Source of the DNA: a virus
Taxonomy: Duplodnaviria > Heunggongvirae > Uroviricota > Caudoviricetes
DNA: 46,106 nucleotides
IMG/VR virus record: IMGVR_UViG_2563366942_000012
Reading direction: 5' to 3' (one strand)
Shown: positions 1 to 46,106 of the stretch, piece after piece
Layout of the letters: each line of letters starts with the position of its first letter
Position numbering within the stretch: the first letter of the stretch is position 1
Notes under the pieces: generated by a model
Seen by the model: only the letters and a program-made list of their open reading frames with translations
Databases searched by the model: none
Told to the model about the DNA's origin: nothing
Translations under genes and position numbers: made by a program

Positions 1-1131
1 TCAAATGACCAGTTTTTTCCATTCCTTACCGCGTGCGTCGTTGTAAATATCGGTCATTTTTTGATTCGAATGGCCTAGCAAAATTTTGGTATCAACCCCC
101 TGCTCTCTGAACAATCGCTCTGATAAAGATCTCTGCTCATGGAAAGAGGGAGGGGTGCCATTAGCACGCCAGTTGTAATCCACAGAATCCCGGGCTTTTT
201 TAAATGCAACGGTTAATGTTGCTGGCTTAACCATCCCGCCGCGCTTAGCTGTCCCTTTCGCGTGATGGTGGTGCAATAGCCACGGACTAAGAACGCAATC
301 GCGGCAGGATGACACCACATCATCTAGGGTGAGATTTAATTTATCGCAACGCAGAGCCAGAGGGATGGCAATCCGGGTTCCTGTTTTTTGCTGTTCGACA
401 TGAAGATAACCATCCCGGATATCCGAAAATTGCATTTTGCAAATATCTGAAAGGCGCTGGCCTGTCATCAGTGCCAGCAGCATACCGCGCTGTAAAAAGT
501 AACCATCCTTTTCCGCTGCGTTATAAATCATCATCCACTCATCAAAAGTCAGTCGCTGTCTTGATATCCGCACCTGCGGTTTTTTTGCCGATTCTGCAGG
601 GTTAAAGCCTGGCGGGACATCGCCCGTTTGCTGAGCTTCCCGGAAAACATCGATCAGTACTTTCCTGAAAATTTGTCCCATTCTGTTATGTCCTCTGGCC
701 TTGTACTCTTCCAGTACTGATACCACATCTTTTACGGTTATGGCATCTAACGGTCTGGTGCCAAAACGTTCATCAAATACCCTGAGAGGGGCCGCTTTCT
801 GTTTCAGCGTGTTGAGTTTGATCTCGCCGTTTTCATATCTTTCCTGTTGAATTTTTCTGTAATTATTCAGAAAAATGGTAACGGTTGATGAACCGCCGGT
901 ATCACTAATAATTTTCTCCTGCAGACTGAGCATTTGTTCCATTTGCTGCCGGGCAAGACGGCTGTTCGCTTCTGCTGCAATAGTTTCTGCCAGTTTCTGG
1001 TCAATACTGCCGAGACCGTGATTTTTGCCTGTTATGGGATGCCTGTAACGCCAGTAAACTTTGTTATTTCTTTTGTCAAAATACGGAGATAATCCCGGAA
1101 CATCGGTTTTATATTTTCGCGGGCGCGCCAT
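1..1131 (-). CDS. int: Phage integrase (tyrosine recombinase)
   Basis: 376 aa ORF at prophage edge, overlapped at its 5' end by an excisionase-like ORF; C-terminal region typical of tyrosine recombinases; GAGGA Shine-Dalgarno 6 nt upstream of ATG. Confidence 0.85.
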   Translation of the reverse strand: MARPRKYKTDVPGLSPYFDKRNNKVYWRYRHPITGKNHGLGSIDQKLAETIAAEANSRLARQQMEQMLSLQEKIISDTGGSSTVTIFLNNYRKIQQERYENGEIKLNTLKQKAAPLRVFDERFGTRPLDAITVKDVVSVLEEYKARGHNRMGQIFRKVLIDVFREAQQTGDVPPGFNPAESAKKPQVRISRQRLTFDEWMMIYNAAEKDGYFLQRGMLLALMTGQRLSDICKMQFSDIRDGYLHVEQQKTGTRIAIPLALRCDKLNLTLDDVVSSCRDCVLSPWLLHHHHAKGTAKRGGMVKPATLTVAFKKARDSVDYNWRANGTPPSFHEQRSLSERLFREQGVDTKILLGHSNQKMTDIYNDARGKEWKKLVI

Positions 1132-1357
1132 CTTCCAGTATCCTCTTCAAAGCAGGGTGATCTGTGGCGATCACCTCCGGCTTGTTTACCATTCCGACAA
1201 AGCGAGCTTGCGGATCCACTCGCCAGCGTCTTCCAACTTTTTTGGGGAGAGGAAATATCATTCCGGCTTTAGCGTATTTACTTAACGTACTCGGAGTAGG
1301 GACCGGTTCACTGAATTCCTCTTTTGCCCACTCAGTGAGCAGAATAAGTCTTGCCAT
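1109..1357 (-). CDS. xis: Excisionase-like DNA-binding protein
   Basis: 82 aa basic protein immediately upstream of and overlapping int; position and size typical of lambdoid Xis/AlpA-like proteins. Confidence 0.7.
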   Translation of the reverse strand: MARLILLTEWAKEEFSEPVPTPSTLSKYAKAGMIFPLPKKVGRRWRVDPQARFVGMVNKPEVIATDHPALKRILEDGAPAKI

Positions 1358-1421
1358 GAGCGTCGTTCGCTAATCATGGTCGCCGCCACTATAGCTGGTG
1401 GGCAACGACCGGGGTTGAACA

Positions 1422-3893
1422 TTAAAAATCAGCCTGATTCGGGATCAGTTTTTGCCAGATAGCTGAAACGTATTTTGCCTGGTAACGGGCATCATCCAGC
1501 GCATTGTGGCGCTCACCTTCGAATGGGATAGCAGTTCTGGCATCGAAGTCTACGGCTTTCCCCAGCTCAACGATTGTGCGTACATCGCGATCGTTGCAGT
1601 AGCGCCACGGGCAGGGGATACCCTGTCGTTCGTATGAACGGCGCAAAATCGTGTTGTCGAAGTTGGCCCCATTACCCCAGACCTGAACAAAAAACTCACC
1701 GGAGTTTTCGTCGATAAATTCCCGCAATTGCAGTAGTGCATCATCTAACGGGATTTCATCGGTCATAATGGCAGACTGCGCTTCACGTGATTGCTTCAGC
1801 CACCATTTAATGACGTCACGATCAATGACTCCGCCAGCAGTATCCAGATCGATGGTCTTGCTAAATTCTGGTCCCATATCTCCGGTTTGCGGATCGAAAA
1901 ATATTGCGCCTATTGAGATAATCGGGGCATCGGGATTTTTTCCCATGGTTTCAAGGTCGATCATCAGATGAATCCCCGCTCTGCTGGTGGATGTGAGATT
2001 ATGATGACTGTTCGCCTTAATTAAGGGATCTGACGCCTCGCCAGTTTCACTATCGCTGGCATGATGCTGATTGCCGCCAGTGTTCTCCTTGTGCTGATGT
2101 GCAGTACCTTCCATTTCCTCCGGATCATTTTCCTGAACTTCAGGCTGATTCTCTTCATCGAATATTTCCTGGTATGTTGCGTCGCCCATCACCGCGCCAC
2201 AATCAGGGCAGTTGCCGCCGCCGGTCTGACCGCAGGCGGTGCAGACTTTTTCCGGTTCCTGTTGCGCCACTGGTTCAGGCTGTTTCGTTTCTGGCTCGTT
2301 TTGTAACGCATTTGGGCTGTTTTGTTCCGCTTTCTGGTCGTTCTGTTCCGTTTCTTGCTGGTTCTGGTTCACAGAATCGCGGGTTTCAATCCCCTTCACC
2401 CATTTCGGATCATTCGGGTCGCTAATCCCTGCAACAAATTCACCACGTGATGCGGCGAGCAACTGATTGGCGTCAGGCTGGCTGATATTGGCTGCCTGCA
2501 TAATTTTCTTTACTTCGTCAGCGGTAACTTTTACCGGTTCTGGTTGTTCAGAATTTTGTGCGGTATTTGCATTTTGCGGTAAGCCTGTGTATGTGCCATT
2601 TTTTCGGGCAAAATATTCTTCTTTTGTGATTTCAGTAGCCCCGGCAGCCAGCGCCTTATCCAGACCAGAAAGTTTGTTTGCGCGACCGTATTTTTCGCAA
2701 TCCTTGTCGGTGAAGAAGAAGTAGAACGGCCCCTCACGCTCTACAGATGGTTCGACTTCCACTTTGCATTCGGTTTTTTCGTTGTCCGGAATTGCCGTTT
2801 CCACTGCATCAGTTTCTGGTACTGGCGACGAGAGAGTGTCAGTTGCGCTCTGATTTGTTCCTTCATCTTCAAACACGCCCTTTGTAGTCAGGTATTCAGT
2901 AATGTATTTGTTCAGTGCCACAGGGTCTTTGTGAATGTCGATCGGACGTTCACGGACAAGGCCAAAAATAGTCTGGCGGTCGTAGCGAAGGGCATCAGGC
3001 TGTTTGCGCATTGATGCCGAGATACTCTTCCAGTCTTCGCGGTCGTTGTCGATAACTTCATTTTTTGCCCAGCGATGGATGCTGCCGTCAATGTTTCCGG
3101 CATCCACATCACCAGGCCAGAGAGCGTAGGCCAGTTCGTCATCCAGTGTTTTCCATGTCTGCTTATATTCGCGACGAATGACTGCAGTGACAGGGGGGAT
3201 TTTTTCTGCTGAGTTTTCAGTGTGCTGTCGGTGGACTCTGGCGCGGGCGAGATCAACAACAGACGTGTATTTTCCGGTTTCCTTGCGTTCACCTTCGCGA
3301 CGTTTTTTCCAGATGCGCATCTCTGCCTGAATTTCGGGCCATTTGGCACCAGGCTTACATTTATGCTTAACCCACCCGATGGCATGCAGCTTAAGCTCCG
3401 GATACATGGCGTTAACTTCTGGCATTTTCATCAACGCTTCAACGATATGTCCGTCGAATGTTGCCATGTCTTCCTGCAACAATTCCTGCGCGCTAATCAC
3501 CATATCAACGGTGATGTTTTCACATGTGTCGAACTTAACCATGACAGCGTTCTGTACTTCAGGGGCCAGCTTGTCAAAAGCGACGTTCATCGGATCTGAT
3601 TCAGTCTCAACCGGGACAAAGGAAGTAGCCCCCTCATCCCAGCGGTTTTCCTGCATATATTCAGCATCCCATGAATCGAGGGCAGGGCGGGGTATACCGG
3701 GTTTATCCTCGCAAACAAGAAATTTATAAGCGCAGTCCTGAGCAGCCGGATAATGCTCCAGGAATTGCCAGTGAAATTTTGCGCGGGCGCGACGTTCATC
3801 ACCGGCTTCAATGGCAGTGGCTACAGCGACTGCACCTTCTTCCTTTATTGCCTGTTCGTCCGGAATGGCGGCGCAAATAAAGACTTTACTCAT
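1422..3893 (-). CDS. Large putative exonuclease with C-terminal DEDDh (DnaQ-like) 3'-5' exonuclease domain; this class is often annotated as exodeoxyribonuclease VIII
   Basis: 823 aa; C-terminus has exonuclease motifs (HLMIDLETMG ... NALDDARYQAKY); a CxxC...CxxC zinc-ribbon in the middle; acidic low-complexity linker; located in the early-left operon. Confidence 0.7.
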   Translation of the reverse strand: MSKVFICAAIPDEQAIKEEGAVAVATAIEAGDERRARAKFHWQFLEHYPAAQDCAYKFLVCEDKPGIPRPALDSWDAEYMQENRWDEGATSFVPVETESDPMNVAFDKLAPEVQNAVMVKFDTCENITVDMVISAQELLQEDMATFDGHIVEALMKMPEVNAMYPELKLHAIGWVKHKCKPGAKWPEIQAEMRIWKKRREGERKETGKYTSVVDLARARVHRQHTENSAEKIPPVTAVIRREYKQTWKTLDDELAYALWPGDVDAGNIDGSIHRWAKNEVIDNDREDWKSISASMRKQPDALRYDRQTIFGLVRERPIDIHKDPVALNKYITEYLTTKGVFEDEGTNQSATDTLSSPVPETDAVETAIPDNEKTECKVEVEPSVEREGPFYFFFTDKDCEKYGRANKLSGLDKALAAGATEITKEEYFARKNGTYTGLPQNANTAQNSEQPEPVKVTADEVKKIMQAANISQPDANQLLAASRGEFVAGISDPNDPKWVKGIETRDSVNQNQQETEQNDQKAEQNSPNALQNEPETKQPEPVAQQEPEKVCTACGQTGGGNCPDCGAVMGDATYQEIFDEENQPEVQENDPEEMEGTAHQHKENTGGNQHHASDSETGEASDPLIKANSHHNLTSTSRAGIHLMIDLETMGKNPDAPIISIGAIFFDPQTGDMGPEFSKTIDLDTAGGVIDRDVIKWWLKQSREAQSAIMTDEIPLDDALLQLREFIDENSGEFFVQVWGNGANFDNTILRRSYERQGIPCPWRYCNDRDVRTIVELGKAVDFDARTAIPFEGERHNALDDARYQAKYVSAIWQKLIPNQADF

Positions 3894-3985
3894 TTTGTTT
3901 TACCTCATTACAGATTTAAGGGTGAACAAATCCCTGCCATTGCTGGCATATAAGAATGAAATCGGATGTTTATTACGGAACTGTT

Positions 3986-4186
3986 TTAAAGACCTGCCGG
4001 GATTTCGCTATTATCCTGGTGAATAACTTTATCGACAGGGTAACAGTTACCGGGAATTTTCTGTTCGGTTGCTGCAGTCACACACTCCTGCATTGTCCTG
4101 TGAACACTGACTGCAATATCAACTGGCTCTCCGGAAACAAGAAAAACTGTCAGAACAAGTGCAAATGCTGTATTCATTGCCAGCAT
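3986..4186 (-). CDS. Small secreted/membrane protein immediately downstream of dicB (YdfD-like by position)
   Basis: 66 aa from internal ATG; N-terminal hydrophobic signal-like segment (MLAMNTAFALVLTVFLVSG); overlaps dicB stop by 13 nt. Confidence 0.45.
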   Translation of the reverse strand: MLAMNTAFALVLTVFLVSGEPVDIAVSVHRTMQECVTAATEQKIPGNCYPVDKVIHQDNSEIPAGL

Positions 4187-4362
4187 CCTTTTTGTATCGG
4201 ACGTAAACGGGCCAGCATTGAAAGAATGCATATTTTATTTAATAACTCCCGTTCGTGTTTTCTCTTGTTAATGGCATCTTCAGTAAATACAGGGTTACTG
4301 ATAGTGACACCAATTTCAAAACAACCTTCAGACGTATTAACGTTTGGTAATAACGTTTCCAT
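4174..4362 (-). CDS. dicB: Cell division inhibitor DicB
   Basis: 62 aa product METLLPNVNTSEGCFEIGVTISNPVFTEDAINKRK...KGCWQ is near-identical to my recollection of E. coli DicB; the listed 97 aa ORF is an upstream in-frame extension. Confidence 0.85.
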   Translation of the reverse strand: METLLPNVNTSEGCFEIGVTISNPVFTEDAINKRKHERELLNKICILSMLARLRPIQKGCWQ

Positions 4363-4536
4363 TATCGCGTCCTCAACAATGAATTTTGTGATGCGGTGCC
4401 TGGTGCCTCCAGGTGACGTTAACCAGTTAACAATTAACGCCGGATACAGAGAATCCACCCATAACACTGTTTTTGGTTTTAACTGTTCCGCGTGCGCTTA
4501 GCCGCATTCACTGCATCACAAAATTCACTTTAAAAA

Positions 4537-4589
4537 GGGTGGCAGAGCAGTCACGGAGTAGAACTGATGCCACCAAAGACTACACATGG
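4537..4589 (-). ncRNA. dicF: DicF small RNA
   Basis: Minus-strand sequence ...GGUGGCAUCAGUUCUACUCCGUGACUGCUCUGCCACCC followed by a U-run closely matches remembered DicF, including the 3' hairpin; lies just upstream of dicB as in the Qin dicB operon. Ends approximate. Confidence 0.7.
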
Positions 4590-4910
4590 ATATTGTGGCG
4601 GGCTGTCACTTAAGCGTATGGTCAGCCTGACAACCCGGTGTCCTCAAGGGGAAGGAATAACCCCGCCATACTTACCGCCGCGCCATTTCGCGGATTGCCA
4701 CAACCGGAAGCGCACGGTCGAATTAAATTTAACGACAAAGTACAGAGAGACGAGCTTCTCCGTGTGCTTTCGCGTTATGCTCTGACTTTTCAGAGAAATA
4801 TCCTTTCAGTAAACTGTCAGTGCCGGATGTTCACCCGTGTCCGGCGCACGCACTCCACTTCACCCGTGGAGAACTCCTTAATTACCAACCTTAGCTTCGT
4901 TGGTTAGCTA

Positions 4911-5129
4911 TTAACGCGGGTATGTAATCATTCTGGCAATGCTTAATGCCGCTGCTTTTTCCAGATTGGTGATATCCTGCTCCAGAGCGGACAGATTTTC
5001 AGCCTGCTTAGCCCTGGCTTCATTGGCCCATTTCAGATCCTGCGCTGCATTAATTTTCTGGCGCATCCACTCATAAAGTTCATCATCGGTATAGTCTGGC
5101 GCGATGATGACGGGTTCTCGTTTCTGCAT
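4911..5129 (-). CDS. Hypothetical small coiled-coil protein of the early-left operon
   Basis: 72 aa ORF with strong AAGGAG Shine-Dalgarno upstream; same strand as dicF/dicB. Confidence 0.5.
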   Translation of the reverse strand: MQKREPVIIAPDYTDDELYEWMRQKINAAQDLKWANEARAKQAENLSALEQDITNLEKAAALSIARMITYPR

Positions 5130-5221
5130 GTCGGCTCCTTGTGGTTAGCGTTGCCTGCTTTTAACCACGTCAGGCGAGGTGGTATCCTCTGAGGGGTCTG
5201 TTACTCGAGAGGAAATTGGTT

Positions 5222-5422
5222 ATGAGTACAATCAAGTTTTCTTGCCCAGAATGTGGTGGCGAAGTCTTTGACACATCCTTTAAGCCGCAGGGCTCTGACA
5301 GTTTCGCGGGAGCCATCTGCAAAAATTGTGGTCACCTTGTAACTGAAGATGAGTCCTCGCAGTTCGATGACGAAATCGTTGACAATATCTTCGGTGCACT
5401 CACCAGAGACTTTCTGAAGTAA
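5222..5422 (+). CDS. Small zinc-ribbon protein (CPECGG...CKNCG)
   Basis: 66 aa from ATG with GAGAGGA Shine-Dalgarno; two CxxC pairs typical of a zinc ribbon; divergent from the 4911..5129 gene. A minus-strand ORF overlaps it, so the coding strand is uncertain. Confidence 0.45.
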   Translation: MSTIKFSCPECGGEVFDTSFKPQGSDSFAGAICKNCGHLVTEDESSQFDDEIVDNIFGALTRDFLK

Positions 5423-5739
5423 AGGCGCATACCGCTTAGTTACCGCTCTGATAATTCTTACCTGTCCGGCAATGGCGCTGATGTCAATATAAAGCGCCAT
5501 TGCTGCTTCTTTGCCGATCCCGGGATGCCTTCCATTCTGATGTTTGACTTCGCCCACTGAGAAATCCTCTGTTTCCCCTTAACGCCGGGGTAGCGGAACA
5601 AAAACCTGCTGCATAGTTATTAAAGTTGAACCCTGCCGTCATGTTCTTACGCCTCGGGCTGGCTACTTAACCCCTGACCACTGCCTGGTAACTCGAAGTA
5701 TTGCCCTGCATTCTGTGGGGCGGGGTGGGTGGCAGGTAT

Positions 5740-5800
5740 ATAATGTACTTTGCGTTCATTGTTGTAAAGTACTTTTAGTACATTTTGTGTGTAAAAAAAT
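5740..5800 (-). promoter_or_regulatory. Candidate leftward early promoter/operator (PL/OL analogue)
   Basis: Inverted repeats built on TGTACT/AGTACA half-sites just downstream of the repressor gene; the same half-sites recur in the divergent region at 6290..6345. Confidence 0.45.
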
Positions 5801-5858
5801 GAGATGGGATAAAGTGAAGCACAAACCCGGAGGAAGGCGCTACCGGATTTATGCTGGT

Positions 5859-6278
5859 TTAAGAGGCTTTTTGTTTTTTCTTTCGTGCTAACTCTTCGTA
5901 AATTGCATTGTACTTCTGTTTTTTCTCTTCAAGAGTTTTTAAAAGTTCATCTGTCTCACTGTCAGGGAGCTCGTCCAGAAGGTCAATGATGATTTTTTGT
6001 CTTGGATTTAACTCCTGATAGAAACGTACCTGTCCACTTTCTTCTGTATCCTCTCCCAAAAGATAGGTTGGTGTTGTTCCTATTAGTGTTGCTAATTCCC
6101 TTAATTTCTCCCGGCGAGGAATTGTTTCGCCATTAAACCATTTGCTAACCGCTTTTGGTGTTAATTTCATTCGACGGGCAATTTCTGCCTGCCTTCCATG
6201 TTGTTCATAACCAGCGTTTTCACAGGCTAGCGCAAGCCTACTGGCGAACTCTTTACGCGCTTTATCTTCATGAACCAT
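5859..6278 (-). CDS. cI/DicA-like prophage repressor (HTH-XRE)
   Basis: 139 aa; N-terminal helix-turn-helix (SRLALACENAGYEQHGRQAEIARRMKLTPKAVSKW); divergent from a Cro-like gene; no obvious Shine-Dalgarno, possibly leaderless. Confidence 0.8.
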   Translation of the reverse strand: MVHEDKARKEFASRLALACENAGYEQHGRQAEIARRMKLTPKAVSKWFNGETIPRREKLRELATLIGTTPTYLLGEDTEESGQVRFYQELNPRQKIIIDLLDELPDSETDELLKTLEEKKQKYNAIYEELARKKKQKAS

Positions 6279-6284
6279 AAGTTC

Positions 6285-6350
6285 AATGATATTCGCTCTT
6301 GAATGTACTGTCAGTTCTGTTATAGCATGTACTCAAAGTTCACATTGTGA
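6285..6350. promoter_or_regulatory. Divergent immunity promoter/operator region (OR; PRM/PR analogue)
   Basis: Intergenic region between divergent repressor and Cro-like genes with repeated ATGTACT operator-like half-sites and TTGAAT / TATAGC promoter-like hexamers. Confidence 0.5.
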
Positions 6351-6357
6351 GGGTGAT

Positions 6358-6612
6358 ATGAACCAGAAAACACTTGAAGATGTAATCAAAACTGTTCGCG
6401 TTGCTGTTGTGGCCGACGTTTGTGGTGTCAGCCAAAGAGCAATCTATAAATGGATGGATAACGGAAAATTGCCTCGCACAGAATATACCGGCGAAACAAA
6501 TTACGCTGAAAAAATCGCTCTTGCATCAAACGGATTATTTTCTGCCGATGCAATTTTAACTATTGGCAGGAATAAAACTACTACGAAAAAGCTGATGGGA
6601 GTTGATTCATGA
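6358..6612 (+). CDS. Cro/YdaS-like HTH regulator
   Basis: 84 aa from ATG with GAGGG Shine-Dalgarno; HTH segment VADVCGVSQRAIYKWMDNGKLP; stop overlaps start of next gene (ATGA). Confidence 0.7.
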   Translation: MNQKTLEDVIKTVRVAVVADVCGVSQRAIYKWMDNGKLPRTEYTGETNYAEKIALASNGLFSADAILTIGRNKTTTKKLMGVDS

Positions 6613-7034
6613 AAATCAAGCATGAACACATCCGCATGGCGATGAATGCCTGGGCGCATCCGGACGGCGAAAAAGTACCGGCTGCGAAAATTACCAAAGC
6701 GTATTTCGAGCTGGGAATGACGTTCCCGGAACTGTATGACGACAGCCATCCGGAAGCCCTGGCCCGTAATACCCAGAAAATTTTCCGTTGGCTGGATAAA
6801 GACACCCCTGATGCTGTTGAAAAAATGCAGGCTCTGTTACCGGCGATCGAAAAGGCGATGCCGCCTTTGCTGGTGGCCCGTATGCGCAGCCACAGTTCTG
6901 AATATTACCGTGAGATCGTCGAACGGAGGGATCGGCTGGTGAAGGATGTCGATGATTTTGTTGCGTCAGCGGTTGTTTTGTATGACCAGATGAATCGCGG
7001 CGGCCCGGCAGGGAATGCTGTGGTGATGCACTAA
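6609..7034 (+). CDS. YdaT-like protein (CII-position protein of Rac-type immunity regions)
   Basis: 141 aa beginning MKIKHEHI, matching my recollection of Rac YdaT; translationally coupled to the Cro-like gene. Confidence 0.55.
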   Translation: MKIKHEHIRMAMNAWAHPDGEKVPAAKITKAYFELGMTFPELYDDSHPEALARNTQKIFRWLDKDTPDAVEKMQALLPAIEKAMPPLLVARMRSHSSEYYREIVERRDRLVKDVDDFVASAVVLYDQMNRGGPAGNAVVMH

Positions 7035-7056
7035 AAGCACGGTGTTCGGGGGGGTT

Positions 7057-8019
7057 ATGAGCAGCAAGCTTCATGGTCTTGTCTGGGAAGGGTGCGCCTT
7101 CACCGGCATGATCTTATCCAGGGTGGCGGTTATGGCCCGTCTTGCAGACTACAGCAATGACGAGGGCGTGTCATGGCCTGCCATTGAAACTATCCGGCGT
7201 CAGATCGGTGCAAGAAGTGAATCCACAGTGAAATCGGCTATTGCAGAACTGGCGAAAGAGGGCTGGCTGACGAAGGAAGAGCGTAAGGTCGGTGGGCGTA
7301 ATGTAAGCAATATCTATCGGCTTAATGTGGAAAAACTCGAAGCAGCTGCGGCGGCGGCGCGTGAGTCATATAAACCGAAAAGAAAAATTAGCCCGGCAAA
7401 AAATGACCCGTTAACAGTTGACCCGTCAAATATTGACCCCTCAACGGTTGACCCGTCAAATTTTGATGGATCAACTGTTGATAAAAAACTGCCGATTAGG
7501 GGGGCGATGATTGACCCCGATCCGTCAGTATTAAAACCTGATCCGTCAGATAAAAGATCTTCTTGTCCGGACGCTTCGCAACCGGACCCGCAGACGGCTG
7601 AACAGGATTTTTTAACCCGACACCCTGACGCGGTTGTGTTCAGTGCGAAAAAACGCCAGTGGGGAAGTCAGGAAGATTTGGTGTGCGCACAGTGGATCTG
7701 GGGACGAATCGTGAGTCTTTACGAGCAGGCGGCCAGCTATGATGGCGAGATCACTAGACCGAAAGAACCCAACTGGACAGCATGGGCCAATGACGTTCGC
7801 ACAATGCGGATGCTGGATGGCAGAACTCACAGACAAATTTGTGAAATGTTTGGGCGTCTCCAGCGGGATTCGTTCTGGGTAAAAAACATCATGAGTCCGG
7901 CAAAACTCCGGGAAAAATGGGATGAACTGGTTATCCGCCTGGGGCGTTCGCCTGCGCAGCGTTGCGTGAATCACATTTCTGAACCGGACACTGAAATACC
8001 GCCGGGATTCAGGGGGTGA
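7057..8019 (+). CDS. Replication initiation protein (O-like, N-terminal winged-helix DNA-binding domain)
   Basis: About 320 aa from ATG at 7057 (GGGGGG Shine-Dalgarno); N-terminal HTH; internal DP(L/S)(T/N)VDPSN peptide repeats encoded by DNA iterons; followed by a DnaC-like gene. Confidence 0.75.
   Translation: MSSKLHGLVWEGCAFTGMILSRVAVMARLADYSNDEGVSWPAIETIRRQIGARSESTVKSAIAELAKEGWLTKEERKVGGRNVSNIYRLNVEKLEAAAAAARESYKPKRKISPAKNDPLTVDPSNIDPSTVDPSNFDGSTVDKKLPIRGAMIDPDPSVLKPDPSDKRSSCPDASQPDPQTAEQDFLTRHPDAVVFSAKKRQWGSQEDLVCAQWIWGRIVSLYEQAASYDGEITRPKEPNWTAWANDVRTMRMLDGRTHRQICEMFGRLQRDSFWVKNIMSPAKLREKWDELVIRLGRSPAQRCVNHISEPDTEIPPGFRG
7402..7490. repeat. Iteron array (candidate phage replication origin) inside the O-like gene
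   Basis: Five to six tandem copies of a roughly 15 bp unit (consensus GTTGACCCGTCAAAT) followed by an A-rich stretch. Confidence 0.6.
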
Positions 8020-8025
8020 CGTGTC

Positions 8026-8772
8026 ATGAAAAACATTGCGGCAGTTGGGGTTCTTGAACGTATTCGCAGACTTGCACCACAGGGGTCGGTTCCACCGTAC
8101 CGGACGGTGGAGGAGTGGCGGGAATGGCAACTTGCTGAAGGACGAAAACGCAGCGAGGAGATTAACCGCCAGAATCGCCAGTTGCGGGTGGAAAAAATCC
8201 TGAATCGTTCGGGCATCCAGCCTCTGCACAGCAAATGCTCGTTTGCAAATTATCAGGTGCAGAACGACGGGCAAAAATACGCGCTGAGCCAGGCCAAATC
8301 CATAGCTGACGAACTGATGACCGGGTGCACGAATTTTGTGTTCAGCGGTAAAACCGGCACCGGGAAAAATCACCTTGCAGCGGCGATGGGCAACCGGCTG
8401 ATGGTGAAGGGGCGCAGCGTGATTATCGTCACCGTGTCTGACGTCATGAGCGTGTTGCATGACAGCTACGACAACGGCAAATCCGGGGAAAAATTTTTAC
8501 AGGAGCTTTGCGGGGTTGATTTGCTGGTCCTGGATGAAATAGGCGTTCAGCGGGAGACGAAAAACGAGCAGGTGGTATTGCACCAGATAATTGATCGCCG
8601 GACAGCATCACTGTGCAGTGTCGGGATGTTAACAAACCTGAATCATGCCGCAATGAGTACGCTTCTTGGTGAGAGGATTATGGACCGCATGACCATGAAC
8701 GGTGGTCGATGGGTGACGTTTAACTGGGATAGCTGGCGTCCAAATGTCAGCAATATGAGGGTTGTGAAGTAA
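8026..8772 (+). CDS. DnaC-like helicase loader (AAA+ ATPase)
   Basis: 248 aa; Walker A GKTGTGKNHLAAA, Walker B LLVLDEIG; immediately downstream of the O-like gene. Confidence 0.85.
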   Translation: MKNIAAVGVLERIRRLAPQGSVPPYRTVEEWREWQLAEGRKRSEEINRQNRQLRVEKILNRSGIQPLHSKCSFANYQVQNDGQKYALSQAKSIADELMTGCTNFVFSGKTGTGKNHLAAAMGNRLMVKGRSVIIVTVSDVMSVLHDSYDNGKSGEKFLQELCGVDLLVLDEIGVQRETKNEQVVLHQIIDRRTASLCSVGMLTNLNHAAMSTLLGERIMDRMTMNGGRWVTFNWDSWRPNVSNMRVVK

Positions 8773-8793
8773 TTTTGTCCGGAGGAAATTTTA

Positions 8794-9564
8794 ATGGAAA
8801 CCGTATCTGACGCACTGAAAGCACTGAAAAAAGCCTCTTCACATGTGGTGGCAGCTCGCCTTGGAATCAGTCGTGAAGAGGCTGTCAACGAGCTGTGGGA
8901 ACTCAAAAGAAAAGGCGTCGTTGATAAAACTGGTCACACCTGGTTTCTGGCTGGCGAAGGTGAATCCCGGGTAACCGAAGAGCGGCCAGTAAAATCTGAA
9001 GCACAGGATATGCTGACCGGGGAGGTCGAACAAAAAGTTACCGCAGACATGATGATTGAGTTTATCGGTCAGGATGGGGCTAAAACGTGTGAGGAACTGG
9101 CGGGTAAGTTCGGTGTCAGTACTCGCAAGGTTGCTTCCACGCTGGCGGTGGTAACCGCAACGGGGCGGCTGGCACGCGTTAATCAGAACGGTAAATTTCG
9201 TTACTGCATGCCGGGCGATAATTTACCAGCAGAGCCGAAAGCCGCGCTGGTAACGGAAAGTGATGGTAAGGCCTTTCCTCAGCCAGCAGGTGCTGCGTTA
9301 CCAGGCCGGGAAGCCGCAACACAGGAAGAAATTAAAACAGAAACTGTGGCGGACATTGTGCAGTCGTTGCCATCGTTTACCGAAACGCAAGCAGATGAGC
9401 TGATTTTTCCGTCCCTGCGCAGGGCAAACCTGGCGCTGCGCAGGGCGAAAAGTGATGTTCAGAAGTGGGAGCGAGTCTGCGCCGCGCTGCGGGAGCTGAA
9501 CAAGCACCGGGATATTGTTCGACAGATTACTGATTCTTCCCGCCGTGTTGTATCGGAAAAGTGA
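8794..9564 (+). CDS. Hypothetical protein with two winged-helix-like segments
   Basis: 256 aa ORF with GGAGGA Shine-Dalgarno; no catalytic motif recognised. Confidence 0.5.
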   Translation: METVSDALKALKKASSHVVAARLGISREEAVNELWELKRKGVVDKTGHTWFLAGEGESRVTEERPVKSEAQDMLTGEVEQKVTADMMIEFIGQDGAKTCEELAGKFGVSTRKVASTLAVVTATGRLARVNQNGKFRYCMPGDNLPAEPKAALVTESDGKAFPQPAGAALPGREAATQEEIKTETVADIVQSLPSFTETQADELIFPSLRRANLALRRAKSDVQKWERVCAALRELNKHRDIVRQITDSSRRVVSEK

Positions 9565-10005
9565 TTGCCGGAGGCGCTTATGGCAAAAGTATTTACACAA
9601 GAAGAGCGGGAAAAAATTAAAGGGCAGGTTGTTGAACTTGTACGTCTGAGCGGTCGCGAGACGTTACGGCAACTGGAAGCCAAGACAGGTGCGACAAGAT
9701 ATCTGATGAGCGTTCTTGCCAGAGAGCTGGTTGCCAGTGGCGATGTATACGACTCTGGTTACGGGTTATTCCCGTCTGAACAGGCGCGTAAGGACTGGCA
9801 AAATGCTCGCAAAAAACTCTCAAGGGCAAAGGTGAAGAAACCTGCAGTGGTTGATCCGGACCTTATCTGGTCGTTACCAGACGGCGAAATACGCCGCTAC
9901 GACAGGCGCCTGAATATAATCTGTCGCGAGTGCCGGAAGAGCGAAGCTATGCAGCGTGTACTGGCATTTTATCAAGGAAATGTTAGGTATTTTAGACGTT
10001 ACTAG
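9565..10005 (+). CDS. Hypothetical protein
   Basis: 146 aa ORF contiguous with the upstream gene; start may be the ATG at 9580. Confidence 0.45.
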   Translation: MPEALMAKVFTQEEREKIKGQVVELVRLSGRETLRQLEAKTGATRYLMSVLARELVASGDVYDSGYGLFPSEQARKDWQNARKKLSRAKVKKPAVVDPDLIWSLPDGEIRRYDRRLNIICRECRKSEAMQRVLAFYQGNVRYFRRY

Positions 10006-10158
10006 ATTAAAGAGCATTAGTTCAGATGTGAATTGACATTTTCATGGCGCAGGGTAGAGCCAGCGTGGTTGTCCGCTTTGCGTCAAAACCAGATATTACC
10101 AGATTTAGACATATATTCCCGATAGACCTGCTCTGATGCTACACTCTGTGCTATTTTC

Positions 10159-10845
10159 ATGACCCCAATAAAAATATTTATGACTATTGCTGATTTCAAA
10201 CGGCCTAAATTGGAGCTCCCAAACGGGGCAAACAAACTACTACTGCACTCTTGCTGTGCTCCATGTTCCGGTGAAGTGATGGAGGCGCTTCAGGCCTCGG
10301 GAATCGACTACACCATCTTTTTCTACAACCCGAACATTCATCCTCAGAAAGAGTATTTAATTCGTAAGGATGAAAATATTCGCTTTGCTGAACAACACGG
10401 CGTGCCGTTTATCGATGCTGATTACGACACCGACAACTGGTTTGAACGTGCCAAAGGAATGGAATGGGAGCCTGAGAGGGGGATCCGTTGTACCATGTGT
10501 TTTGACATGCGTTTTGAGCGGACAGCGTTGTACGCTGCTGAAAATGGTTTCAGTGTGATCAGCAGTTCACTGGGCATTTCACGCTGGAAAAATATGCAGC
10601 AGGTTAACGAGTGTGGGCGGCGAGCTGTTGCGCATTATCCGGGTATGGTGTACTGGGATTATAACTGGCGCAAGCAGAGCGGCTCGTCCCGTATGATTGA
10701 AATCAGCAAGCGCGAAAAATTCTATCAGCAGGAATATTGTGGCTGTGTGTATTCTCTGCGCGATACCAATCTACACCGCAAATCTCAGGGACGCCCTCTT
10801 ATCAAAATTGGCCAACTCCACTACGGAAAAGAAGAGAAGGAGTGA
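10159..10845 (+). CDS. queH: QueH-like epoxyqueuosine reductase (DUF208 family)
   Basis: 228 aa with the HSCCAPCS cysteine motif near the N-terminus plus downstream Cys residues (CTMCFD, CGCVYS) characteristic of QueH; preceded by a 150 bp intergenic region; start codon uncertain (no clear Shine-Dalgarno). Confidence 0.6.
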
Positions 10846-11082
10846 TTTTATGGATCACCTTTCTGATTGATTTCATATTGGCGAGGTGACGTGAGTTAAG
10901 TAGAATGGCTGCGGGTGCTTGAGGCTATCTGTCTCAGGCATGAACACTGAAAGGCAGATAGAGAAAAGCCCCAGTTAACATTTCGCGTCCTGCAAGACGC
11001 TTAACATTAATCTGAGGCCCAATCTATGTCTCACAAATGTAGGTTAGCCTCTTACGTGCCGAAAGGCAAGGGGAAGCAGGCT

Positions 11083-11238
11083 ATGAAGCAGCAAAAGGCG
11101 ATGTTAATCGCCCTGATCGTCATCTGTTTAACCGTCATAGTGACGGCACTGGTAACGAGGAAAGACCTCTGCGAGGTACGACTCCGAACCGGCCAGACGG
11201 AGGTCGCTGTCTTCACAGCTTACGAACCTGAGGAGTAA
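11083..11238 (+). CDS. hok: Hok/Gef-family type I toxin (HokD/RelF-like)
   Basis: 51 aa MKQQKAMLIALIVICLTVIVTALVTRKDLCEVRLRTGQTEVAVFTAYEPEE matches the Hok family; in-frame upstream extension resembles a mok-like leader ORF. Confidence 0.8.
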   Translation: MKQQKAMLIALIVICLTVIVTALVTRKDLCEVRLRTGQTEVAVFTAYEPEE

Positions 11239-11299
11239 GAGACCTGGCGGGGGAGAAATCCCTCGCCACCTCTGATGTGTCAGGCATCCTCAACGCACC

Positions 11300-11335
11300 C
11301 GCACTTAACCCGCTTCGGCGGGTTTTGTTTTTTTC
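11300..11335 (+). terminator. Rho-independent terminator after hok
   Basis: CCCGC-TTCG-GCGGG hairpin followed by TTTTGTTTTTTT. Confidence 0.65.
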
Positions 11336-11405
11336 TGGCATTCTGGTTTACAATTCGCACGTCAGCCTGAACACCTGACACCTGCTGCGCCAGCAGAGAA
11401 AACAG

Positions 11406-11678
11406 ATGGCGCACAAAACCAAATTTCACAATTCTGATACCGACCTTGCCATCCGGCATGGGCGGCGTTCACACGCATTTAAAACCGACTGGTACCAACA
11501 CCCACCATGTACTGAAGAACAGGCCGAATGGCTAATTCATAACTACCGCAGACGCGGATACGAGATTAAGAAAGCCCTCAGCCTCGATTATCGTCACTGG
11601 ATAATCTCCGTCAGGCTTCCTTACTCTGAACGCCCACCGCGTCCGTCCCGCACATTCCAGCAACGCATCTGGAGGTAA
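11406..11678 (+). CDS. Hypothetical nin-region protein
   Basis: 90 aa ORF immediately upstream of the next gene (stop 11678, start 11680). Confidence 0.45.
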   Translation: MAHKTKFHNSDTDLAIRHGRRSHAFKTDWYQHPPCTEEQAEWLIHNYRRRGYEIKKALSLDYRHWIISVRLPYSERPPRPSRTFQQRIWR

Positions 11679-11679
11679 C

Positions 11680-12735
11680 GTGCGGGTATTACTTCGACCT
11701 GTTCTGGTACCGGAACTCGGGCTGGTGATCGTTAAGCCGGGCCGTGAATCCATGCCGGTATTCCACAATACCCGGGTACTGGTGGAGCCGGAACCGAAAA
11801 GCATGCGTAATCTGCCGTCCGGGGTCGTTCCTGCCGTTCGCCAGCCGCTGGCGGAGGATAAATCATTACTGCCATTTTTCAGCGACGAACGAGTGATTCG
11901 TGCTGCTGGTGGCGCTGGCGCATTGTCTGACTGGTTACTGCGCCATGTTAAATCCTGCCAGTGGCCACACGGCGATTATCACCACAGTGAAACCGTCATT
12001 CACCGTTATGGTACCGGCGCAATGGTGTTGTGCTGGCACTGCGACAACCAGCTGCGCGACCAGACCTCCGAATCACTCGGGCAACTTGCTCACCAAAACC
12101 TGTCTGCATGGATGATTGACGTCATACGCCATGCAATGAATGGCTCGCAGGAACGGGAATTATCGCTGGCTGAATTATCCTGGTGGGCGGTCCGCAATCA
12201 GGTGGCGGACGCGCTACCGGAAGCGGTATTACGTCGTTCGCTGGGGTTGCGTGCGGAAAAAATCCGCTCAATGTACCGTGAAAGCGACATCGTACCGGGA
12301 GAGCAGACCGCCACCAGCATACTGAAGCAGCGCACAAAAAATCTTGCGCCGCTGCCTCACGCCCACCAGCAAAACCCGCCACAGGAAAAGACGGTGGTCA
12401 GCATTGCCGTTGATCCGGAGTCACCGGCTCAGTATCTCCAGCGCCAGAAATCACAACGGGAAGAGATGCCTGTATACACGCGTTGGGTAAAAACGCAGAA
12501 ATGCATGACGTGTGGCAATCAGGCAGATGATCCGCATCACATCATTGGTCATGGACTGGGAGGGATGGGAACAAAGGCTGATGATTTGTTTGTTATTCCG
12601 CTGTGCCGTAAATGCCATAGCGAACTACACGCCGGGGTAAAAGATTTTGAAGAAAAACACGGCAGCCAGCTGTTGTTGCTGATTCGTTTTTTAATGCACG
12701 CGAGAAATTCGGGTGTTCTGAAGTGGAAAGCATAA
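11680..12735 (+). CDS. Nin-region protein with C-terminal HNH/zinc-finger nuclease-like motif (DUF968-like)
   Basis: 351 aa; C-terminus has CxxC...HHIIGHG...CRKCH; immediately upstream of rusA. Confidence 0.5.
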   Translation: MRVLLRPVLVPELGLVIVKPGRESMPVFHNTRVLVEPEPKSMRNLPSGVVPAVRQPLAEDKSLLPFFSDERVIRAAGGAGALSDWLLRHVKSCQWPHGDYHHSETVIHRYGTGAMVLCWHCDNQLRDQTSESLGQLAHQNLSAWMIDVIRHAMNGSQERELSLAELSWWAVRNQVADALPEAVLRRSLGLRAEKIRSMYRESDIVPGEQTATSILKQRTKNLAPLPHAHQQNPPQEKTVVSIAVDPESPAQYLQRQKSQREEMPVYTRWVKTQKCMTCGNQADDPHHIIGHGLGGMGTKADDLFVIPLCRKCHSELHAGVKDFEEKHGSQLLLLIRFLMHARNSGVLKWKA

Positions 12736-13101
12736 ATGACTGAACGCATAGAATTTGTTTTGCCTTACCCGCCAACGGTGAACACTTACTGGCGACGTCG
12801 TGGCAGCACATATTTTGTATCAAAAGTCGGTGAGCGTTATCGCCGTGATGTGGCGCTTATTGTTCGCCAGCAGCAACTGAAATTAAACCTGTCCGGAAGG
12901 CCGGCAATAGAAATTATTGCAGAGCCACCGGATAAGCGCCGTCGTGACCTGGACAATATCCTGAAGGCACCACTGGATGTACTGACGCATGCGGGGCTGC
13001 TCATAGACGACGAGCAGTTTGATGAAATTAATATTGTGCGCGGTCAGCTTGTTCCTGGTGGGCGGTTGGGGATAAAAATCACAGAACTGGAGTACGCATG
13101 A
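12736..13101 (+). CDS. rusA: Holliday junction resolvase RusA
   Basis: 121 aa; FVLPYPPTVNTYWRRRG and RRRDLDNILKAPLDVL motifs match the RusA family. Confidence 0.85.
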   Translation: MTERIEFVLPYPPTVNTYWRRRGSTYFVSKVGERYRRDVALIVRQQQLKLNLSGRPAIEIIAEPPDKRRRDLDNILKAPLDVLTHAGLLIDDEQFDEINIVRGQLVPGGRLGIKITELEYA

Positions 13102-13787
13102 ATAACCAGTATTTACAGTTTGTTCGTGAGCAACTCATGATTGCCACCGCCGATTTGAGTGGATCAACAAAAGGGCAGCTTGAGGCCTGGCAGGAGAATG
13201 CCATGTTTGATACAGGGCGTTACAGGCGTAAAAAAATCCGGTACCGCGATGAAGTGACTGGAAAAATGATAACGCGGGATAATCCACCAATCCCGGGAAA
13301 GCAATCGCTGGCGAAGGGGGTGTCAATTCCTCTCGTCAGTCCGGTTGAGTTTTCGACATCATCGTGGCGGCGGGCTGTTCTGTCTCTTGAAGAACATCAT
13401 AAAGCCTGGTTGTTGTGGTGTTACAGCGGGAGTATTTGTTGGGAATATCAGATCGCGATAACGCAGTGGGTGTGGAATGAATTTAAAACCCGGTACGGCA
13501 CCAGAAAAATTGCAGGGAAAACGCAGGAGCGCGTGAAGAAGTTGATCTGGCTGGCGGCACAGGATGTCAGAGGATGGATTACCGGGTGTGAGGTCTACCA
13601 GAGACAGGAGCTTGCCAGACTGTGTGGAGTTAAGCCTGATAACTGGAGCCATAATTATGCGAACTACTGGCGTGAGATGTGCGATATTTTTAAGAGTCTC
13701 GATAGAGAATCTGTGATTTGCACCGTGAAAATAAGAGCGCAACAAAAAGCGACTTTTTCACGACGAGATATTGCAAAAGTCAATTAA
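13098..13787 (+). CDS. Putative late-gene antiterminator Q
   Basis: 229 aa ORF directly after rusA and followed by a promoter-like element plus terminator; position and size typical of lambdoid Q. Family assignment from memory is tentative. Confidence 0.5.
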   Translation: MNNQYLQFVREQLMIATADLSGSTKGQLEAWQENAMFDTGRYRRKKIRYRDEVTGKMITRDNPPIPGKQSLAKGVSIPLVSPVEFSTSSWRRAVLSLEEHHKAWLLWCYSGSICWEYQIAITQWVWNEFKTRYGTRKIAGKTQERVKKLIWLAAQDVRGWITGCEVYQRQELARLCGVKPDNWSHNYANYWREMCDIFKSLDRESVICTVKIRAQQKATFSRRDIAKVN

Positions 13788-13789
13788 AT

Positions 13790-13885
13790 AGCGTACGTTT
13801 CGTATAAATCTGATATTTTGCCGATTTTGTACGCGATGGCAAAGTAAGAAAAAAAACTGCCGTCAGGCGGTTTTTTTTTATGCCC
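13790..13885 (+). promoter_or_regulatory. Candidate late promoter and terminator (PR'/tR'-like)
   Basis: TCAATT-17-TATAAA promoter-like hexamers directly after the Q-like gene, then A-run / imperfect hairpin / T9 bidirectional terminator-like structure around 13850..13880. Confidence 0.35.
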
Positions 13886-14001
13886 AAAATCGCGTCAGTA
13901 CAGTAAACACGCTGGTGGTTGCGAATACGGGTCTTTCAGCTTGCTGGCTTTTTCGACAAGAGTTATTGGTATGTCACGTTAACCGGAAAAAGGAAAAAGA
14001 C

Positions 14002-14199
14002 ATGCTAAAACAGCAGGATATGACAGAAACCGCCAGAGTGGTGTTTAATGAATTAAGCGTTACCGAACCGGCGACAGTCGGGGAGATAGCGCAGAATACT
14101 TACCTTTCACGCGAACGCTGCCAGTTAATACTGACTCAGCTGGTTATGGCGGGTCTGGCAGACTATCAGTTCGGTTGTTACAGACGCCTTCCGCAGTGA
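14002..14199 (+). CDS. Small winged-helix-like protein upstream of the DNA methyltransferase
   Basis: 65 aa from ATG with AAGGAAAAAG Shine-Dalgarno; followed by its own hairpin terminator. Confidence 0.45.
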   Translation: MLKQQDMTETARVVFNELSVTEPATVGEIAQNTYLSRERCQLILTQLVMAGLADYQFGCYRRLPQ

Positions 14200-14212
14200 A
14201 GGCTTTTTTATT
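14182..14212 (+). terminator. Rho-independent terminator
   Basis: GCCTTC-CGCAGT-GAAGGC perfect hairpin followed by TTTTTT. Confidence 0.6.
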
Positions 14213-14349
14213 TGTGGTAAATGGGCGGCTGGTGGGTGTTAGGGGCACTTACCAGCCATCTGCTCATGCGTTGGGTTCACAAGCAAACCTCAGGCCCACT
14301 GCTTTGCGCAAAAGCAGAATGAGCCTATCAGAGACAGGCTTAATGATCC

Positions 14350-15399
14350 ATGCTTAATACTGTAAAAATATCCAGTTGTGAGTTAATCAACGCCGACTGC
14401 CTGGAATTTATCCGGTCGTTACCCGAAAATTCTGTTGACCTGATAGTCACGGACCCGCCGTACTTTAAAGTGAAGCCTGAGGGCTGGGATAACCAGTGGA
14501 AGGGCGACGATGATTACCTGAAGTGGCTGGACCAGTGTCTGGCGCAGTTCTGGCGGGTGCTGAAACCTGTCGGAAGTCTTTACCTGTTCTGTGGTCATCG
14601 CCTGGCATCTGATATCGAAATCATGATGCGTGAACGCTTCAGTGTGCTGAACCATATTATCTGGGCGAAGCCGTCCGGACGCTGGAACGGATGCAACAAG
14701 GAAAGCCTGCGGGCGTATTTCCCCGCCACAGAGCGCATTCTGTTCGCGGAACATTATCAGGGGCCGTATCGTCCGAAAGATGCCGGGTATGCGGCGAAGG
14801 GCAGTGCACTGAAACAGCATGTGATGGCCCCGCTGATTTCTTACTTTCGTGATGCGCGCGCTGCCTTGGGGATAACGGCAAAACAGATTGCAGATGCCAC
14901 AGGAAAGAAAAACATGGTGTCGCACTGGTTCAGTGCCAGTCAGTGGCAGCTACCGAACGAAAGCGATTATCTGAAATTACAGTCGCTGTTTGCCCGGGTG
15001 GCAGAAGAGAAACATCAGCGCGGTGAACTGGAAAAGCCCCACCACCAGCTGGTGGATACGTATACGTCACTGAACCGGCAGTATGTGGAGCTGCAGAGTG
15101 AATATAAGCATCTGCGGCGGTATTTTGGTGTGACGGCGCAGGTGCCGTACACGGATGTGTGGACACATAAACCGGTGCAGTTCTATCCCGGGAAACATCC
15201 GTGCGAAAAACCGGCAGAAATGCTGCAGCAGATAATCAGCGCAAGCAGTCGTCCGGGTGACCTGGTTGCAGATTTTTTTATGGGCTCAGGTTCAACGGTA
15301 AAAGTGGCACTGGCGCTCGGGCGTCGTGCGATTGGCGTTGAACTGGAGACCGGACGTTTTGAGCAGACAGTCAGGGAAGTTCAGGATTTAATCGTTTGA
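14350..15399 (+). CDS. Orphan DNA methyltransferase (N6-adenine/N4-cytosine class, DPPY motif)
   Basis: 349 aa; catalytic motif IV DPPY near the N-terminus and AdoMet motif FFMGSGST near the C-terminus; no adjacent restriction endonuclease candidate. Confidence 0.8.
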   Translation: MLNTVKISSCELINADCLEFIRSLPENSVDLIVTDPPYFKVKPEGWDNQWKGDDDYLKWLDQCLAQFWRVLKPVGSLYLFCGHRLASDIEIMMRERFSVLNHIIWAKPSGRWNGCNKESLRAYFPATERILFAEHYQGPYRPKDAGYAAKGSALKQHVMAPLISYFRDARAALGITAKQIADATGKKNMVSHWFSASQWQLPNESDYLKLQSLFARVAEEKHQRGELEKPHHQLVDTYTSLNRQYVELQSEYKHLRRYFGVTAQVPYTDVWTHKPVQFYPGKHPCEKPAEMLQQIISASSRPGDLVADFFMGSGSTVKVALALGRRAIGVELETGRFEQTVREVQDLIV

Positions 15400-15447
15400 A
15401 ACGGATGAGATTGCAGAATTAATTACGCACCATTATTATTCTGCTCC

Positions 15448-15523
15448 CGGCCCTTTAGCTCAGTGGTGAGAGCGAGCGACTCATAATCGCCAGGTCGCTG
15501 GTTCAAATCCAGCAAGGGCCACC
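15448..15523 (+). tRNA. tRNA with CAU anticodon, ileX-like (tRNA-Ile2, lysidine) rather than tRNA-Met
   Basis: 76 nt cloverleaf: acceptor GGCCCTT/AAGGGCC, anticodon loop CUCAUAA, T-loop TTCAAAT, 3' CCA; close to my recollection of E. coli ileX. Confidence 0.8.
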
Positions 15524-15530
15524 ATCACAT

Positions 15531-15607
15531 ACCGCCATTAGCTCATCAGGAAAGAGCGCCAGCTTTCGAAGCTGGTTGCGCGGAGTTCGGGTCCCCGAAG
15601 GCGGTCC
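15531..15607 (+). tRNA. tRNA-Arg-like (UCG anticodon), with non-canonical features
   Basis: 77 nt cloverleaf with anticodon loop UUUCGAA and 3' CCA, but one mismatch each in acceptor and T stems and an unusual T-loop TTCGGGT; middle tRNA of the Stx-phage-style ile-arg-arg trio. Confidence 0.55.
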
Positions 15608-15620
15608 ATTATCTGTATCC

Positions 15621-15697
15621 TGCGTTGTTAGCTCAGCCGGACAGAGCAATTGCCTTCTAAGCAATCGGTCACTGGTTCGAATCCAGTACAACGCGCC
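15621..15697 (+). tRNA. tRNA-Arg (UCU anticodon)
   Basis: 77 nt; acceptor GCGTTGT/ACAACGC, anticodon loop CUUCUAA, T-loop TTCGAAT, 3' CCA. Confidence 0.85.
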
Positions 15698-15710
15698 ACA
15701 CTTATTTTCC

Positions 15711-15740
15711 CTGGCTCGCTTTTGCGGGCTTTTTTTAAAT
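15711..15740 (+). terminator. Rho-independent terminator after the tRNA cluster
   Basis: CTCGC-TTTT-GCGGG hairpin (one G-U pair) followed by CTTTTTTT. Confidence 0.5.
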
Positions 15741-15742
15741 GT

Positions 15743-15957
15743 CTCACAATTCAGGCGGTTGACTGTTGTCTGGTTTGCGGGGAGTTTGTTAAAAGAAACT
15801 GGCATGGTGAATCCCCCTGTGCGGAGGGGCAATCAGCGAGTAGGTATATGGGATAATCGCGGATTCAGGTGCTGGTACTGAATTCACCGGGAGGCACCCG
15901 GCACCATGCAATGGCACATAGCGCCACTCTCCAGCCCCTCTCCGGAGGGGCTTTTCT
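15743..15957 (+). repeat. Structured repeat unit, copy 1, ending in a strong intrinsic terminator
   Basis: Shares CTCACAATTCAG...GTTGAC...GGTGAATCCCCCTG(T/A)GCGGAGGGGC...CACCGGGAGGCACCCGGCACCATG...AGCCCCTCTCCGGAGGGGCTTT with copy 2; three GC-rich hairpins, the last being a perfect 8 bp stem plus T-run. Confidence 0.7.
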
Positions 15958-16146
15958 GTGCCGGATACATCACAGTTTCTGGAACCTTAGGTACTACAGT
16001 ATCAGTCAGGGTGCTATATTTTCAGATGTGATGAAAGCCTGTCAGCAGGCAGGGCGTATCGGAAATGACCCAGTAGAGAAAACGTTGACTCAGATACCGG
16101 TGCTGAGTTACCGGGAAACCGGCATCACATGACCGCTATCCTTCCA

Positions 16147-16176
16147 GGCCCATCCGCTCCGGTGGGCCTTTTTACT
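16147..16176 (+). terminator. Rho-independent terminator between the two repeat copies
   Basis: AGGCCCA-TCCGCTCCGG-TGGGCCT hairpin followed by TTTTT. Confidence 0.6.
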
Positions 16177-16210
16177 GCAGAAAACAGGTTCCCCGTTAAA
16201 TGCTATGTTG

Positions 16211-16443
16211 CTCACAATTCAGTAAGTTGACAGTTGCCTGTCAGACTGGGCATTTGTTAAAAAAATTTCGCATGGTGAATCCCCCTGAGCGGAGGGGCGA
16301 CTGGTGACGGTATAATCTCTGATTATCAAAACGAGAATGACGCGGGTTTAGTGGCACCGGGCTGAACTCACCGGGAGGCACCCGGCACCATGTGCATGAT
16401 GATACAGATACGCGGCTTTAGCCCCTCTCCGGAGGGGCTTTCT
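16211..16443 (+). repeat. Structured repeat unit, copy 2, ending in the same terminator hairpin
   Basis: Imperfect direct repeat of 15743..15957 with the same hairpins; contains TTGACA and a perfect TATAAT hexamer (not at consensus spacing to each other). Confidence 0.7.
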
Positions 16444-16672
16444 TATGGACAAAAAAAGCCCGCGCTGGGAGACGCGGGCGGCAAGGAATAAACAATAAAA
16501 CGTGAAGTAATATTTCAGCTGGCGAATAATACCCCATAGTAATCACTCTGCGCAACTGCGCGGTCTTTTTCGAATTGCGGGCTGTAGTCTCCCTTCTGCC
16601 ATTGTCCTGTAACTTCCGGACTTCAGCCTGCTCCTTATCTGACTCACAACATTATCCCGCCCGGGAGGATTC

Positions 16673-18526
16673 ATGGCATTTAAACACTATGACGTGGTCA
16701 GGGCGGCATCGCCGTCAGACCTTGCGAAACGACTGACACAAAAACTGAAGGAGGGCTGGCAGCCGTTTGGTAGTCCGGTGGCCATAACCCCTTATACCCT
16801 GATGCAGGCGATTGCAGCAGAAGGTGATGTGGTCGTCAGTGGTGCAACTGAGCCGGAGTGGTACTACGTCATCGTACTGGCCGGGCAATCCAATGCCATG
16901 GCTTACGGTGAAGGGCTTCCGCTTCCGGATTCATACGATGCGCCCCATCCGCGCATTAAGCAACTGGCCCGTCGTAACACAGTGACTCCCGGTGGTGAAG
17001 TATGCGTATTTAACGACATCATTCCTGCTGACCATTGTCTGCATGATGTTCAGGATATGAGTACGATTAACCATCCCCGGGCTGACCTGAGCAAAGGGCA
17101 GTACGGCTGTGTCGGACAGGGCTTACATATTGCCAAAAAACTGCTTCCGTATATCCCTAATAATGCGGGGATCCTGCTGGTACCATGCTGTCGTGGTGGT
17201 TCGGCATTCACCCAGGGCACGGAGGGGACATTCAGCGAGTCCACGGGAGCCAGTCAGGATTCGGCTCGCTGGGGAGTGGGTAAGCCGTTATATCAGGATC
17301 TGCTTTTCCGCACGAAGGCAGCATTGCAGAAAAACCCGAAAAACGTTTTGCTGGCGATATGCTGGATGCAGGGGGAATTCGATATGACGAATGCCAGTTA
17401 CGCCCAGCAGCCAGCAGCATTTCTTGCAATGGTACAGCAGTTCCGTGCTGACCTTGCCGGGCTGGCGGCGCAGTGTCACGGTGGAAGTCCGGCATCAGTC
17501 CCCTGGATTTGTGGCGACACGACATACGCGTGGAAACAAGAACACGGTACGCAATATGAAGTGGTATATGGTGCATATAAAGGTAAAGAATCCCAGCAGA
17601 TTTATTTTGTTCCCTTTATGACCGATGGTAGCGGAGTTAATACACCGACAAACAACCCGTCAGAAGATCCTGATATTGCCGGGTCTGGTTATTACGGTTC
17701 GGCATCCCGAACGAACAAAAACTGGGTATCATCAAATCGCCCGACGCATTTCAGCTCATGGGCGCGTCGTGGCATTATTCCCGATCGTATGGCAACTGCT
17801 ATTCTGAACGTAGCCGGTCGCACCTTAGCCTTCATTAGTGGTAAGGCACCGGAAATCAAACCCTCGCCCGGCGGCGACACGCCATCGGGGCCGTCTGAAG
17901 ATGCATCCATACGCACAATCTCCCTGTTGCCGACAGCCGGAGACGCTGCTGCGCAGGGCTGGAGCATTAAGAATGGCGGAATTCAGTTGTCAGATGGTGT
18001 ATTTAAGATCACCAAGCAGAGCAATAAAGCCTGGTCCCTGACGCGCCCGGTGGATGACGCAGTCTCCCTGCTGACACGGGGTGGCAGACTGAGCTGTAAG
18101 TTTCGACTGTCAGGCGCACTGACCAACAACCAGTTCGGTCTGGGAATTTATCTGTATACCGATGTAGCGTTACCTGACGTCGTGGCGATGACCGGGACTG
18201 GTAACCCGTTCCTGATGTCGTTCTTCACCCAGACCACAGACGGCAAACTGAATCTGATGCATCACAAGAAAGCAGGAAACACAAAGTTGGGCGAGTTCGG
18301 GAATTACAGTAACGACTGGCAGACGCTGGAGCTGGTGTTCACCGCCGGCAGTGCCACGGTTACTCCGAAACTGAATGGAGTGGCTGGCCCGGCATTCCAG
18401 GTCATAAAAGACAGTCTGACACTGGGGCTGAATGCGCTGACGCTGACGGATATTACCAAAAATGCAGCGTATGGCGTTGAGATAGAAAGTCTGGTGCTGG
18501 AGATAAATGCACCGGCATCATCATAA
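16673..18526 (+). CDS. nanS-p: NanS-p-type sialate O-acetylesterase (SGNH/SASA domain)
   Basis: 617 aa; N-terminal MAFKHYDVVRA segment, esterase motif VIVLAGQSNAMAYGE; lies between the tRNA region and the holin as in Stx phages; GGGAGGA Shine-Dalgarno. Confidence 0.8.
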   Translation: MAFKHYDVVRAASPSDLAKRLTQKLKEGWQPFGSPVAITPYTLMQAIAAEGDVVVSGATEPEWYYVIVLAGQSNAMAYGEGLPLPDSYDAPHPRIKQLARRNTVTPGGEVCVFNDIIPADHCLHDVQDMSTINHPRADLSKGQYGCVGQGLHIAKKLLPYIPNNAGILLVPCCRGGSAFTQGTEGTFSESTGASQDSARWGVGKPLYQDLLFRTKAALQKNPKNVLLAICWMQGEFDMTNASYAQQPAAFLAMVQQFRADLAGLAAQCHGGSPASVPWICGDTTYAWKQEHGTQYEVVYGAYKGKESQQIYFVPFMTDGSGVNTPTNNPSEDPDIAGSGYYGSASRTNKNWVSSNRPTHFSSWARRGIIPDRMATAILNVAGRTLAFISGKAPEIKPSPGGDTPSGPSEDASIRTISLLPTAGDAAAQGWSIKNGGIQLSDGVFKITKQSNKAWSLTRPVDDAVSLLTRGGRLSCKFRLSGALTNNQFGLGIYLYTDVALPDVVAMTGTGNPFLMSFFTQTTDGKLNLMHHKKAGNTKLGEFGNYSNDWQTLELVFTAGSATVTPKLNGVAGPAFQVIKDSLTLGLNALTLTDITKNAAYGVEIESLVLEINAPASS

Positions 18527-18676
18527 AAAGTGAGCCAGCCAAATGGAAGGTATCGTTAAACTCACCGGTAGTGTCAGTGGGTCGTCTGAGATGCCTGCAT
18601 GAGTTATCAGAGCCATCAGTACTTAACTGGTGGCTTTTTTTATTGTTGTCAGCTTCCGGATAACGGGAGACGGGGT

Positions 18677-18892
18677 ATGTACCAGATGGAAAAAATCACA
18701 ACAGGTGTGTCATACACCACGTCAGCGGTGGGAACGGGCTACTGGTTCCTGCAGTTGCTGGACAGGGTTTCCCCGTCTCAGTGGGCGGCAATAGGCGTGC
18801 TGGGGAGTCTGCTGTTTGGGCTGCTGACATATCTGACTAACCTGTATTTCAAAATCAGAGAGGACCGTCGTAAGGCTGCACGGGGAGAGTAA
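18677..18892 (+). CDS. S: Holin, phage-21 S-type (pinholin-like)
   Basis: 71 aa [71 protein letters not shown]; two transmembrane segments; GGGAGA Shine-Dalgarno. Confidence 0.85.
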
Positions 18893-18896
18893 TTCA

Positions 18897-19241
18897 ATGA
18901 CTCAAAACTATGAACTGATTGTGAAAGGGATCCGCAATTTTGAGAATAAAGTTACGGTAACTTTAGCGTTACGGGACAAAAAACGCTTTGACGGTGAAAT
19001 TTTTGACCTGGACATCTCGCTGGACCGTGTTGAAGGTGCCTCGCTGGAGTTTTATGAGGCAGCAGCCAGAAGGAGCATCAGACAGGTCTTCCTGGATGTT
19101 GCTGCCGGGTTATGTGAAGGGGATGAGCAGTCGCCGGAAAAGCGCCCCGTAATTTTAGAGGCGCAGGATGTGTTGATAACCTACAGAGGAAAACTACCGG
19201 GAATAATTACGGGTTCTCTGAAGAGTCCGCCGAAATGGTAA
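18897..19241 (+). CDS. Protein of unknown function inserted between holin and endolysin (YdfR-like by position)
   Basis: 114 aa ORF starting 5 nt after the holin stop; soluble, no recognised motif. Confidence 0.5.
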   Translation: MTQNYELIVKGIRNFENKVTVTLALRDKKRFDGEIFDLDISLDRVEGASLEFYEAAARRSIRQVFLDVAAGLCEGDEQSPEKRPVILEAQDVLITYRGKLPGIITGSLKSPPKW

Positions 19242-19479
19242 TTTTACCAGCATATTTTTCATCCAGTAATACAGCAAGCCGCCTGAAAGAGTCTTGTTGT
19301 TCCTGAGACCATTTGGGATTGCATGATTCAAACTGGATTGATGCCAGCGTTGATTGCATCTGTTCCCTTGGAATTGAGAATGCCAGATATGAGAAGGCGA
19401 CGGTAAGGGTATTCACGTCTTCCCGAAGCCTGGAAATGCTGTCGAGCAACTCCTGTAGAGAAATGGTGTTATTGTCCAT
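19207..19479 (-). CDS. Hypothetical antisense-oriented ORF between holin and endolysin
   Basis: 90 aa ORF convergent with 18897..19241 (35 bp 3' overlap); AGGA Shine-Dalgarno 7 nt upstream of ATG; no homology recognised. Confidence 0.3.
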   Translation of the reverse strand: MDNNTISLQELLDSISRLREDVNTLTVAFSYLAFSIPREQMQSTLASIQFESCNPKWSQEQQDSFRRLAVLLDEKYAGKITISADSSENP

Positions 19480-19584
19480 AAATAATCCTCATGATTGTAT
19501 TGACCTGTTAGCAGCCTGAGGCAACAGGCTGGAACTGATAAACATATCTAGGGCTCAGAAACCGATAAATCCTGATAAATATCC

Positions 19585-20118
19585 ATGAACGCAAAAATCA
19601 GATACGGCCTGTCGGCTGCCGTTCTGGCGCTGATTGCCGCTGGTGCGCCTGCGCCTGACATTCTCGACCAGTTTCTGGATGAAAAGGAAGGTAACCACAC
19701 CACGGCATACCGTGATGGCGCGGGTATCTGGACCATCTGCCGCGGTGCCATCCTGGTGGATGGCAAACCTGTCGTTCCGGGCATGAAGTTGTCGAAGGAA
19801 AAATGCGACCGGGTTAACGCCATTGAGCGTGATAAGGCGCTGGCATGGGTGGAGAAAAACATCAGAGTGCCATTGAGTGAACCCCAGAAAGCGGGGATCG
19901 CGTCATTCTGTCCGTACAACATTGGTCCCGGTAAGTGTTTCCCGTCGACGTTTTATAAACGAATTAATGCAGGTGATCGCAGGGGAGCGTGTGAGGCGAT
20001 TCGCTGGTGGATTAAGGACGGTGGCAGAGACTGCCGTGTCCGCTCAAATAACTGTTATGGTCAGGTATCCCGTCGTGACCAGGAGAGCGCGCTGGCGTGC
20101 TGGGGAATCGACAGATAA
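19585..20118 (+). CDS. R: SAR endolysin (lysozyme R, T4-lysozyme-like fold)
   Basis: 177 aa; N-terminal signal-arrest-release hydrophobic segment LSAAVLALIAAGAPA, catalytic E/D/T region EKEGNHTTAYRDGAGIWTICRG; closely resembles remembered RrrQ-type lysozymes. Confidence 0.85.
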   Translation: MNAKIRYGLSAAVLALIAAGAPAPDILDQFLDEKEGNHTTAYRDGAGIWTICRGAILVDGKPVVPGMKLSKEKCDRVNAIERDKALAWVEKNIRVPLSEPQKAGIASFCPYNIGPGKCFPSTFYKRINAGDRRGACEAIRWWIKDGGRDCRVRSNNCYGQVSRRDQESALACWGIDR

Positions 20119-20277
20119 GCAGAATATTTTGCTGAAAAATAAGGTATGGCCACGCGGGCGGATAACACGAAATCCTGCGAACTGGCGAAACGTAAGTGAA
20201 TAAAAGTAAAAACCCCGTTTGTTGGCACCAAGCGGGGTTTTGTGTTTCCTGACTCCGGAAAAGTCAAAGGAGAAAGT

Positions 20278-20415
20278 GTGTTTGATTTTAGCAAACTGAT
20301 TCGGGAGATTCGAGTGATGGCTGAAAAATTATCCACCTGGAAGTTCATTCTTATCTGGCTGGTGTTTGTGATTATGGCCTCCGGTTATTTCATCGGTCAG
20401 ATACGCTGGTGGTGA
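20278..20415 (+). CDS. Candidate small membrane peptide between R and Rz
   Basis: 45 codons from GTG (AAGGAG 5 nt upstream) or 32 from internal ATG; one hydrophobic helix ([19 protein letters not shown]); stop is 1 nt before the Rz start codon. Below the ORF-track length cut-off; read directly from the sequence. Confidence 0.35.
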
Positions 20416-20416
20416 A

Positions 20417-20884
20417 ATGAACCGCGTACTGTGCGTGGTCATCATTGCCCTGCTGGTGGCCTGTGGTGCGCTTAGTCTGGGGCTGAATCATTACCGTGAT
20501 AACGCCATTACCTACAAAGCCCAGCGCGACAAAAATGTCAGAGAACTGAAGCTGGCGAACGCGGCAATTACTGACATGCAGATGCGTCAGCGTGATGTTG
20601 CTGCGCTCGATGCAAAATACACGAAGGAGTTAGCTGATGCGAAAGCTGAAAATGAAACTCTTCGCGCTGACGTTGCCGCTGGTCGTAAGCGCCTGCGTAT
20701 CAACGCCACCTGTCCAGGTCCCGTGCGTGAAGCCACCGGCACCGCCCGCGTGGATAATGCAACCGGCCCCCAACTGGCAGACACCGTTACACGGGATTAT
20801 TTCACCCTCAGAGAGCGGCTGATGACGATGCAGAAGCAACTGGAAGGGGCGCAGGAATATATCCGTACTCAGTGCCTGAAATAA
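20417..20884 (+). CDS. Rz: Spanin, inner-membrane subunit Rz
   Basis: 155 aa; N-terminal transmembrane segment, coiled-coil periplasmic domain; Rz1 embedded in +1 frame. Confidence 0.85.
20637..20822 (+). CDS. Rz1: Spanin, outer-membrane lipoprotein subunit Rz1
   Basis: 61 aa embedded in Rz in a different frame; signal peptide with lipobox LVVSAC and proline-rich mature region. Confidence 0.8.
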
Positions 20885-21507
20885 GTTTTGTTGATGCGCC
20901 GTATCGTCGCTGTATTCCCTCATTAACAGAGACCGCAGCCCGACAGGGAGACTCCTCTGCGCGAGTGTGCGGGGATAATCAAAAACGATACACACCGGGG
21001 TTTACCGCGTTAACGGAGCGCGGCGTTGTCCCCTCATAGTCGCCTGTCCGGTGCGATGGTGGAAGAAACCGGATGTTTATCACTATTAATTGATGACACA
21101 GAAATGGATTCATTGAATTTCAGCACGTTTTTGTATTCGTGTTATTGAACATCTGTTTATTTTACTTTTAACATATTGATAATAAAAAGAGCTGTAAATC
21201 TTTAGATGAGTCGATTTTGTCCGGGGAAGTTCAAATGGATTTTATGCTGACGGTTTCTGGTGTGGTTATCCTGTCCATTGCTTATACTGCAGATAAATAT
21301 GGCTGCCATTTGTTATCACGTATTGGCGCTTATTGTTCGTTGATGCTGATTTTCTCGTCGCTTTTTTTTGAGTAAGTTATATTAATTATAACAAATAATT
21401 TTCTGTGTTATTTTTTCAGGCTATCCCGTCAGAGGGGAAGCCTGTACTGCCGGGGAGCGAATGGAAAACTGATGTGTCCGGTAACTGCGTGTTCTGTGAA
21501 CACCATG

Positions 21508-21693
21508 TTACTTAATTATGTAATTCATACCCGAACTCTCTGTTGACAGCCTTCTTCTGCAGGCTTCAATAACCCACGCTGAAAAGTTTCCTGAACCTTT
21601 CAGATCAAGAGCGATGTTAATTTGTTCAATCATCTGGTTTGGAAATCGGATGTTGCGGGTTGTTGTTCTGCGGGTTCTGTTCTTTGATGACAT
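21508..21693 (-). CDS. Ribbon-helix-helix-like small DNA-binding protein
   Basis: 61 aa; basic N-terminus then IRFPNQMIEQINIALDLKG...FSAWVIEACRRRL consistent with a beta-alpha-alpha RHH fold; in an AT-rich block between Rz and cos; palindrome ATCAATTA-n17-TAATTGAT upstream. Confidence 0.5.
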   Translation of the reverse strand: MSSKNRTRRTTTRNIRFPNQMIEQINIALDLKGSGNFSAWVIEACRRRLSTESSGMNYIIK

Positions 21694-21879
21694 AATGTTT
21701 CCCCATATTCAGTGTTGCTGATTTGTATTATCTGAAGTTGCTTTTACGTTAATTTGATGCAGATCAATTAATACGATACCTGCGTCATAATTGATTATTT
21801 CTCGTGGTTTGATGGCGTACACACATGTTGTGATAAACCTTATATAGATGATAATCATTATCATTTTCGTGGGTCCTTT

Positions 21880-22080
21880 CCGGCGATCCGACCGGTTACG
21901 GGGCGGCGACCTCGCGGATTTTCACTATTTATGAAAATTTTCCGGGATCCATGTCCGGTTTCTCTGCAAGTTAACCATATGAAAAATATAAAAACATGCT
22001 TTCCATGAACCGGACATGCGCAAAAAATAGACACTAAAACCGGACATGACCGGTTTTGTTGTGATTGTGAGGTGAGAGTT
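21880..22080 (+). other. cos: cos site: cosN with lambda-identical 12-nt cohesive-end sequence (21901..21912) plus cosB-like terminase-binding repeats
   Basis: GGTTACG-GGGCGGCGACCT-CGCGGATTTTCACTATTTATGAAAATTTTCC matches the lambda genome ends as I remember them; downstream three copies of CCGGACATG (one inverted) at about 21950, 22010 and 22040 with an AT-rich spacer. Confidence 0.8.
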
Positions 22081-22096
22081 TTTTGCGAGGTGAGGA

Positions 22097-22606
22097 GTGG
22101 CTACGCAGACTGAAGTTGCCAGGCATTTAAGTCTGACCGATCGCCAGCTTCGCAGATTGCAGAAATTGCCGGGTGCCCCGATATCGAATAAGCGAGGGCA
22201 ACTGGATCTGGATGCCTGGCGCGATTTTTACATATCGTATCTGAGAAGAAGTAAAAACGATGTGCCTGATGGCGATAGCGAAGACGACTATGAGGAGAAA
22301 TTGCTTATTGCCAGATGGGAACTGACAGCAGAACAGGCTGTTACACAGCAGTTAAAAAATGAGGTGTCAAAAGGAAAACTTATTGACACCGGGTTCTGTA
22401 TTTTTGCCCTCAGCAAGCTGGCAATGGCGTTATCCAGTACGCTTGATTCCATCCCTTTATCCATGCAGCGACAGTTTCCTGATTTAACACCGCGCCATCT
22501 TGACCATCTGAAAACCCTTATTGCGAAGGGGGCAAATCAGTGTGCGCGGGCGGGGGATAAATTACCGGATTTACTCGATGAATATATCAGAGCAACAACT
22601 GAATAA
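22097..22606 (+). CDS. nu1: Terminase small subunit (Nu1-like, with a divergent N-terminal DNA-binding domain)
   Basis: 169 aa from GTG; C-terminal half aligns with remembered lambda Nu1 (FCIFALSKLA..., LPDLLDEYI); overlaps the terminase large subunit start. Confidence 0.8.
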   Translation: MATQTEVARHLSLTDRQLRRLQKLPGAPISNKRGQLDLDAWRDFYISYLRRSKNDVPDGDSEDDYEEKLLIARWELTAEQAVTQQLKNEVSKGKLIDTGFCIFALSKLAMALSSTLDSIPLSMQRQFPDLTPRHLDHLKTLIAKGANQCARAGDKLPDLLDEYIRATTE

Positions 22607-24506
22607 TATGATGAGTGCTGTCACAACAGCATTACAGCCCCTGATAAGGGCATTGCCGGTGACGCCAGTTGAATGGGCTGATCAAAATTATTATCTGCCT
22701 AAAGAATCTTCATATGGTGAGGGAGAATGGAAAACGCTGCCGTTCCAGATCGCCATCATGAACAGCATGGGGAATGATCAGATCCGGACTGTTAATCTGA
22801 TTAAATCTGCCCGTGTTGGCTATACAAAGATGTTGCTGGGAGTCGCCGGGTATTTTATTGAGCATAAATCCCGAAACAGTCTGCTTTTTCAGCCCACGGA
22901 TTCTGCCGCTGAAGATTTTATGAAGTCTCACGTGGAGGCGACGATTCGCGATGTTCCCTGCCTGAAAAAACTTTCTCCCTGGCTGGGACGTAAACATCGT
23001 GATAATACCATCACGCTGAAACGCTTTTCATCGGGTGTGGGCTTCTGGTGCCTGGGCGGCGCTGCCGCCAAAAACTACCGTGAAAAATCCGTGGACGTGG
23101 TCTGCTATGACGAACTTTCCTCGTTCGAGCCGGATGTCGAAAAAGAGGGCTCGCCAACCCTGCTGGGGGATAAGCGTATTGAGGGCTCGGTATGGCCAAA
23201 ATCCATTCGCGGCTCGACGCCTAAAATAAAAGGCTCCTGCCAGATCGAAAAAGCGGCCAACGAGTCGGCGCATTTCATGCGTTTTTATGTGCCCTGCCCG
23301 CACTGTGGGGAGGCGCAGTATCTGAAATTTGGCGATGAGTCCACGCCTTTTGGCCTTAAATGGGAGAAGGACAGCCCCGAAAGCGTTTTCTACCTCTGTG
23401 AACATCATGGCTGCGTGATCCATCAGTCTGAGCTTGACCAGAGCAACGGGCGGTGGATCTGTGAAAACACGGGGATGTGGACCCGCGACGGTCTGACGTT
23501 TTTCAGCGCCGCGGATAATGAAATTCCGCCGCCGCGCTCCATCACATTCCATATCTGGACGGCGTACAGTCCGTTCACCACCTGGGTACAGATTGTCTAT
23601 GACTGGCTGGATGCACTGAAAGATCCCAACGGCCTGAAAACCTTTGTGAACACCACGCTGGGCGAGACCTGGGAAGAGGCCGTGGGCGAAAAACTCGATC
23701 ACCAGGTGCTGATGGATAAGGTTGTGCGTTACACGGCGGCGGTGCCTGCCCGGGTGGTTTATCTGACGGCGGGCATTGACTCGCAGCGAAACCGTTTTGA
23801 GATGTATGTCTGGGGATGGGCTCCGGGAGAGGAAGCCTTTCTGGTGGATAAAATCATCATTATGGGGCGTCCCGATGAGGAAGAGACGCTGTTACGTGTG
23901 GATGCGGCGATCAACAAAAAATACCGCCATGCAGACGGAACCGAAATGACCATTTCCCGTGTCTGCTGGGACACCGGGGGGATCGATGGCGAAATCGTCT
24001 ATCAGAGGTCAAAAAAACACGGTGTTTTCCGGGTGCTGCCGGTAAAAGGCGCATCTGTCTATGGCAAGCCGGTGATCACCATGCCAAAAACCCGCAATCA
24101 GCGGGGCGTGTATCTGTGCGAAGTGGGGACGGACACCGCAAAAGAAATTCTCTATGCCCGTATGAAAGCCGATCCCACGCCTGCGGATGAAGCCACGTCG
24201 TATGCCATCCGTTTTCCTGATGATCCGGAGATTTTTTCGCAGACAGAGGCGCAGCAACTGGTGGCGGAAGAGCTTGTGGAGAAGTGGGAAAAAGGAAAGA
24301 TGCGTCTGCTGTGGGATAACAAAAAGCGGCGTAACGAAGCGCTGGACTGCCTGGTGTATGCCTACGCGGCATTACGTGTGTCCGTGCAACGCTGGCAGCT
24401 TGATCTGGCTGTACTGGCAAAATCCCGGGAAGAAGAGACGACCCGGCCAACCCTTAAAGAACTGGCAGCGAAGCTGTCCGGAGGAGTGAATGGTTACAGT
24501 CGCTGA
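22578..24506 (+). CDS. A: Terminase large subunit (gpA-like)
   Basis: Strong similarity along its length to remembered lambda gpA (VEWADQNYYLPKESSYGEGEWKTLPFQ, KNYREKSVDV, CPHCGEAQYLKFGD, FVNTTLGETWE); start at MNISEQQ. Confidence 0.9.
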   Translation: MNISEQQLNNMMSAVTTALQPLIRALPVTPVEWADQNYYLPKESSYGEGEWKTLPFQIAIMNSMGNDQIRTVNLIKSARVGYTKMLLGVAGYFIEHKSRNSLLFQPTDSAAEDFMKSHVEATIRDVPCLKKLSPWLGRKHRDNTITLKRFSSGVGFWCLGGAAAKNYREKSVDVVCYDELSSFEPDVEKEGSPTLLGDKRIEGSVWPKSIRGSTPKIKGSCQIEKAANESAHFMRFYVPCPHCGEAQYLKFGDESTPFGLKWEKDSPESVFYLCEHHGCVIHQSELDQSNGRWICENTGMWTRDGLTFFSAADNEIPPPRSITFHIWTAYSPFTTWVQIVYDWLDALKDPNGLKTFVNTTLGETWEEAVGEKLDHQVLMDKVVRYTAAVPARVVYLTAGIDSQRNRFEMYVWGWAPGEEAFLVDKIIIMGRPDEEETLLRVDAAINKKYRHADGTEMTISRVCWDTGGIDGEIVYQRSKKHGVFRVLPVKGASVYGKPVITMPKTRNQRGVYLCEVGTDTAKEILYARMKADPTPADEATSYAIRFPDDPEIFSQTEAQQLVAEELVEKWEKGKMRLLWDNKKRRNEALDCLVYAYAALRVSVQRWQLDLAVLAKSREEETTRPTLKELAAKLSGGVNGYSR

Positions 24507-24696
24507 ACTGCAGGCGCTGCGTCAGGCGCGCCTTGATTTATTAACCGGTAAACGGGTGGTGTCTGTCCAGAAAGATGGTCGCAGAATTGAATATACGGCG
24601 GCTTCTCTGGATGAGCTTAACCGGGCGATCAATGATGCGGAGTCGGTACTGGGGACAACCCGGCGTCGCCGTCGTCCGCTGGGAGTGAGGTTATGA
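24490..24696 (+). CDS. W: Head-tail joining protein gpW
   Basis: 68 aa; LTGKRVVSVQKDGRRIEYTAASLDEL matches lambda W. Confidence 0.85.
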   Translation: MVTVAELQALRQARLDLLTGKRVVSVQKDGRRIEYTAASLDELNRAINDAESVLGTTRRRRRPLGVRL

Positions 24697-26285
24697 AACG
24701 AACGCCTGTCCTGATTGATGTGAACGGCGTTCCGCTTCGTGAGAGCCTCAGCTACAACGGGGGCGGTGCAGGATTTGGCGGGCAAATGGCTGAGTGGTTG
24801 CCACCGGCGCAGAGTGCCGATGCGGCCCTGCTGCCCGCGTTGCGTCTGGGGAATGCCCGGGCAGATGATCTGGTGCGCAATAACGGAATAGCGGCCAATG
24901 CGGTGGCCCTGCATAAGGATCACATTGTCGGGCATATGTTTCTGATCAGCTACCGTCCGAACTGGCGCTGGCTGGGGATGCGGGAGACCGCAGCAAAAAG
25001 CTTTGTCGATGAGGTGGAGGCGGCCTGGTCGGAATACGCCGAAGGGATGTTTGGCGAGATCGACGTGGAAGGAAAACGCACGTTCACGGAATTTATCCGT
25101 GAAGGTGTGGGCGTTCATGCGTTTAACGGCGAAATCTTTGTGCAGCCGGTCTGGGATACGGAAACCACGCAGTTATTCCGTACGCGTTTTAAAGCCGTGA
25201 GTCCGAAACGGGTGGACACGCCTGGACACGGTATGGGGAACCGTTTTCTGCGGGCCGGTGTGGAGGTCGATCGATATGGCCGTGCCGTCGCGTACCATAT
25301 CTGTGAGGATGATTTTCCGTTCTCTGGTAGTGGACGATGGGAACGGATCCCGCGTGAACTTCCCACCGGGCGTCCGGCCATGCTGCATATTTTCGAGCCG
25401 GTGGAGGACGGGCAGACCCGTGGGGCTAATCAGTTTTACAGCGTCATGGAACGGCTGAAGATGCTCGATTCCCTGCAGGCAACACAGCTTCAGTCGGCCA
25501 TAGTGAAGGCGATGTATGCAGCGACGATTGAAAGTGAACTTGATACCGAAAAGGCCTTTGAATATATCGCCGGCGCGCCACAGGAGCAGAAGGATAATCC
25601 GCTTATTAATATTCTGGAGAAGTTTTCCAGCTGGTATGACACGAATAACGTGACACTGGGCGGTGTCAAAATTCCGCACCTTTTCCCTGGTGATGATCTG
25701 AAACTACAGACTGCGCAGGATTCAGACAATGGATTTTCTGCGCTTGAACAGGCGCTGCTGCGGTATATCGCCGCCGGTCTTGGCGTTTCCTACGAACAGT
25801 TGTCCCGTGATTACTCGAAGGTCAGTTACTCAAGTGCCCGCGCCTCCGCCAATGAGTCGTGGCGCTATTTTATGGGGCGGCGAAAATTTATTGCGGCCCG
25901 GCTGGCCACGCAGATGTTTTCCTGCTGGCTGGAAGAGGCACTTCTTCGGGGGATTATTCGTCCGCCACGGGCACGTTTTGATTTTTATCAGGCGCGATCA
26001 GCCTGGTCACGGGCAGAGTGGATTGGTGCCGGAAGAATGGCCATTGACGGGCTCAAGGAAGTCCAGGAATCAGTGATGCGCATTGAGGCCGGACTGAGCA
26101 CGTATGAGAAAGAGCTGGCGCTGATGGGCGAGGATTATCAGGACATTTTCCGCCAGCAGGTCAGGGAATCTGCTGAGCGGCAAAAAGCCGGACTCTCACG
26201 TCCGGTGTGGATAGAGCAGGCGTATCAGCAGCAGATAGCGGAGAGTCGCAGGCCGGAAGAGGAGACAACACCACGTGAGACGTAA
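24693..26285 (+). CDS. B: Portal protein gpB
   Basis: 530 aa, position and size as lambda B; follows W with overlapping stop/start. Confidence 0.85.
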   Translation: MKRTPVLIDVNGVPLRESLSYNGGGAGFGGQMAEWLPPAQSADAALLPALRLGNARADDLVRNNGIAANAVALHKDHIVGHMFLISYRPNWRWLGMRETAAKSFVDEVEAAWSEYAEGMFGEIDVEGKRTFTEFIREGVGVHAFNGEIFVQPVWDTETTQLFRTRFKAVSPKRVDTPGHGMGNRFLRAGVEVDRYGRAVAYHICEDDFPFSGSGRWERIPRELPTGRPAMLHIFEPVEDGQTRGANQFYSVMERLKMLDSLQATQLQSAIVKAMYAATIESELDTEKAFEYIAGAPQEQKDNPLINILEKFSSWYDTNNVTLGGVKIPHLFPGDDLKLQTAQDSDNGFSALEQALLRYIAAGLGVSYEQLSRDYSKVSYSSARASANESWRYFMGRRKFIAARLATQMFSCWLEEALLRGIIRPPRARFDFYQARSAWSRAEWIGAGRMAIDGLKEVQESVMRIEAGLSTYEKELALMGEDYQDIFRQQVRESAERQKAGLSRPVWIEQAYQQQIAESRRPEEETTPRET

Positions 26286-27780
26286 TCTTTCACACATTAT
26301 TGCCGCAGCATTCAATGAACCGCTGCTTCTGGAGCCCGCCTATGCGCGGGTTTTCTTTTGCGCGCTCGGGCGCGAGATGGGGGCAGCAAGTCTTTCGGTA
26401 CCACAACAGCAGGTACAGTTTGATGCTCCCGGAATGCTGGCTGAAACGGACGAGTACATGGCCGGAGGTAAACGACCGGCCCGTGTTTACAGGGTGGTGA
26501 ACGGTATTGCTGTACTGCCGGTGACCGGCACGCTGGTGCACCGGCTGGGTGGTATGCGGCCATTTTCCGGAATGACAGGCTATGACGGTATTGTCGCCTG
26601 TCTTCAGCAGGCAATGGCGGATAGCCAGGTGCGGGGCGTACTGCTGGACATTGACAGTCCGGGCGGGCAGGCCGCCGGCGCGTTTGACTGCGCTGACATG
26701 ATTTACCGCCTCCGTCAGCAGAAGCCGGTCTGGGCACTGTGCAATGACACGGCCTGTTCTGCAGCCATGCTGCTGGCGTCGGCCTGCTCCCGACGGCTGG
26801 TTACCCAGACATCCCGTATCGGCTCCATTGGCGTGATGATGAGCCATGTCAGCTATGCCGGTCATCTGGCGCAGGCCGGTGTGGATATCACGCTGATTTA
26901 CTCCGGGGCGCACAAGGTGGATGGCAATCAGTTTGAAGCGTTGCCGGAAGAGATTCGCCAGGACATGCAGCAGCGGATTGATGCGGCGCGCCGGATGTTT
27001 GCCGAAAAAGTGGCGATGTTTACCGGTCTGTCTGTTGATGCAGTCACGGGAACAGAGGCCGCTGTTTTTGAAGGTCAGTCCGGCATTGAGGCCGGGCTGG
27101 CGGATGAATTAATCAATGCGTCGGATGCCATCAGTGTGATGGCCACGGCGCTGAACAGTAATGTCAGAGGAGGCACTATGCCGCAATTAACTGCAACGGA
27201 AGCCGCCGCGCAGGAGAACCAGCGAGTGATGGGGATCCTGACGTGCCAGGAAGCGAAAGGACGTGAACACCTTGCCACGATGCTGGCAGGACAACAGGGC
27301 ATGAGCGTTGAACAGGCCCGGGCGATTCTGACCGCGGCAGCACCACAGCAGCCGGTGGCATCCACGCAGAGTGAAGCCGATCGCATTATGGCGTGTGAAG
27401 AGGCTAACGGTCGTGAACAACTGGCGGCAACGCTGGCGGCGATGCCGGAGATGACGGTGGAAAAAGCCCGCCCGATCCTGGCTGCTTCACCGCAGGCGGA
27501 TGCCGGACCCTCACTCCGTGATCAGATCATGGCACTGGATGAGGCAAAAGGGGCTGAGGTGCAGGCTGAACAGCTGGCGGCGTTCCCCGGAATGACGGTG
27601 GAGGCTGCCCGCGACATTCTGTCCTCGGGATCAGGTAAAGCAGAACCGGTCTCTGCATCCACAACCGCCCTGTTTGAACATTTCATGGCGAATCATTCAC
27701 CGGCAGCGGTGCGGGGTGGCGTGTCACAGACGTCAGCAGACGGTGATGCGGACGTGAAAATGCTCATGGCCATGCCATGA
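26275..27780 (+). CDS. C: Head maturation protease gpC (S49/ClpP-like) with C-terminal scaffold (Nu3-like) region
   Basis: 501 aa; protease-type core followed by an Ala/Gln-rich C-terminal region containing three tandem 40-residue repeats. Confidence 0.8.
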   Translation: MRRNLSHIIAAAFNEPLLLEPAYARVFFCALGREMGAASLSVPQQQVQFDAPGMLAETDEYMAGGKRPARVYRVVNGIAVLPVTGTLVHRLGGMRPFSGMTGYDGIVACLQQAMADSQVRGVLLDIDSPGGQAAGAFDCADMIYRLRQQKPVWALCNDTACSAAMLLASACSRRLVTQTSRIGSIGVMMSHVSYAGHLAQAGVDITLIYSGAHKVDGNQFEALPEEIRQDMQQRIDAARRMFAEKVAMFTGLSVDAVTGTEAAVFEGQSGIEAGLADELINASDAISVMATALNSNVRGGTMPQLTATEAAAQENQRVMGILTCQEAKGREHLATMLAGQQGMSVEQARAILTAAAPQQPVASTQSEADRIMACEEANGREQLAATLAAMPEMTVEKARPILAASPQADAGPSLRDQIMALDEAKGAEVQAEQLAAFPGMTVEAARDILSSGSGKAEPVSASTTALFEHFMANHSPAAVRGGVSQTSADGDADVKMLMAMP

Positions 27781-27816
27781 AGTCAGTGCTGACCATCAAT
27801 AGGAGGTTTTTACAAT

Positions 27817-28164
27817 ATGGTGACGAAAACCATCACTGAACAGCGTGCGGAAGTACGTATTTTTGCCGGTAATGATCCGGCTCATACCGCCACAGGCAGC
27901 AGCGGGATTTCCTCGCCAACACCGGCACTGACGCCCCTGATGCTGGATGAAGCCACCGGGAAACTGGTGGTCTGGGACGGACAGAAAGCCGGTAGTGCGG
28001 TTGGCATACTGGTACTGCCGCTTGAAGGCACAGAGGCGGTGCTGACGTATTACAAGTCGGGGACCTTTGCGACGGAGGCAATCCACTGGCCTGAAAGTGT
28101 GGATGAACACAAAAAGGCCAACGCCTTTGCCGGCAGTGCCCTGAGTCACGCGGCGCTGCCGTAA
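27817..28164 (+). CDS. D: Head decoration protein gpD
   Basis: 115 aa; NDPAHTATG...TPLMLDEATGKLVVWDG...VGIL matches lambda D. Confidence 0.85.
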   Translation: MVTKTITEQRAEVRIFAGNDPAHTATGSSGISSPTPALTPLMLDEATGKLVVWDGQKAGSAVGILVLPLEGTEAVLTYYKSGTFATEAIHWPESVDEHKKANAFAGSALSHAALP

Positions 28165-28221
28165 CACGTTATCAGGCCACCGCGGTGGCCTGACTGATTT
28201 CTGAATGAAAGGAACTGATTT

Positions 28222-29250
28222 ATGGGATTGTTTACGACCCGCCAGTTACTCGGTTATACCGAACAAAAAGTTAAATTTCGTGCGCTGTTTCTGGAGCTGT
28301 TTTTCCGCCGTACGGTGAATTTCCATACCGAAGAGGTGATGCTGGACAAAATTACCGGAAAAACGCCGGTGGCGGCCTATGTCTCCCCGATCGTTGAAGG
28401 AAAAGTGCTTCGCCATCGCGGTGGTGAAACCCGCGTGTTACGTCCGGGCTACGTCAAGCCCAAACACGAATTTAATTACCAGCAGGCGGTTGAGCGCCTT
28501 CCTGGTGAAGATCCGGCTCAGCTGAACGACCCGGCCTACCGTCGTCTGCGTATCATTACCGATAACCTCAAACAGGAAGAGCACGCTATTGTGCAGGTGG
28601 AAGAAATGCAGGCGGTAAATGCTGTGTTGTATGGCAAATACACCATGGAAGGGGATCAGTTTGATACTGTCGAGGTGGATTTCGGGCGCTCTGAAGGAAA
28701 TAACATTGAGCAGGCTGACGGTAAAAAATGGTCTGAGCAGGACCGTGATACGTTTGATCCGACGCATGATATTGACCTCTATTGCGATCAGGCCAGCGGC
28801 CTTGTGAATATCGCCATTATGGACGGTACGGTCTGGCGTCTGCTGAATGGCTTTAAGCTGTTCCGCGAAAAACTGGATACCCGTCGCGGCTCAAATTCAC
28901 AACTCGAAACGGCAGTGAAAGATCTGGGCGCAGTGGTGTCCTTCAAGGGGTATTACGGCGATCTGGCCATTGTGGTGGCGAAAACGTCTTATGTGGCAGA
29001 GGACGGTACCGAAAAACGTTATCTGCCGGAGGGCACACTGGTCCTGGGGAATACGGCAGCAGAGGGCATTCGTTGCTATGGTGCCATTCAGGATGCGCAG
29101 GCGTTGTCCGAAGGTGTGGTGGCCTCTTCCCGTTATCCGAAACACTGGCTGACGGTAGGGGATCCCGCCCGTGAATTTACCATGACGCAGTCCGCGCCGC
29201 TGATGGTGTTGCCGGACCCGGATGAGTTTGTGGTGGTACAGGTGAAATAA
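28222..29250 (+). CDS. E: Major capsid protein gpE
   Basis: 342 aa; extensive match to lambda E (YVSPIVEGKV, PGYVKPKHE, LDTRRGSNS, TGDPAREFTM). Confidence 0.9.
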   Translation: MGLFTTRQLLGYTEQKVKFRALFLELFFRRTVNFHTEEVMLDKITGKTPVAAYVSPIVEGKVLRHRGGETRVLRPGYVKPKHEFNYQQAVERLPGEDPAQLNDPAYRRLRIITDNLKQEEHAIVQVEEMQAVNAVLYGKYTMEGDQFDTVEVDFGRSEGNNIEQADGKKWSEQDRDTFDPTHDIDLYCDQASGLVNIAIMDGTVWRLLNGFKLFREKLDTRRGSNSQLETAVKDLGAVVSFKGYYGDLAIVVAKTSYVAEDGTEKRYLPEGTLVLGNTAAEGIRCYGAIQDAQALSEGVVASSRYPKHWLTVGDPAREFTMTQSAPLMVLPDPDEFVVVQVK

Positions 29251-29301
29251 TCCGTGAGCGGGGGCGAAATGCCCCCGTGTCTTTTTTCACAGGAGGCTGA
29301 G

Positions 29302-29685
29302 ATGGCAACAAAAGAAGAAAATCTGAATCGTCTTCGTCAACTGGCTGGCCTGCTGGGGCGCGAGGCGGATATGTCGGGGAGTGCTGCGGATATTGCTCAA
29401 CGTGTGTCTGAGTGGGAAGAGGAGCTTGCTGTTTCCCCGGAGGGCATTATGCACTCTGATGAGAGCGGGGCTGATCAAAATCACACAGACGATGGTGAGC
29501 AGTTGAACAACACGGATGCTCCGGATGATGTTAAAGCCGTCCGGGTACGGAAGTGCCTGCAAGTAATGGGGTATTGCCCGGAGACAGGTCGTCCCGTTGA
29601 GCTGGCGTTACGGGGTATGCGTGTTCTGGTGCCATCATCACTGGCAACGGCCATGATACAGCACGGAACGGCTGAATATGCGTGA
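29302..29685 (+). CDS. FI: DNA packaging protein gpFI
   Basis: 127 aa from ATG with AGGAGG Shine-Dalgarno; acidic protein at the lambda FI position. Confidence 0.7.
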   Translation: MATKEENLNRLRQLAGLLGREADMSGSAADIAQRVSEWEEELAVSPEGIMHSDESGADQNHTDDGEQLNNTDAPDDVKAVRVRKCLQVMGYCPETGRPVELALRGMRVLVPSSLATAMIQHGTAEYA

Positions 29686-30031
29686 TTTTCAGAATGCCTT
29701 TGATGCTGCCCTCGCCGGGGTGGACAGTACGATCGTTGAAGTGATGGGGATCCGTGCGCAGTTCACCTCCGGAGCACAACGTGGCGGCGAAGTTCAGGGG
29801 GTTTTTGACGATCCGGAGTCGCTGGGTTTTGCCGGTGGCGGGGTCCGTATTGAAGGAAGCAGCCCGTCATTATTTGTGCGGACGGATACGGTGCGTGCCG
29901 TGCGGCGTGGTGACACGCTGACCATTAACGGCGAGATGTTCTGGGTGGATCGTGTTTCTCCGGATGACGGGGGAAGCTGTTATCTCTGGCTCAACCGTGG
30001 GCAACCACCCGCTGTTAACCGGCGACGATAA
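29678..30031 (+). CDS. FII: Head-tail connector gpFII
   Basis: 117 aa; C-terminus FWVDRVSPDDGGSCYLWLNRGQPPAVNRRR matches lambda FII. Confidence 0.9.
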   Translation: MRDFQNAFDAALAGVDSTIVEVMGIRAQFTSGAQRGGEVQGVFDDPESLGFAGGGVRIEGSSPSLFVRTDTVRAVRRGDTLTINGEMFWVDRVSPDDGGSCYLWLNRGQPPAVNRRR

Positions 30032-30046
30032 ACGCAGGGTGAAATT

Positions 30047-30622
30047 ATGGCGATAAAAGGGCTTGATCAGGCGATTGATAATCTGAGCCGGGTTCGTAAA
30101 AACGCCATTCCGGCGGCTTCAGCAATGACGATTAACCGCGTGGCCACAACGGCGATTAATCAGTCTTCATCACAGGTTGCCCGGGAGACAAAGGTACGCC
30201 GGAAACTGGTTAAGGAACGGTCCAGACTGAAACGGGCCACGGTCAGAAATCCGAATGCAAAAATTATCGTTAACCGCGGTGATCTCCCTGTGATTAAGCT
30301 GGGGATCAGAATGCTGGGGCGTCGTCCGGACAGCATACTCAAAGCCGGTCAGCATCGTTATCAGCGGGCATTTATCCAGCGATTAAATAATGGGCGCTGG
30401 CATGTTATGCAACGTCTTCCCCAGGCCAGATATGAGGAGGGCAATGACGACAAGGGAAGGAAAAAGCGTAATCGCCTTCCCATTCAGGTGGTGAAAATCC
30501 CGATGGCGGCCCCACTGAAACAGGCATTTGATGAGAATGTTGACCGTATCCGGCGTGAACGCCTGCCTAAAGAACTGGCATACGCGCTGAAACAACAACT
30601 GAGGATTGCGATAAAACGATGA
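30047..30622 (+). CDS. Z: Tail completion protein gpZ
   Basis: 191 aa, lambda Z position and size. Confidence 0.8.
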   Translation: MAIKGLDQAIDNLSRVRKNAIPAASAMTINRVATTAINQSSSQVARETKVRRKLVKERSRLKRATVRNPNAKIIVNRGDLPVIKLGIRMLGRRPDSILKAGQHRYQRAFIQRLNNGRWHVMQRLPQARYEEGNDDKGRKKRNRLPIQVVKIPMAAPLKQAFDENVDRIRRERLPKELAYALKQQLRIAIKR

Positions 30623-31014
30623 AACACACTGACATTCGTGCCGCAGTGCTGGATGCACTCGAGCAGCATGAACACGGGGCGACGCTGTTTGATGGTCGCC
30701 CCGTTGTTTTTGACGAAGAGGATTTTCCTGCGATCGCGGTTTATCTGACGGATGCAGAGTATACCGGTGAAGAGCTGGATGCAGATACCTGGCGGGCCAC
30801 GCTGCATATTGAGGTGTTTTTACCGGCACAGGTACCGGATTCAGAGCTTGATCAGTGGATGGAAAGCCGGATTTACCCGGCGATGACTGCGATCCCGGCA
30901 CTGGCAGGACTGATTACCACGATGGTTACGCAGGGCTATGAGTATCGTCGTGATGACGATATGGCGTTATGGAGCTCTGCGGATCTGACTTATTCCATTA
31001 CATACGAGATGTGA
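30619..31014 (+). CDS. U: Tail terminator protein gpU
   Basis: 131 aa; [44 protein letters not shown] matches lambda U. Confidence 0.9.
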
Positions 31015-31021
31015 GGACGAT

Positions 31022-31768
31022 ATGGCAACACCAAATCCCCTGGAGCCGGTAAAAGGTGCCGGTACCACTCTGTGGGTTTACAACGGCAAGGCTGATGCTT
31101 ATGCAAACCCGTTGTCAGACGATGACTGGCAGCGACTGGCTAAGGTGAAGGATCTGACGCCGGGCGAGATGACGGCTGAACCCTACGATGATAACTACCT
31201 GGATGATGAAGACGCGGACTGGACCGCGACCGGGCAGGGACAGAAATCTGCAGGTGATACCAGTTTTACGCTGGCCTGGAAACCGGGAGAGGAAGGTCAG
31301 AAAGGGCTTATAGGCTGGTTTGAAAGCGGCGATGTCCGGGCCTATAAAATCCGTTTTCCGAATGGCACGGTGGATGTGTTTCGTGGCTGGGTCAGCAGTA
31401 TCGGTAAGGCCGTGACGGCGAAAGAAGTGATCACCCGCACGGTGAAAGTCACTAACGTGGGTAAACCTTCTGTAGCGGAAGAACGCAGCAAAATTACGCC
31501 GGTCACTGCGATTAAGGTAACGCCGACAGGTACGGTTGAAAAAGGGAAAACAACCACCCTGACCGTTACTGTGGAACCGGAAAATGCAACGGATAAGACA
31601 TTCAGGGCGATTTCCGCCGATCCATCAAAAGCCACCATTAGCGTGAAAGATATGACGATTACTGTGACGGGGGTTAAGGATGGAAAAGTCAGCATCCCTG
31701 TGATTTCCGGTAATGGTCAGTTTGCTGCGGTGGCTGAAATTACCGTTAATAATGTGCCGGGTGGCTAA
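31022..31768 (+). CDS. V: Major tail protein gpV with C-terminal Ig-like domain
   Basis: 248 aa at the lambda V position; Thr/Val-rich C-terminal beta-rich segment. Confidence 0.85.
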
Positions 31769-31786
31769 AGAGCTGAGAGATAAGCG

Positions 31787-32218
31787 ATGTTCCTGAAAAC
31801 AGAACAATTTGAATATAACGGTGTATCCGTCACGCTTTCTGAGCTGTCTGCGCTGCAGCGTATTGAGCATCTTGCCCTCCTGAAACGGCGGGCAGAAGAG
31901 GCTGAAGCCAGCGGCAACCTGCAGGTGAGTGTGGAAGATCTTGTCAGAACCGGCGCGTTTCTGGTGGCGATGTCCCTGTGGCATAACCATCCACAGAAAA
32001 CGCAGTCACCGTCAATGAATGAGGCCGTGATGAAGATAGAGCAGGAAGTGCTCACCACCTGGCCTGCCGATGCCATTGCCCGGGCGGAAGACGTGGTGTT
32101 GTGCCTGTCCGGGATGATCGAAGCTGTTCGTCCGGATACTGATATTACTGAAGTGGCGAAAAATAACACGCTGACTGATGATGATTTTTCTGCGGGAAAG
32201 TCTTCGACGGCGAGCTGA
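31787..32218 (+). CDS. G: Tail assembly chaperone gpG
   Basis: 143 aa; MFLKTEQFEYNGVSVTLSELSALQRIEHLALLKRRAEEAE matches lambda G; slippery heptamer near the 3' end. Confidence 0.9.
   Translation: MFLKTEQFEYNGVSVTLSELSALQRIEHLALLKRRAEEAEASGNLQVSVEDLVRTGAFLVAMSLWHNHPQKTQSPSMNEAVMKIEQEVLTTWPADAIARAEDVVLCLSGMIEAVRPDTDITEVAKNNTLTDDDFSAGKSSTAS
32194..32200 (+). promoter_or_regulatory. Programmed -1 ribosomal frameshift site (G GGA AAG) producing the G-T fusion
   Basis: Heptamer GGGAAAG in X XXY YYZ register with the G frame; the -1 frame is open from here into the T ORF. Confidence 0.8.
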
Positions 32219-32658
32219 ACTTTGCCCTCAGACTGGCGCGTGAGATGGGGAGACCCGACTGGCGCGCCATGCTTGCCGGGATGACATCCACCGAATATGC
32301 CGACTGGCACCGTTTTTACCGCACGCATTATTTTCAGGATACCCAGCTGGATATGCATTTTTCCGGGCTGACGTACACCGTACTCAGCCTGTTTTTCAGC
32401 GATCCGGATATGCATCCCTCTGATTTCAGTCTGCTTGTCCCCCGGCATGAGGAAGAGCAGGTGGAGAGGCCGGATGAGGACAAAATGCTGATGCAGAAAG
32501 CGGCAGGACTTGCCGGAGGCGTCCGGTTCGGTGGGGACGGAGGGCGCGATATTTTATCGTCTGCGGATGTGGCGGATGTCATGGTGGATGATGCCGCATT
32601 AATGATGGCTTCAGCGGGGATTCCGGGAGGTGTGAGATATGTCCCAGCCGGTTGGTGA
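32194..32658 (+). CDS. T: T portion of the gpG-T tail assembly chaperone fusion (made by -1 frameshift from G)
   Basis: -1 frame open from the slippery site through the 137 aa T ORF (32245..32658); architecture as in lambda G/GT. Confidence 0.8.
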   Translation, partial: GKVFDGELNFALRLAREMGRPDWRAMLAGMTSTEYADWHRFYRTHYFQDTQLDMHFSGLTYTVLSLFFSDPDMHPSDFSLLVPRHEEEQVERPDEDKMLMQKAAGLAGGVRFGGDGGRDILSSADVADVMVDDAALMMASAGIPGGVRYVPAGW

Positions 32659-35200
32659 TCTTGTTATTGACCTTAGTCTGGATGCTGTCCGTTTCGATGA
32701 GCAGATGAGCCGGGTAAGGCGTCATTTTTCAGGTCTGGATACCGACGCCAGAAAAACCGCCAGTGCTGTTGAACAGGGCCTGAGCCGCCAGGCGCTGGCT
32801 GCACAAAAAGCCGGGATTTCCGTCGGGCAGTATAAAGCGGCCATGCGAACCCTGCCCGCACAGTTTACGGATATCGCCACGCAGCTTGCCGGTGGTCAGA
32901 ATCCCTGGCTGATCCTGCTGCAACAGGGCGGTCAGGTGAAGGACTCCTTCGGCGGGATGATCCCCATGTTCAGGGGGCTTGCCGGTGCGATCACCCTGCC
33001 GATGGTCGGGGTCACCTCGCTGGCGGTGGCGACAGGTGCGCTGGTGTACGCCTGGTACCAGGGAGATTCCACGCTTTCAGCGTTTAATAAAACCCTGGTT
33101 CTTTCCGGTAATCAGTCCGGACTGACTGCCGATCGCATGCTGACGCTCTCCAGAGCCGGACAGGCCGCAGGGCTGACGTTTAACCAGGCGAGTGAGTCAC
33201 TGGCAGCCATGGTGAATGCCGGTGTGCGTGGTGGTGAACAGTTTGATGCCATCAACCAGAGTGTCGCGCGTTTTGCTTCTGCATCCGGTGTGGAGGTGGA
33301 CAAGGTTGCAGAGGCTTTCGGAAAACTGACCACTGACCCGACGTCGGGGCTGATTGCGATGGCGAAGCAGTTCCATAACGTGACGGCGGAGCAGATTGCG
33401 TATGTTGCTCAGTTGCAGCGTTCCGGCGATGAAGCCGGGGCATTGCAGGCGGCGAACGAGGCCGCAACGAAAGGGTTTGATGACCAGACCCGCCGCCTGA
33501 AAGAGAACATGGGCACGCTGGAGACCAGGGCAGACAGGACTGCGCGGGCATTCAAATCCATGTGGGATGCGGTGCTGGATATTGGTCGTCCTGATACCGC
33601 GCAGGAGATGCTGATTAAGGCAGAGGCTGCGTTTAAGAAAGCAGACGACATCTGGAATCTGCGCAAGGATGATTATTTTGTTAACGATGAAGCGCGGGCG
33701 CGTTACTGGGATGATCGTGAAAAGGCCCGTCTTGCGCTTGAAGCCGCCCGAAAGAAGGCTGAGCAGCAGACTCAACAGGACAAAAATGCGCAGCAGCAGA
33801 GCGATACCGAAGCGTCACGGCTGAAATATACCGAAGAGGCGCAGAAGGCTTACGAACGGCTGCAGACGCCGCTGGAGAAATATACCGCCCGTCAGGAAGA
33901 ACTGAACAAGGCACTGAAAGACGGGAAAATCCTGCAGGCGGATTACAACACGCTGATGGCGGCGGCGAAAAAGGATTATGAAGCGACGCTGAAAAAGCCG
34001 AAACAGTCCGGCGTGAAGGTGTCTGCGGGCGATCGTCAGGAGGACAGTGCTCATGCTGCCCTGCTGACGCTTCAGGCAGAACTCCGGACGCTGGAGAAGC
34101 ATGCCGGAGCGAATGAGAAAATCAGCCAGCAGCGCCGGGATTTGTGGAAGGCAGAAAGTCAGTTCGCGGTACTGGAGGAGACGGCACAACGTCGCCAGCT
34201 GTCCGCACAGGAGAAATCCCTGCTGGCGCATAAAGATGAGACGCTGGAGTACAAACGCCAGCTGGCTGCACTTGGCGACAAGGTTACGTATCAGGAGCGC
34301 CTGAACGCGCTGGCGCAGCAGGCGGATAAATTCGCACAGCAGCAACGGGCAAAACGGGCCGCCATTGATGCAAAAAACCGGGGGCTGACTGACCGGCAGG
34401 CAGCGCGGGAAGCCACGGAACAGCGCCTGAAGGAACAGTATGGCGATAATCCTCTGGCGCTGAATAACGTCATGTCAGAGCAGAAAAAGACCTGGGCGGC
34501 TGAAGACCAGCTTCGCGGGAGCTGGATGGCAGGCCTGAAGTCCGGCTGGAGTGAGTGGGAAGAGAGCGCCACGGACAGTATGTCGCAGGTAAAAAGTGCA
34601 GCCACGCAGACCTTTGATGGTATTGCACAGAATATGGCGGCGATGCTGACCGGCAGTGAGCAGAACTGGCGCAGCTTCACCCGTTCCGTGCTGTCCATGA
34701 TGACAGAAATTCTGCTTAAGCAGGCAATGGTGGGGATTGTCGGGAGTATCGGCAGCGCTATTGGCGGGGCTGTTGGTGGCGGCGCATCCGCGTCAGGCGG
34801 TACAGCCATTCAGGCAGCTGCGGCGAAATTCCATTTTGCAACCGGAGGATTTACGGGAACCGGCGGCAAATATGAGCCAGCGGGGATTGTTCACCGTGGT
34901 GAATTTGTCTTCACGAAGGAGGCGACCAGCCGGATTGGTGTCGGCAACCTGTATCGTCTGATGCGCGGGTATGCGGAAGGTGGTTATGTCGGCGGTGCCG
35001 GAAGTCCGGCGCAGATGCGGCGGGCGGAAGGTATCCGGTTTGAGCAGAACAACAGCGTGGTGATTCAGAACGACGGTATCAACGGACAGGCCGGGCCGCA
35101 GCTGATGAAAGCGGTGTATGAGATGGCCCGTAAAGGTGCGCAGGATGAGATTCAGGCGCAGATGCGTGATGGTGGCCTGTTCTCCGGAGGTGGACGATGA
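32639..35200 (+). CDS. H: Tail tape measure protein gpH
   Basis: 853 aa, same length as lambda H; Ala/Gln-rich coiled-coil; glycine-rich hydrophobic C-terminal region. Confidence 0.9.
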   Translation: MSQPVGDLVIDLSLDAVRFDEQMSRVRRHFSGLDTDARKTASAVEQGLSRQALAAQKAGISVGQYKAAMRTLPAQFTDIATQLAGGQNPWLILLQQGGQVKDSFGGMIPMFRGLAGAITLPMVGVTSLAVATGALVYAWYQGDSTLSAFNKTLVLSGNQSGLTADRMLTLSRAGQAAGLTFNQASESLAAMVNAGVRGGEQFDAINQSVARFASASGVEVDKVAEAFGKLTTDPTSGLIAMAKQFHNVTAEQIAYVAQLQRSGDEAGALQAANEAATKGFDDQTRRLKENMGTLETRADRTARAFKSMWDAVLDIGRPDTAQEMLIKAEAAFKKADDIWNLRKDDYFVNDEARARYWDDREKARLALEAARKKAEQQTQQDKNAQQQSDTEASRLKYTEEAQKAYERLQTPLEKYTARQEELNKALKDGKILQADYNTLMAAAKKDYEATLKKPKQSGVKVSAGDRQEDSAHAALLTLQAELRTLEKHAGANEKISQQRRDLWKAESQFAVLEETAQRRQLSAQEKSLLAHKDETLEYKRQLAALGDKVTYQERLNALAQQADKFAQQQRAKRAAIDAKNRGLTDRQAAREATEQRLKEQYGDNPLALNNVMSEQKKTWAAEDQLRGSWMAGLKSGWSEWEESATDSMSQVKSAATQTFDGIAQNMAAMLTGSEQNWRSFTRSVLSMMTEILLKQAMVGIVGSIGSAIGGAVGGGASASGGTAIQAAAAKFHFATGGFTGTGGKYEPAGIVHRGEFVFTKEATSRIGVGNLYRLMRGYAEGGYVGGAGSPAQMRRAEGIRFEQNNSVVIQNDGINGQAGPQLMKAVYEMARKGAQDEIQAQMRDGGLFSGGGR

Positions 35201-35526
35201 AAACCTTCCGCTGGAAAGTGAAACCCGGTATGGATGTGGCTTCGGCCCCTTCCGTAAGAAAGGTGCGCTTTGGTGATGGCTATTCTCAGCGAGCGCCTGC
35301 CGGGCTGAATGCCGACCTGAAAACGTACAGCGTGACGCTTTCTGTCCCCCGTGAGGAGGCCACGGTACTGGAGTTGTTTCTGGAAGAGCACGGGGGCTGG
35401 AAAGCCTTTCTGTGGACGCCGCCTTATGAGTGGCGGCAGATAAAGGTGACCTGCGCAAAATGGTCGTCGCGGGTCAGTATGCTGCGTGTTGAGTTCAGCG
35501 CAGAATTTGAACAGGTGGTGAACTGA
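35197..35526 (+). CDS. M: Minor tail protein gpM
   Basis: 109 aa at the lambda M position. Confidence 0.85.
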   Translation: MKTFRWKVKPGMDVASAPSVRKVRFGDGYSQRAPAGLNADLKTYSVTLSVPREEATVLELFLEEHGGWKAFLWTPPYEWRQIKVTCAKWSSRVSMLRVEFSAEFEQVVN

Positions 35527-36224
35527 TGCAGGATATCCGGCAGGAAACACTGAATGAATGCACCCGTGCGGAGCAGTCGGCCAGCGTGGTGCTCTGGGAA
35601 ATCGACCTGACAGAGGTCGGTGGAGAACGTTATTTTTTCTGTAATGAGCAGAACGAAAAAGGTGAGCCGGTCACCTGGCAGGGGCGACAGTATCAGCCGT
35701 ATCCCATTCAGGGGAGTGGTTTTGAACTGAATGGCAAAGGCACCAGTACGCGCCCCACGCTGACGGTTTCTAACCTGTACGGTATGGTCACCGGGATGGC
35801 GGAAGATCTGCAGAGTCTGGTCGGCGGAACGGTGGTCCGGCGTAAGGTTTACGCCCGTTTTCTGGATGCGGTGAACTTCGTCAACGGAAACAGCGATGCC
35901 GATCCGGAGCAGGAGGTGATCAGCCGCTGGCGCATCGAGCAGTGCAGCGAACTGAGCGCGGTCAGTGCCTCTTTTGTACTGTCCACGCCGACGGAAACGG
36001 ACGGCGCTGTTTTTCCGGGACGTATCATGCTGGCCAACACCTGCACCTGGACCTATCGCGGTGACGAGTGCGGTTATAGCGGTCCTGCTGTCGCGGATGA
36101 ATATGACCAGCCAACGTCCGATATCACGAAGGATAAATGCAGCAAATGCCTGAGCGGTTGTAAGTTCCGCAATAACGTCGGCAACTTTGGCGGCTTCCTT
36201 TCCATTAACAAACTTTCGCAGTAA
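35526..36224 (+). CDS. L: Minor tail protein gpL
   Basis: 232 aa at the lambda L position; C-terminal cysteine cluster. Confidence 0.85.
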   Translation: MQDIRQETLNECTRAEQSASVVLWEIDLTEVGGERYFFCNEQNEKGEPVTWQGRQYQPYPIQGSGFELNGKGTSTRPTLTVSNLYGMVTGMAEDLQSLVGGTVVRRKVYARFLDAVNFVNGNSDADPEQEVISRWRIEQCSELSAVSASFVLSTPTETDGAVFPGRIMLANTCTWTYRGDECGYSGPAVADEYDQPTSDITKDKCSKCLSGCKFRNNVGNFGGFLSINKLSQ

Positions 36225-36229
36225 ATCCC

Positions 36230-36973
36230 ATGACACAGACAGAATCAGCGATTCTGGCGCACGCCCGGCGATGTGCGCCAGCGGAGTCGTGCGGCTTCGT
36301 GGTAAGCACGCCGGAGGGGGAAAGATATTTCCCCTGCGTGAATATCTCCGGTGAGCCGGAGGCGTATTTCCGTATGTCGCCGGAAGACTGGCTGCAGGCA
36401 GAAATGCAGGGTGAGATTGTGGCGCTGGTCCACAGCCACCCCGGTGGTCTGCCCTGGCTGAGTGAGGCCGACCGGCGGCTGCAGGTGCAGAGTGATTTGC
36501 CGTGGTGGCTGGTCTGCCGGGGGACGATTCATAAGTTCCGCTGTGTGCCGCATCTCACCGGGCGGCGCTTTGAGCACGGTGTGACGGACTGTTACACACT
36601 GTTCCGGGATGCTTATCATCTGGCGGGGATTGAGATGCCGGACTTTTATCGTGAGGATGACTGGTGGCGTAACGGCCAGAATCTCTATCTGGATAATCTG
36701 GAGGCGACGGGGCTGTATCAGGTGCCGTTGTCAGCGGCACAGCCGGGCGATGTGCTGCTGTGCTGTTTTGGTTCATCAGTGCCGAATCACGCCGCAATTT
36801 ACTGCGGCGACGGCGAGCTGCTGCACCATATTCCTGAACAACTGAGCAAACGAGAGAGGTACACCGACAAATGGCAGCGACGCACACACTCCCTCTGGCG
36901 TCACCGGGCATGGCGCGCATCTGCCTTTACGGGGATTTACAACGATTTGGTCGCCGCATCGACCTTCGTGTGA
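36230..36973 (+). CDS. K: Tail assembly protein gpK (NlpC/P60- and JAB-like)
   Basis: 247 aa at the lambda K position; HSHP metalloprotease-like motif and conserved Cys/His. Confidence 0.85.
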   Translation: MTQTESAILAHARRCAPAESCGFVVSTPEGERYFPCVNISGEPEAYFRMSPEDWLQAEMQGEIVALVHSHPGGLPWLSEADRRLQVQSDLPWWLVCRGTIHKFRCVPHLTGRRFEHGVTDCYTLFRDAYHLAGIEMPDFYREDDWWRNGQNLYLDNLEATGLYQVPLSAAQPGDVLLCCFGSSVPNHAAIYCGDGELLHHIPEQLSKRERYTDKWQRRTHSLWRHRAWRASAFTGIYNDLVAASTFV

Positions 36974-37542
36974 AAACGGGGGCTGAAGCCATCCGGGCAC
37001 TGGCCACACAGCTCCCGGCGTTTCGTCAGAAACTGAGCGACGGCTGGTATCAGGTACGGATTGCCGGGCGGGATGTCAGCACGTCCGGGTTAACGGCGCA
37101 GTTACATGAGACTCTGCCTGATGGCGCTGTGATTCATATTGTTCCCAGAGTCGCCGGGGCCAAGTCAGGTGGCGTATTCCAGATTGTCCTGGGGGCTGCC
37201 GCCATTGCCGGATCATTCTTTACCGCCGGAGCCACCCTTGCAGCATGGGGGGCAGACATTGGGGCCGGTGGTATGACCGGCATCCTGTTTTCTCTCGGTG
37301 CCAGTATGGTGCTCGGTGGTGTGGCGCAGATGCTGGCACCGAAAGCCAGAACTCCCCGTACACAGACAACGGATAACGGTAAGCAGAACACCTATTTCTC
37401 CTCACTGGATAACATGGTTGCCCAGGGCAATGTTCTGCCTGTTCTGTACGGGGAAATGCGCGTGGGGTCTCGCGTGGTTTCTCAGGAGATCAGCACGGCA
37501 GACGAAGGGGATGGTGGTCAGGTTGTGGTGATTGGTCGCTGA
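36871..37542 (+). CDS. I: Tail assembly protein gpI
   Basis: 223 aa overlapping the 3' end of K; glycine-rich hydrophobic C-terminal half. Confidence 0.8.
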   Translation: MAATHTLPLASPGMARICLYGDLQRFGRRIDLRVKTGAEAIRALATQLPAFRQKLSDGWYQVRIAGRDVSTSGLTAQLHETLPDGAVIHIVPRVAGAKSGGVFQIVLGAAAIAGSFFTAGATLAAWGADIGAGGMTGILFSLGASMVLGGVAQMLAPKARTPRTQTTDNGKQNTYFSSLDNMVAQGNVLPVLYGEMRVGSRVVSQEISTADEGDGGQVVVIGR

Positions 37543-37602
37543 TGCAAAACATTTTATGTGAAACCGCCTGCGGGCGGTTTTGTCGTTTATGGAGCATGAC
37601 GA

Positions 37603-40600
37603 ATGGGTAAAGGCAGCAGTAAGGGGCATACCCCGCGCGAAGCGAAGGACAACCTGAAATCCACGCAGTTGCTGAGTGTGATCGATGCCATCAGCGAAGG
37701 GCCGATAGAAGGTCCGGTGGATGGATTAAAAAGCGTGCTGCTGAACAGTACGCCGGTGCTGGACAGTGAGGGGAATACCAACATCGCCGGTGTCACGGTG
37801 GTGTTCCTGGCTGGTGAGCAGGAGCAGACTCCGCCGGAGGGATTTGAATCCTCCGGCTCCGAGAAGGTGCTGGGTACGGAAGTGAAATACGACACGCCGA
37901 TCATCCGGACCATCACGTCTGCAAACATCGACCGTCTGCGTTTTACCTTCGGTGTGCAGGCTCTGGTGGAAACCACCTCAAAAGGGGACCGGAATCCATC
38001 GGAAGTCCGCCTGCTGGTTCAGATACAACGTAACGGTGGCTGGGTGACGGAAAAAGACATCACCATTAAGGGCAAAACCACCTCGCAGTATCTGGCATCG
38101 GTAGTGGTGGATAACCTGCCGCCGCGCCCGTTTAATATCCGGATGCGCAGGATGACGCCGGACAGCACCACAGACCAGCTGCAGAACAAAACGCTCTGGT
38201 CGTCATACACCGAAATCATCGATGTGAAACAGTGCTACCCGAACACGGCACTGGTCGGCGTGCAGGTGGAGTCGGAACAGTTCGGCAGTCAGCAGGTGAG
38301 CCGTAATTATCATCTTCGCGGGCGTATTCTGCAGGTGCCGTCGAACTATAACCCGCAGACGCGGCAATACAGCGGTATCTGGGACGGAACGTTTAAGCCA
38401 GCATACAGCAACAACATGGCCTGGTGTCTGTGGGATATGCTGACCCATCCGCGCTACGGCATGGGGAAACGTCTTGGTGCGGCGGATGTGGATAAATGGG
38501 CGCTGTATGTCATCGGCCAGAATTGCGACCAGTCGGTGCCGGATGGCTTTGGTGGCACGGAGCCGCGCATCACCTGTAATGCGTACATGACCACGCAGCG
38601 CAAGGCGTGGGATGTGCTCAGTGATTTCTGCTCGGCGATGCGCTGTATGCCGGTATGGAACGGGCAGACGCTGACGTTCGTGCAGGACCGACCATCAGAT
38701 AAGGTGTGGACCTATAACCGCAGTAATGTGGTGATGCCGGATGATGGCGCGCCGTTCCGCTACAGCTTCAGCGCCCTGAAGGACCGCCATAATGCCGTTG
38801 AGGTGAACTGGATTGACCCGAATAATGGCTGGGAGACGGCGACAGAGCTTGTTGAAGATACGCAGGCCATTGCCCGTTACGGTCGTAACGTCACGAAGAT
38901 GGATGCTTTTGGCTGTACCAGTCGGGGGCAGGCACACAGAGCCGGGCTGTGGCTGATTAAAACGGAACTGCTGGAAACGCAGACCGTGGACTTCAGCGTG
39001 GGTGCCGAAGGGCTTCGCCATGTGCCGGGCGATGTCATTGAAATCTGTGATGATGACTATGCCGGTATCAGCACCGGTGGTCGTGTGCTGGCGGTGAACA
39101 GCCAGACGCGGACGCTGACGCTCGACCGTGAAATCACGCTGCCATCCTCCGGTACCACGCTGATAAGCCTGGTTGACGGACAGGGGAATCCGGTCAGCGT
39201 GGAGGTTCAGTCCGTCACCGACGGCGTGAAGGTAAAAGTGAGCCGTGTTCCTGACGGCGTTGCTGAATACAGCGTGTGGGGGCTGAAGCTGCCGACGCTG
39301 CGCCAGCGCCTGTTCCGCTGCGTGAGTATCCGTGAGAACGACAACGGCACGTATGCCATCACCGCCGTGCAGCATGTGCCGGAGAAAGAGGCCATCGTGG
39401 ATAACGGGGCGCACTTTGACGGCGACCAGAGCGGCACGGTGAACGGGGTCACACCGCCAGCAGTGCAGCATCTGACTGCCGAAGTCACCGCAGACAGCGG
39501 GGAATACCAGGTGCTGGCGCGCTGGGATACGCCGAAGGTGGTGAAGGGCGTGAGCTTTATGCTTCGTCTGACCGTGGCAGCGGATGACGGCAGTGAGCGG
39601 CTGGTCAGCACGGCCAGGACGACGGAAACCACATACCGCTTCACGCAACTGGCGCTGGGAAACTACAGGCTGACAGTCCGGGCGGCAAATGCCTGGGGGC
39701 AGCAGGGCGATCCGGCATCGGTATCGTTCCGGATTGCCGCACCGGCAGCGCCGTCGCGGATTGAGCTGACGCCGGGCTATTTTCAGATAACCGCCACGCC
39801 GTATCTTGCCGTTTATGATCCGACGGTACAGTTTGAGTTCTGGTTCTCGGAAACGCGGATTACCGATATCAGGCAGGTTGAAACCACAGCCCGCTACCTT
39901 GGCACGGGGCTGTACTGGATAGCCGCCAGTATCAATATCAAACCGGGCCATGATTATTACTTTTATATCCGCAGTGTGAACACCGTTGGCAAATCGGCAT
40001 TCGTGGAGGCCGTCGGTCGGGCGAGCGATGATGCGGAAGGTTACCTGGATTTTTTCAAAGGCAAGATAACCGAATCCCATCTCGGTAAAGAGCTGCTGAA
40101 AAAAGTCGACCTGACGGAGGATAACGCCAGCAGACTGGATGAGTTTTCGAAAGAGTGGAAGGACGCTAACGATAAATGGAATGCTATGTGGGGCGTCAAA
40201 ATTGAGCAGACCAAAGACGGCAAACATTATGTCGCGGGTATTGGCCTCAGCATGGAGGACACGGAGGAAGGCAAGCTGAGCCAGTTTCTGGTTGCCGCCA
40301 ATCGTATCGCGTTTATTGACCCGGCAAACGGGAATGAAACGCCGATGTTTGTGGCGCAGGGCAACCAGATATTCATGAACGACGTGTTCCTGAAACGCCT
40401 GACGGCTCCCACCATTACCAGCGGTGGAAATCCGCCGGCATTTTCCCTGACACCGGACGGAAAGCTGACCGCTAAAAATGCGGATATCAGCGGTAATGTG
40501 AATGCAAATTCAGGGACGCTCAACAACGTCACGATTAACGAGAACTGTCGGGTTCTGGGAAAACTGTCCGCGAACCAGATTGAAGGCGATCTCGTTAAAA

Positions 40601-40998
40601 CAGTGGGCAAAGCTTTCCCCCGGGACTCCCGTGCACCGGAGCGGTGGCCATCAGGGACCATTACCGTCAGGGTTTATGACGATCAGCCGTTTGACCGGCA
40701 AATTGTTATTCCTGCGGTGGCTTTCAGCGGTGCCAGACATGAGCGGGAGAATAGCGATACTTATTCGTCATGCCGCCTGATAGTGAAGAAAAACGGGGCT
40801 GAAATTTATAACCGAACGGCTCTGGATAATACGCTGATATACACGGGTGTTATTGATATGCCTGCAGGCAGTGGCGTAATGACACTGGAGTTTTCTGTAT
40901 CAGCATGGTGGGTAAATGGTTGGTATCCCACAGCAAGTATCAGCGATTTGCTGGTTGTTGTGATGAAGAAAGCCACTGCAGGCATCACGATTAGCTGA
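37603..40998 (+). CDS. J: Host specificity / central tail fibre protein gpJ
   Basis: 1131 aa; size, position and fibronectin-III-like middle region match lambda J. Confidence 0.9.
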
Positions 40999-41015
40999 AT
41001 TTTATAACCCAGATA

Positions 41016-41045
41016 CGGGCGCCAGAAATGGCGCCTTTTTTATTG
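41016..41045 (+). terminator. Rho-independent terminator after J
   Basis: GGCGCC-AGAAAT-GGCGCC hairpin followed by TTTTTT. Confidence 0.7.
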
Positions 41046-41065
41046 CAGAAAAGCGAGAGGTAATT

Positions 41066-41665
41066 ATGCGTAAATTATGTGCTGTTATTCTGTCCGCAGT
41101 AGTCTGGCTGGTTGCCGCTGGTACGCCAGCGAGTGCAGCAGAGCATCAGTCCACACTAAGCTCCGGGTATATTCAGTCCCATACTGATATGCCCGGCAAC
41201 GATGACCTGAAGGGCATTAACGTGAAATACCGTTATGAATTTACGGACACGCTGGGGCTGGTGACGTCATTCAGTTATGCTGGAGACAAGAATCGCCAGA
41301 TTACCCGTTACAGTGATACCCGCTGGCATGAAGATTCAGTGCGTAACCGCTGGTTCAGCATGATGGCGGGGCCATCTGTGCGCGTGAATGAGTGGTTCAG
41401 CGCATATGCGATGGCGGGTGTGGCTTACAGCCGTGTTTCGACTTTCTCCGGGGATTATCTCCGCGTAACTGACAACAAGGGGAAAACGCACGATGTGCTG
41501 ACCGCAAGTGATGATGGTCGCCACAGTAACACGTCTCTGGCGTGGGGGGCTGGCGTGCAGTTTAACCCGACCGAATCCGTGGCCATTGATATTGCTTATG
41601 AAGGCTCCGGCAGTGGTGACTGGCGCACTGACGGTTTTATCGTGGGTGTCGGTTATAAATTCTGA
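41066..41665 (+). CDS. lom: Lom outer membrane protein (Ail/Lom family)
   Basis: 199 aa with signal peptide and beta-barrel pattern ending in aromatic residue; bracketed by terminators (moron arrangement). Confidence 0.85.
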
Positions 41666-41677
41666 TTAGCAGTGTTA

Positions 41678-41710
41678 TGACAGCCCGCATATTCTGGCGG
41701 GCTTTTTTGT
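41678..41710 (+). terminator. Rho-independent terminator after lom
   Basis: CAGCCCGC-ATATTCTG-GCGGGCTT hairpin followed by TTTTT. Confidence 0.7.
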
Positions 41711-41713
41711 GGG

Positions 41714-43549
41714 GTGGATATGGCAGCAGTAAAAATCTCAGGTGTGCTGAAAGATGGTGCGGGAAAACCAATACAGAACTGCACTATTCAACTGAAGGCA
41801 AAACGTAACAGCACAACGGTTGTGGTGAACACGGTGGCCTCAGAAAATCCGGATGAAGCCGGGCGTTACAGTATGGATGTTGAGTATGGCCAGTACAGCG
41901 TTATCCTGCTGGTTGAAGGTTTTCCGCCTTCACATGCCGGGACCATTACCGTTTATGAAGGTTCCAGACCAGGTACGCTGAATGATTTTCTGACTGCCCC
42001 CGACGAAGGCGACCTGAAGCCAGATGTGGTGAAACGATTTGAAGATTTGACAAGTCAGGCGCGACGAAGTGCAGATGTGGCAATATCAGCGACAAAAAGG
42101 GCAGAAGCGTTACTGTCTGAAATGCAGGGAATAGCCGATAGTTTTCCCGGTTTGCGCTTTGAGAACTTTGACGACATCGTGAGTCGTTGCACTACTGCAA
42201 TGTTAAAACTGGAACAACCCGAGGTTGTTGATACATCAATATCTTTAAAAATAAAAGAAAATATCGATTTTAATTATGTCGGTGCAGTTAACGGATATTG
42301 CGATATTTCTGAACCAGAAAAGTATAAAGTCGAAATGTATGCTTATACAACCGGAGAGTATTTTAACGGCGACGCTAATTTGAATAGTGACGGAACTTTC
42401 TATTTCAGACGTTGCTGGACGGGAGCAAAACAGTTTCGTCTTATTCGGATTGAGGATAATGCGTGGATCACAACGCTGGAGTTTCCACTGCTCATTCGTA
42501 GCTACTGGATGCCGGAGGACGCAGACCCCGAAGTGATCAGGGTGATGAAAGATCGGTGTTACACGTATGACCAGGCGCTGGCAGCACTGGCGTTGATGGT
42601 TCAGCGACATGAGGCTGTAGAAAGATACGTTGCGGGCTTGTGTGCGCTTGTTGATGAAAACGGTGGAGTAAAGTTTTTTGTTAACAGGCTGTCTGCCATG
42701 TCACCGCGTACCTATTACCGCTTGGGCAATGCGGCATGGGTTTATTATGCTCTTGCTTTCTATCTGGAGAAGTATCCGGACGGTACTCAGACTGCGCGGG
42801 TCAGAGAAAAGCTATTGGCAGGCATTGCCTGGCTGGATACTTTTCTGGTGAGCACACCAGGCGACCTGCGTGAAGGCCTGTATAAAGGGGGGCAGGGGCG
42901 TTATGTGGACGGCAATTTTGATGAAACTTTCGTCGCCGAATGGTGCGCACTGGAGCATAACGTTGATATCTGGTTTTTGTTTGAACTGATGGGACGGCTG
43001 GGATTTGACGGTTTCAGTGAGCGGGCTGACAGGCTGGCAAAGAGTATCATCAGAGGTCTGTGGGTGGAAGATGAAGGCCGATTTCGACAGGGGGTTCATT
43101 CAACCCACTATGACAACGCAGCGGCGCTGGATCAGTCTTCCTGGGGCGGATTGTTTGTTGCCAATATTGATGCTGAGAAAGCGGCTAAGTGCCGAAAATA
43201 TATGGGGCGTTTTTTATTTGGTACGAGGGAAACCACGGGTTACACACCGTACCACCCTGATTATGGTTATAGTGGTCACAGCCGTGGCGTGTGGGTGGAA
43301 GGAACGGCAGGTGTGGCACTTTTTGAGCGCAAGCTGGGTAATGAGCTGAATGCGGTGAATCTTGTGGCAGCAATGGCTCCACTTTTTAATGAGTACGGTT
43401 ATCGTGATTCTTGCGATAACCTGGCATACGATGTGCTGCCTTCCTGGCCATCAACAACAAACACTGCCTGGATCATTCTGGCTGTAAAGCCAGATAATTT
43501 CTGGTTAGTGGATTCGCCAGAAATGGATGTAGGGACAATCCGCTATTGA
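41714..43549 (+). CDS. Chimeric side-tail-fibre-like protein: lambda Stf-like N-terminal domain fused to a non-fibre C-terminal domain, possibly an (alpha/alpha)-barrel glycan-active enzyme
   Basis: N-terminal 110 aa nearly identical to remembered lambda Stf (AVKISGVLKDGAGKPIQNCTIQLKAKRNSTTVVVN...); remainder lacks fibre repeats and is rich in Trp/Tyr helical segments; AT-rich junction at 42230..42450. Confidence 0.6.
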   Translation: MDMAAVKISGVLKDGAGKPIQNCTIQLKAKRNSTTVVVNTVASENPDEAGRYSMDVEYGQYSVILLVEGFPPSHAGTITVYEGSRPGTLNDFLTAPDEGDLKPDVVKRFEDLTSQARRSADVAISATKRAEALLSEMQGIADSFPGLRFENFDDIVSRCTTAMLKLEQPEVVDTSISLKIKENIDFNYVGAVNGYCDISEPEKYKVEMYAYTTGEYFNGDANLNSDGTFYFRRCWTGAKQFRLIRIEDNAWITTLEFPLLIRSYWMPEDADPEVIRVMKDRCYTYDQALAALALMVQRHEAVERYVAGLCALVDENGGVKFFVNRLSAMSPRTYYRLGNAAWVYYALAFYLEKYPDGTQTARVREKLLAGIAWLDTFLVSTPGDLREGLYKGGQGRYVDGNFDETFVAEWCALEHNVDIWFLFELMGRLGFDGFSERADRLAKSIIRGLWVEDEGRFRQGVHSTHYDNAAALDQSSWGGLFVANIDAEKAAKCRKYMGRFLFGTRETTGYTPYHPDYGYSGHSRGVWVEGTAGVALFERKLGNELNAVNLVAAMAPLFNEYGYRDSCDNLAYDVLPSWPSTTNTAWIILAVKPDNFWLVDSPEMDVGTIRY

Positions 43550-43610
43550 CTCTCTTGTTGTTTGATAAACCGACAAAAGGATAAATATCAGCGATCCATT
43601 CTGTGCTGTT

Positions 43611-43675
43611 TGATTGTGCGCTCCCCGCTCAGAATTGCGCGTCAATTAGCCTATAAAAAATCGCGAAGATACAAT
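43611..43675 (+). repeat. About 65 bp element, copy A (repeated at 45435..45500)
   Basis: TGTGCGCTCCCCGC(T/C)CAG(A/C)ATTGCGCGTCAATTAGCC followed by an A-run and ACAAT; the two copies bracket the tfa/methyltransferase cargo block. Confidence 0.6.
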
Positions 43676-43876
43676 ACGTACTTCATTGCGCTTGAACACC
43701 CCAGGCATAATATCGCTGGATTGAAATGTTCGGACATGGCAAGCGAATGAATATGCCGTGGTGGGGCGGTTTTGATCCGCGCGCGTGGGATGTGGCAAGC
43801 CTGATGGATTTTGCTGTGCCGGTGGTGGCGTGTCTGCTGGTCTGGCTGTTGGTTAATCGTGGGTGAAAAAAGGTGA

Positions 43877-44005
43877 GCTGTATATGCAACGGAGGAAGAA
43901 ACCTCGTTGCTGGAAGCCTGGAAAAAGTATCGGGTGTTGCTGAACCGTGTTGATACATCAACTGCACCTGATATTGAGTGGCCTGTGAACCCTGTCAGGG
44001 AGTAA
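43877..44005 (+). pseudogene. Remnant of tail fibre assembly gene tfa (C-terminal 42 codons, no start)
   Basis: Encodes ...[39 protein letters not shown], matching the lambda Tfa C-terminus; the frame opens directly after an in-frame stop. Confidence 0.7.
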
Positions 44006-44059
44006 TCATTGGGATTATGCCGCAGCACGTCTTAAGCAAGAACGTGCTGCGGTTGGATG

Positions 44060-44728
44060 CTATTTTTTCCCTGAAGCGGAAAACATTACTACAGTACCTT
44101 GAACCTTGGTTTTAACATTCTCGAAATGCTCTGAGAGTATATGTGTTAAGCCTTCTTCGGAATCTTTTGTGTTTGAAAAGATGCCTTTCTGATTGTAAAT
44201 GCGCATCAGTTTTTGACCGAAGCTATTGTGCACAACTCCATCGCCAAGAATTGTGGCTCCGTATAGAGTTCCATCGTCAGTTAAGGCCTGCGCCGCATTG
44301 CGTATTACACAGCTTTTTGTAGATATATTTCCAGGCAGGCAGTGAAGAAGGTAAAACATGGAAATGGAATCAAATTGACCATGTAACGTCGCGGGATAAG
44401 GTTCAAAAACATCATGGCTAATTTTATGTTTAATTTTTGATTCCCCAGCCCTTGTAGATGCCGCGTTCAGGCTAGCTTCGTTCAAATCCATTAAAGATAT
44501 CAGACTACTCTCAGGTACGTGAGTAAGGTAAAACCCAGTTCCAACACCAATATCCAGATGGTTGTTACCTAAATGTTCCAGAAAGTGTGGAAGAAGGTGT
44601 TCCTTTGTAGGACATCCCCATGCAAGCCGATTTGATACTCCCAAAACCCACCAGTCATAAAGCTTTAGGGTAAGTGGTGTGTAAATTTTAGCCCCATCAT
44701 CTGTGTTTTTTTTCATTAATTTCACCAT
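44060..44728 (-). CDS. Class I SAM-dependent methyltransferase (cargo gene)
   Basis: 222 aa with AdoMet-binding motif I DIGVGTGFY and acidic motif-II-like LMDLNE; AT-rich codon usage unlike the flanking phage genes; flanked by direct repeats of the tfa 3' end. Confidence 0.65.
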   Translation of the reverse strand: MVKLMKKNTDDGAKIYTPLTLKLYDWWVLGVSNRLAWGCPTKEHLLPHFLEHLGNNHLDIGVGTGFYLTHVPESSLISLMDLNEASLNAASTRAGESKIKHKISHDVFEPYPATLHGQFDSISMFYLLHCLPGNISTKSCVIRNAAQALTDDGTLYGATILGDGVVHNSFGQKLMRIYNQKGIFSNTKDSEEGLTHILSEHFENVKTKVQGTVVMFSASGKK

Positions 44729-44784
44729 GTTATAGTTTTATTTGTGAATTAAATCAATTATGGCGATGAATTACAAGGGGTTAA

Positions 44785-45054
44785 ATGCTGCCGCAGCATA
44801 GCGATATTGAAATAGCCTGGTATGCTTCGATACAGCAGGAGCCGAATGGCTGGAAGACCGTCACCACACAGTTCTACATCCAGGAATTCAGTGAGTATAT
44901 TGCGCCACTGCAGGATGCTGTAGATCTGGAAATCGCAACGGAGGAAGAAAGATCGTTGCTGGAGGCATGGAATAAATATCGGGTATTGTTGAATCGTGTT
45001 GATACATCAACTGCACCTGATATTGAGTGGCCTGCAAATCCTGTCAGGGAGTAA
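44785..45054 (+). CDS. Truncated tail fibre assembly protein (Tfa C-terminal half)
   Basis: 89 aa; C-terminal 50 residues match lambda Tfa ([51 protein letters not shown]); about half the length of full Tfa, so possibly non-functional. Confidence 0.55.
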
Positions 45055-45434
45055 TCATTGGGATTATGCCGCAGACACGTCGTATGCAGGAACGTGCTGC
45101 GGTTAGTTTGTGAGCTTTCGATAGTGGTTGTTATTTTTGCCCTTATTTGTTCCGGAGGCCCTGGTTCAATGGTCCGTCTGCCCCCTGTGGTGATGTCAGC
45201 AAAATCAGCCACTGCGCGAACCACAATAGCCCGGGAAGATGCTGAAGATCACCAGGTAAAGCTGTCAGCGCAGAAACTGGAAGAACTGCTCGCATCAATG
45301 GTTAAGGATGAGGTTGATCGCAATGATGGGATTTATTGACGTCAGCGAGAGCAGAAGGAAGAACTGAATAACCTGAATGATTTACGCTCAATCAGAGCGA
45401 TGATGATTGGCAGTAATTAGCGGTCAATTTCGGT

Positions 45435-45500
45435 TTTTTTGGCTGTGCGCTCCCCGCCCAGCATTGCGCGTCAATTAGCCCCAAAAAAACGAAAAAGTTA
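45435..45500 (+). repeat. About 65 bp element, copy B
   Basis: Direct repeat of 43611..43675 located in the AT-rich arm just inside the right prophage junction. Confidence 0.6.
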
Positions 45501-45651
45501 CAATCAAGTAAAAAATCCCTTCTGCAAAACTAAAAAAGATTTCAATAAAATCAGACAGTTAAAAACATAAAAAAAAGGTACAAAAAAGCATCTCAAAGTC
45601 TTGTTTTTTGCTTCAAATACAATTGGTTATTGTGTTTTTTGAAACCTACCA

Positions 45652-45768
45652 GTGTGGTACATGGATATCGATACCACCGCCAATTATAAACTGGGCGGTG
45701 CACAGCAACACGATAGCGTACGCCTCGATCCGTGGGTGTTTATGTTCTCAGCAGGATATCGTTTTTAA
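45652..45768 (+). pseudogene. ompW: ompW 3'-terminal fragment at the right prophage junction (attR-associated)
   Basis: Encodes ...WYMDIDTTANYKLGGAQQHDSVRLDPWVFMFSAGYRF-stop, matching the OmpW C-terminus, with no upstream ORF; preceded by AT-rich phage-arm DNA. Confidence 0.65.
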
Positions 45769-45827
45769 TTCCGCACAAAAACGACCCCGTAATATACGGG
45801 GTCAATAAGGACATGGTATAAAGGGTA

Positions 45828-46106
45828 TTATTTCTTCGCTTCTACGCCATCAGTTTCAGAGCGAATTAAAAATTTCTCAGTTGTTTGCGGAATATGCTGA
45901 ATCAGCCAGTCGGCCATTTGCTTTTCCTCATTTAAAATCGCTTCGATGGTTGGAATTGAAGCTGTATCACCGGCATTTTTTGCTGCTGCTAAGAGTGAGG
46001 TGTAACAGGCGATTTCAAATTGCTCGAAGACATATCCGCTAATAGAGCCTTTGACTATTTCATCAGAAGGAAATATACCACCGATTGACTGCCCAAGCGC
46101 AGCCAT
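45828..46106 (-). CDS. yciE: Host gene yciE (ferritin-like DUF892 protein); 5' end truncated by the window edge
   Basis: 92 aa C-terminal portion ...AALGQSIGGIFPSDEIVKGSISGYVFEQFEIACYTSLLAAAKNAGD... matches remembered E. coli YciE; hairpin terminator downstream on the minus strand at about 45781..45805. Confidence 0.7.
   Translation of the reverse strand: MAALGQSIGGIFPSDEIVKGSISGYVFEQFEIACYTSLLAAAKNAGDTASIPTIEAILNEEKQMADWLIQHIPQTTEKFLIRSETDGVEAKK

What the first reader, a model, noticed from the sequence alone, without database searches (positions are those of the whole stretch)
4170..4600. dicB and DicF sRNA embedded in the leftward early operon
Both the DicB protein and the DicF sRNA, with its 3' hairpin and U-tail, are recognisable. 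They lie on the same strand as, and between, the repressor-proximal genes and the exonuclease-xis-int block, the position occupied by kil in lambda. This differs from the Qin arrangement, where dicF-dicB sit in the Cro-direction dicC operon. DicB and DicF inhibit cell division; DicB is also reported to block ManYZ-dependent phage DNA entry, so the module may work in superinfection exclusion as well as host takeover.
Basis: partly seen in the sequence, partly recalled or inferred. Interest (0 to 1): 0.45.

Follow-up and report, generated by a model that had tools for sequence, protein, structure and literature searches.

The report
Ordinary Qin-type dicF-dicB prophage module
The window really does carry the DicF small RNA and the DicB cell-division inhibitor in the repressor-controlled leftward operon of a lambda-like E. 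coli prophage, but this is the same well-known layout as in the K-12 Qin prophage, not a new one.

Summary
Observation confirmed. DicF lies at 4537-4588 (-), Rfam RF00039 61.1 bits against a cut-off of 48. DicB lies at 4177-4362 (-), 62 aa, Pfam 127 bits, 89% identical to K-12 DicB.

The gene order is repressor, PL-like promoter, ydfC, dicF, dicB, ydfD, exonuclease, xis, int, all on the minus strand.

In K-12 Qin the operon runs dicA, ydfABC, dicF, dicB, ydfD, exonuclease, intQ on the dicA strand, with dicC divergent. Its promoter dicBp is described as lambda-PL-like. Phage Tritos has the same layout with DicF already annotated. About 87% of complete E. coli genomes carry the module. The window matches an ompW-adjacent prophage of APEC O18 at 99.9% over 1.3 kb.

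Two smaller points are less ordinary:
- This DicF is a minority allele, found in about 4% of genomes. Nucleotides 30-36, shown experimentally to be needed for ftsZ repression, are intact. Ten of the first 12 nucleotides differ, which abolishes the predicted 13-bp xylR duplex.
- The dicF-dicB spacer shares a covarying fold with the prophage sRNA STnc100.

Verdict: already known, low interest.

The parts
5862..6278 (-). CI/DicA-type prophage repressor (139 aa, HTH_3)
   Evidence: Pfam HTH_3 E 1.8e-9. It is 29% identical to K-12 DicA over 112 aa, E 5e-15, so it is a different immunity type with the same architecture. It lies on the same strand as dicF and dicB.
6303..6341 (.). OR-like operator repeats between the repressor and the divergent cro-like gene
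   Evidence: ATGTACTGTCAGTTC and ATGTACTCAAAGTTC lie 24 nt apart. They belong to the same repeat family as the sites at 5743-5784.
5740..5784 (-). Candidate PL/dicBp-like promoter (TTTACA-17-CATTAT, 5768..5740) overlapped by two operator repeats 24 nt apart
   Evidence: Promoter scan gives 9/12 matches. The scan as a whole is not above shuffles, so the promoter call rests on its position and on the operator repeats it shares with the OR region. No transcript data are available.
5219..5422 (+). Antisense zinc-ribbon ORF (ECs_2282 family) in the place where Qin has ydfA and ydfB
   Evidence: NCBIfam NF047912 57.3 bits, cut-off 37. It is annotated on the opposite strand in APEC O18. It is antisense to DicF in all loci that have it.
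4914..5129 (-). ydfC (72 aa)
   Evidence: 100% identical to K-12 YdfC by tblastn. The identical APEC O18 and K-12 genes are annotated as protein YdfC, WP_001171942.1.
4589..4913 (-). ydfC-dicF leader, highly conserved with Qin except for a 14-nt deletion just upstream of DicF
   Evidence: Alignment. In K-12 this leader holds the RNase III site that makes the 190-nt DicF precursor (PMC10448788). The fold z-score is -2.0.
4537..4588 (-). DicF sRNA, minority 'type B' allele
   Evidence: Rfam 61.1 bits. Compared with K-12, 10 of the first 12 nt differ. Stem changes C18U/G50A are compensatory and U21C turns a U.G pair into C-G. The loop carries U29C. Nucleotides 30-36 (UACUCCG) are unchanged.
4532..4536 (-). 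U-tail of the DicF intrinsic terminator
   Evidence: Read directly from the sequence.
4363..4531 (-). Structured dicF-dicB spacer. A long closing helix starts right after the U-tail and ends about 25 nt before the dicB start codon (about 10 nt before its GAGGA ribosome-binding site). It is the likely RNase III substrate and has an STnc100-like fold.
   Evidence: MFE -84.8 kcal/mol, z -4.1. Sub-threshold STnc100 hits: 32.7 bits here and 34.1 bits in K-12, with a gathering score of 47. It shares a consensus structure with the two real STnc100 copies, and 12 of 30 pairs show changes on both sides.
4174..4362 (-). dicB (62 aa plus stop)
   Evidence: Pfam PF05358 127.4 bits. NCBIfam 132.7 bits. 89% identical to K-12 DicB.
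3986..4177 (-). ydfD (63 aa, DUF1482); its start overlaps the dicB stop codon as ATGA
   Evidence: Pfam PF07358 88.3 bits. 94% identical to K-12 YdfD. The overlap is read.
1422..3893 (-). 823-aa exonuclease (C-terminal Rv2179c-like 3'-5' exonuclease domain); Qin's ydfE is the truncated remnant
   Evidence: Pfam PF16473 220 bits. In Qin the annotation reads 'exonuclease, incomplete', followed by IS2.
1..1357 (-). Excisionase (1109-1357) and integrase (1-1131), the end of the leftward arm
   Evidence: Pfam Exc. APEC O18 annotates an excisionase and an integrase next to ompW.

Best explanation
This is the intact form of the Qin-type dicBF operon, in an apparently complete lambdoid prophage of the kind integrated next to ompW in E. 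coli.

Proposed mechanism:
1. A CI/DicA-like repressor binds repeated operators at OR and at a PL-like promoter just downstream of its own gene. This keeps the leftward operon off in the lysogen (inferred from sequence).
2. When repression is lifted, one transcript runs through ydfC, dicF, dicB, ydfD, the exonuclease, xis and int (inferred by homology with Qin).
3. DicF is both the leaky intrinsic terminator after ydfC and an Hfq-dependent sRNA. It is released by termination or by RNase III cleavage in the long helix just downstream, and by 5' processing (shown for Qin, inferred here).
4. Its loop (UACUCCG) pairs with the ftsZ ribosome-binding site and lowers FtsZ synthesis.
5. Read-through transcripts make DicB, which with MinC blocks Z-ring assembly and also blocks ManYZ-dependent phage DNA entry (shown for K-12 DicB, inferred for this 89%-identical allele).

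The module is thus the functional analogue of lambda kil, though not its homologue. The DicF allele here has a different 5' single-stranded end. It probably keeps ftsZ, and perhaps manX, as targets but has lost xylR.
For: - Identity of DicF: Rfam hit.
- Identity of DicB: Pfam and NCBIfam hits and 89% identity to K-12 DicB.
- Gene order and strand match K-12 Qin, APEC O18, phage Tritos with DicF annotated, and 131 DicF loci.
- The same operator repeat family, with 24-nt spacing, sits at the candidate leftward promoter and at OR.
- The hairpin is kept by one compensatory and one strengthening change.
- Mutations dicF9 (nt 32-34), dicF21 (nt 30-32) and dicF23 (G36C) abolish or reduce ftsZ repression in K-12 (PMC5069750 text and supplementary oligos). 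Those nucleotides are unchanged in the window.
- The spacer helix is strongly predicted (z -4.1) and covaries. It starts where the published 72-nt RNase III 3' end would fall.
- dicBp is described as PL-like and DicA-repressed, and the DicB and DicF functions are summarised, in PMC10448788.
- The dicB stop and ydfD start overlap as ATGA, and the dicB ORF is intact with a GAGGA ribosome-binding site.
Against: - There are no expression data for this prophage.
- The promoter call is a 9/12 consensus match in a scan that is not enriched over shuffles.
- The predicted ftsZ duplex of this allele is weaker than that of K-12: -21.3 against -27.9 kcal/mol, with z -1.5 against -2.9. This is due to U29C and G50A.
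- The K-12 RNase E site context (AA|UUU) is replaced, and 14 nt are deleted just upstream. The 5' end and abundance of the mature RNA are therefore unknown.
- In this allele the closing helix of the spacer carries an A.C mismatch.
- DicB differs from K-12 at 7 residues, 5 of them within the last 16 (C-terminal quarter). The effect of these changes is unknown.
Confidence: 0.85

Rival explanations
1. The arrangement is a new placement of dicF-dicB: a move from a Cro-direction operon in Qin to the kil slot of the leftward operon.
For: None found. It rests on a recalled Qin map.
Against: - The K-12 annotation shows dicC divergent and dicA, ydfABC, dicF, dicB, ydfD, exonuclease and intQ co-oriented.
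- The literature calls dicBp PL-like.
- The orientation is the same in 131 loci and in phage Tritos.
Confidence: 0.02
2. In this allele the DicF sequence acts only as the ydfC terminator or attenuator and as a processing signal that gates dicB expression. The trans-acting sRNA function is lost or much reduced, because the 5' end and its processing site have changed.
For: - Ten of the first 12 nt differ, there is a 14-nt deletion upstream, and the RN|WUU-like context of the K-12 5' end is lost.
- The predicted ftsZ duplex is weaker and not clearly above shuffles (33/500).
- The xylR duplex is lost: -8.7 against -20.3 kcal/mol.
Against: - Nucleotides 30-36, defined by mutation as needed for ftsZ, are intact.
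- Predicted pykA and manX pairing through the loop and 3' region is retained, with z -4.4 and -2.7.
- K-12 DicF3, mutated in the 5' seed, still represses ftsZ.
- The allele recurs in about 209 of 5426 genomes with its hairpin compensated.
Confidence: 0.12
3. The module is a decaying remnant with no function in this prophage.
For: Qin itself is defective, and the operon is toxic when expressed.
Against: - DicB and YdfD give full-length family matches with intact ORFs.
- The dicB stop and ydfD start are coupled.
- The exonuclease (823 aa), xis and int are intact, unlike in Qin.
- The stem change is compensatory.
- The same module occurs in sequenced phage records such as Tritos and vB_EcoS-813R8.
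Confidence: 0.03

Closest known systems
dicBF operon (ydfABC-dicF-dicB-ydfD-ydfE) of the cryptic prophage Qin, E. coli K-12
   Same: - Same genes from ydfC to the exonuclease, in the same order.
- Same strand relative to the repressor and the integrase.
- 93.3% DNA identity over the module.
- The DicF hairpin, the ftsZ-pairing loop and the structured dicF-dicB spacer are conserved.
   Different: - Here the exonuclease, xis and int are intact; Qin has a truncated ydfE, IS2 and a partial intQ.
- ydfA and ydfB are replaced by an antisense zinc-ribbon ORF.
- The repressor is only 29% identical to DicA.
- The DicF 5' end differs at 10 of 12 nt, with a 14-nt deletion upstream.
Escherichia phage Tritos (OV696610) and the ompW-integrated prophages (PPompW series; APEC O18 prophage)
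   Same: - Tritos has CI, small ORFs, ydfC, DicF (annotated as misc_RNA), dicB, ydfD, exonuclease, xis and int, with a divergent Cro.
- The APEC O18 prophage is 99.9% identical over the module and lies next to ompW.
- The PPompW phages share 92.5% identity over 35% of the first 25 kb.
   Different: Tritos carries the common type A DicF and has ydfA/ydfB-like ORFs. In the RefSeq records listed, including type B carriers, no feature is annotated over DicF.
Lambda kil (and Rac kilR)
   Same: A small division inhibitor encoded in the repressor-controlled leftward operon, between the immunity region and the recombination, xis and int genes. That lambda Kil targets FtsZ is from my own knowledge, not a tool result.
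   Different: There is no sequence similarity between DicB and Kil. Lambda has no DicF-like sRNA partner. The mechanisms differ: DicB acts through MinC.
STnc100 (RF02076) / PasD prophage sRNAs
   Same: The dicF-dicB spacer shares the closing helix, the GGUGAAU motif, a 5' hairpin, a middle hairpin and the CACCnGGAGGCACCnGGCACC hairpin. Changes between the two groups are compensatory.
   Different: - It scores below the Rfam gathering threshold (32.7 against 47).
- It lacks the STnc100 3' terminator hairpin and runs into the dicB ribosome-binding site instead.
- It lies in the early-left operon rather than the late region.

Membership tests
DicF RNA (Rfam RF00039) | Covariance-model score at or above the curated gathering score over the full model | tested here: met
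   61.1 bits against 48, model positions 1-52 of 52. The K-12 copy scores 76.7.
DicF RNA (Rfam RF00039) | 3' Rho-independent terminator hairpin followed by a U run | tested here: met
   Same hairpin as K-12, -15.8 against -15.9 kcal/mol. 98.8% of cells are paired across 15 alleles, with C-G to U-A compensation in type B. UUUUU lies at 4536-4532.
DicF RNA (Rfam RF00039) | Loop nucleotides that pair with the ftsZ ribosome-binding site (nt 30-36, defined by the dicF9, dicF21 and dicF23 mutants) | tested here: met
   UACUCCG is identical to K-12. The mutant positions were read from oligo sequences in the PMC5069750 supplement. The flanking pairs are weakened by U29C and G50A: -21.3 against -27.9 kcal/mol.
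DicF RNA (Rfam RF00039) | 5' single-stranded seed that pairs with xylR (nt 4-18; dicF3 and dicF11 mutants) | tested here: not met
   The K-12 13-bp duplex scores -20.3 kcal/mol (z -3.75). The window allele scores -8.7 (z +0.9). This defines one target interaction, not the family itself.
DicF RNA (Rfam RF00039) | [quoted passage not shown] | not testable with these tools
   Shown only for K-12. Here the context of the 5' processing site has changed.
DicB protein (Pfam PF05358 / NCBIfam NF049927) | Full-length match above the curated cut-offs | tested here: met
   127.4 bits with a cut-off of 27, over 1-62/62. 132.7 bits with a cut-off of 100. 89% identical to K-12 DicB.
DicB protein (Pfam PF05358 / NCBIfam NF049927) | MinC-dependent inhibition of Z-ring assembly; inhibition of ManYZ-dependent phage entry | not testable with these tools
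   Published for K-12 DicB. Seven substitutions here, five of them within the last 16 residues, have not been tested.
Qin-type dicBF operon | Order repressor, PL-like promoter, (ydfAB) ydfC, dicF, dicB, ydfD, exonuclease on one strand, with the cro-like gene divergent | tested here: met
   ydfA and ydfB are absent here; an antisense zinc-ribbon ORF takes their place.
Qin-type dicBF operon | Promoter repressed by the prophage repressor | tested here: inconclusive
   Operator-like repeats are shared between the candidate promoter and OR. There are no binding or expression data, and the promoter scan is not above background.
Lambda Kil family | Sequence homology to lambda Kil | tested here: not met
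   BLASTP finds no alignment with E <= 100. The analogy is positional and functional only.
STnc100 (RF02076), for the dicF-dicB spacer | Score at or above the gathering score | tested here: not met
   32.7 bits (window) and 34.1 bits (K-12) against 47. Shared structure with compensatory changes supports distant relatedness, not membership.

The most novel reading that the evidence does not exclude
Two readings go beyond what is known and are not excluded.

(1) The 'type B' DicF allele is present in about 4% of complete E. coli genomes. It is a re-targeted sRNA: it keeps the ftsZ-pairing loop, but its swapped 5' seed drops xylR and may pick up other mRNAs. This would be prophage sRNA seed swapping within one family.

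(2) The conserved dicF-dicB spacer is a diverged member of the STnc100/PasD structured-RNA lineage. This would imply a reusable RNase III-processed RNA module that prophages place both in the early-left operon and in the late region.
Probability: 0.45. Interest if true: 0.3.

Novelty: already known. Interest (0 to 1): 0.13.

Why it matters
As stated, the finding matters little. The dicBF operon, its PL-like control, its position ahead of exonuclease-xis-int, and its spread among E. coli prophages are all published, and some phage records already annotate them. The useful outcome is a correction: Qin is a decayed copy of exactly this arrangement, so no relocation needs explaining.

Two side observations could interest sRNA specialists. 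First, there is a recurrent DicF allele with a different 5' seed, which should split the ftsZ effect from the metabolic targets in natural strains. Second, the dicF-dicB spacer is structurally related to STnc100, an sRNA family with no established function.

Tried and rejected
- Whole-length RNAduplex of DicF against its targets gave over-extended, uninformative duplexes. I replaced it with segment-wise duplexes and shuffle controls.
- The simple terminator scan did not flag the DicF hairpin, because of its internal loop and 11-nt apical loop. Its promoter hits are not enriched over shuffles.
- The genome-contig scan with a degenerate 20-mer returned Escherichia and Shigella plus matches in unrelated taxa or MAGs (Nonomuraea, an archaeon, Veillonella, Collinsella). 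These are probably chance or contamination, and I did not follow them up.
- The IMG/VR loci were fetched by an exact 20-nt core match. Invariance of that core is therefore by construction and is not used as evidence.
- Melson & Kendall 2019 (the EHEC dicF copies) is not held. I could not check whether the type B allele has been described there. Literature searches found no mention of it or of a link between DicF and STnc100.
- DicB against lambda Kil: no similarity.
- The 118-aa minus-strand ORF 5201-5557 and the 52-aa ORF 5484-5642 have no family match. I treated them as unsupported.
- I did not build a reciprocal covariance model of the spacer. The joint consensus fold was judged sufficient for a side observation.

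Full report
**1. What is there**

An Rfam scan of the whole window finds one DicF match, at 4537-4588 on the minus strand. It covers the full model and scores 61.1 bits against a gathering score of 48 (repeated on sub-regions). The RNA ends in the expected hairpin, followed by UUUUU at 4536-4532.

Downstream on the same strand, 4177-4362 encodes a 62-aa protein.
- It matches Pfam DicB over its whole length at 127.4 bits.
- It matches NCBIfam CellDivInhibDicB at 132.7 bits, with a cut-off of 100.
- It is 55/62 identical to K-12 DicB.

The stop codon of dicB overlaps the start of a 63-aa DUF1482 protein, YdfD, as ATGA (3986-4177).

**2. Context**

Reading leftward on the minus strand, the window has:
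- a 139-aa HTH repressor (5862-6278);
- a candidate promoter, TTTACA-17-CATTAT (5768..5740);
- an antisense zinc-ribbon ORF (5219-5422, plus strand);
- ydfC (4914-5129);
- a 325-nt leader;
- dicF;
- a 169-nt structured spacer;
- dicB, then ydfD;
- an 823-aa exonuclease (1422-3893);
- xis and int.

A cro-like gene, a YdaT-like gene and replication genes diverge on the plus strand.

The candidate promoter is overlapped by two copies of an operator-like repeat, ATGTACTnnnnnGTTC and a palindromic relative, spaced 24 nt apart. Two more copies with the same spacing lie between the repressor and the cro-like gene. This is the expected OL/OR pattern. However, the promoter scan itself is not enriched over shuffles, and I have no transcript data.

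The 1.3-kb module is 99.9% identical to a prophage of E. coli APEC O18 that ends next to ompW. The first 25 kb resemble the PPompW phages at 92.5% identity over 35% of the query.

**3. The comparison with Qin**

The K-12 annotation shows otherwise. dicC is on one strand. On the other strand, in order, are dicA, ydfA, ydfB, ydfC, dicF (Rfam hit at L001 6561-6612), dicB, ydfD, a truncated exonuclease, IS2 and the partial integrase.

Ragunathan et al. 2023 state that dicBp is similar to lambda PL and is repressed by DicA. They also say that the dicA-dicC locus resembles a lambdoid immunity region (PMC10448788).

Phage Tritos has CI, two small ORFs, ydfC, DicF (annotated as a misc_RNA), dicB, ydfD, exonuclease, excisionase and integrase on one strand, with a divergent Cro.

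In all of them, every detectable homologue of the repressor, YdfA/B/C, DicB, YdfD and the exonuclease lies on the DicF strand.

The window therefore shows the intact form of the Qin arrangement. Qin is the decayed copy. The module, or part of it, is present in 4697 of 5426 complete E. coli genomes. Its spread among prophages was already described by Balasubramanian et al. 2016 (PMC5069750).

**4. The kil analogy**

In lambda, kil (33187-33330) lies between cIII and gam in the PL operon, upstream of bet, exo, xis and int. The positional analogy is therefore fair. DicB and Kil show no sequence similarity, so this is analogy, not homology.

**5.

The supplementary oligos of PMC5069750 give the mutant sequences.

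| Mutant | Change | Effect |
|---|---|---|
| dicF9 | nt 32-34 CUC to GAG | abolishes ftsZ regulation |
| dicF21 | nt 30-32 UAC to AUG | abolishes ftsZ and pykA regulation |
| dicF23 | G36C | weakens ftsZ regulation; restored by a compensatory ftsZ mutation |
| dicF3 | nt 6-8 GGU to CCA | abolishes xylR and pykA regulation, but not ftsZ |
| dicF11 | G7C | abolishes xylR regulation |

The effects are taken from the text, except dicF11, where the passages I read show only that it was tested against xylR with a compensatory xylR mutant. In the window, nt 30-36 (UACUCCG) are unchanged. The refutation criterion is therefore not met.

The allele is nevertheless not the K-12 one.
- 10 of the first 12 nt differ.
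- 14 nt just upstream are deleted.
- The stem carries C18U with G50A, which is compensatory.
- U21C turns a U.G pair into C-G.
- The loop carries U29C.

Segment-wise duplex predictions with shuffle controls give:

| Target and DicF segment | K-12 | Window |
|---|---|---|
| ftsZ, loop and 3' region | -27.9 kcal/mol (5/500 shuffles as good) | -21.3 kcal/mol (33/500) |
| xylR, 5' seed | -20.3 kcal/mol (1/500) | -8.7 kcal/mol (410/500) |
| pykA, loop and 3' region | -26.4 kcal/mol | -25.9 kcal/mol |
| manX, loop and 3' region | -33.9 kcal/mol | -29.9 kcal/mol |

I infer that ftsZ repression is probably kept, perhaps weaker, and that xylR regulation is probably lost. pykA is uncertain, because it also needs the 5' seed in K-12.

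The 5' end of the mature RNA is unknown, because the sequence around the K-12 RNase E site has changed.

This 'type B' allele is a minority but recurs. About 209 of 5426 genomes match a type-B-specific 116-nt query at 90% identity or better. Six of the 131 loci carry it. In the other type B loci it is linked to DicB variants only 61-64% identical to K-12 DicB, so the region is mosaic.

**6. Processing**

In K-12, DicF arises from the polycistronic dicBp transcript. The steps are termination at its own hairpin, RNase E cleavage at the 5' end, and RNase III cleavage both upstream (giving the 190-nt precursor) and downstream (giving the 72-nt form).

In the window, the spacer after the U-tail folds into a multi-branched domain. 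It is closed by a long helix, GUGAAUUUUGUGAUGC paired with GCAUCACAAAAUUCAU. The fold has a z-score of -4.1. The helix starts where a 3' end 19 nt past the terminator would fall, and it ends about 25 nt before the dicB start codon, about 10 nt before its ribosome-binding site. The inner part of the helix covaries among alleles, for example C-G, U-A and U.G at one position. This fits an RNase III substrate that separates DicF from the dicB mRNA. That is inference, not demonstration.

**7. A side observation**

The same spacer gives sub-threshold matches to the prophage sRNA family STnc100. It scores 32.7 bits here and 34.1 bits in K-12, against a gathering score of 47, with E about 1e-5 for the short searches.

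I aligned 12 spacer alleles with the two genuine STnc100 copies of the window (15773-15963 and 16241-16450). They share a consensus fold of a closing helix and three hairpins. Changes on both sides occur in 12 of 30 pairs, mostly between the two groups.

I found no paper that links the two. The spacer is not a member by the Rfam threshold, but distant relatedness is likely.

**8. Verdict**

The sequence observation is right. The functional reading (division block, possible ManYZ-linked exclusion) is a fair transfer from Qin. The claimed difference from Qin is wrong.

The feature is already known, and some records already annotate it. Interest is low. The modest open points are the variant DicF 5' end and the STnc100-like spacer.

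Noticed in passing
window 4343-4546 (-); L001 6624-6764: The conserved dicF-dicB spacer gives sub-threshold STnc100 (RF02076) matches (32.7 and 34.1 bits, gathering score 47). It shares a covarying consensus fold with the two real STnc100 copies in the window. No paper I found links DicF and STnc100.
   Followed up: partly
window 4577-4602 (-): The DicF allele here ('type B') differs from K-12 at 10 of its first 12 nt and has a 14-nt deletion just upstream. About 209 of 5426 complete E. coli genomes carry it. Other type B loci (L004, L022, L076, L113) are linked to DicB variants only 61-64% identical to K-12 DicB.
   Followed up: partly
window 5219-5422 (+): A 67-aa CxxC zinc-ribbon ORF (NCBIfam ECs_2282 family, 57 bits) lies antisense inside the leftward operon, where Qin has ydfA and ydfB. 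A transcript from it would converge on the dicBF transcript.
   Followed up: partly
window 15449-15695 and 15773-16450 (+): Three tRNA genes are followed by two tandem STnc100 sRNA copies (136 and 165 bits). They lie upstream of a 617-aa ORF (16673-18526), after the Q antiterminator gene. In Stx phages this slot holds the stx genes.
   Followed up: no
window 10913-11238 (+): A sok antitoxin RNA (120.5 bits) overlaps a hokD-like toxin ORF. This is a type I toxin-antitoxin pair within the prophage early-right region, as in Qin.
   Followed up: no
window 10159-10845 (+): A 228-aa ORF corresponds to the gene annotated as epoxyqueuosine reductase QueH in the APEC O18 prophage. It is a tRNA-modification enzyme carried as prophage cargo.
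   Followed up: no
window 4508 with 4389 (-), spacer closing helix: In this allele and in APEC O18 the closing helix has an A.C mismatch (GAUGCAGUG / CACCGCAUC). Other alleles have C-G/G-C, U-A or wobble pairs at these positions. The window also lacks one C (GACAG-CCCGCC) that APEC O18 has just upstream of DicF.
   Followed up: no
window 1422-3893 (-): The 823-aa 'exonuclease' has a recognisable 3'-5' exonuclease domain only in its last ~180 residues (Rv2179c-like). The first ~640 residues, acidic and Q/E/P-rich in parts, match no Pfam family.
   Followed up: no

Follow-up and report, generated by a model that had tools for sequence, protein, structure and literature searches.

Organization of the locus

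The DNA analyzed, referred to here as the window, is a stretch of 46,106 nucleotides that corresponds to a lambdoid prophage at ompW. A near-identical prophage is present in Escherichia coli MS 21-1: it matches the first 25 kb of the window at 99.9% identity, and the rest at 96.5–97.5% with small unaligned gaps. In Escherichia albertii, the protein identity at the locus reaches 100%, and the DNA is 98.4% identical over 2.5 kb. The gene of interest, queH, is on the same strand as its neighbors, inside the early-right operon. It is preceded by replication-type genes (HTH protein, ATP-binding protein, DUF1627, DUF977) and followed by the genes of DUF968, RusA and the antiterminator Q. The term nin region, which was used in a previous sequence-only reading of this DNA, is therefore a fair label. 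The following features were delineated.

10006..10179, plus strand: spacer and untranslated leader separating the DUF977 gene from queH (sequence; promoter and terminator scan; Rfam)
10137..10145, plus strand: extended −10-like element TGCTACACT, about 35 nt before ATG 10180 (conservation)
10180..10845, plus strand: queH coding sequence from its most likely start, 221 residues plus stop (Pfam, PDB, fold, start conservation, RefSeq frame)
10273..10287, plus strand: codons of the C-C-A-P-C motif, Cys32, Cys33 and Cys36 in the 228-residue numbering (Cys25, Cys26 and Cys29 in the 221-residue numbering)
10913..11239, plus strand: hok/sok type I toxin-antitoxin locus, sok/mok leader and hokD (Rfam sok, RefSeq hokD)
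11307..11324, plus strand: terminator-like hairpin, the first after queH and beyond hok, with a 7-bp stem including 5 G-C pairs followed by a T run

The hok toxin gene that had been noticed downstream of queH is real. Rfam sok matches positions 10913–11088 with 120.5 bits, and hokD is found at the matching place (11084–11239) according to the RefSeq annotation of the near-identical prophage. The hok/sok locus is a separate cargo in a swap slot and no part of queH; in other prophages with queH, this slot is occupied by an NgoMIV-type restriction-modification system or a Kiwa system. PADLOC returned no match for queH, the DUF977 gene, the 90-aa open reading frame or the DUF968 gene. The Kiwa pair that fills this slot in another strain served as a control and was recognized with E = 1e-101 and 3e-159. 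A scan of positions 9500–11700 revealed no terminator-like site from 10846 to the hok/sok locus.

On the other side, queH directly follows the DUF977 gene in the window, CE10, MS 21-1, DA33137 and O157 Z563. A short methyltransferase gene fragment is found between the two genes in E. coli C and HannyBb. A DUF977 match was present within 1.5 kb upstream of queH in 80 out of 80 IMG/VR proviruses. In CE2050, the context upstream of queH is cut at the record origin.

The queH coding sequence

The longest open reading frame for queH (10159..10845, plus strand) encodes 228 residues and bears the HSCCAPCS-type cysteine motif that had drawn attention to it. In the alignment of prophage and chromosomal orthologues, ATG 10180 is unchanged and ATG 10159 is not conserved. 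Judging from this conservation, ATG 10180 is most likely the true start, yielding a protein of 221 residues, and is also the start chosen by RefSeq. A start at Met41, as in the PHROG model, was ruled out, as residues 14–40 are conserved with the chromosomal orthologues and include three invariant cysteines. The 228-residue numbering is used below unless stated otherwise.

RefSeq annotates the same frame as QueH, and the prophage protein is one residue off WP_000150294.1, which has the RefSeq name "epoxyqueuosine reductase QueH". The G+C content of queH is slightly lower than that of its flanks (0.48, with 0.52 for the window). The allele of the window harbors a rare Gly-to-Ser change, G174S (G167S in the 221-residue numbering), which may speak against a functional QueH. 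All close relatives have Gly at this position, as do 67% of the members of the wider family. The Ser allele was found on 14 contigs, as compared to at least 1000 for the common allele.

Assignment to the QueH family

QueH is an iron-sulfur, cobalamin-independent tRNA epoxyqueuosine(34) reductase. Its product is queuosine, formed from epoxyqueuosine at the wobble position of the tRNAs for Asn, Asp, His and Tyr, and a QueH is expected to bind a [4Fe-4S] cluster together with a further iron. The Pfam family QueH (PF02677), previously called DUF208 or COG1636, is represented by the Thermotoga maritima structures 7lc5, 7lc7 and 9deu. The prophage protein matches PF02677 over profile positions 1–174 of 175, with E = 1.3e-65 and 221.2 bits for a cut-off of 23.5, a full-length match that is, by sequence, far beyond chance. 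Such a profile search had been proposed as a check. Among solved structures, that of T. maritima QueH is the closest in sequence (7lc5, E = 5.6e-21, residues 27–203).

The AlphaFold model of the protein (pLDDT 78.6, pTM 0.81) has the fold of the solved QueH, with its adenine-nucleotide alpha-hydrolase-like core. The top five fold matches in the PDB, 7lc7 and 7lc5 among them, are all T. maritima QueH, with a TM score of 0.81 normalized to the target and an rmsd of about 3.2 Å over about 181 columns. The next-best folds, LarE and TtuA, have E-values about a million-fold weaker.

When 57 diverse members of the family were aligned, all the columns conserved at 90% or more were found to be retained in the prophage protein. 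They amount to 19 residues including seven cysteines: C32, C33, P35, C36, N59, E65, Y66, R69, E106, R110, C111, C114, R118, K144, Q191, C194, G195, C196 and S199. The further conserved cysteines that had been pointed out are those at positions 111, 114, 194 and 196, inside the family motifs RCxxC and YCGC. Six cysteines in the arrangement CC...CxxC...CxC (C32, C33, C111, C114, C194 and C196), which are predicted to hold the metal centers, align with those of T. maritima QueH and are invariant in the 57 members. Of these cysteines, only C111 and C114 are independent tests, as the members were selected by the motifs CC.P and C.C. No catalytic or cluster-binding residue that is invariant in the family is missing, a loss that would have spoken against the assignment.

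Cys32, Cys33 and Cys36 align with Cys9, Cys10 and Asp13 of T. maritima QueH, and the PDB mutant entries 9d86 (C9S) and 9dco (D13N) concern residues aligned with the CCAPC motif. CCAPC is the majority form, with Cys at the position of Asp13 in 99 of the 103 representatives containing H-x-C-C-x-P, and Asp in 3. Judging from PDB entry titles and alignment, from which all statements about metal ligands are drawn, this is the seventh ligand position. In the 57-member alignment, the position after CCAP is occupied by Cys in 55 proteins and Asp in 2.

A scan of the protein against NCBIfam matched no model, so that the QueH name given by RefSeq must stem from another rule; the lack of a matching model counts against a functional QueH. 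The core proposal of a prophage-encoded QueH is supported by Pfam, by the sequence and predicted fold shared with the T. maritima enzyme, by the invariant residues and by the RefSeq name. The gene identity is not new, as the QueH name is already given to this protein by RefSeq in some thousand complete E. coli genomes.

Because RusA is encoded near queH, a gene-neighborhood suggestion tying DUF208 to Holliday-junction resolution (PMC3403352) was also considered. It was rejected, as the suggestion predates the QueH assignment, and variable cargo and the DUF968 gene separate queH from rusA.

The region upstream of queH

The upstream gene ends with a TAG at 10003–10005. The intergenic region described as 150 bp long measures 153 bp up to ATG 10159, but 174 bp up to the likely start at ATG 10180. 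Promoter-like hexamers had been noted in this region. The exact TTGACA at 10033–10038, most plausibly what was meant, has no −10 hexamer that would pair acceptably with it, and other prophage contexts do not conserve it.

A two-hexamer generic sigma-70 scan of positions 9500–11700 detected no plus-strand promoter before queH (10006–10158), and the terminator scan found none between the upstream early genes and queH. By sequence, there is no Shine-Dalgarno motif before ATG 10159 or ATG 10180, and expression of queH may therefore be low. The empty promoter scan and the missing Shine-Dalgarno motif both weigh against a functional QueH. A leader devoid of Shine-Dalgarno motif is common to the chromosomal orthologues of Scandinavium, Kluyvera and Enterobacter. 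With a permissive E-value, Rfam identified no riboswitch (e.g. preQ1) before queH within positions 9500–12000; besides sok, the interval gave just one weak isrK-like match, which was under the threshold.

The element TGCTACACT, found once in the window, was not picked up by the generic two-hexamer scan. However, a TACA[CA]T box, often after TGn, is present at the same distance from the ATG in the chromosomal queH of six genera (Scandinavium, Kluyvera, Enterobacter, Symbiopectobacterium, Erwinia and Pantoea), the remaining upstream DNA being unalignable. This conservation makes TGCTACACT the putative own promoter of queH. Homology among the prophage contexts starts at 10064 or 10131, which indicates that only the proximal part of the upstream region moves with queH. 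The locus had been likened to a typical moron; this is apt as regards the accessory nature of the gene and the conserved −10-like element carried along, but queH has no terminator of its own and the TTGACA hexamer forms no promoter.

Occurrence of queH and queG

The queH gene was found in 1032 out of 5426 complete E. coli genomes, and the cobalamin-dependent queG in all 5426, so that the two genes co-exist in about 19% of them. When 40 E. coli matches were sampled evenly, 38 covered queH, and all 38 copies were annotated as intact QueH. Among phages, queH is borne by the isolated 45-kb phage HannyBb, with 94.7% amino-acid identity, which was the single true match of a megablast search against 50,697 phage records. 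The tblastn matches to "Acinetobacter phage MD-2021a" (records of 328–378 kb) and to short faecal contigs named "Bacteriophage sp." and lacking annotation were set aside, as it is doubtful that these are phages.

The statement that enterobacteria normally use QueG is right for E. coli, given the universal presence of queG, but does not extend to the many Enterobacterales with a chromosomal queH, such as Providencia, Photorhabdus, Serratia, Erwinia, Enterobacter, Kluyvera and Scandinavium. Proteins named for both QueG and QueH are found in at least Enterobacter ludwigii and Pantoea dispersa.

A full-text search of the literature retrieved no article dealing with QueH from an E. coli phage or prophage. 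A survey of viral deazaguanine genes reports no QueA, QueG or QueH (PMC6884629). In PHROGs, the phage copies are filed under "unknown function", because the start called at Met41 removes the catalytic CCAPC motif. HannyBb, the sole isolated phage with the gene, has its queH product annotated as hypothetical. In phage annotation pipelines, the called start would need to be moved out to ATG 10180 and the gene given its name.

Origin and selection

The QueH of the window is 78–91% identical to the chromosomal QueH of many Enterobacterales. The prophage alleles form a single clade nested among the chromosomal queH of Scandinavium, Kluyvera and Enterobacter, with 88–92% identity. The chromosomal genes have housekeeping contexts, tmcA/purC in Providencia and icd/rluE in Enterobacter. 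These relationships suggest a single capture of queH, with its proximal promoter region, by the ancestor of these lambdoid phages; the donor may have been the chromosome of a member of the Enterobacteriaceae close to Scandinavium, Kluyvera or Enterobacter.

Among the prophage alleles, dN/dS is 0.04–0.09, with dS up to 0.44. From these ratios, queH in prophages is under strong purifying selection. Since its capture, the gene would have been kept under this regime in an accessory capacity, flanked by the replication genes and the gene of the antiterminator Q.

Proposed role of the prophage-borne QueH

Epoxyqueuosine is made on tRNA by QueA. The window contains the prophage alone, and the substrate would be supplied by the tgt and queA genes of the cell. 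Because the QueG of E. coli needs a cobamide, and E. coli has no de novo cobamide synthesis, a prophage-borne QueH could finish queuosine without B12. E. coli makes epoxyqueuosine-tRNA and depends on cobalamin for the final step to queuosine; in queG knock-outs, epoxyqueuosine builds up (PMC4646009). QueG is one of the four cobamide enzymes of E. coli (PMC11841063). A precedent for redundancy is Staphylococcus aureus, in which QueG and a QueG-independent QueH use different cofactors (PMC13443448).

The encoded protein is predicted to be a functional QueH. The window thus probably carries, and we hold this with good confidence, a captured housekeeping queH that is functional and kept as an accessory gene able to complete queuosine without B12. 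That queuosine synthesis through this enzyme would be independent of B12 is soundly implied by its family. When B12 is scarce, the prophage copy, if expressed in the lysogen, would let the lysogen or the infected cell finish queuosine. To our knowledge no phenotype separates epoxyqueuosine from queuosine, and as regards a selective benefit this is a point against such a reading.

A true QueH could serve the phage instead, being expressed by delayed-early read-through from the rightward early promoter, topping up queuosine during lytic growth and tuning the decoding of NAU and NAC codons. The position of queH on the same strand within the early-right operon, with no terminator between the upstream early genes and queH, is consistent with such a use, as are the retention of the gene by the isolated phage HannyBb and purifying selection inside the phage lineage. 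In addition, queuosine is reported to influence the translation of NAU codons in E. coli (PMC10570037). However, most tRNA is already modified in an infected cell, with little turnover in the brief time of a lytic cycle. Autonomous expression is suggested by the conserved promoter-like box, which was inherited from chromosomal genes, and the prophage's own tRNAs (CAU, Arg-UCG and Arg-UCU) are not queuosine substrates. A lytic role is unlikely to be the explanation, and is compatible with completion of queuosine without B12.

It is also conceivable, with a small chance of being right, that B12 is contested in the gut, that the epoxyqueuosine or queuosine state of host tRNA matters there, and that queH, by finishing queuosine without B12, gives the lysogen or the phage a measurable advantage in fitness or conflict. 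The routes to such an advantage would be the decoding of NAU and NAC codons or the nuclease resistance of tRNAs with GUN anticodons. If this were true, queH would be the first phage-borne conversion gene for tRNA hypermodification, and would provide a natural way of probing what the last step of queuosine synthesis is for.

A role in conflict between phage and host or between phages appears highly improbable. Queuosine in place of epoxyqueuosine at the wobble position would change how readily anticodon nucleases attack the four GUN-anticodon tRNAs, or QueH would act with the adjacent defence cargo. It is true that queH adjoins the swap slot with hok/sok, an NgoMIV-type restriction-modification pair or a complete Kiwa system, and that it is retained under selection although the host has queG. 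Yet no PADLOC defence model matches queH, and chromosomal genes with a plain housekeeping role share about 90% identity with it. The cargo varies while queH stays, so the partnership is not a fixed one, and we know of no tRNA nuclease that discriminates between epoxyqueuosine and queuosine.

The gene might have been left by illegitimate recombination as an inert passenger without function in the phage or the lysogen, as could be suspected from the lack of a Shine-Dalgarno motif and of a detectable canonical promoter, and from the fact that queG covers the reaction if B12 is present. This is very improbable: it is contradicted by the selection analysis (dN/dS of 0.04–0.09, dS reaching 0.44), no invariant residue has been lost, none of the sampled copies is broken, and a leader likewise devoid of Shine-Dalgarno motif precedes the chromosomal orthologues of Scandinavium, Kluyvera and Enterobacter.

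Finally, the idea that QueH acts on phage DNA or a free deazapurine in a phage-specific 7-deazaguanine DNA-modification pathway, a possibility raised in the sequence-only reading, is scarcely credible. Phages are known to modify their DNA with queuosine-precursor enzymes (PMC6884629), but the RefSeq annotation of the near-identical prophage lists no DpdA/TGT-type transglycosylase, no preQ0 synthesis gene and no folE, queD, queE, queC or queF, the epoxyqueuosine substrate arises on tRNA via QueA, the protein is a near-copy of the chromosomal QueH of the tRNA pathway, and QueA, QueG and QueH are reported to be absent from the deazaguanine-modifying viruses analyzed in that paper.

The presence on this prophage of an intact queH retained by selection is a real but largely ordinary finding. 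What is under-appreciated is the setting, with roughly one in five complete E. coli genomes having a prophage queH beside the fully conserved, B12-dependent queG. If QueH is active in lysogens, the common view that E. coli needs B12 to finish queuosine becomes strain-dependent, and the queG/queH pair would constitute a clean natural experiment on the purpose of the epoxide-to-alkene step.

Comparison with known systems

The prophage protein resembles the QueH of T. maritima (PF02677) in its full-length domain and predicted fold, and has the same six invariant cysteines along with the remaining polar residues that are invariant. It differs by the presence of Cys at the position of Asp13, the form of the family majority, and by the rare G167S change (221-residue numbering). 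The gene is on a lambdoid prophage and not at a housekeeping locus.

The prophage QueH is predicted to perform the same reaction on the same tRNA substrates as QueG, which has an unrelated fold and a cobamide cofactor (PMC4646009). The queG gene is core and chromosomal, whereas queH is here accessory and phage-borne.

Like the morons of the lambdoid nin region, queH is an accessory insert between conserved phage genes, present only in some related prophages, with a lower G+C content and possibly a promoter of its own. In contrast to a moron, it has no terminator of its own, and conservation is what points to its promoter.

The phage 7-deazaguanine clusters (preQ0 or archaeosine) likewise place enzymes of queuosine metabolism on phage genomes. 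These clusters are built around a DpdA transglycosylase with preQ0 synthesis genes, and are reported to be devoid of QueA, QueG and QueH (PMC6884629), whereas this prophage carries queH alone.

Identity of the protein and choice of start codon

The queH open frame (10159..10845, + strand, 228 aa) lies between a DUF977-family gene, ending at TAG 10003-10005, and a downstream hok/sok locus. The frame, with its cysteine motif, is as the sequence-only reading described it, and its assignment to QueH was borne out by a profile search, Pfam QueH (PF02677) being matched end to end (221 bits, E=1.3e-65). The only solved relatives found by sequence are Thermotoga maritima QueH entries (E=5.6e-21, residues 27-203). 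The five T. maritima QueH structures head the structural matches of an AlphaFold model built with 35 homologues as input (pLDDT 78.6, pTM 0.81), with a TM of 0.81 normalised to the target. LarE and TtuA, other alpha-hydrolase-fold enzymes, gave E-values about a million-fold worse in this search.

The catalytic framework is intact. An alignment with 56 diverse cluster representatives and T. maritima QueH shows that the protein keeps the residue in all columns with at least 90% conservation: C32, C33, P35, C36, N59, E65, Y66, R69, E106, R110, C111, C114, R118, K144, Q191, C194, G195, C196 and S199. The residue after CCAP is Asp13 in T. maritima QueH (the D13N mutant structure is 9dco) and Cys here. 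This is not a deviation, since Cys is the majority form, present in 99 of the 103 representatives carrying the H-x-C-C-x-P motif. The protein is a standard QueH member, neither a new family nor a new variant, and its biochemical identity as QueH is very probable.

In an upstream alignment with other prophage copies and chromosomal orthologues, ATG 10180 is invariant and ATG 10159 is not conserved, so that the likely product has 221 aa, as in the RefSeq annotation. Neither ATG is preceded by a Shine-Dalgarno sequence. Scandinavium, Kluyvera and Enterobacter have the same A-rich leader without this signal before their chromosomal queH, and the lack of the signal is therefore no sign of decay. 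Met41 of the 228-aa frame (10279) is preceded by a Shine-Dalgarno-like GGTGA. PHROG 3217, labelled 'unknown function', models residues 41-228 only; Met41 is evidently taken as the start in many phage annotations, so that CCAPC is lost and the kinship with QueH obscured. The full frame in phage HannyBb is annotated 'hypothetical protein'.

Prophage setting and cargo swap site

A lambdoid prophage, inserted at ompW, makes up the window. Gene order was read off a near-identical prophage annotated by RefSeq, 99.9% identical to the window over the first 25 kb and 96.5-97.5% over the remainder, with small unaligned gaps.

Gene order of the prophage
1..1131, - strand: integrase
next: excisionase, RecE-like exonuclease, dicB
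next: repressor and Cro-like pair, YdaT-like protein
next: HTH protein, ATP-binding (DnaC-like) protein, DUF1627, DUF977
next: queH, hokD, 90-aa ORF, DUF968, RusA, antiterminator Q
next: DNA methyltransferase, three tRNAs
last: lysis genes, terminase, lambda-type head and tail genes

From this order, the earlier placement of queH in a 'nin region' is fair, and hok does follow it, hokD being the next gene. Integration is at the ompW 3' end (window 1-1131 and right end; 1306-1944 and 47641-47766 in comparison locus L006), and the MS 21-1 prophage has a duplicated ompW fragment at its far end. The neighbourhood (yciB, yciC, ompW ... yciE, yciF, yciG) presumably resembles that of the Rac prophage in K-12. 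Of the three tRNAs (15449-15698, downstream of the DNA methyltransferase), one has a CAU anticodon, called as Met by ARAGORN and as Ile by RefSeq; the others are Arg-UCG and Arg-UCU. No queuosine substrate is among them. A class I SAM-dependent methyltransferase gene on the - strand (44060-44728), inside the tail-fibre region, is likely a further accessory insertion.

Lambdoid prophages swap cargo in the gap from queH to the 90-aa ORF/DUF968 (10846-11405 in the window; 6049-7688, 6025-8035 and 1730-2068 in comparison loci L011, L012 and L010). The gap holds hok/sok in the window, CE10, MS 21-1, E. coli C, HannyBb and 56 of 80 IMG/VR proviruses. In O157:H7 Z563, as in 21 of these 80 proviruses, it is occupied by an NgoMIV-type restriction-modification pair. 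DA33137 has a complete Kiwa system there (PADLOC KwaA E=1e-101, KwaB E=3e-159), and CE2050 a DUF1971 gene. After hok, a terminator-like hairpin is overlapped by a weak isrK-like Rfam match (11247-11328) of 27 bits, where the gathering score is 50; this match is probably just the hairpin's stem-loop.

Origin, distribution and selection

Chromosomal QueH proteins are 88-91% identical in Scandinavium, Kluyvera and Enterobacter, and 78-86% in Symbiopectobacterium, Pantoea, Erwinia, Serratia, Photorhabdus and Providencia. Their genes have housekeeping neighbours: tmcA, purC and dapE in Providencia, icd, rluE and a chorismate mutase gene in Enterobacter, a short-chain dehydrogenase and a metallo-beta-lactamase-fold gene in Scandinavium. 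The Providencia block (L003/L002, 3265-6645) also includes bamC, and tmcA, which lies beside queH there, is another tRNA wobble-base modification gene. Among 80 genome loci, the phage neighbours were found only in Escherichia albertii. In a neighbour-joining tree the prophage alleles, 96-100% identical to one another, group as one clade nested within the chromosomal genes of Enterobacteriaceae, with Scandinavium as its sister and Kluyvera adjacent. This nesting of a single clade points to one capture from a chromosome.

Of 5426 complete E. coli genomes, 1032 contain queH DNA, with at least 80% of the query covered in 984 and at least 99% identity in 704. Of 40 hits sampled evenly, 38 covered queH; all 38 are annotated 'epoxyqueuosine reductase QueH', none as a pseudogene. 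At least 1000 contigs carry the common allele, WP_000150294.1, and 14 carry the window allele, in which Gly 167 (221-aa numbering; codon 10678-10680) is replaced by Ser as the sole difference. This position is Gly in 34 of 34 close relatives aligned, in T. maritima QueH and in 67% of the wider family. Among the alleles of the window, O157 Z563, DA33137, E. coli C, HannyBb and CE2050, dN/dS is 0.04-0.09 with dS up to 0.44; by this measure the protein has been constrained throughout its phage history.

The gene itself is already annotated. A full-text literature search found no paper on a phage- or prophage-borne QueH, and the authors of a survey from 2019 on viral deazaguanine genes state that they found none of QueA, QueG and QueH (PMC6884629). 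As 190 IMG/VR viral contigs encode a relative, and given the PHROG 3217 and HannyBb labels, the phage setting is under-described though the gene is named.

Expression signals

The sequence-only reading had noted promoter-like hexamers before queH. The exact TTGACA at 10033-10038 has no -10 partner and is missing in other prophage contexts, and a two-hexamer scan for sigma-70 promoters found none upstream on the + strand. An extended -10-like box, TGCTACACT (10137-10145), lies about 35 nt before ATG 10180. At equal distance, TGCTACAAT, TGCTACACT or xxCTACACT precedes chromosomal queH in the genera compared (Scandinavium, Kluyvera, Enterobacter, Symbiopectobacterium, Erwinia, Pantoea); the rest of the upstream DNA is unalignable with these. 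The gene may thus have come with its own putative weak promoter, from which expression in the lysogen would be plausible. No riboswitch was detected before queH. No terminator was found between the early genes and queH, so that read-through from the early-right promoter is expected in lytic growth.

Proposed role beside QueG

De novo cobamide synthesis is impossible for E. coli. It has four cobamide-dependent enzymes, QueG among them (PMC11841063); cobalamin is needed for its final queuosine step, and epoxyqueuosine builds up in queG knock-outs (PMC4646009). Iron-dependent QueH is a non-orthologous replacement for QueG (PMC5372724, PMC9508795). As queG is present in all 5426 complete E. coli genomes, queH would add a second way, by a non-homologous enzyme, to carry out the same step.

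QueH would be made in lysogens from its own putative promoter and, during lytic growth, through read-through. It would reduce epoxyqueuosine-34 on tRNA-Asn, -Asp, -His and -Tyr, with iron-sulfur chemistry replacing the cobamide; queuosine completion would then be freed from the B12 supply. Whether the lysogen gains a B12-sparing benefit is about an even call. Use of queH in lytic growth is a rival compatible with this explanation; a part in conflict systems is a further rival. A role in DNA modification, put forward earlier as a phage-specific deazaguanine pathway, is contradicted by gene content: the RefSeq annotation of the near-identical prophage lists no transglycosylase or preQ0 synthesis gene, leaving such a pathway without support. 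An inert passenger is contradicted by the dN/dS values.

Possession of both enzymes has parallels. Proteins named QueG and QueH are both found in Enterobacter ludwigii and Pantoea dispersa, so that the dual state gained by E. coli through lysogeny is native in sister genera. Staphylococcus aureus likewise has QueG and QueH in one organism, with differing expression profiles (PMC13443448).

Follow-up and report, generated by a model that had tools for sequence, protein, structure and literature searches.

A probable anti-restriction module with an M.EcoGII-family adenine methyltransferase and a conserved structured leader RNA at the head of a lambdoid prophage late operon

A DNA methyltransferase gene without an endonuclease partner, preceded by a small winged-helix gene, raises the question of what such an enzyme does for a phage and how its activity is held in check. 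We addressed this question in IMG/VR record IMGVR_UViG_2563366942_000012, a 46,106-nucleotide stretch of DNA from a member of the Caudoviricetes that is referred to here as the window. Our preferred reading, which we consider probable, is that the locus forms an anti-restriction module situated at the start of the late operon and composed of an M.EcoGII-type enzyme, terminator gating, a leader and an accessory gene.

The methyltransferase gene was located at 14350..15399 on the + strand. Its 349-aa product matched the Pfam N6_N4_Mtase family (PF01555, E = 2.6e-44, residues 29-340) and the PADLOC MTase_II model (E = 2.3e-166), and it displayed the beta-class motif order of an N-terminal DPPY (residues 35-38, nt 14452-14463), a central TRD and a C-terminal FxGxG in the form F-M-G-S-G (residues 310-314, nt 15277-15291). 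Inspection of the neighboring genes revealed no endonuclease gene. These results bear out the initial annotation, which had described a 349-aa methyltransferase with a DPPY and a C-terminal AdoMet motif and no endonuclease partner. Alignment with M.EcoGII, for which the reference was the machine-read text of PMC11551740 Table S1 with a few evident reading errors, revealed 329/350 identical positions over the full length (~94%); the substitutions, about 20 in number, fell mostly in the 236-263 linker, with a few in the TRD. Identity to the methyltransferase of phage 1720a-02, which has been named a close homolog of M.EcoGII (PMC5778455), was 94.8%. Because of the ~94% identity over 349 aa and the same motif order, the window enzyme is assigned by its sequence to the M.EcoGII family, as a beta-class N6-adenine DNA methyltransferase.

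M.EcoGII, a prophage enzyme of 349 aa, methylates adenines whatever the surrounding sequence, is not expressed in its lysogen and is deleterious when expressed (PMC5778455); SUPREM, an engineered relative with 70% identity, is largely non-site-specific on RNA. By family membership, the window enzyme would methylate N6 of adenine regardless of sequence context, and the target specificity that the initial annotation had left blank can be filled in from a relative that is non-specific for adenine. An anti-restriction role is likely for this orphan phage methyltransferase, and one half of the function proposed earlier, protection of phage DNA, is thereby retained. The other half, epigenetic regulation, is unlikely in the lysogen because M.EcoGII is silent there and harmful when expressed, and because the gene lies behind two terminator-like hairpins. 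Since the enzyme would be both silent and motif-less, a lysogen methylome with no new motif is the expected outcome. Of 5426 complete E. coli genomes, 2443 contained DNA related to the methyltransferase gene, as did many Stx phages.

Analysis of the surrounding genes placed the enzyme in a late-operon setting. Genes on the + strand were ordered Q, terminator, small gene, terminator, methyltransferase, tRNAs, esterase, holin/lysin and terminase, with DUF968 and RusA genes also nearby and the esterase of the SASA type. The Q antiterminator gene (13098..13787, +; PF06323, E = 1.4e-83; phrog_304) marks the start of the late operon by its context, and its counterpart in a 99.8%-identical RefSeq locus is named 'bacteriophage antitermination protein Q'; comparison with that locus also established the prophage location of the methyltransferase. 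Three tRNA genes with CAT, TCG and TCT anticodons (15449..15698, +; ARAGORN and Rfam tRNA) were found directly 3' of the methyltransferase and would share its late transcript, as in Stx phages, where they are annotated ileZ/argN/argO. Many Stx phages were 81-95% identical to the window DNA from tR' onward, with megablast matches that started at about 13853-13873, at the tR'-like terminator. The Q module was of another type than in the Stx phages that matched best, and the mosaic junction lies at tR'. The element that carries the locus is a lambdoid prophage of E. coli, similar to Stx phages but devoid of stx, and is integrated beside ompW. Given its place after Q and the tR'-like terminator, the methyltransferase probably belongs to the late genes. 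For N15 and phiKO2, the deposited annotations also put a late promoter and a terminator directly 5' of the homologous methyltransferase.

Two hairpins lie in series upstream of the enzyme. The first, a tR'-like intrinsic terminator at 13849..13880 (+) identified by a terminator scan and as inverted repeat I1, reads A8 - GCCGTCAGGCGG - T9, with the hairpin itself at 13859-13871 followed directly by T9. It folded at -12.3 kcal/mol (z = -3.9) and was kept in related loci. The second, at 14186..14212 (+), was recovered by terminator scan, folding and inverted-repeat analysis and comprises a GCCTTC/GAAGGC stem around the loop CGCAGT (14186-14203), followed by TTTTTTATTT, a T6AT3 tract; a hairpin terminator 3' of the small gene had likewise been proposed earlier. 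Its 6-bp stem folded at -8.9 kcal/mol, the stop codon of the small gene sits at the boundary of loop and 3' arm, and the region contained 15 terminator-like sites compared with 4.2 expected. The stem was maintained through compensatory changes in relatives (GCCUCC/GGGGGC, GCUGCC/GGCAG), and a hairpin with a U-rich tract was seen by eye directly 5' of the leader in ~60/71 distinct upstream contexts. The efficiency of this second terminator is uncertain given its short stem and a U-tract that is weaker in many relatives.

From this layout and from lambdoid biology we infer transcriptional gating of the methyltransferase. In a lysogen, Q control together with the two hairpins (13849-13880 and 14186-14212) would leave the gene untranscribed; upon induction, only RNA polymerase modified by Q and made terminator-resistant would read it, and progeny DNA would be hypermethylated before packaging and, on entering a new host, withstand cleavage by many restriction enzymes. 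Silencing in the lysogen by two upstream terminator-like hairpins would explain why M.EcoGII is reported to be silent and toxic. The behavior of PR'/tR' in Stx phages has been described, and in Sp5 a transcription start site is reported between tR' and stx2AB, at an unstated position (PMC7547250), which could mean some Q-independent transcription in the region downstream of tR'. A promoter scan did not locate PR' in the window.

Between the second hairpin and the methyltransferase start codon we identified a conserved structured 5' leader of the methyltransferase mRNA (133 nt, 14217..14349, +), supported by conservation, covariation and a covariance model. In most comparisons, the leader was more conserved than both flanking genes. 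RNAalifold predicted a three-way junction, and the helices were P1 (14222-26/14294-98), P2 (14227-38/14246-57), P3 (14261-68/14278-85), P4 (14299-305/14311-17) and P5 (14320-26/14336-42), all on the + strand. The window leader gave z = -3.5 as a single-sequence fold and scored 128 bits against covariance model R1. Across the leader alignment, 94.8% of cells were able to pair, compared with 30-45% in slid controls, and double changes were seen at 21/35 pairs. In distant phages the corresponding value was 81.7% (controls, 30-42%) with double changes at 28/35 pairs; compensatory double changes occurred in all five helices, and the arms of P2 and P4 were fully swapped. The RNA is assigned to the + strand because its conserved G-U pairs fit that strand alone; a reverse-strand RNA was rejected, as the same pairs would turn into C-A mismatches. 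The leader was found 5' of M.EcoGII-family methyltransferases in lambdoid, N15-like and VHML-like phages, and a scan of viral contigs placed the methyltransferase start codon ~130 nt past the start of the search pattern at nearly all loci. At the level of comparative sequence analysis, these data demonstrate both the structure of the leader and its linkage to the methyltransferase. The leader is the new result of this analysis.

No Rfam 15 match overlapping the leader was found at E <= 1 in the window or in the related loci L005, L020 and L138; the matches in the region were tRNAs, STnc100 and weak isrK/STnc370 hits around tR'. Two coding candidates were also considered and set aside. A 60-aa ORF that crosses the spacer (14175-14357) had no family matches in Pfam or PHROG and its frame was broken by one-nt indels among relatives. 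A peptide MGGWWVL that would start at the conserved ATG (14221) varied in both sequence and stop position while the base pairing was kept.

With regard to function, the leader may control the translation or the stability of the harmful enzyme, a suggestion made alongside the observation that no obvious Shine-Dalgarno sequence precedes the methyltransferase start. Gating of translation, which we regard as the most likely function, is a guess, because folding and inspection did not show the leader sequestering the start codon in a consistent way. We tentatively propose, with a confidence somewhat short of even, that the leader is a cis-regulatory RNA of a class not described before, devoted to operons of non-specific adenine methyltransferases, which gates translation by sensing a protein or metabolite. 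The sensed partner would then be the methyltransferase itself, the winged-helix protein, a Com-like protein, SAM or SAH. Such a class would always lie right after a terminator and right ahead of the operon's first start codon, and its hosts would be lambdoid, telomere (N15/phiKO2/PY54) and VHML-like phages.

The small gene encodes a 65-aa winged-helix protein (14002..14199, +; phrog_331, E = 1.4e-37). Its reading frame is open from a GTG at 13915 (94 aa); the conserved form is the 65-aa product from the ATG at 14002, which is preceded by AAGGA seven nt upstream and is annotated identically in the 99.8%-identical RefSeq locus. Among close relatives, differences by codon position were 353/254/1401 and codon changes comprised 1148 synonymous versus 481 non-synonymous, so by codon statistics the gene is truly coding and under purifying selection. 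The AlphaFold2 model (pLDDT 90.4) had an H-H-H-strand-strand topology, and its best Foldseek matches were generic winged-helix domains, with SelB-SECIS also among the matches; these results substantiate the earlier description of a 65-aa winged-helix ORF with a good ribosome-binding site. Pfam returned sub-threshold wHTH matches and nothing better, including no HTH_3 match, and a PDB sequence search returned nothing meaningful. A DpnI-like m6A-reader winged helix was considered as a further candidate, and no such entry was present among the top 50 Foldseek matches. Two cysteines, C40 and C59, were conserved. Homologs formed 334 clusters in enterobacterial genera, with just 61 representatives among 1.84 billion proteins. 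The gene adjoined the methyltransferase in 23/24 species-level loci and was never seen outside the methyltransferase cassette in these 24. Elsewhere, loci with leader and methyltransferase in place had lost the small gene or had an unrelated one instead, and the alternative genes of the L044 and L114 types had no Pfam or PHROG matches. Because the methyltransferase and the leader both occur without it, the small winged-helix gene is dispensable for them.

Upstream of the small gene lies a conserved block, CTTGCTGG...GAGTTATTGGTATGTCAC (13940..13987, +), which is a candidate promoter or operator. The block was near-invariant across genera, even where identity of the protein fell to 42-55%, and it was missing wherever the small gene was missing. 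It is weakly sigma-70-like (TTGCTG-17-TATTGG) and was not detected by the promoter scan. By eye, it fitted none of a LexA box, a DnaA box or an IHF site, and a candidate hairpin stem was not kept in the window. The small gene sits in the gap that separates tR' from the leader, flanked by a conserved block of its own on the 5' side and a hairpin on the 3' side, which is a moron-like layout. It may act as a regulator of the cassette or, alternatively, be expressed in the lysogen as an independent gene.

Several other explanations of the locus were weighed. The conservation at 14217-14349 might stem from a small peptide or from a function at the level of DNA (promoter, protein-binding site or recombination linker), since sequence conservation there is very high and an ATG opens the short frame MGGWWVL. 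We regard this as very unlikely: the compensatory double changes extend to all five helices and to the swapped P2 and P4 arms of distant phages, the conserved G-U pairs suit the + strand alone, one-nt indels occur, the GGWW of the peptide is replaced by GDCK in L020/L052, which are Providencia-type loci, and the promoter scan found no + strand promoter in 14217-14349. The resemblance to controller (C) proteins of restriction-modification systems that the initial annotation had noted deserves almost no weight. According to this idea, the small protein would bind a C-box 5' of its own gene and time the methyltransferase, and the small DNA-binding-type protein directly 5' of a methyltransferase, with a conserved non-coding block 5' of its own gene, would fit such an arrangement. 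However, its fold is a winged helix rather than an Xre-type HTH and it lacks an HTH_3 match; the palindrome anticipated upstream of 14002 did not materialize, as neither a C-box nor another suitable inverted repeat was found in 13880-14002 and the conserved block is not palindromic. There is also no endonuclease whose delay would be the point, and the methyltransferase and leader are found without the small gene.

A role as a functional analogue of Mu Com, in which the small protein would bind the leader RNA or start region and switch methyltransferase translation on or off, was also weighed. Mu com-mom is the classic case in which translation of a toxic late DNA-modification gene is controlled by a small protein, and Com-like genes precede non-specific adenine methyltransferases in Mu-like prophages (PMC6483171, PMC3299994). 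An annotated Com-like gene in Aeromonas phage phiARM81ld and a 38-aa ORF, possibly a zinc-ribbon, in Vibrio phage Val-yong3 each lie between the leader and the homologous methyltransferase. Some winged-helix domains bind RNA hairpins, as the SelB-SECIS match recalls, and the confinement of the small gene to the cassette and the missing Shine-Dalgarno sequence of the methyltransferase are also in keeping with such a role. Nonetheless, we consider it decidedly unlikely: near-identical leaders (~150-162 bits) occur in loci with no or an unrelated small gene, the protein does not belong to the zinc fingers, and a terminator-like hairpin separates its gene from the leader. The remaining explanation holds that the small gene is an independent moron expressed in lysogens and unrelated to the methyltransferase, adjacency reflecting an insertion hot spot after tR'. 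The conserved 5' block together with a 3' hairpin that would insulate the methyltransferase, the different and unrelated small genes that other phages carry in the same slot, the empty slot in N15 and phiKO2, and the Sp5 start site between tR' and stx2AB (PMC7547250) all speak for it. On the other hand, the upstream block is a poor sigma-70 match that escaped the promoter scan, and absence from all positions outside the cassette in 24 species-level loci would be unusual for a free-standing moron. We judge this explanation a genuine possibility, albeit a somewhat unlikely one.

The anti-restriction module that we favor bears on a widely used reagent, M.EcoGII, whose family occurs in Stx phages and in almost one of every two complete E. 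coli genomes. How a self-toxic enzyme of this type is silenced and switched on has been left open in published work, and the locus suggests a layout in which two serial terminators lead to a leader that is conserved and structured, and in which the small winged-helix gene is optional. Should the leader prove to be a genuine regulatory RNA, it would be a new motif with a clear assayable phenotype, and it might also serve as a tight off-switch for the expression of toxic methyltransferases. For annotation, such genes should be named M.EcoGII-like non-specific adenine methyltransferases instead of "site-specific DNA-methyltransferase", and a TrmB-family regulator label is to be avoided for the small gene.

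Comparison with known systems helps to place the locus. Weinberg et al. reportedly described in 2017 a 'D12-methyl' RNA motif upstream of phage DNA methyltransferase genes. Like the window leader, this motif is a conserved structured element in the 5' UTR of an adenine methyltransferase gene from a phage, but it belongs to a D12/Dam-like methyltransferase class and to other hosts, and no Rfam family, that motif included, matched the window leader. M.EcoGII and M.EcoGI, from prophages of E. coli O104:H4 C227-11 (PMC5778455), have in common with the window enzyme the length of 349 aa, the beta-class order, ~94% identity, carriage on a lambdoid prophage and a place in the same large E. coli/Stx-phage family. 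The window allele differs by ~20 substitutions, and non-specificity was measured for M.EcoGII whereas it is predicted here; the upstream small gene, terminators and leader are not described in the published M.EcoGII/M.EcoGI work (PMC5778455). Mu com-mom and the com/methyltransferase pairs of Mu-like prophages likewise combine a harmful, late, broad-spectrum modification gene with a small gene 5' of it, and com-mom control acts through mRNA structure near the start codon (PMC6483171, PMC3299994). In contrast, Mu Com is a zinc finger with four Cys that binds its target mRNA, and the window protein is a winged helix with two conserved Cys; Mom and Hin1523 are unrelated or alpha-class enzymes, whereas the window enzyme is beta-class; and in the window a terminator-like hairpin and the multi-helix leader of 133 nt lie between the small gene and the methyltransferase. 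Restriction-modification C proteins are also small DNA-binding-type proteins encoded beside a methyltransferase, but they are Xre-type HTH dimers that act with palindromic C-boxes and endonuclease delay, none of which is present at the window locus. Finally, the window shares with the late control regions of lambdoid and Stx phages (PMC7547250) the succession of Q, tR' and then cargo genes ahead of the lysis genes; it differs from the Stx phages in that stx genes are absent and the cargo consists of the methyltransferase and tRNAs.

The window is a lambdoid prophage, and over 13780-15420 it was 99.8% identical to an E. coli APEC O18 locus that adjoins ompW and has the order integrase, Q, lysis genes, terminase and tail genes. 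On the plus strand, a DUF968/NinG-like gene (11680-12735) is followed by RusA (12736-13101), the Q antiterminator (13098-13787; PF06323, E = 1.4e-83; 229 aa), a strong tR'-like terminator hairpin with A8 on one side and T9 on the other (13849-13880), a small ORF (14002-14199), a second hairpin with a U-tract (14186-14212) and, after a gap of 137 nt, a 349-aa methyltransferase (MTase) gene (14350-15399). Three tRNA genes (15449-15698; CAT, Arg-TCG, Arg-TCT), STnc100 repeats, a 617-aa esterase gene and lysis genes lie downstream in that order. The MTase, small ORF and hairpin of the initial annotation were all found in place, while its interpretation of them was supported only in part. Its description of the MTase as an orphan was correct, since no endonuclease gene was present among the neighbours in the window or in the APEC O18 annotation.

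Analysis of the MTase placed it in the beta class, with a match to PF01555 (E = 2.6e-44) and DPPY (residues 35-38) preceding FMGSG (residues 310-314); the nearest solved structures were only distant beta-class MTases (E ~1e-25). The protein was identical at 329/350 positions to M.EcoGII, using a machine-read reference with a few obvious reading errors (PMC11551740 Table S1), and it shares 94.8% identity with the phage 1720a-02 MTase, named a very similar homolog of M.EcoGII (PMC5778455). M.EcoGII, a prophage-borne enzyme of 349 aa, methylates adenine whatever the sequence context; its lysogen does not express it, and constitutive expression is deleterious (PMC5778455). Activity on RNA is still largely non-site-specific in SUPREM, an engineered ancestral relative that shares 70% identity with the MTase of the window. 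Target specificity had been called unknown; because M.EcoGII is ~94% identical and SUPREM is largely non-site-specific on RNA, context-independent m6A is the activity best predicted from homology. The family is known and well studied, and among E. coli prophages such a cassette is nothing unusual: related DNA was matched in 2443 of the 5426 complete E. coli genomes, as well as in 292 phage records, the majority Stx2 phages.

Similarity to Stx-phage DNA (81-95% to Stx2 phages) begins at ~13853, at the tR'-like terminator, and continues downstream; the Q module upstream, with its 229-aa Q of PF06323 type, differs from that of Stx phages, and the alignments place a mosaic junction at this point. 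PR' of Stx phages fires constitutively, with transcription stopping at tR' when the polymerase has not been modified by Q (PMC7547250). In N15 and phiKO2, a late promoter and terminator were annotated by the depositors directly 5' of the homologous MTase, with holin and lysin genes 3' of it. The late-operon position of the window's MTase is directly visible, and from these precedents we infer that it is a late gene read by antiterminated polymerase alone, with the two hairpins in series keeping it off in the lysogen. PR' itself was not picked up by a promoter scan. The region from the Q stop to the tR'-like terminator (13797-13880) gave a weak isrK match (plus strand, E = 0.92), contains TATAAA at 13803-13808 and may correspond to a short PR'-tR' transcript equivalent to StxS/IsrK; a weak STnc370 match lies on the minus strand at 13844-13920 (E = 0.0026).

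The leader between the second hairpin and the MTase (14217-14349) was then compared across related loci. Over the 130 nt 5' of the MTase start codon, it was 80-92% identical to that of reference locus L014 in 9 of 12 comparisons, against 55-75% for the small gene and 61-77% for the MTase; leaders of the Providencia type (58%) and of the window type (72%) diverged most. A coding function was ruled out by one-nucleotide indels among relatives. RNAalifold predicted a three-way junction of helix P1 (UGGGC/GCCCA), a long hairpin P2, and P3; hairpins P4 and P5 were found by inspection, P5 ending eight nt 5' of the AUG. The window leader folded alone formed P1, P2, P4 and P5 (z = -3.5). In a plain MAFFT alignment of 33 distinct leaders, 91.5% of cells paired, compared with 30-47% for slid partners, and the level of covariation was reached by 0 of 500 shuffles. 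R1, a covariance model built for the leader, scored 128 bits on the window leader (E = 3.9e-34), its sole match in 46 kb. In an alignment of 56 distinct matches fitted to R1, which leans towards structure, 94.8% of cells paired and both-sided changes occurred in 21 of 35 pairs. R1 also revealed the leader ahead of more distant MTases (only 50-60% identity) in phiKO2, N15, PY54, PhiR46_1, VHML, MAR, Val-yong3 and phiARM81ld; phiO18P and an archaeal virus gave no match. In the distant phages the P2 and P4 arms were fully swapped, 81.7% of cells paired (30-42% in slid controls) and double changes occurred in 28 of 35 pairs. Conserved G-U pairs assign the RNA to the MTase strand. Taken together, this comparative evidence establishes the leader as a conserved structured RNA linked to the MTase. 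No family in Rfam 15 matched and no description was found in the literature searched; the leader appears to be undescribed so far.

In Val-yong3 the leader runs up to the start codon of a 38-aa ORF preceding the MTase, and in phiARM81ld up to the start of a gene (L147 1329-1544) annotated "Com-like translational regulator", which overlaps the MTase start; the MTase operon therefore has the leader at its 5' end. These intervening genes suggest translational control of this MTase family. The Val-yong3 ORF (L155 732-848), annotated 'RNA polymerase subunit P', ends 22 nt before the MTase and possibly encodes a zinc-ribbon protein. No obvious Shine-Dalgarno sequence precedes the MTase; in the enteric group a conserved UGAUC alone lies 5' of the AUG. 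The stem of the 14186-14212 hairpin is preserved across genera by compensatory changes, the small-gene stop codon lies always within or beside its loop, and many relatives have a weaker U-tract than the good one seen in the window. As judged by eye, a G+C-rich hairpin and U-rich tract lie immediately 5' of the leader in ~60 of 71 distinct sequence contexts, and in N15, phiKO2, PY54 and phiARM81ld this hairpin is the tR'-like terminator itself.

Codon-level comparison showed the small gene to be coding: almost every related locus has an intact ORF, third positions carry most differences (353/254/1401 by codon position), and synonymous exceeded non-synonymous changes (1148 vs 481). Relatives conserve the start at ATG 14002, which AAGGA precedes by seven nt, but not an extension to GTG 13915. 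The product belongs to phrog_331, a PHROG of unknown function, and matches Pfam wHTH families below threshold, a weak similarity that explains the NCBI name "TrmB family transcriptional regulator" for its homologs. AlphaFold2 gave a confident winged helix (pLDDT 90.4), and Foldseek returned generic winged-helix domains (best E ~1e-3) from O-methyltransferase N-terminal domains, IclR, OhrR, SelB and Z-alpha. Two cysteines are invariant: one, C40, belongs to the recognition helix, and the other, C59, to the wing. The family has a narrow distribution: a set of 1.84 billion proteins yielded 61 representatives, and every member comes from enterobacterial prophages.

In one-genome-per-species data, the small gene lay 142-154 nt 5' of an M.EcoGII-like MTase in 23 of 24 loci (22 of these 23 if the L022 copy, interrupted by a premature stop, is set aside). 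The one exception is L019, from which the MTase has been lost, though most of the leader is retained. The MTase occurs without the small gene in L071, L098, L103, L139, N15 and phiKO2, and with an unrelated gene in the same slot in L044, L085, L114 and L129, so on this distribution the small gene is an accessory of the cassette and not a requirement. The alternative slot gene (L044 about 1830-2180; L085, L114, L129) encodes 69-116 aa ending ...GLVDTIGN or ...LVETITD and has a hairpin 3'; the L044 and L114 types had no Pfam or PHROG match.

Several neighbours were also recorded. The tRNAs lie directly 3' of the MTase, as in Stx phages, and the CAT-anticodon tRNA is probably lysidine-modified, since relatives annotate it as tRNA-Ile/ileZ. 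Tandem copies of the sRNA family STnc100 (RF02076) at 15773-15963, 16002-16175 and 16241-16450, two strong (136 and 165 bits) and one weak (30 bits), each end in a terminator-like hairpin; stx genes occupy the equivalent place in Stx phages, and the window has no stx gene. In the early region, a 228-aa ORF (10159-10845; QueH, epoxyqueuosine reductase, is annotated at the equivalent position of APEC O18, a locus matched only over 13780-15420) and a hokD-like toxin ORF after it (11026-11238) are cargo unrelated to the cassette.

The initial annotation had likened the small protein to the controller (C) proteins of restriction-modification systems. It is not a C protein: its winged helix is the wrong type of fold, no C-box-like palindrome was found upstream of 14002, and the endonuclease is absent. 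A Com-like role on the MTase has precedent in Mu-like prophages, but the protein has no homology to Com and other phages have the leader without it, which leaves this a minority hypothesis. A reading as an independent moron, in which the small gene brings a promoter-like block (13940-13987) and a terminator of its own, is somewhat more likely, though unproven. The MTase would make non-specific m6A, be silenced in the lysogen through termination and expressed under Q only, and shield progeny DNA from restriction, while the leader would act in translation or stability. The leader lifts the locus above routine interest as a concrete handle on the control of a self-toxic, non-specific MTase. As a model for its regulation, the nearest known case is Mu com-mom, along with com-like genes found ahead of non-specific adenine MTases in Mu-like prophages (PMC6483171, PMC3299994).

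Follow-up and report, generated by a model that had tools for sequence, protein, structure and literature searches.

A probable array of four small RNA genes between a tRNA trio and nanS-p in a Stx-phage-style late region

The late region and its tRNA-to-nanS-p spacer

The window analysed here is the 46,106-nt caudoviral sequence of IMG/VR record IMGVR_UViG_2563366942_000012, and the features of its late region are listed in Table 1. This region had been read as that of a Shiga toxin phage without stx, and rightly so: Q (PF06323), an N6/N4 DNA methylase, the tRNAs, a SASA/NanS-p esterase, a P21-type holin and a lysozyme were verified, and a stx gene was neither annotated nor found in the window. 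The tRNA trio comprises a CAU-anticodon tRNA (ileZ-type, tRNA-Ile in RefSeq), tRNA-Arg(UCG) and tRNA-Arg(UCU), and Sakai prophages Sp4 and Sp5 carry the same trio. At the other end of the spacer, nanS-p is the conserved ORF 3′ of the sRNA site.

Table 1. Features of the late region from Q to nanS-p
Feature	Position	Strand	Basis
Q gene	ends 13787		PF06323
Candidate PR′ and promoter-proximal tR′	13790..13880	+	Hairpin 13859-13871 then nine T; hexamer position predicted
tRNA trio	15449..15698	+	ARAGORN, Rfam tRNA matches, RefSeq annotation of the identical CE10 locus
Intrinsic terminator at the end of the tRNA cluster	15713..15737	+	Stem 15713-15730 then T7
sRNA gene a (STnc100 family, = EcOnc05 of Sakai Sp4)	15743..15957	+	Rfam RF02076, 136.3 bits
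Extended -10 TGcTATATT of sRNA b	16012..16020	+	Sequence; putative promoter
sRNA gene b (diverged, unannotated STnc100-like paralog)	16026..16175	+	Rfam STnc100, 30.1 bits; model R1
Extended -10-like TGcTATGTT ahead of sRNA c	16201..16209	+	Sequence; putative promoter
sRNA gene c (STnc100 family, EcOnc27/sRNA103-type)	16211..16446	+	Rfam RF02076, 165.4 bits
Minus-strand sRNA, EcOnc08/21/42 homologue	16451..16644 (5′ end approximate, predicted)	-	Terminator 16479..16458
nanS-p-type sialate O-acetylesterase gene	16673..18526	+	Pfam DUF1737 + SASA + DUF6645; RefSeq 'SASA family carbohydrate esterase'

Terminator-like sites are enriched in this region, with 13 between positions 13500 and 17500 against 4.0 ± 2.3 in shuffled sequences. 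They include the spacer stems 15713–15730, 15933–15952, 16146–16169, 16420–16439 and 16548–16563, among them the three further terminators that had been placed near 15711, 16147 and about 16541. Ahead of sRNA a, a weak −10-like TTAAAT (15735–15740) shares bases with the T-run of the terminator that ends the tRNA cluster.

The two imperfect direct repeats reported in the original prediction are indeed present, as units a and c of about 215–230 nt. A repeat search paired 15743–15830 with 16211–16298 (80% over 88 nt) and 15878–15908 with 16362–16392 (97% over 31 nt). In a global alignment, 155 of 214 aligned positions are identical (72%), and both units end in the same 22-nt terminator (15933–15954 and 16420–16441).

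STnc100-family units a, b and c

The covariance-model search that had been suggested as a check returned both repeats as full-length matches (1–206) to RF02076 (15773–15963 for a and 16241–16450 for c), well above its curated gathering score of 47 bits. Among the explanations offered for the repeats, that of short structured phage RNAs was therefore correct. Unit a is 100% identical over 212 nt to Sakai Sp4 (positions 2716–2927 of locus L127), and the reverse complement of the EcOnc05 Northern probe corresponds to window positions 15832–15866; the published band of about 222 nt fits the 215-nt unit. In E. coli O157 Sakai, EcOnc05 crosslinks to Hfq and ranked fifth by recovery among the new RNAs found by Hfq CRAC. 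Unit c shares 84.5% identity over 181 nt with the unit 3′ of stx2B in Sp5 (positions 6394–6569 of locus L003), and in that Sp5 spacer Rfam finds STnc100 (207.7 bits) together with AsxR. Its homologue EcOnc27/sRNA103 lies just 3′ of stx2B in Stx2 phages and runs at 235/247 nt, the 247-nt form being Hfq-dependent. Effects of its over-expression on fimZ/espA are the sole reports of this kind, and no STnc100-type RNA has a validated target. By sequence, a and c belong to a curated RNA family already known beside stx and nanS-p, and are in themselves nothing new; their expression and Hfq association are predicted from the O157 homologues. In classical Hfq-dependent sRNAs, longer U-tails than those of a (UUUUCU) and c (UUUCUU) would be expected.

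Between the two repeats lies a third unit, b, which the original prediction had missed and to which the terminator near 16147 belongs. It aligns over the full length of the STnc100 model with a score below the 47-bit threshold, being too diverged for Rfam to call it. A covariance model built from 16 diverse cores with b left out (R1) nevertheless found b at 33.3 bits (E = 3e-6 over the whole window), and scored a at 110 and c at 123.6 bits. The closing helix of b, AUGUGAUG/CAUCACAU, has the family counterpart GCAUGGUG/CACCAUGC, and its three hairpins are CCUGUC-AGCA-GGCAGG, GACUCAGA.../...GCUGAGUU and CCGG-GAAA-CCGG, such that every helix is kept through changed sequence. The linker of b is GACCGCUAUCCUUCC.

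Structural comparison revealed a core common to a, b and c, in which an 8-bp closing helix surrounds three hairpins and a hypervariable insert. On its 3′ side come a linker, which is short, variable and single-stranded, and a Rho-independent terminator. In a, a 5′ leader of about 55 nt precedes the core (15802–15910), the linker (15911–15932) and the terminator (15933–15952); in c, the core (16270–16394) and linker (16395–16419) are likewise preceded by a 5′ leader and followed by the terminator (16420–16439). Each linker is unique to its gene (AAUGGCACAUAGCGCCACUCUCC in a, UGCAUGAUGAUACAGAUACGCGG in c), and that of a holds the candidate seed ...CACUCUCC. All three units possess the consensus fold, namely a closing helix around P2, P4 and P5, the linker and an intrinsic terminator. 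Their minimum free energy (MFE) folds each recover the closing helix, three hairpins and terminator, with z-scores of −2.5 for a, −2.6 for c and −2.7 for b. Over the 16 diverse cores, 99.3% of cells are paired and 13 of 26 pairs show changes on both sides; none of 500 shuffles reached these values, and slid partners pair at 37–47%. The internal hairpins first noticed in the repeats are confirmed, and covariation supports the fold across the family. A pairing of the a leader (GGGGAGU) with its linker (ACUCUCC) in the MFE fold was dismissed, as leaders and linkers occur in other combinations and the pairing is not conserved. A fourth STnc100-like fold was found in the dicF–dicB spacer, where most E. 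coli genomes have the same fold; this related core in the dicB leader (4390–4516, minus strand) carries no terminator of its own.

Of 5426 complete E. coli genomes, 673 (~12%, about one in eight) carry unit b, and none of them has it annotated; the carriers include the ExPEC strains CE10 and APEC O18 as well as the type strain. The exact locus described here is found in CE10, APEC O18 and DSM 30083. It occurs as two alleles that are 85.5% identical overall. A search for further alleles in phages and IMG/VR yielded only these two main ones, so covariation within b is thin, and the apparent selection on b rests on few substitutions. By fold and model score, we assign b as a new member of the STnc100-like family that is sub-threshold in Rfam.

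Putative promoters and the convergent sRNA

The promoters originally proposed for the repeats could not be upheld. The TTGACT/TTGACA hexamers sit about 17 nt inside the transcribed unit, as judged by the ~222-nt EcOnc05 RNA. As for the proposed −10 elements, GATAAT (15852–15857) falls within the stretch covered by the EcOnc05 Northern probe, and TATAAT (16313–16318) within the central, non-homologous insert of c. With about 80–86 nt between them, the two elements of a copy form no promoter pair; the internal GATAAT/TATAAT boxes were rejected as out of register and inside the RNA. We also set aside TTGAC(T/A) as a −35 element combined with TGtTAAAAA/G (15787–15795 and 16255–16263), which would give short isoforms from GCAUGG. 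Starts near 15746 and 16216 are favoured by the EcOnc05 (~222 nt) and EcOnc27 (~235/247 nt) bands, and by the abrupt beginning of a/c homology at CTCACAATTC. By analogy with EcOnc06 (~177 nt) and PasD (172 nt), a shorter isoform of a or c may exist as well. All 5′ ends given here are predictions, to be read beside reported homologue sizes of 172–247 nt.

For b, the predicted start is about 16026; its extended −10 is fully conserved between the two alleles, whereas the 40 nt 5′ of the element have diverged. The predicted start of c, about 16215–16217, agrees with the size of the homologous EcOnc27. Gene a, with its weak promoter, could stem from read-through or processing of the tRNA transcript.

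A fourth sRNA gene, also overlooked at first, lies on the minus strand and converges on the array. Its homology to EcOnc08/21/42 and to the EPEC RNA E2348C_1409.E2348C_1408.IGR spans the full unit, terminator and seed-like CCUUGCC included, which places it in that family. As in the EPEC RNA, CCUUGCC is complementary to the RIL-seq target motif GGCA(A/G)GG. Both the published probe and the EPEC 3′-end sequence match this sRNA, and window positions 16451–16672 are 92% identical to Sp4 (positions 2937–3158 of L127) and 94% to phage PhiR12_5. A promoter-like site is found at 16679..16651, and the 5′ part of the RNA is antisense to the nanS-p leader. Its predicted length is ~190 nt, compared with 182 nt in EPEC and a Northern size of ~271 nt in Sakai (Sp4/Sp15). 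An identity with AsxR or AgvB was rejected: RF02703 and RF02702 gave no match at E ≤ 10 in 16440–16680, while the same search gives AsxR at 88 bits in Sp5. A weak minus-strand match to OmrA-B (25 bits) was treated as chance terminator similarity.

Relation to known systems and proposed function

The array occupies a typical late-region location, after Q, tRNAs or stx and before nanS-p and the lysis genes. STnc100 units are present in 358 phage records, mostly Stx1/Stx2-converting phages, and the S-b-S array in 73 complete and 33 truncated IMG/VR loci; outside this array, b occurs in a few truncated loci only. Sp4 has a alone, and Stx2 phages have stx2AB where a and b stand here. A search of genome contigs with the 15-base pattern GCATGGTGAATCCNCC gave, among the matches listed, chance matches only, in unrelated phyla. 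In EDL933, 11 STnc100 copies are transcribed and one is Northern-confirmed (PMC5331693); these annotated copies all lie in different prophages, in contrast to the three tandem members here. Variants of the STnc100 copy about 75 nt from stx2B are statistically linked to HUS outcome (PMC12711010).

Hfq-binding sRNA dyads are known between PR′ and the lysis genes in at least eight Sakai prophages (PMC4104026; PMC7873438). In the dyads EcOnc27/AsxR and EcOnc06/AgvB (Tree et al. 2014), as here, a plus-strand STnc100-type RNA faces a minus-strand sRNA with terminators back-to-back, between the moron and a conserved downstream ORF. The present locus differs in its triplicated plus-strand side and in its longer, EcOnc08/21/42-type partner in place of the 51–60-nt AsxR/AgvB anti-sRNAs. 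STnc100 RNAs, which include EcOnc05, EcOnc27/sRNA103, EcOnc04 and EcOnc06 of O157, share position, size and terminator with a and c. PasD of EPEC E2348/69 (PasD1/PasD2) is a sister of STnc100; it measures 172 nt, depends on Hfq, has RIL-seq targets and carries its seed immediately 5′ of the terminator (PMC8550237, Pearl Mizrahi 2021; bioRxiv 10.64898/2026.05.13.724894, preprint of Zhu, Shabalina & Storz 2026). It has the same closing helix and first hairpin as the units here (GCAUGGUGAAUCC...), lies likewise upstream of a SASA esterase and, like b, starts at the closing helix with the promoter directly in front; it has no third hairpin, and the STnc100 model gives it only 41 bits. pasD copies are reported to lie never less than 74 kb apart and thus to form no tandem arrays (bioRxiv 10.64898/2026.05.13.724894). 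An assignment of b to PasD was rejected, as b shows no BLAST similarity to the PasD2 locus and differs in linker and terminator. A single 62-nt stretch of 76% identity links a to that locus, and the PasD seed CCUUGUGAG is absent from a, b and c.

Taken together, the 1-kb spacer from the tRNA trio to nanS-p probably consists of four independent sRNA genes, an expanded 'sRNA dyad' at the moron site of a lambdoid prophage. It largely belongs to a known class, being an array of three tandem STnc100-family copies with one convergent sRNA, and is ordinary except for the unannotated b. We propose a putative model in which a, b and c, arranged head to tail on the late-operon strand with the STnc100 (RF02076)/EcOnc/PasD fold, would each be transcribed in the lysogen from its own sigma-70 promoter (with an extended −10 for b and c) and stop at its own terminator. 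The RNAs would bind Hfq and base-pair in trans via the variable linker just 5′ of the terminator, a role suggested by the PasD seed mapped at the equivalent position. Since the linkers differ, the three paralogs would combine one scaffold with three specificities. Once the prophage is induced, RNA polymerase modified by Q and starting from PR′ would read through all six or seven terminators to nanS-p and the lysis genes. Recombination at the near-identical cores and terminators may expand, collapse and reshuffle the array.

The doubts that touch b alone concern whether it is a gene and of what kind. That b is a decaying remnant of an old duplication, with only a and c functional, is unlikely but carries some real weight: it scores only 30–33 bits, it has lost the GAGGCA loop as well as the conserved junction/hairpin sequence GAAUCCCCC, only two alleles are found, and the terminator is gone in five IMG/VR copies. 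Against decay stand the four helices and terminator intact in both alleles, the terminator being remodelled yet whole, and allele differences that cluster at compensatory or wobble positions and in loops (in hairpin 1, a double change from C-G to U-A, two wobble changes and others in loops). Furthermore, b is kept in 673 genomes with an MFE z-score on a par with those of a and c, and its near-consensus extended −10 is conserved at exactly the right distance from the closing helix. A small protein is a far less probable product, although a frame through b is open in both alleles (55 aa as annotated in phages; here 87 aa if read from GTG 15869, or 33 aa from ATG 16031) and phages vB_EcoS-733R4 and PhiR5_2 have it listed as a hypothetical protein. 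Where the phage allele has its annotated ATG, ATA stands here, and the ORF has no Pfam match. In the 33-codon frame, five nonsynonymous changes stand against two synonymous ones, and four of the five are the very changes that preserve hairpin 1, so the substitutions keep RNA pairing and alter codons. Read from the equivalent AUG, the paralogs yield frames of 8, 11 and 25 codons that share no product. The earlier remark that no ORF explains the repeats therefore holds, conserved-AUG ORFs varying in length and frame between paralogs.

Other readings bear on the array as a whole. The proposal that the repeats are duplicated PR′–tR′ leader modules, with late promoters, Q-utilisation sites and proximal terminators, drew on their place in the late operon 3′ of Q and on the strong terminators that Q-modified polymerase must pass. 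Lambda 6S RNA and StxS are comparable as short terminated late-operon transcripts whose terminators Q overrides, yet they begin at PR′ directly after Q, bear a Q-utilisation site and have another fold, while the repeats start 1.96 and 2.42 kb past the Q stop codon, with a small ORF, a terminator, the methylase gene and three tRNAs in between. A terminator of the expected type stands right after Q, about 1.9 kb 5′ of the repeats, and the true PR′/tR′, the counterpart of lambda 6S RNA/StxS, most likely lies there (~13800–13880). In addition, hundreds of phages carry these units 3′ of stx1/stx2, a long way from PR′, and the PR′–tR′ RNA of Stx phages is StxS, a different sRNA (PMC7873438); the proposal is left with next to no probability. 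It is also very improbable that the units are functionless flanks or scars of stx cassette loss or exchange. That suggestion was sound in so far as c and the sequence 3′ of it (16211–16672) equal the normal stx2B-to-nanS-p spacer of Stx2 phage Sp5, at a known point of moron exchange. It does not stand for the spacer itself, which holds sRNA genes with their own transcripts: compensatory substitutions maintain the fold across diverged copies, identical or near-identical alleles are expressed and Hfq-bound in O157 and EPEC, and the units also occur beside unrelated neighbours, for instance with IraM in place of nanS-p. There is a slim chance that the main role of the cores is in cis, where they would serve to process or stabilise the late transcript or to control nanS-p translation, as might be read from the dicB leader core and from the invariant UGAAUCCCCCUGNGCGG of a and c, which shows 82% complementarity to 16657–16673, the ribosome-binding site and start of nanS-p. 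That segment is, however, buried in P1/P2, and C-rich anti-SD matches easily arise by chance; moreover, discrete terminated RNAs are seen in uninduced O157 and EPEC lysogens, and units are found where nanS-p does not follow.

The core is conserved far more than the linker, which suggests a core function beyond simple seed pairing and also fits a role in cis. Beyond the reading as four sRNA genes, a more speculative and rather unlikely extension would make the STnc100 core a structured RNA domain that is portable and has its own function; phages would graft different 3′ tails of seed and terminator onto it or place it before genes such as dicB, and S-b-S would serve, in the Shiga toxin slot, as a source of sRNA diversity driven by recombination. 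The family is strikingly modular, with a conserved core and swappable central inserts and 3′ tails, a simple route to diversify prophage regulatory RNAs, and the natural three-allele array is a convenient system to separate the roles of core and tail. Candidate roles of the core include binding of a host or phage protein or of the ribosome via the invariant GGAGGCA loop and GUGAAUC junction, and service as a stabiliser or processing module.

STnc100 RNAs between the tRNA trio and nanS-p

The spacer under study extends from the end of the last tRNA at 15698 to the start of nanS-p at 16673, within a late region containing Q (PF06323), an N6/N4 DNA methylase, the tRNA trio, the SASA/DUF1737 esterase, a P21-type holin and lysozyme. 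The original prediction described this as an Stx-phage-style layout without stx; indeed, the window contains no stx gene. The window shows 100% identity to a prophage shared by E. coli O7:K1 CE10 and APEC O18, among many others. The cassette is ordered as tRNAs, a terminator, three predicted plus-strand sRNA genes (a, b and c), a facing sRNA and nanS-p.

The two imperfect direct repeats predicted here correspond to a and c. Repeat search aligned 15743-15830 with 16211-16298 (80%) and 15878-15908 with 16362-16392 (97%), and showed that 15933 and 16420 carry one and the same 22-nt terminator, AGCCCCTCTCCGGAGGGGCTTT. The suggested copy-to-copy alignment gave 155 of 214 identical positions (72%) globally, with a non-homologous central insert. 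A covariance-model RNA family search had also been proposed; in a whole-window Rfam scan (threshold 47 bits), a and c matched RF02076 (STnc100) over the full length at 136.3 and 165.4 bits, respectively, in line with the reading as short structured phage RNAs. Moreover, over 212 nt a shows 100% identity with the unit behind the same tRNA trio in the E. coli O157:H7 Sakai prophage Sp4, and window 15832-15866, reverse-complemented, gives exactly the published EcOnc05 Northern probe. EcOnc05, of ~222 nt, was among the new RNAs most recovered by Hfq crosslinking (Tree et al. 2014, PMC4104026). We infer the 5′ ends of the sRNA units: this size agrees with a repeat unit of 215 nt and thus places the 5′ end of a near 15743, where the a/c homology starts. 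The predicted unit boundaries therefore agree with the RNA boundaries to within a few bases. Given its weak promoter, a may derive from the tRNA transcript.

Similarly, c shares 84.5% identity over 181 nt with the unit starting ~45 nt past stx2B in the Sakai Stx2 phage Sp5 (Rfam STnc100 score 207.7 bits), which is EcOnc27/sRNA103. This RNA migrates at ~235/247 nt, and its 247-nt form is destabilised without Hfq. STnc100 units are present in 358 phage records, and Stx1 or Stx2 converting phages account for nearly all of these. STnc100 has been reported 75 nt downstream of stx2 (PMC12370729), its variants overlap HUS-predicting features (PMC12711010), 11 copies are transcribed in EDL933 (PMC5331693), and it is related to the EPEC sRNAs PasD1 and PasD2 (2026 preprint, bioRxiv 10.64898/2026.05.13.724894). 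Judged by sequence, the duplicated structured element is a member of the known family STnc100. The original observation is confirmed and its interpretation partly right; given the known family, the finding is largely a rediscovery, and the new points are modest.

Coordinates of RNA genes and related features in the window
Feature	Position	Strand	Remark
a	15743-15957	+	STnc100 match 15773-15963
b	16026-16175	+	STnc100 alignment 16002-16175
c	16211-16446	+	STnc100 match 16241-16450
b extended -10	16012-16020	+	TGcTATATT
b closing helix		+	AUGUGAUG/CAUCACAU; family counterpart GCAUGGUG/CACCAUGC
b hairpin		+	CCUGUC-AGCA-GGCAGG
b hairpin		+	GACUCAGA/GCUGAGUU
b hairpin		+	CCGG-GAAA-CCGG
b own terminator	16146-16169	+	originally predicted at 16147
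Terminators between Q and nanS-p	13859, 14186, 15713, 15933, 16146, 16420	+	at least six
tR′-like hairpin and nine T	13859-13871	+	directly 3′ of Q
Post-Q terminator region	13797-13880 (+), 13844-13920 (-)	+/-	A-run on one side, T-run on the other
Facing sRNA promoter	16679..16651	-	sigma-70-like
Facing sRNA terminator	16479..16458	-	followed by T7
Invariant core segment	a 15808-15824; c 16276-16292	+	UGAAUCCCCCUGNGCGG
nanS-p ribosome-binding site and start codon	16657-16673	+	CCGCCCGGGAGGAUUCA
sok	10913-11088	+	Rfam 120.5 bits
DicF	4537-4588	-	Rfam 61.1 bits
STnc100-like core	4390-4516	-	dicB start near 4361
Rz-like gene	20417-20884		L001 (CE10 record locus) 11018-11484

A third paralog and its arrays

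Two further putative sRNAs lay outside the original prediction, namely b and the convergent one on the minus strand. Under relaxed Rfam thresholds, b aligned with STnc100 over the full length at 30.1 bits (E=4e-5 with the spacer alone searched). For an independent test, family members were collected from IMG/VR, phage and E. coli loci, and 16 diverse cores, excluding b, were aligned with the four-helix core structure imposed. Pairing holds in 99.3% of the cells of this alignment, with both sides changing in 13 of the 26 pairs, supporting the predicted hairpins; none of 500 shuffles reached these values, and slid partners pair at only 37-47%. The resulting covariance model, R1, scored a at 110 bits, c at 123.6 bits and b (16026-16131) at 33.3 bits (E=3e-6 for b on both strands of the whole window). 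Although only 40-47% identical to a and c, b keeps every helix via different sequence. Unaided MFE folding also yields the family architecture (z = -2.5, -2.7 and -2.6 for a, b and c, respectively), and a near-consensus extended -10 lies 6 nt ahead of the b closing helix. Across the family, loop GGAGGCA and junction GUGAAUC hardly vary, whereas adjacent stems covary; such core conservation far exceeds the needs of a mere scaffold.

Among 5426 complete E. coli genomes, 673 carry b, never annotated, as two alleles (100% and 85.5%). Their hairpin 1 sequences are separated by a C-G to U-A double change, two wobble changes and substitutions in the loop; both terminators, though remodelled, are intact, and the -10 region is invariant with the 40 nt upstream diverged. 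This unannotated paralog is a modest new point, as is the recurrent three-gene array in the toxin slot of Stx phages. In IMG/VR, b is nearly always central between two STnc100 units (S-b-S; 73 complete and 33 truncated arrays); the other loci are a few S-b or b-S fragments, with no solitary b. An unrelated prophage lineage, in which IraM replaces nanS-p, also carries this array, its third unit being a-type. Core, central insert and 3′ tail seem to reassort freely across the family, as in a c-type insert with an a-type tail. Near-identical blocks of 31 nt and 22 nt are common to a and c, and Sp4 resembles the window locus minus all between the a and c terminators; on these grounds, recombination in conserved blocks probably expands, collapses and reshuffles the arrays. 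The largest array seen, on the minus strand of L250 (IMGVR_UViG_2861053794_000003, 2325-3350), has four rather diverged STnc100-type units head to tail (119.5, 100.3, 105.4 and 72.9 bits).

Alternative readings and the facing sRNA

Terminator-like hairpins are enriched (13 against 4.0 ± 2.3 in shuffles of 13500-17500). The extra terminator at 16147 belongs to b, and the plus-strand 'terminator' at 16548-16563, near the predicted 16541, forms an internal hairpin of the facing sRNA when read on the minus strand. The repeats had also been considered as PR′-tR′-type modules, which is at odds with the layout, because a tR′-like hairpin occupies the position expected for tR′ and the repeats lie 2 kb further on, with an ORF, a second terminator, the methylase and the tRNA genes in between. 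They would be Q-antitermination substrates only as terminators that the Q-modified polymerase must pass. A predicted ~65-nt plus-strand RNA after Q would be the counterpart of lambda 6S/StxS. The post-Q terminator could act bidirectionally; its minus strand (13844-13920) has a weak STnc370 match (39.4 bits, below the threshold of 54).

The promoter-like hexamers fail as promoters, since TTGAC lies ~17 nt within the transcribed unit and GATAAT/TATAAT in the non-homologous insert, with GATAAT under the EcOnc05 probe. The covariation contradicts an inert scar of toxin-cassette exchange, as does the expression published for alleles that are identical or nearly so. As to coding, both alleles have an open frame across b, annotated as a hypothetical protein in two phages; however, the phage ATG is ATA in the window, and the frame has no Pfam match. 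The 33-codon frame from ATG 16031 shows five nonsynonymous against two synonymous differences, four of the five being pairing-preserving changes of hairpin 1, and frames starting at the conserved closing-helix AUG run for 8, 11, 25 and 33 codons in different paralogs. The claim that no ORF explains the units thus holds.

The facing sRNA has a sigma-70-like promoter sequence and the strongest terminator of the region. Window 16451-16672 shares 92% identity with the Sp4 spacer encoding EcOnc08/21/42, and the 3′ end of the sRNA matches the EPEC RIL-seq sRNA E2348C_1409.E2348C_1408.IGR (182 nt), equated with EcOnc08/21/42 by its authors. Its CCUUGCC is complementary to the target motif of that sRNA, GGCA(A/G)GG. 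An AsxR/AgvB-type anti-sRNA identity was rejected, as it matches neither.

Putative function and other RNAs of the prophage

Family membership, fold, array structure and homology to expressed Hfq-binding RNAs elsewhere being established, we propose a putative model for the cassette. In the lysogen, every unit would be transcribed independently and end at its own terminator. The RNAs would act in trans via the short variable linker from closing helix to terminator, where PasD carries its seed. CU-rich, anti-Shine-Dalgarno-like linkers are present in a (…CACUCUCC) and b (…AUCCUUCC); that of c is different. We know of no validated target for any STnc100-type RNA. After induction, the Q-modified polymerase would have to read through at least six plus-strand terminators before nanS-p and the lysis genes can be transcribed.

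Over 17 nt, the invariant core segment shows 82% complementarity with the ribosome-binding site and start codon of nanS-p. This may be chance, as any strong Shine-Dalgarno sequence will match a C-rich strand, or may hint that NanS-p translation is controlled in cis or in trans.

A fourth STnc100-like core lies between DicF and dicB (R1 44.2 bits, E=8e-9; Rfam STnc100 32.7 bits, below threshold; MFE z=-4.0). It has compensatory changes in the stems (CCUGG/CCAGG against CCGGG/CCCGG in the family) and an unchanged GGAGGCA loop and, having no terminator of its own, would belong to the dicB leader. The same 136-nt sequence recurs in 4641 of the 5426 complete E. coli genomes; among the matches listed, it is unannotated save for one overlapping dicB; the related fold in the dicB leader is a modest new point. 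The sok antitoxin RNA adjoins the annotated hokD toxin gene, and together with DicF and the four late-region sRNAs brings the recognisable regulatory RNAs of the prophage to at least six. According to the annotation of the identical CE10 record, the Rz-like lysis gene is frameshifted, with an IS3-family transposase ~1 kb beyond it; the prophage may thus be lysis-defective yet retain the sRNA cassette.

What the first reader, a model, noticed from the sequence alone, without database searches (positions are those of the whole stretch)
18893..19584. Insert between holin and endolysin: an unknown-function gene plus a convergent antisense ORF
The holin stop is followed 5 nt later by a 114 aa soluble protein of unknown function; by position it resembles the ydfR-type gene some lambdoid prophages carry between S and R. 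A 90 aa ORF on the opposite strand (19207..19479), with a plausible ribosome-binding site and a perfect 7 bp hairpin (19513..19532) near its 5' end, fills the rest of the gap. An antisense gene inside a late lysis operon is unusual; it could be a moron expressed in the lysogen or a regulator of lysis timing.
Basis: partly seen in the sequence, partly recalled or inferred. Interest (0 to 1): 0.45.

Follow-up and report, generated by a model that had tools for sequence, protein, structure and literature searches.

The report
Backward accessory gene in prophage lysis cassette
Between the holin and endolysin genes of this E. coli prophage lie a known-family gene (ydfR) and a real but uncharacterised 90-residue gene on the opposite strand; the second is an optional add-on found in about a fifth of complete E. 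coli genomes and is not needed for lysis.

Summary
Window 18897-19241(+) encodes a DUF1327/YdfR protein (Pfam E 1.7e-42) that starts 4 nt after an S21-type holin. Window 19207-19479(-) is a genuine 90-aa gene. It stays open in 8 of 8 diverged alleles, has dN/dS of 0.1-0.4, keeps its AGGA ribosome-binding site, and belongs to a gapless family of 81-97-aa proteins. It matches PHROG 2411 but no Pfam, NCBIfam, PADLOC or structural relative.

Against phage 640R1, window 19237-19530 is a discrete 294-nt insertion, so the gene is dispensable for lysis. It occurs in 1116 of 5426 complete E. coli genomes. At least three unrelated backward ORFs occupy the same slot in other prophages.

Remote relatives also lie backward in other late-operon positions: between tail genes M and L, after Rz, and upstream of a lambda-type holin. 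So this is a moron-type accessory gene, not a lysis-timing regulator. The 7-bp hairpin exists but is no better than chance, and no clear promoter or terminator was found.

One lead remains. In four phage contexts the backward gene converges on, and overlaps, a forward ORF that ends in a shared motif (…I.G(K/N)…(I/L)(T/F)G(S/D)(L/I)..P…). This hints at a two-gene module. Function is unknown.

The parts
18677..18892 (+). S21-type class II holin (context; upstream neighbour)
   Evidence: Pfam PF04971 E 9e-33 and PHROG holin families. RefSeq names it 'class II holin family protein'.
18897..19241 (+). ydfR-family gene (DUF1327), 114 aa, part of the late lysis operon. GGAGAG lies just before the holin stop codon.
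   Evidence: Pfam PF07041 E 1.7e-42, phrog_406 E 7.6e-68. RefSeq WP_016235607.1 'YdfR family protein'. 80% identical to Qin YdfR over aa 1-74.
18897..19118 (+). YdfR N-terminal domain (aa 1-74): three strands and a long helix. This is the conserved core shared with K-12 Qin YdfR.
   Evidence: AF2 gives strands 5-14, 18-27, 36-43 and helix 50-73, pLDDT 60-84. The BLASTP alignment with Qin YdfR ends at residue 74. In Qin YdfR the RNase E-binding surface maps to residues 1-72 (PMC13232886).
19149..19241 (+). YdfR C-terminal tail (aa 85-114, ...ITYRGKLPGIITGSLKSPPKW*), a predicted flexible beta-hairpin. It carries the motif shared with forward partners of the backward gene in other contexts.
   Evidence: AF2 pLDDT <50 with strands 92-97 and 105-109. 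The motif is found only in YdfR proteins and the partners among 3567 ORFs. It is conserved at the amino-acid level, not the nucleotide level.
19207..19479 (-). 90-aa backward gene: acidic (pI 4.5, 10.2 kDa), predicted three-helix protein, PHROG 2411, RefSeq WP_000369850.1 'hypothetical protein'.
   Evidence: phrog_2411 E 1.1e-58 over 90/90 positions. 62 homologues. dN/dS 0.1-0.4 with the frame open in 8 of 8 alleles. Remote family members found. AF2 helices 8-35, 38-52, 59-77, pLDDT 70.8. Physical properties.
19207..19241 (.). 35-nt tail-to-tail overlap of the two convergent genes
   Evidence: Coordinates. The backward protein's tail (aa 79-90) is predicted disordered. Overlaps of 7-20 nt occur in the other contexts.
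19237..19530 (.). DNA present here but replaced by about 21 nt in phage vB_EcoS-640R1. This is the insertion (moron cassette) that carries the backward gene, its ribosome-binding site and about 50 nt upstream.
   Evidence: Alignment of the window with 640R1 and with E. ruysiae. Junctions read directly. GC 44% against 53-55% in holin, R and Rz.
19486..19490 (-). Ribosome-binding site GAGGA, 6 nt before the ATG at 19479
   Evidence: Sequence. An AGGA core is kept in most alleles, including the Citrobacter one; one allele has CAGGC.
19512..19531 (.). 7-bp inverted repeat (CAGCCTG-N6-CAGGCTG) in the presumed 5' leader of the backward gene; no demonstrated role
   Evidence: Predicted in both strands' folds, but z = -0.03 and -0.86. 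Stem mismatched or changed in alleles L008, L090, L092 and L080.
19541..19569 (-). Candidate weak sigma-70 promoter for the backward gene: TTTATC (19569-19564), 17-nt spacer, TATGTT (19546-19541). Inferred only.
   Evidence: Read. Both hexamers are invariant in all E. coli-type alleles. The ORF-less 640R1 has CAGGTT in place of TATGTT. The consensus scan did not report it.
19585..20118 (+). Endolysin with a hydrophobic N-terminal segment suggesting a SAR type, R21-like (context; downstream neighbour)
   Evidence: Pfam PF00959 E 1.2e-23. N-terminal MNAKIRYGLSAAVLALIAAGA. The SAR assignment is my inference from the sequence.

Best explanation
The interval holds two real genes of different standing.

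**1. ydfR (18897-19241, +).** It belongs to the late lysis transcript and starts 4 nt after the holin stop. It has a conserved N-terminal domain, which in K-12 Qin YdfR binds the catalytic half of RNase E, and a flexible C-terminal tail.

**2. The 90-aa backward gene (19207-19479, -).** It arrived as a discrete 294-nt insertion at the ydfR stop codon. It encodes a small, acidic, soluble, three-helix protein of an unnamed family.

**Shown**
- It is protein-coding and under purifying selection.
- It is dispensable for the S21/R21 lysis cassette.
- The ydfR-R junction is a hot spot that holds either nothing or one of at least four unrelated backward ORFs.
- Relatives of this protein sit backward in other late-operon positions.

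**Inferred**
- It is a moron, an independently transcribed accessory gene.
- Its orientation shields it from Q-antiterminated late transcription. It would be made from its own weak promoter (candidate TTTATC-17-TATGTT, 19569-19541) while the prophage is repressed. After induction, convergent late transcription and the resulting antisense RNA would silence it.
- The product most likely acts by binding another protein rather than as an enzyme, membrane protein or DNA binder. The best candidate partner is the conserved C-terminal hairpin of the forward gene it always converges on, which here is YdfR.
- It is not a component or timer of lysis.

The confidence of 0.55 is for the whole package. The shown parts alone I would rate at about 0.85.
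For: **Coding**
- 62 homologues, almost all 90 aa, down to 58% identity.
- dN/dS of 0.1-0.4. The frame is open in 8 of 8 alleles, whereas the ambiguous antisense frame has stops in 6 of 8.
- A profile search of 1.84 billion representatives finds 81-97-aa relatives that align without gaps over the helical core.
- AF2 predicts a three-helix model at pLDDT 70.8.

**Insertion and dispensability**
- The flanks are near-identical to phage 640R1, which lacks 19237-19530.
- Several phage records carry S-ydfR-R with no backward ORF.
- GC is 44% against 53-55% in the core lysis genes.

**Hot spot**
- Backward ORFs of 86, 91 and 104 aa occupy the same slot.
- They are unrelated by hhalign, E 0.1-0.7.
- They occur in 314, 45 and 90 genomes, against 1116 for this ORF.

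**Not lysis-specific**
- One homologue sits between tail genes M and L, facing backward. In this window M and L appear to have no gene between them: the tape-measure ORF ends at 35200 and L starts at 35526.
- Another lies after Rz and before the terminase genes.
- The Citrobacter one lies upstream of a lambda-S-type holin and a CHAP endolysin.
- Two others lie in non-phage-looking DNA.

**Soluble and acidic.** pI 4.5, GRAVY -0.43.

**Candidate promoter.** The hexamers are invariant among alleles whose synonymous divergence is 0.2-0.8, and the -10 is absent from the ORF-less allele. The Citrobacter allele has GGGACA-17-TATTAT 32 nt upstream of its ATG.
Against: - There is no expression data of any kind.
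- The consensus promoter scan found nothing upstream of the gene on the minus strand. My candidate matches only 7 of 12 positions.
- No terminator follows the gene, so it lacks the full promoter-gene-terminator anatomy of a textbook moron.
- There was no match in PADLOC, Pfam, NCBIfam, PDB sequences, or Foldseek against PDB or BFVD. The molecular activity is therefore pure inference.
- The gene is in only 3 of 50,697 phage records although it is common in chromosomes. It could be concentrated in defective prophages.
Confidence: 0.55

Rival explanations
1. **Two-gene convergent module with an internal interaction.** The forward ORF's conserved C-terminal hairpin, made late in the lytic cycle, binds and neutralises the backward three-helix protein, made in the lysogen, or the reverse. 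This would resemble a prophage defence or exclusion factor with built-in self-immunity, or an addiction module. In E. coli the forward half is fused to, or is the tail of, YdfR.
For: - In four independent phage contexts the backward gene converges on, and overlaps by 7-35 nt, a forward ORF ending in ...I.G(K/N)...(I/L)(T/F)G(S/D)(L/I)..P...*. These are the window YdfR, the Citrobacter 238-aa protein, a 71-aa ORF between tail genes M and L, and a 63-aa ORF after Rz.
- Between M and L, both ORFs are extra DNA.
- The motif, defined after seeing these sequences, hits only YdfR proteins and these partners among 3567 ORFs, against 0.06 expected.
- YdfR-profile searches rank the partners as the best non-family hits: E 0.04-0.2 for the Citrobacter-type partners (L087, L006) and about 4 for the tail-operon partner; the post-Rz 63-aa partner was not returned.
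- Conservation is at the amino-acid level, not the nucleotide level.
- AF2 leaves the tail as a low-confidence hairpin detached from the N-domain.
Against: - Pairwise similarity of the partners is not significant: phmmer E > 1, hhalign E 0.09.
- The motif test is post hoc.
- ydfR with the same tail exists without the backward gene in 640R1. K-12 Qin ydfR, whose C-terminus differs, also lacks a backward gene.
- The backward gene persists where the YdfR N-domain is deleted (L089/L090).
- Two family members have no motif-bearing partner.
- No complex prediction could be run.
Confidence: 0.25
2. **Antisense or transcriptional-interference control of lysis.** With no terminator behind it, the minus-strand transcript runs into ydfR and the holin gene. 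It acts as an antisense RNA or a polymerase roadblock that damps leaky holin expression or sets lysis timing. Under this view the protein is secondary.
For: - No intrinsic terminator lies on the minus strand between 19207 and the holin gene; there is only a weak 5-bp site inside the holin at 18718-18704.
- The 3' ends overlap by 35 nt.
- All four kinds of ORF in this slot face backward.
Against: - The protein sequence is conserved across contexts in which the downstream antisense target differs: a tail gene, a post-Rz ORF, an ATPase.
- In Citrobacter the gene points away from the holin.
- Near-identical cassettes work without it in isolated phages.
- The purifying selection is on codons.
Confidence: 0.08
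3. **Annotation artefact.** The open minus frame is a by-product of sequence conserved for another reason, such as an extension of ydfR or the plus-strand 68-aa ORF at 19313-19519.
For: - The antisense frame that shares third codon positions shows the same low dN/dS (0.24).
- In E. ruysiae that frame is open for 110 codons.
Against: - That frame carries stops in 6 of 8 alleles, while the minus ORF is open in all.
- The ATG and ribosome-binding site are conserved.
- Remote homologues at 24-45% identity, from unrelated DNA contexts, align gap-free over the helical core.
- AF2 gives a compact helical fold.
Confidence: 0.03

Closest known systems
YdfR of the E. coli K-12 Qin prophage (Pfam DUF1327, PF07041)
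   Same: It has the same position, directly after an S21-type holin and before the lysozyme gene. It is 80% identical over residues 1-74, and the Pfam match is far above threshold. Qin YdfR binds the N-terminal catalytic half of RNase E through residues 1-72 and co-purifies with RNA (PMC13232886).
   Different: The C-terminus diverges after residue 74. Qin YdfR is 103 aa with a predicted helix; here the protein is 114 aa with a predicted hairpin tail. Qin has no backward gene, and there ydfR overlaps rrrQ directly.
Lambdoid morons, e.g. lambda bor (backward gene next to Rz) and lom; concept of Juhala et al. 2000 as cited in PMC4104026
   Same: It is extra DNA between genes that are adjacent in a related phage. 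Its GC content differs from its neighbours. It lies in the late region and is oriented so that late transcription does not express it. The region downstream of pR' is a recognised moron site (PMC4104026). The bor and lom details are from my own knowledge.
   Different: No recognisable promoter-terminator pair was found. The product is a cytoplasmic acidic helical protein, not an outer-membrane lipoprotein or porin-like protein. It overlaps its neighbour's 3' end rather than sitting in an intergenic gap.
PHROG 2411 / RefSeq WP_000369850.1 'hypothetical protein'
   Same: Full-length HMM match, E 1.1e-58 over 90/90 positions. Identical protein in APEC O18.
   Different: Nothing differs; this is the same gene. 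The family has no assigned function, no Pfam entry and no literature.
Prophage defence genes with built-in self-immunity (sieB/esc, BstA/aba); from my own knowledge, not tested here
   Same: The logic would be the same only if the two-gene reading is right: a lysogen-phase factor paired with a lytic-phase antidote encoded at the same locus.
   Different: There is no sequence or structural similarity, no PADLOC hit, no phenotype data, and a different gene arrangement (convergent and overlapping).
Type I toxin-antitoxin pairs with convergent, 3'-overlapping transcripts (e.g. txpA/RatA); from my own knowledge
   Same: Convergent units whose 3' ends overlap by tens of nucleotides.
   Different: Both partners here are soluble proteins of 63-238 and 81-97 aa. 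There is no small hydrophobic toxin. The conserved feature is protein sequence, not RNA.

Membership tests
DUF1327 / YdfR family (plus-strand gene) | Match to Pfam PF07041 above the gathering score | tested here: met
   144 bits against a cut-off of 25, E 1.7e-42, residues 1-111.
DUF1327 / YdfR family (plus-strand gene) | Position between a class II (S21-type) holin and the lysozyme in a lambdoid lysis cassette | tested here: met
   The order is the same in Qin.
DUF1327 / YdfR family (plus-strand gene) | Binding to the RNase E N-terminal domain, as reported for Qin YdfR | not testable with these tools
   Only inferred from 80% identity over the mapped region 1-72.
PHROG 2411 (backward gene) | Full-length match to the family HMM | tested here: met
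   E 1.1e-58, residues 1-90 on profile positions 1-90.
Moron (independent accessory transcription unit in a phage late region) | Present between two genes that are adjacent in a closely related phage | tested here: met
   19237-19530 is replaced by about 21 nt in 640R1, with near-identical flanks.
Moron (independent accessory transcription unit in a phage late region) | Nucleotide composition different from its neighbours | tested here: met
   GC is 0.444 against 0.53-0.55 for holin, R and Rz. However, ydfR itself is 0.475.
Moron (independent accessory transcription unit in a phage late region) | Own promoter | tested here: inconclusive
   No consensus hit. The candidate TTTATC-17-TATGTT is conserved among alleles and absent from the ORF-less allele. 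The Citrobacter allele has a 9/12 site.
Moron (independent accessory transcription unit in a phage late region) | Own terminator | tested here: not met
   No intrinsic terminator lies on the minus strand after 19207. The gene ends inside ydfR.
Moron (independent accessory transcription unit in a phage late region) | Expressed from the repressed prophage | not testable with these tools
   Needs RNA-seq or a reporter assay.
Lysis regulator (antiholin or endolysin inhibitor) | Membrane segment or holin-like domain, and constant association with a given holin/endolysin type | tested here: not met
   No hydrophobic span; GRAVY -0.43. Relatives occur with a lambda-S holin and CHAP endolysin, in a tail operon, and outside phages. 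It is absent from otherwise identical cassettes.
Known anti-phage defence proteins (PADLOC-DB) | HMM match to a catalogued defence protein | tested here: not met
   No hit at E <= 0.1 for the backward gene, YdfR or their counterparts.
Type I toxin-antitoxin | Small hydrophobic toxin peptide plus an antisense RNA | tested here: not met
   Both products are soluble. No Rfam family matched in 18300-20500.

The most novel reading that the evidence does not exclude
The backward gene and the C-terminal hairpin of the forward gene it converges on may form a previously unrecognised mobile two-gene module. The module would insert at different points of temperate-phage late operons: after the holin, before the holin, after Rz, and between tail genes M and L. 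One half would be expressed in the lysogen and the other in the lytic cycle, and the two would interact. This could be a defence or exclusion factor with a late-expressed antidote. The ydfR-R junction of E. coli lambdoid prophages would then be a hot spot for several analogous convergent modules (ORFs of 86, 91 and 104 aa paired with C-terminal extensions of YdfR).
Probability: 0.25. Interest if true: 0.65.

Novelty: new member of a known kind. Interest (0 to 1): 0.35.

Why it matters
In itself this is ordinary prophage mosaicism. It is a small hypothetical gene, already annotated by RefSeq and PHROGs, sitting backward in a late operon.

It matters modestly for three reasons.

- **Prevalence.** It is in about 21% of complete E. 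coli genomes, in two old allele groups, yet nobody has studied it.
- **A defined hot spot.** The ydfR-endolysin junction emerges as an insertion site carrying at least four unrelated backward genes. Hot spots of this kind in other phages have turned out to hold defence and counter-defence genes.
- **A testable hypothesis.** The recurrent convergent pairing with a motif-bearing forward ORF suggests a specific protein-protein interaction. Because YdfR has just been linked to RNase E, that interaction could connect a lysogen-expressed protein to control of RNA decay during phage development.

Tried and rejected
**Searches for a function that found nothing**
- Foldseek of the 90-aa model against PDB and BFVD: best E 2.1 and 0.45, all generic helical hits.
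- Foldseek of the YdfR model against PDB: nothing below E 0.17, and the model is low-confidence.
- PDB sequence searches: nothing.
- Pfam and NCBIfam on 13 family members: only scattered single hits at E > 0.01.
- PADLOC: nothing.
- Rfam on 18300-20500: nothing meaningful.

**Remote-homology tests**
- hhalign between the four kinds of backward ORF: no homology.
- Link between the Citrobacter 238-aa partner and DUF1327: only E 0.09-0.11. Its own homologue search gave two proteins without Pfam. Membership remains suggestive only.

**Coding test.** dN/dS alone could not separate the ORF frame from the antisense frame that shares third positions. Stop-codon integrity and remote homologues were needed.

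**Context searches**
- The IMG/VR scan with the broader alignment returned only E. coli-type loci.
- The metagenome scan found no relative.
- tblastn of remote members against phage records found only the three E. coli phages.

**Literature.** Searches for the protein accession, the PHROG id and the locus tag found nothing. A search for backward genes in holin-endolysin cassettes gave nothing relevant.

**Rejected ideas**
- The hairpin as a terminator: there is no U-run on either strand.
- TACAAT at 19499-19494 as the -10: it would need a 19-nt spacer and would start the mRNA inside the ribosome-binding site.
Full report
**Setting.** The window is a lambdoid prophage of E. coli. The finding's 692 nt are 100% identical to APEC O18, whose matching prophage lies next to ompW. 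Around the finding the order is:

- SASA/NanS-type esterase, 16673-18526
- S21-type class II holin, 18677-18892
- 114-aa ORF, 18897-19241 (+)
- 90-aa ORF, 19207-19479 (-)
- lysozyme with a hydrophobic N-terminal segment suggesting a SAR endolysin, 19585-20118
- a 298-nt spacer
- Rz with embedded Rz1, 20417-20884

- The holin stop is followed 4 nt later by the 114-aa ORF.
- The 90-aa minus ORF has GAGGA 6 nt upstream of its ATG.
- Two details need correcting. The ORFs overlap tail-to-tail by 35 nt. The 7-bp inverted repeat is at 19512-19518 / 19525-19531.
- The repeat folds as predicted, but the region is no more stable than shuffled sequence (z = -0.03 and -0.86).
- The stem is mismatched or altered in several alleles. 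I give it no functional weight.

**The plus-strand gene.**

- It is a DUF1327/YdfR family member (Pfam E 1.7e-42; phrog_406 E 7.6e-68).
- It is 80% identical to K-12 Qin YdfR over residues 1-74, after which the two diverge.
- A 2026 paper reports that Qin YdfR binds the N-terminal catalytic half of RNase E through its first 72 residues and co-purifies with RNA (PMC13232886). This is the only functional information on the family.
- AF2 gives an N-domain of three strands and a long helix (aa 4-73, pLDDT 60-84). The tail (aa 71-114) is low-confidence and has a predicted hairpin at 92-97 / 105-109.
- Family members come in several length classes (104, 114, 116, 161, 176, 183, 211 and 268 aa) that share the core and differ downstream.

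**The minus-strand gene is real.**

- A search of 5.8 billion proteins found 62 homologues. Nearly all are 90 aa, and identity goes down to 58% (Citrobacter).
- On DNA from eight diverged alleles, Nei-Gojobori dN/dS is 0.1-0.4, and 45-49 of about 85-95 differences fall at third positions in the most distant pairs.
- The antisense frame whose third positions coincide gives the same dN/dS, so that statistic alone does not decide the matter.
- What decides it is frame integrity. The minus ORF is open in all eight alleles. The rival frame has stops in six of them.
- The ATG is conserved, and an AGGA core of the ribosome-binding site is kept in most alleles, even in Citrobacter.
- A profile search of 1.84 billion representatives found remote relatives of 81-97 aa. 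They align without gaps over the helical core and share a motif (L..I..L+..VN.L..AFSYLAF.IP...M..T.A.L.FES.N).
- AF2 predicts three helices (8-35, 38-52, 59-77; pLDDT 70.8) and a disordered tail, which is the part that overlaps ydfR.
- The protein is acidic (pI 4.5) and soluble.

**It is an optional insertion.** I aligned the window with phage vB_EcoS-640R1.

- The flanks are almost identical up to 19236 and again from about 19531.
- The 294 nt in between are replaced by about 21 nt in 640R1.
- Several phage records have S-ydfR-R with nothing in between.
- The lysis cassette therefore works without the gene.
- The insertion has 44% GC, against 53-55% for holin, R and Rz.

**The slot is a hot spot.** Other prophages carry a different backward ORF at the same junction.

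| YdfR form | Backward ORF | Tail overlap | Complete E. coli genomes (of 5426) |
|---|---|---|---|
| 114 aa (this window) | 90 aa, phrog_2411 | 35 nt | 1116 |
| 176, 183 or 211 aa | 86 aa, phrog_2572 | 53 nt | 314 |
| 161 aa | 91 aa | 68 nt | 45 |
| 268 aa (Stx2 phage 86; also E. coli O104:H4 genomes) | 104 aa, phrog_1853 | none | 90 |

- Some form of ydfR is present in 4305 genomes.
- The four backward ORFs show no detectable homology to each other (hhalign E 0.1-0.7).
- The 90-aa ORF's genomes split into two allele groups: 532 at 99% or more, and 580 at 80-90%.
- Only 3 of 50,697 phage records carry the 90-aa ORF (783R2, Chlobot, phiSTEC1575-Stx2k).
- All copies are annotated 'hypothetical protein'. 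No paper mentions the accession.

**Where relatives sit.**

- **Citrobacter:** the ORF converges on a 238-aa protein and lies upstream of a lambda-S-type holin, a CHAP endolysin and Rz.
- **P0186:** it lies backward between lambda-like tail genes M and L, together with a 71-aa forward ORF. In this window no ORF of 120 aa or more lies between the tape-measure ORF (end 35200) and L (start 35526).
- **P0185:** it lies backward after Rz and before the terminase genes, converging on a 63-aa forward ORF.
- **Two others:** they lie in DNA that does not look phage-like.
- **One E. coli context:** the YdfR N-domain is deleted, yet the backward ORF remains.

The family is therefore not tied to a holin or endolysin type. 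This argues against a lysis-timing role and for an autonomous accessory gene that is repeatedly placed against the direction of late transcription.

**A lead: a possible two-gene module.** In four phage contexts the forward ORF that the gene overlaps ends in a similar peptide:

- window YdfR: ...ITYRGKLPGIITGSLKSPPKW*
- Citrobacter: ...KIEGKIRNEKITGSLRVPMKL*
- tail-operon ORF: ...FSIKGNIFSDQIFGDLKKPPSY*
- post-Rz ORF...VIKGGQLRYKRLTGDILIPLES*

The evidence for this lead is as follows.

- A motif written after seeing these sequences matches only YdfR proteins and these partners among 3567 stop-to-stop ORFs, against 0.06 expected by shuffling.
- YdfR profiles rank the partners as the best non-family hits, at E 0.04-0.2 for the Citrobacter-type partners (L087, L006) and about 4 for the tail-operon partner. 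The post-Rz 63-aa partner was not returned.
- The conservation is in amino acids, not nucleotides.

The evidence against it is as follows.

- Pairwise similarity is not significant.
- The motif test is post hoc.
- The same tail exists without the backward gene, and the gene exists without such a partner.

I therefore rate the module reading at about 0.25.

**Transcription signals.**

- The consensus scan finds no promoter for the minus gene and no terminator behind it.
- By eye, TTTATC (19569-19564), a 17-nt spacer and TATGTT (19546-19541) is a weak candidate promoter.
- It is invariant across E. coli-type alleles, and the ORF-less 640R1 has CAGGTT in place of the -10.
- The Citrobacter allele has a 9/12 site 32 nt upstream of its ATG.
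- A strong terminator-like hairpin with T-runs on both strands at 20209-20241 would stop minus-strand transcripts coming from downstream. Any promoter should therefore lie between 20209 and 19480.
- All of this is inference.

**Function.** No similarity to anything characterised was found in any of these searches:

- Pfam, NCBIfam and PADLOC
- PDB sequence search
- Foldseek against PDB and BFVD
- Rfam

My commitment is this. The gene is a moron-type accessory gene, made when the late operon is silent, and it acts by protein binding. Lysis regulation is unlikely.

**Verdict.** The feature is a common, already-annotated but unstudied backward accessory gene in a recombination hot spot. That makes it a new member of a known kind, with a moderately interesting lead on a convergent two-gene module.

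Noticed in passing
window 18609-18637 (+), in the 150-nt gap between the esterase (end 18526) and the holin (start 18677): A strong intrinsic-terminator-like hairpin (12 pairs followed by a T-run) lies just upstream of the holin. In related prophages the esterase-holin gap holds the PasA/PasC small RNAs (bioRxiv 10.64898/2026.05.13.724894). A small-RNA gene may end here. Rfam gave no significant hit.
   Followed up: partly
window 20119-20416, hairpin at 20209-20241: A 298-nt spacer splits the endolysin from Rz. It contains a 13-pair terminator-like hairpin with T-runs on both strands. In relatives the same position holds an antirepressor (Stx2 phage 86) or a ParDE toxin-antitoxin pair (L089/L090), or R and Rz overlap directly (640R1, Qin). 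This is a second insertion slot inside the lysis cassette.
   Followed up: partly
window 15449-15698 (+): There are three tRNA genes (anticodons CAT, TCG and TCT) between the DNA methyltransferase and the esterase, downstream of Q. RefSeq calls the CAT one tRNA-Ile in APEC O18, whereas ARAGORN calls it Met.
   Followed up: no
L094, L096, L004, L098, L003 (ydfR-R junction in other E. coli prophages): Longer YdfR forms (161-268 aa) carry coiled-coil-like C-terminal extensions that overlap the 3' end of unrelated backward ORFs (86, 91 and 104 aa). The 211-aa form looks like a mosaic of the 161-aa and 176-aa extensions. I did not test whether these extensions are functional or just read-through into inserted DNA.
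   Followed up: partly
P0061 ('ybl58', E. coli), corresponding to window 19207-19479: One database protein named ybl58 matches the 90-aa protein at both ends, but its middle follows another reading frame of the same DNA. That implies two compensating frameshifts (or sequencing errors) in that copy.
   Followed up: no
L103 4001-4294 and L177 821-1084: Remote family members occur outside recognisable prophages. One converges on a heavy-metal P-type ATPase next to a MerR regulator. The other lies beside a polytopic membrane protein and converges on an 85-aa coiled-coil ORF.
   Followed up: no
window 19548-19922 (-) and 19313-19519 (+): Two long ORFs lie antisense to real genes: 124 aa inside the endolysin gene and 68 aa opposite the 90-aa gene. 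They are frame artefacts. The second shares third codon positions with the real gene and so mimics its dN/dS.
   Followed up: yes
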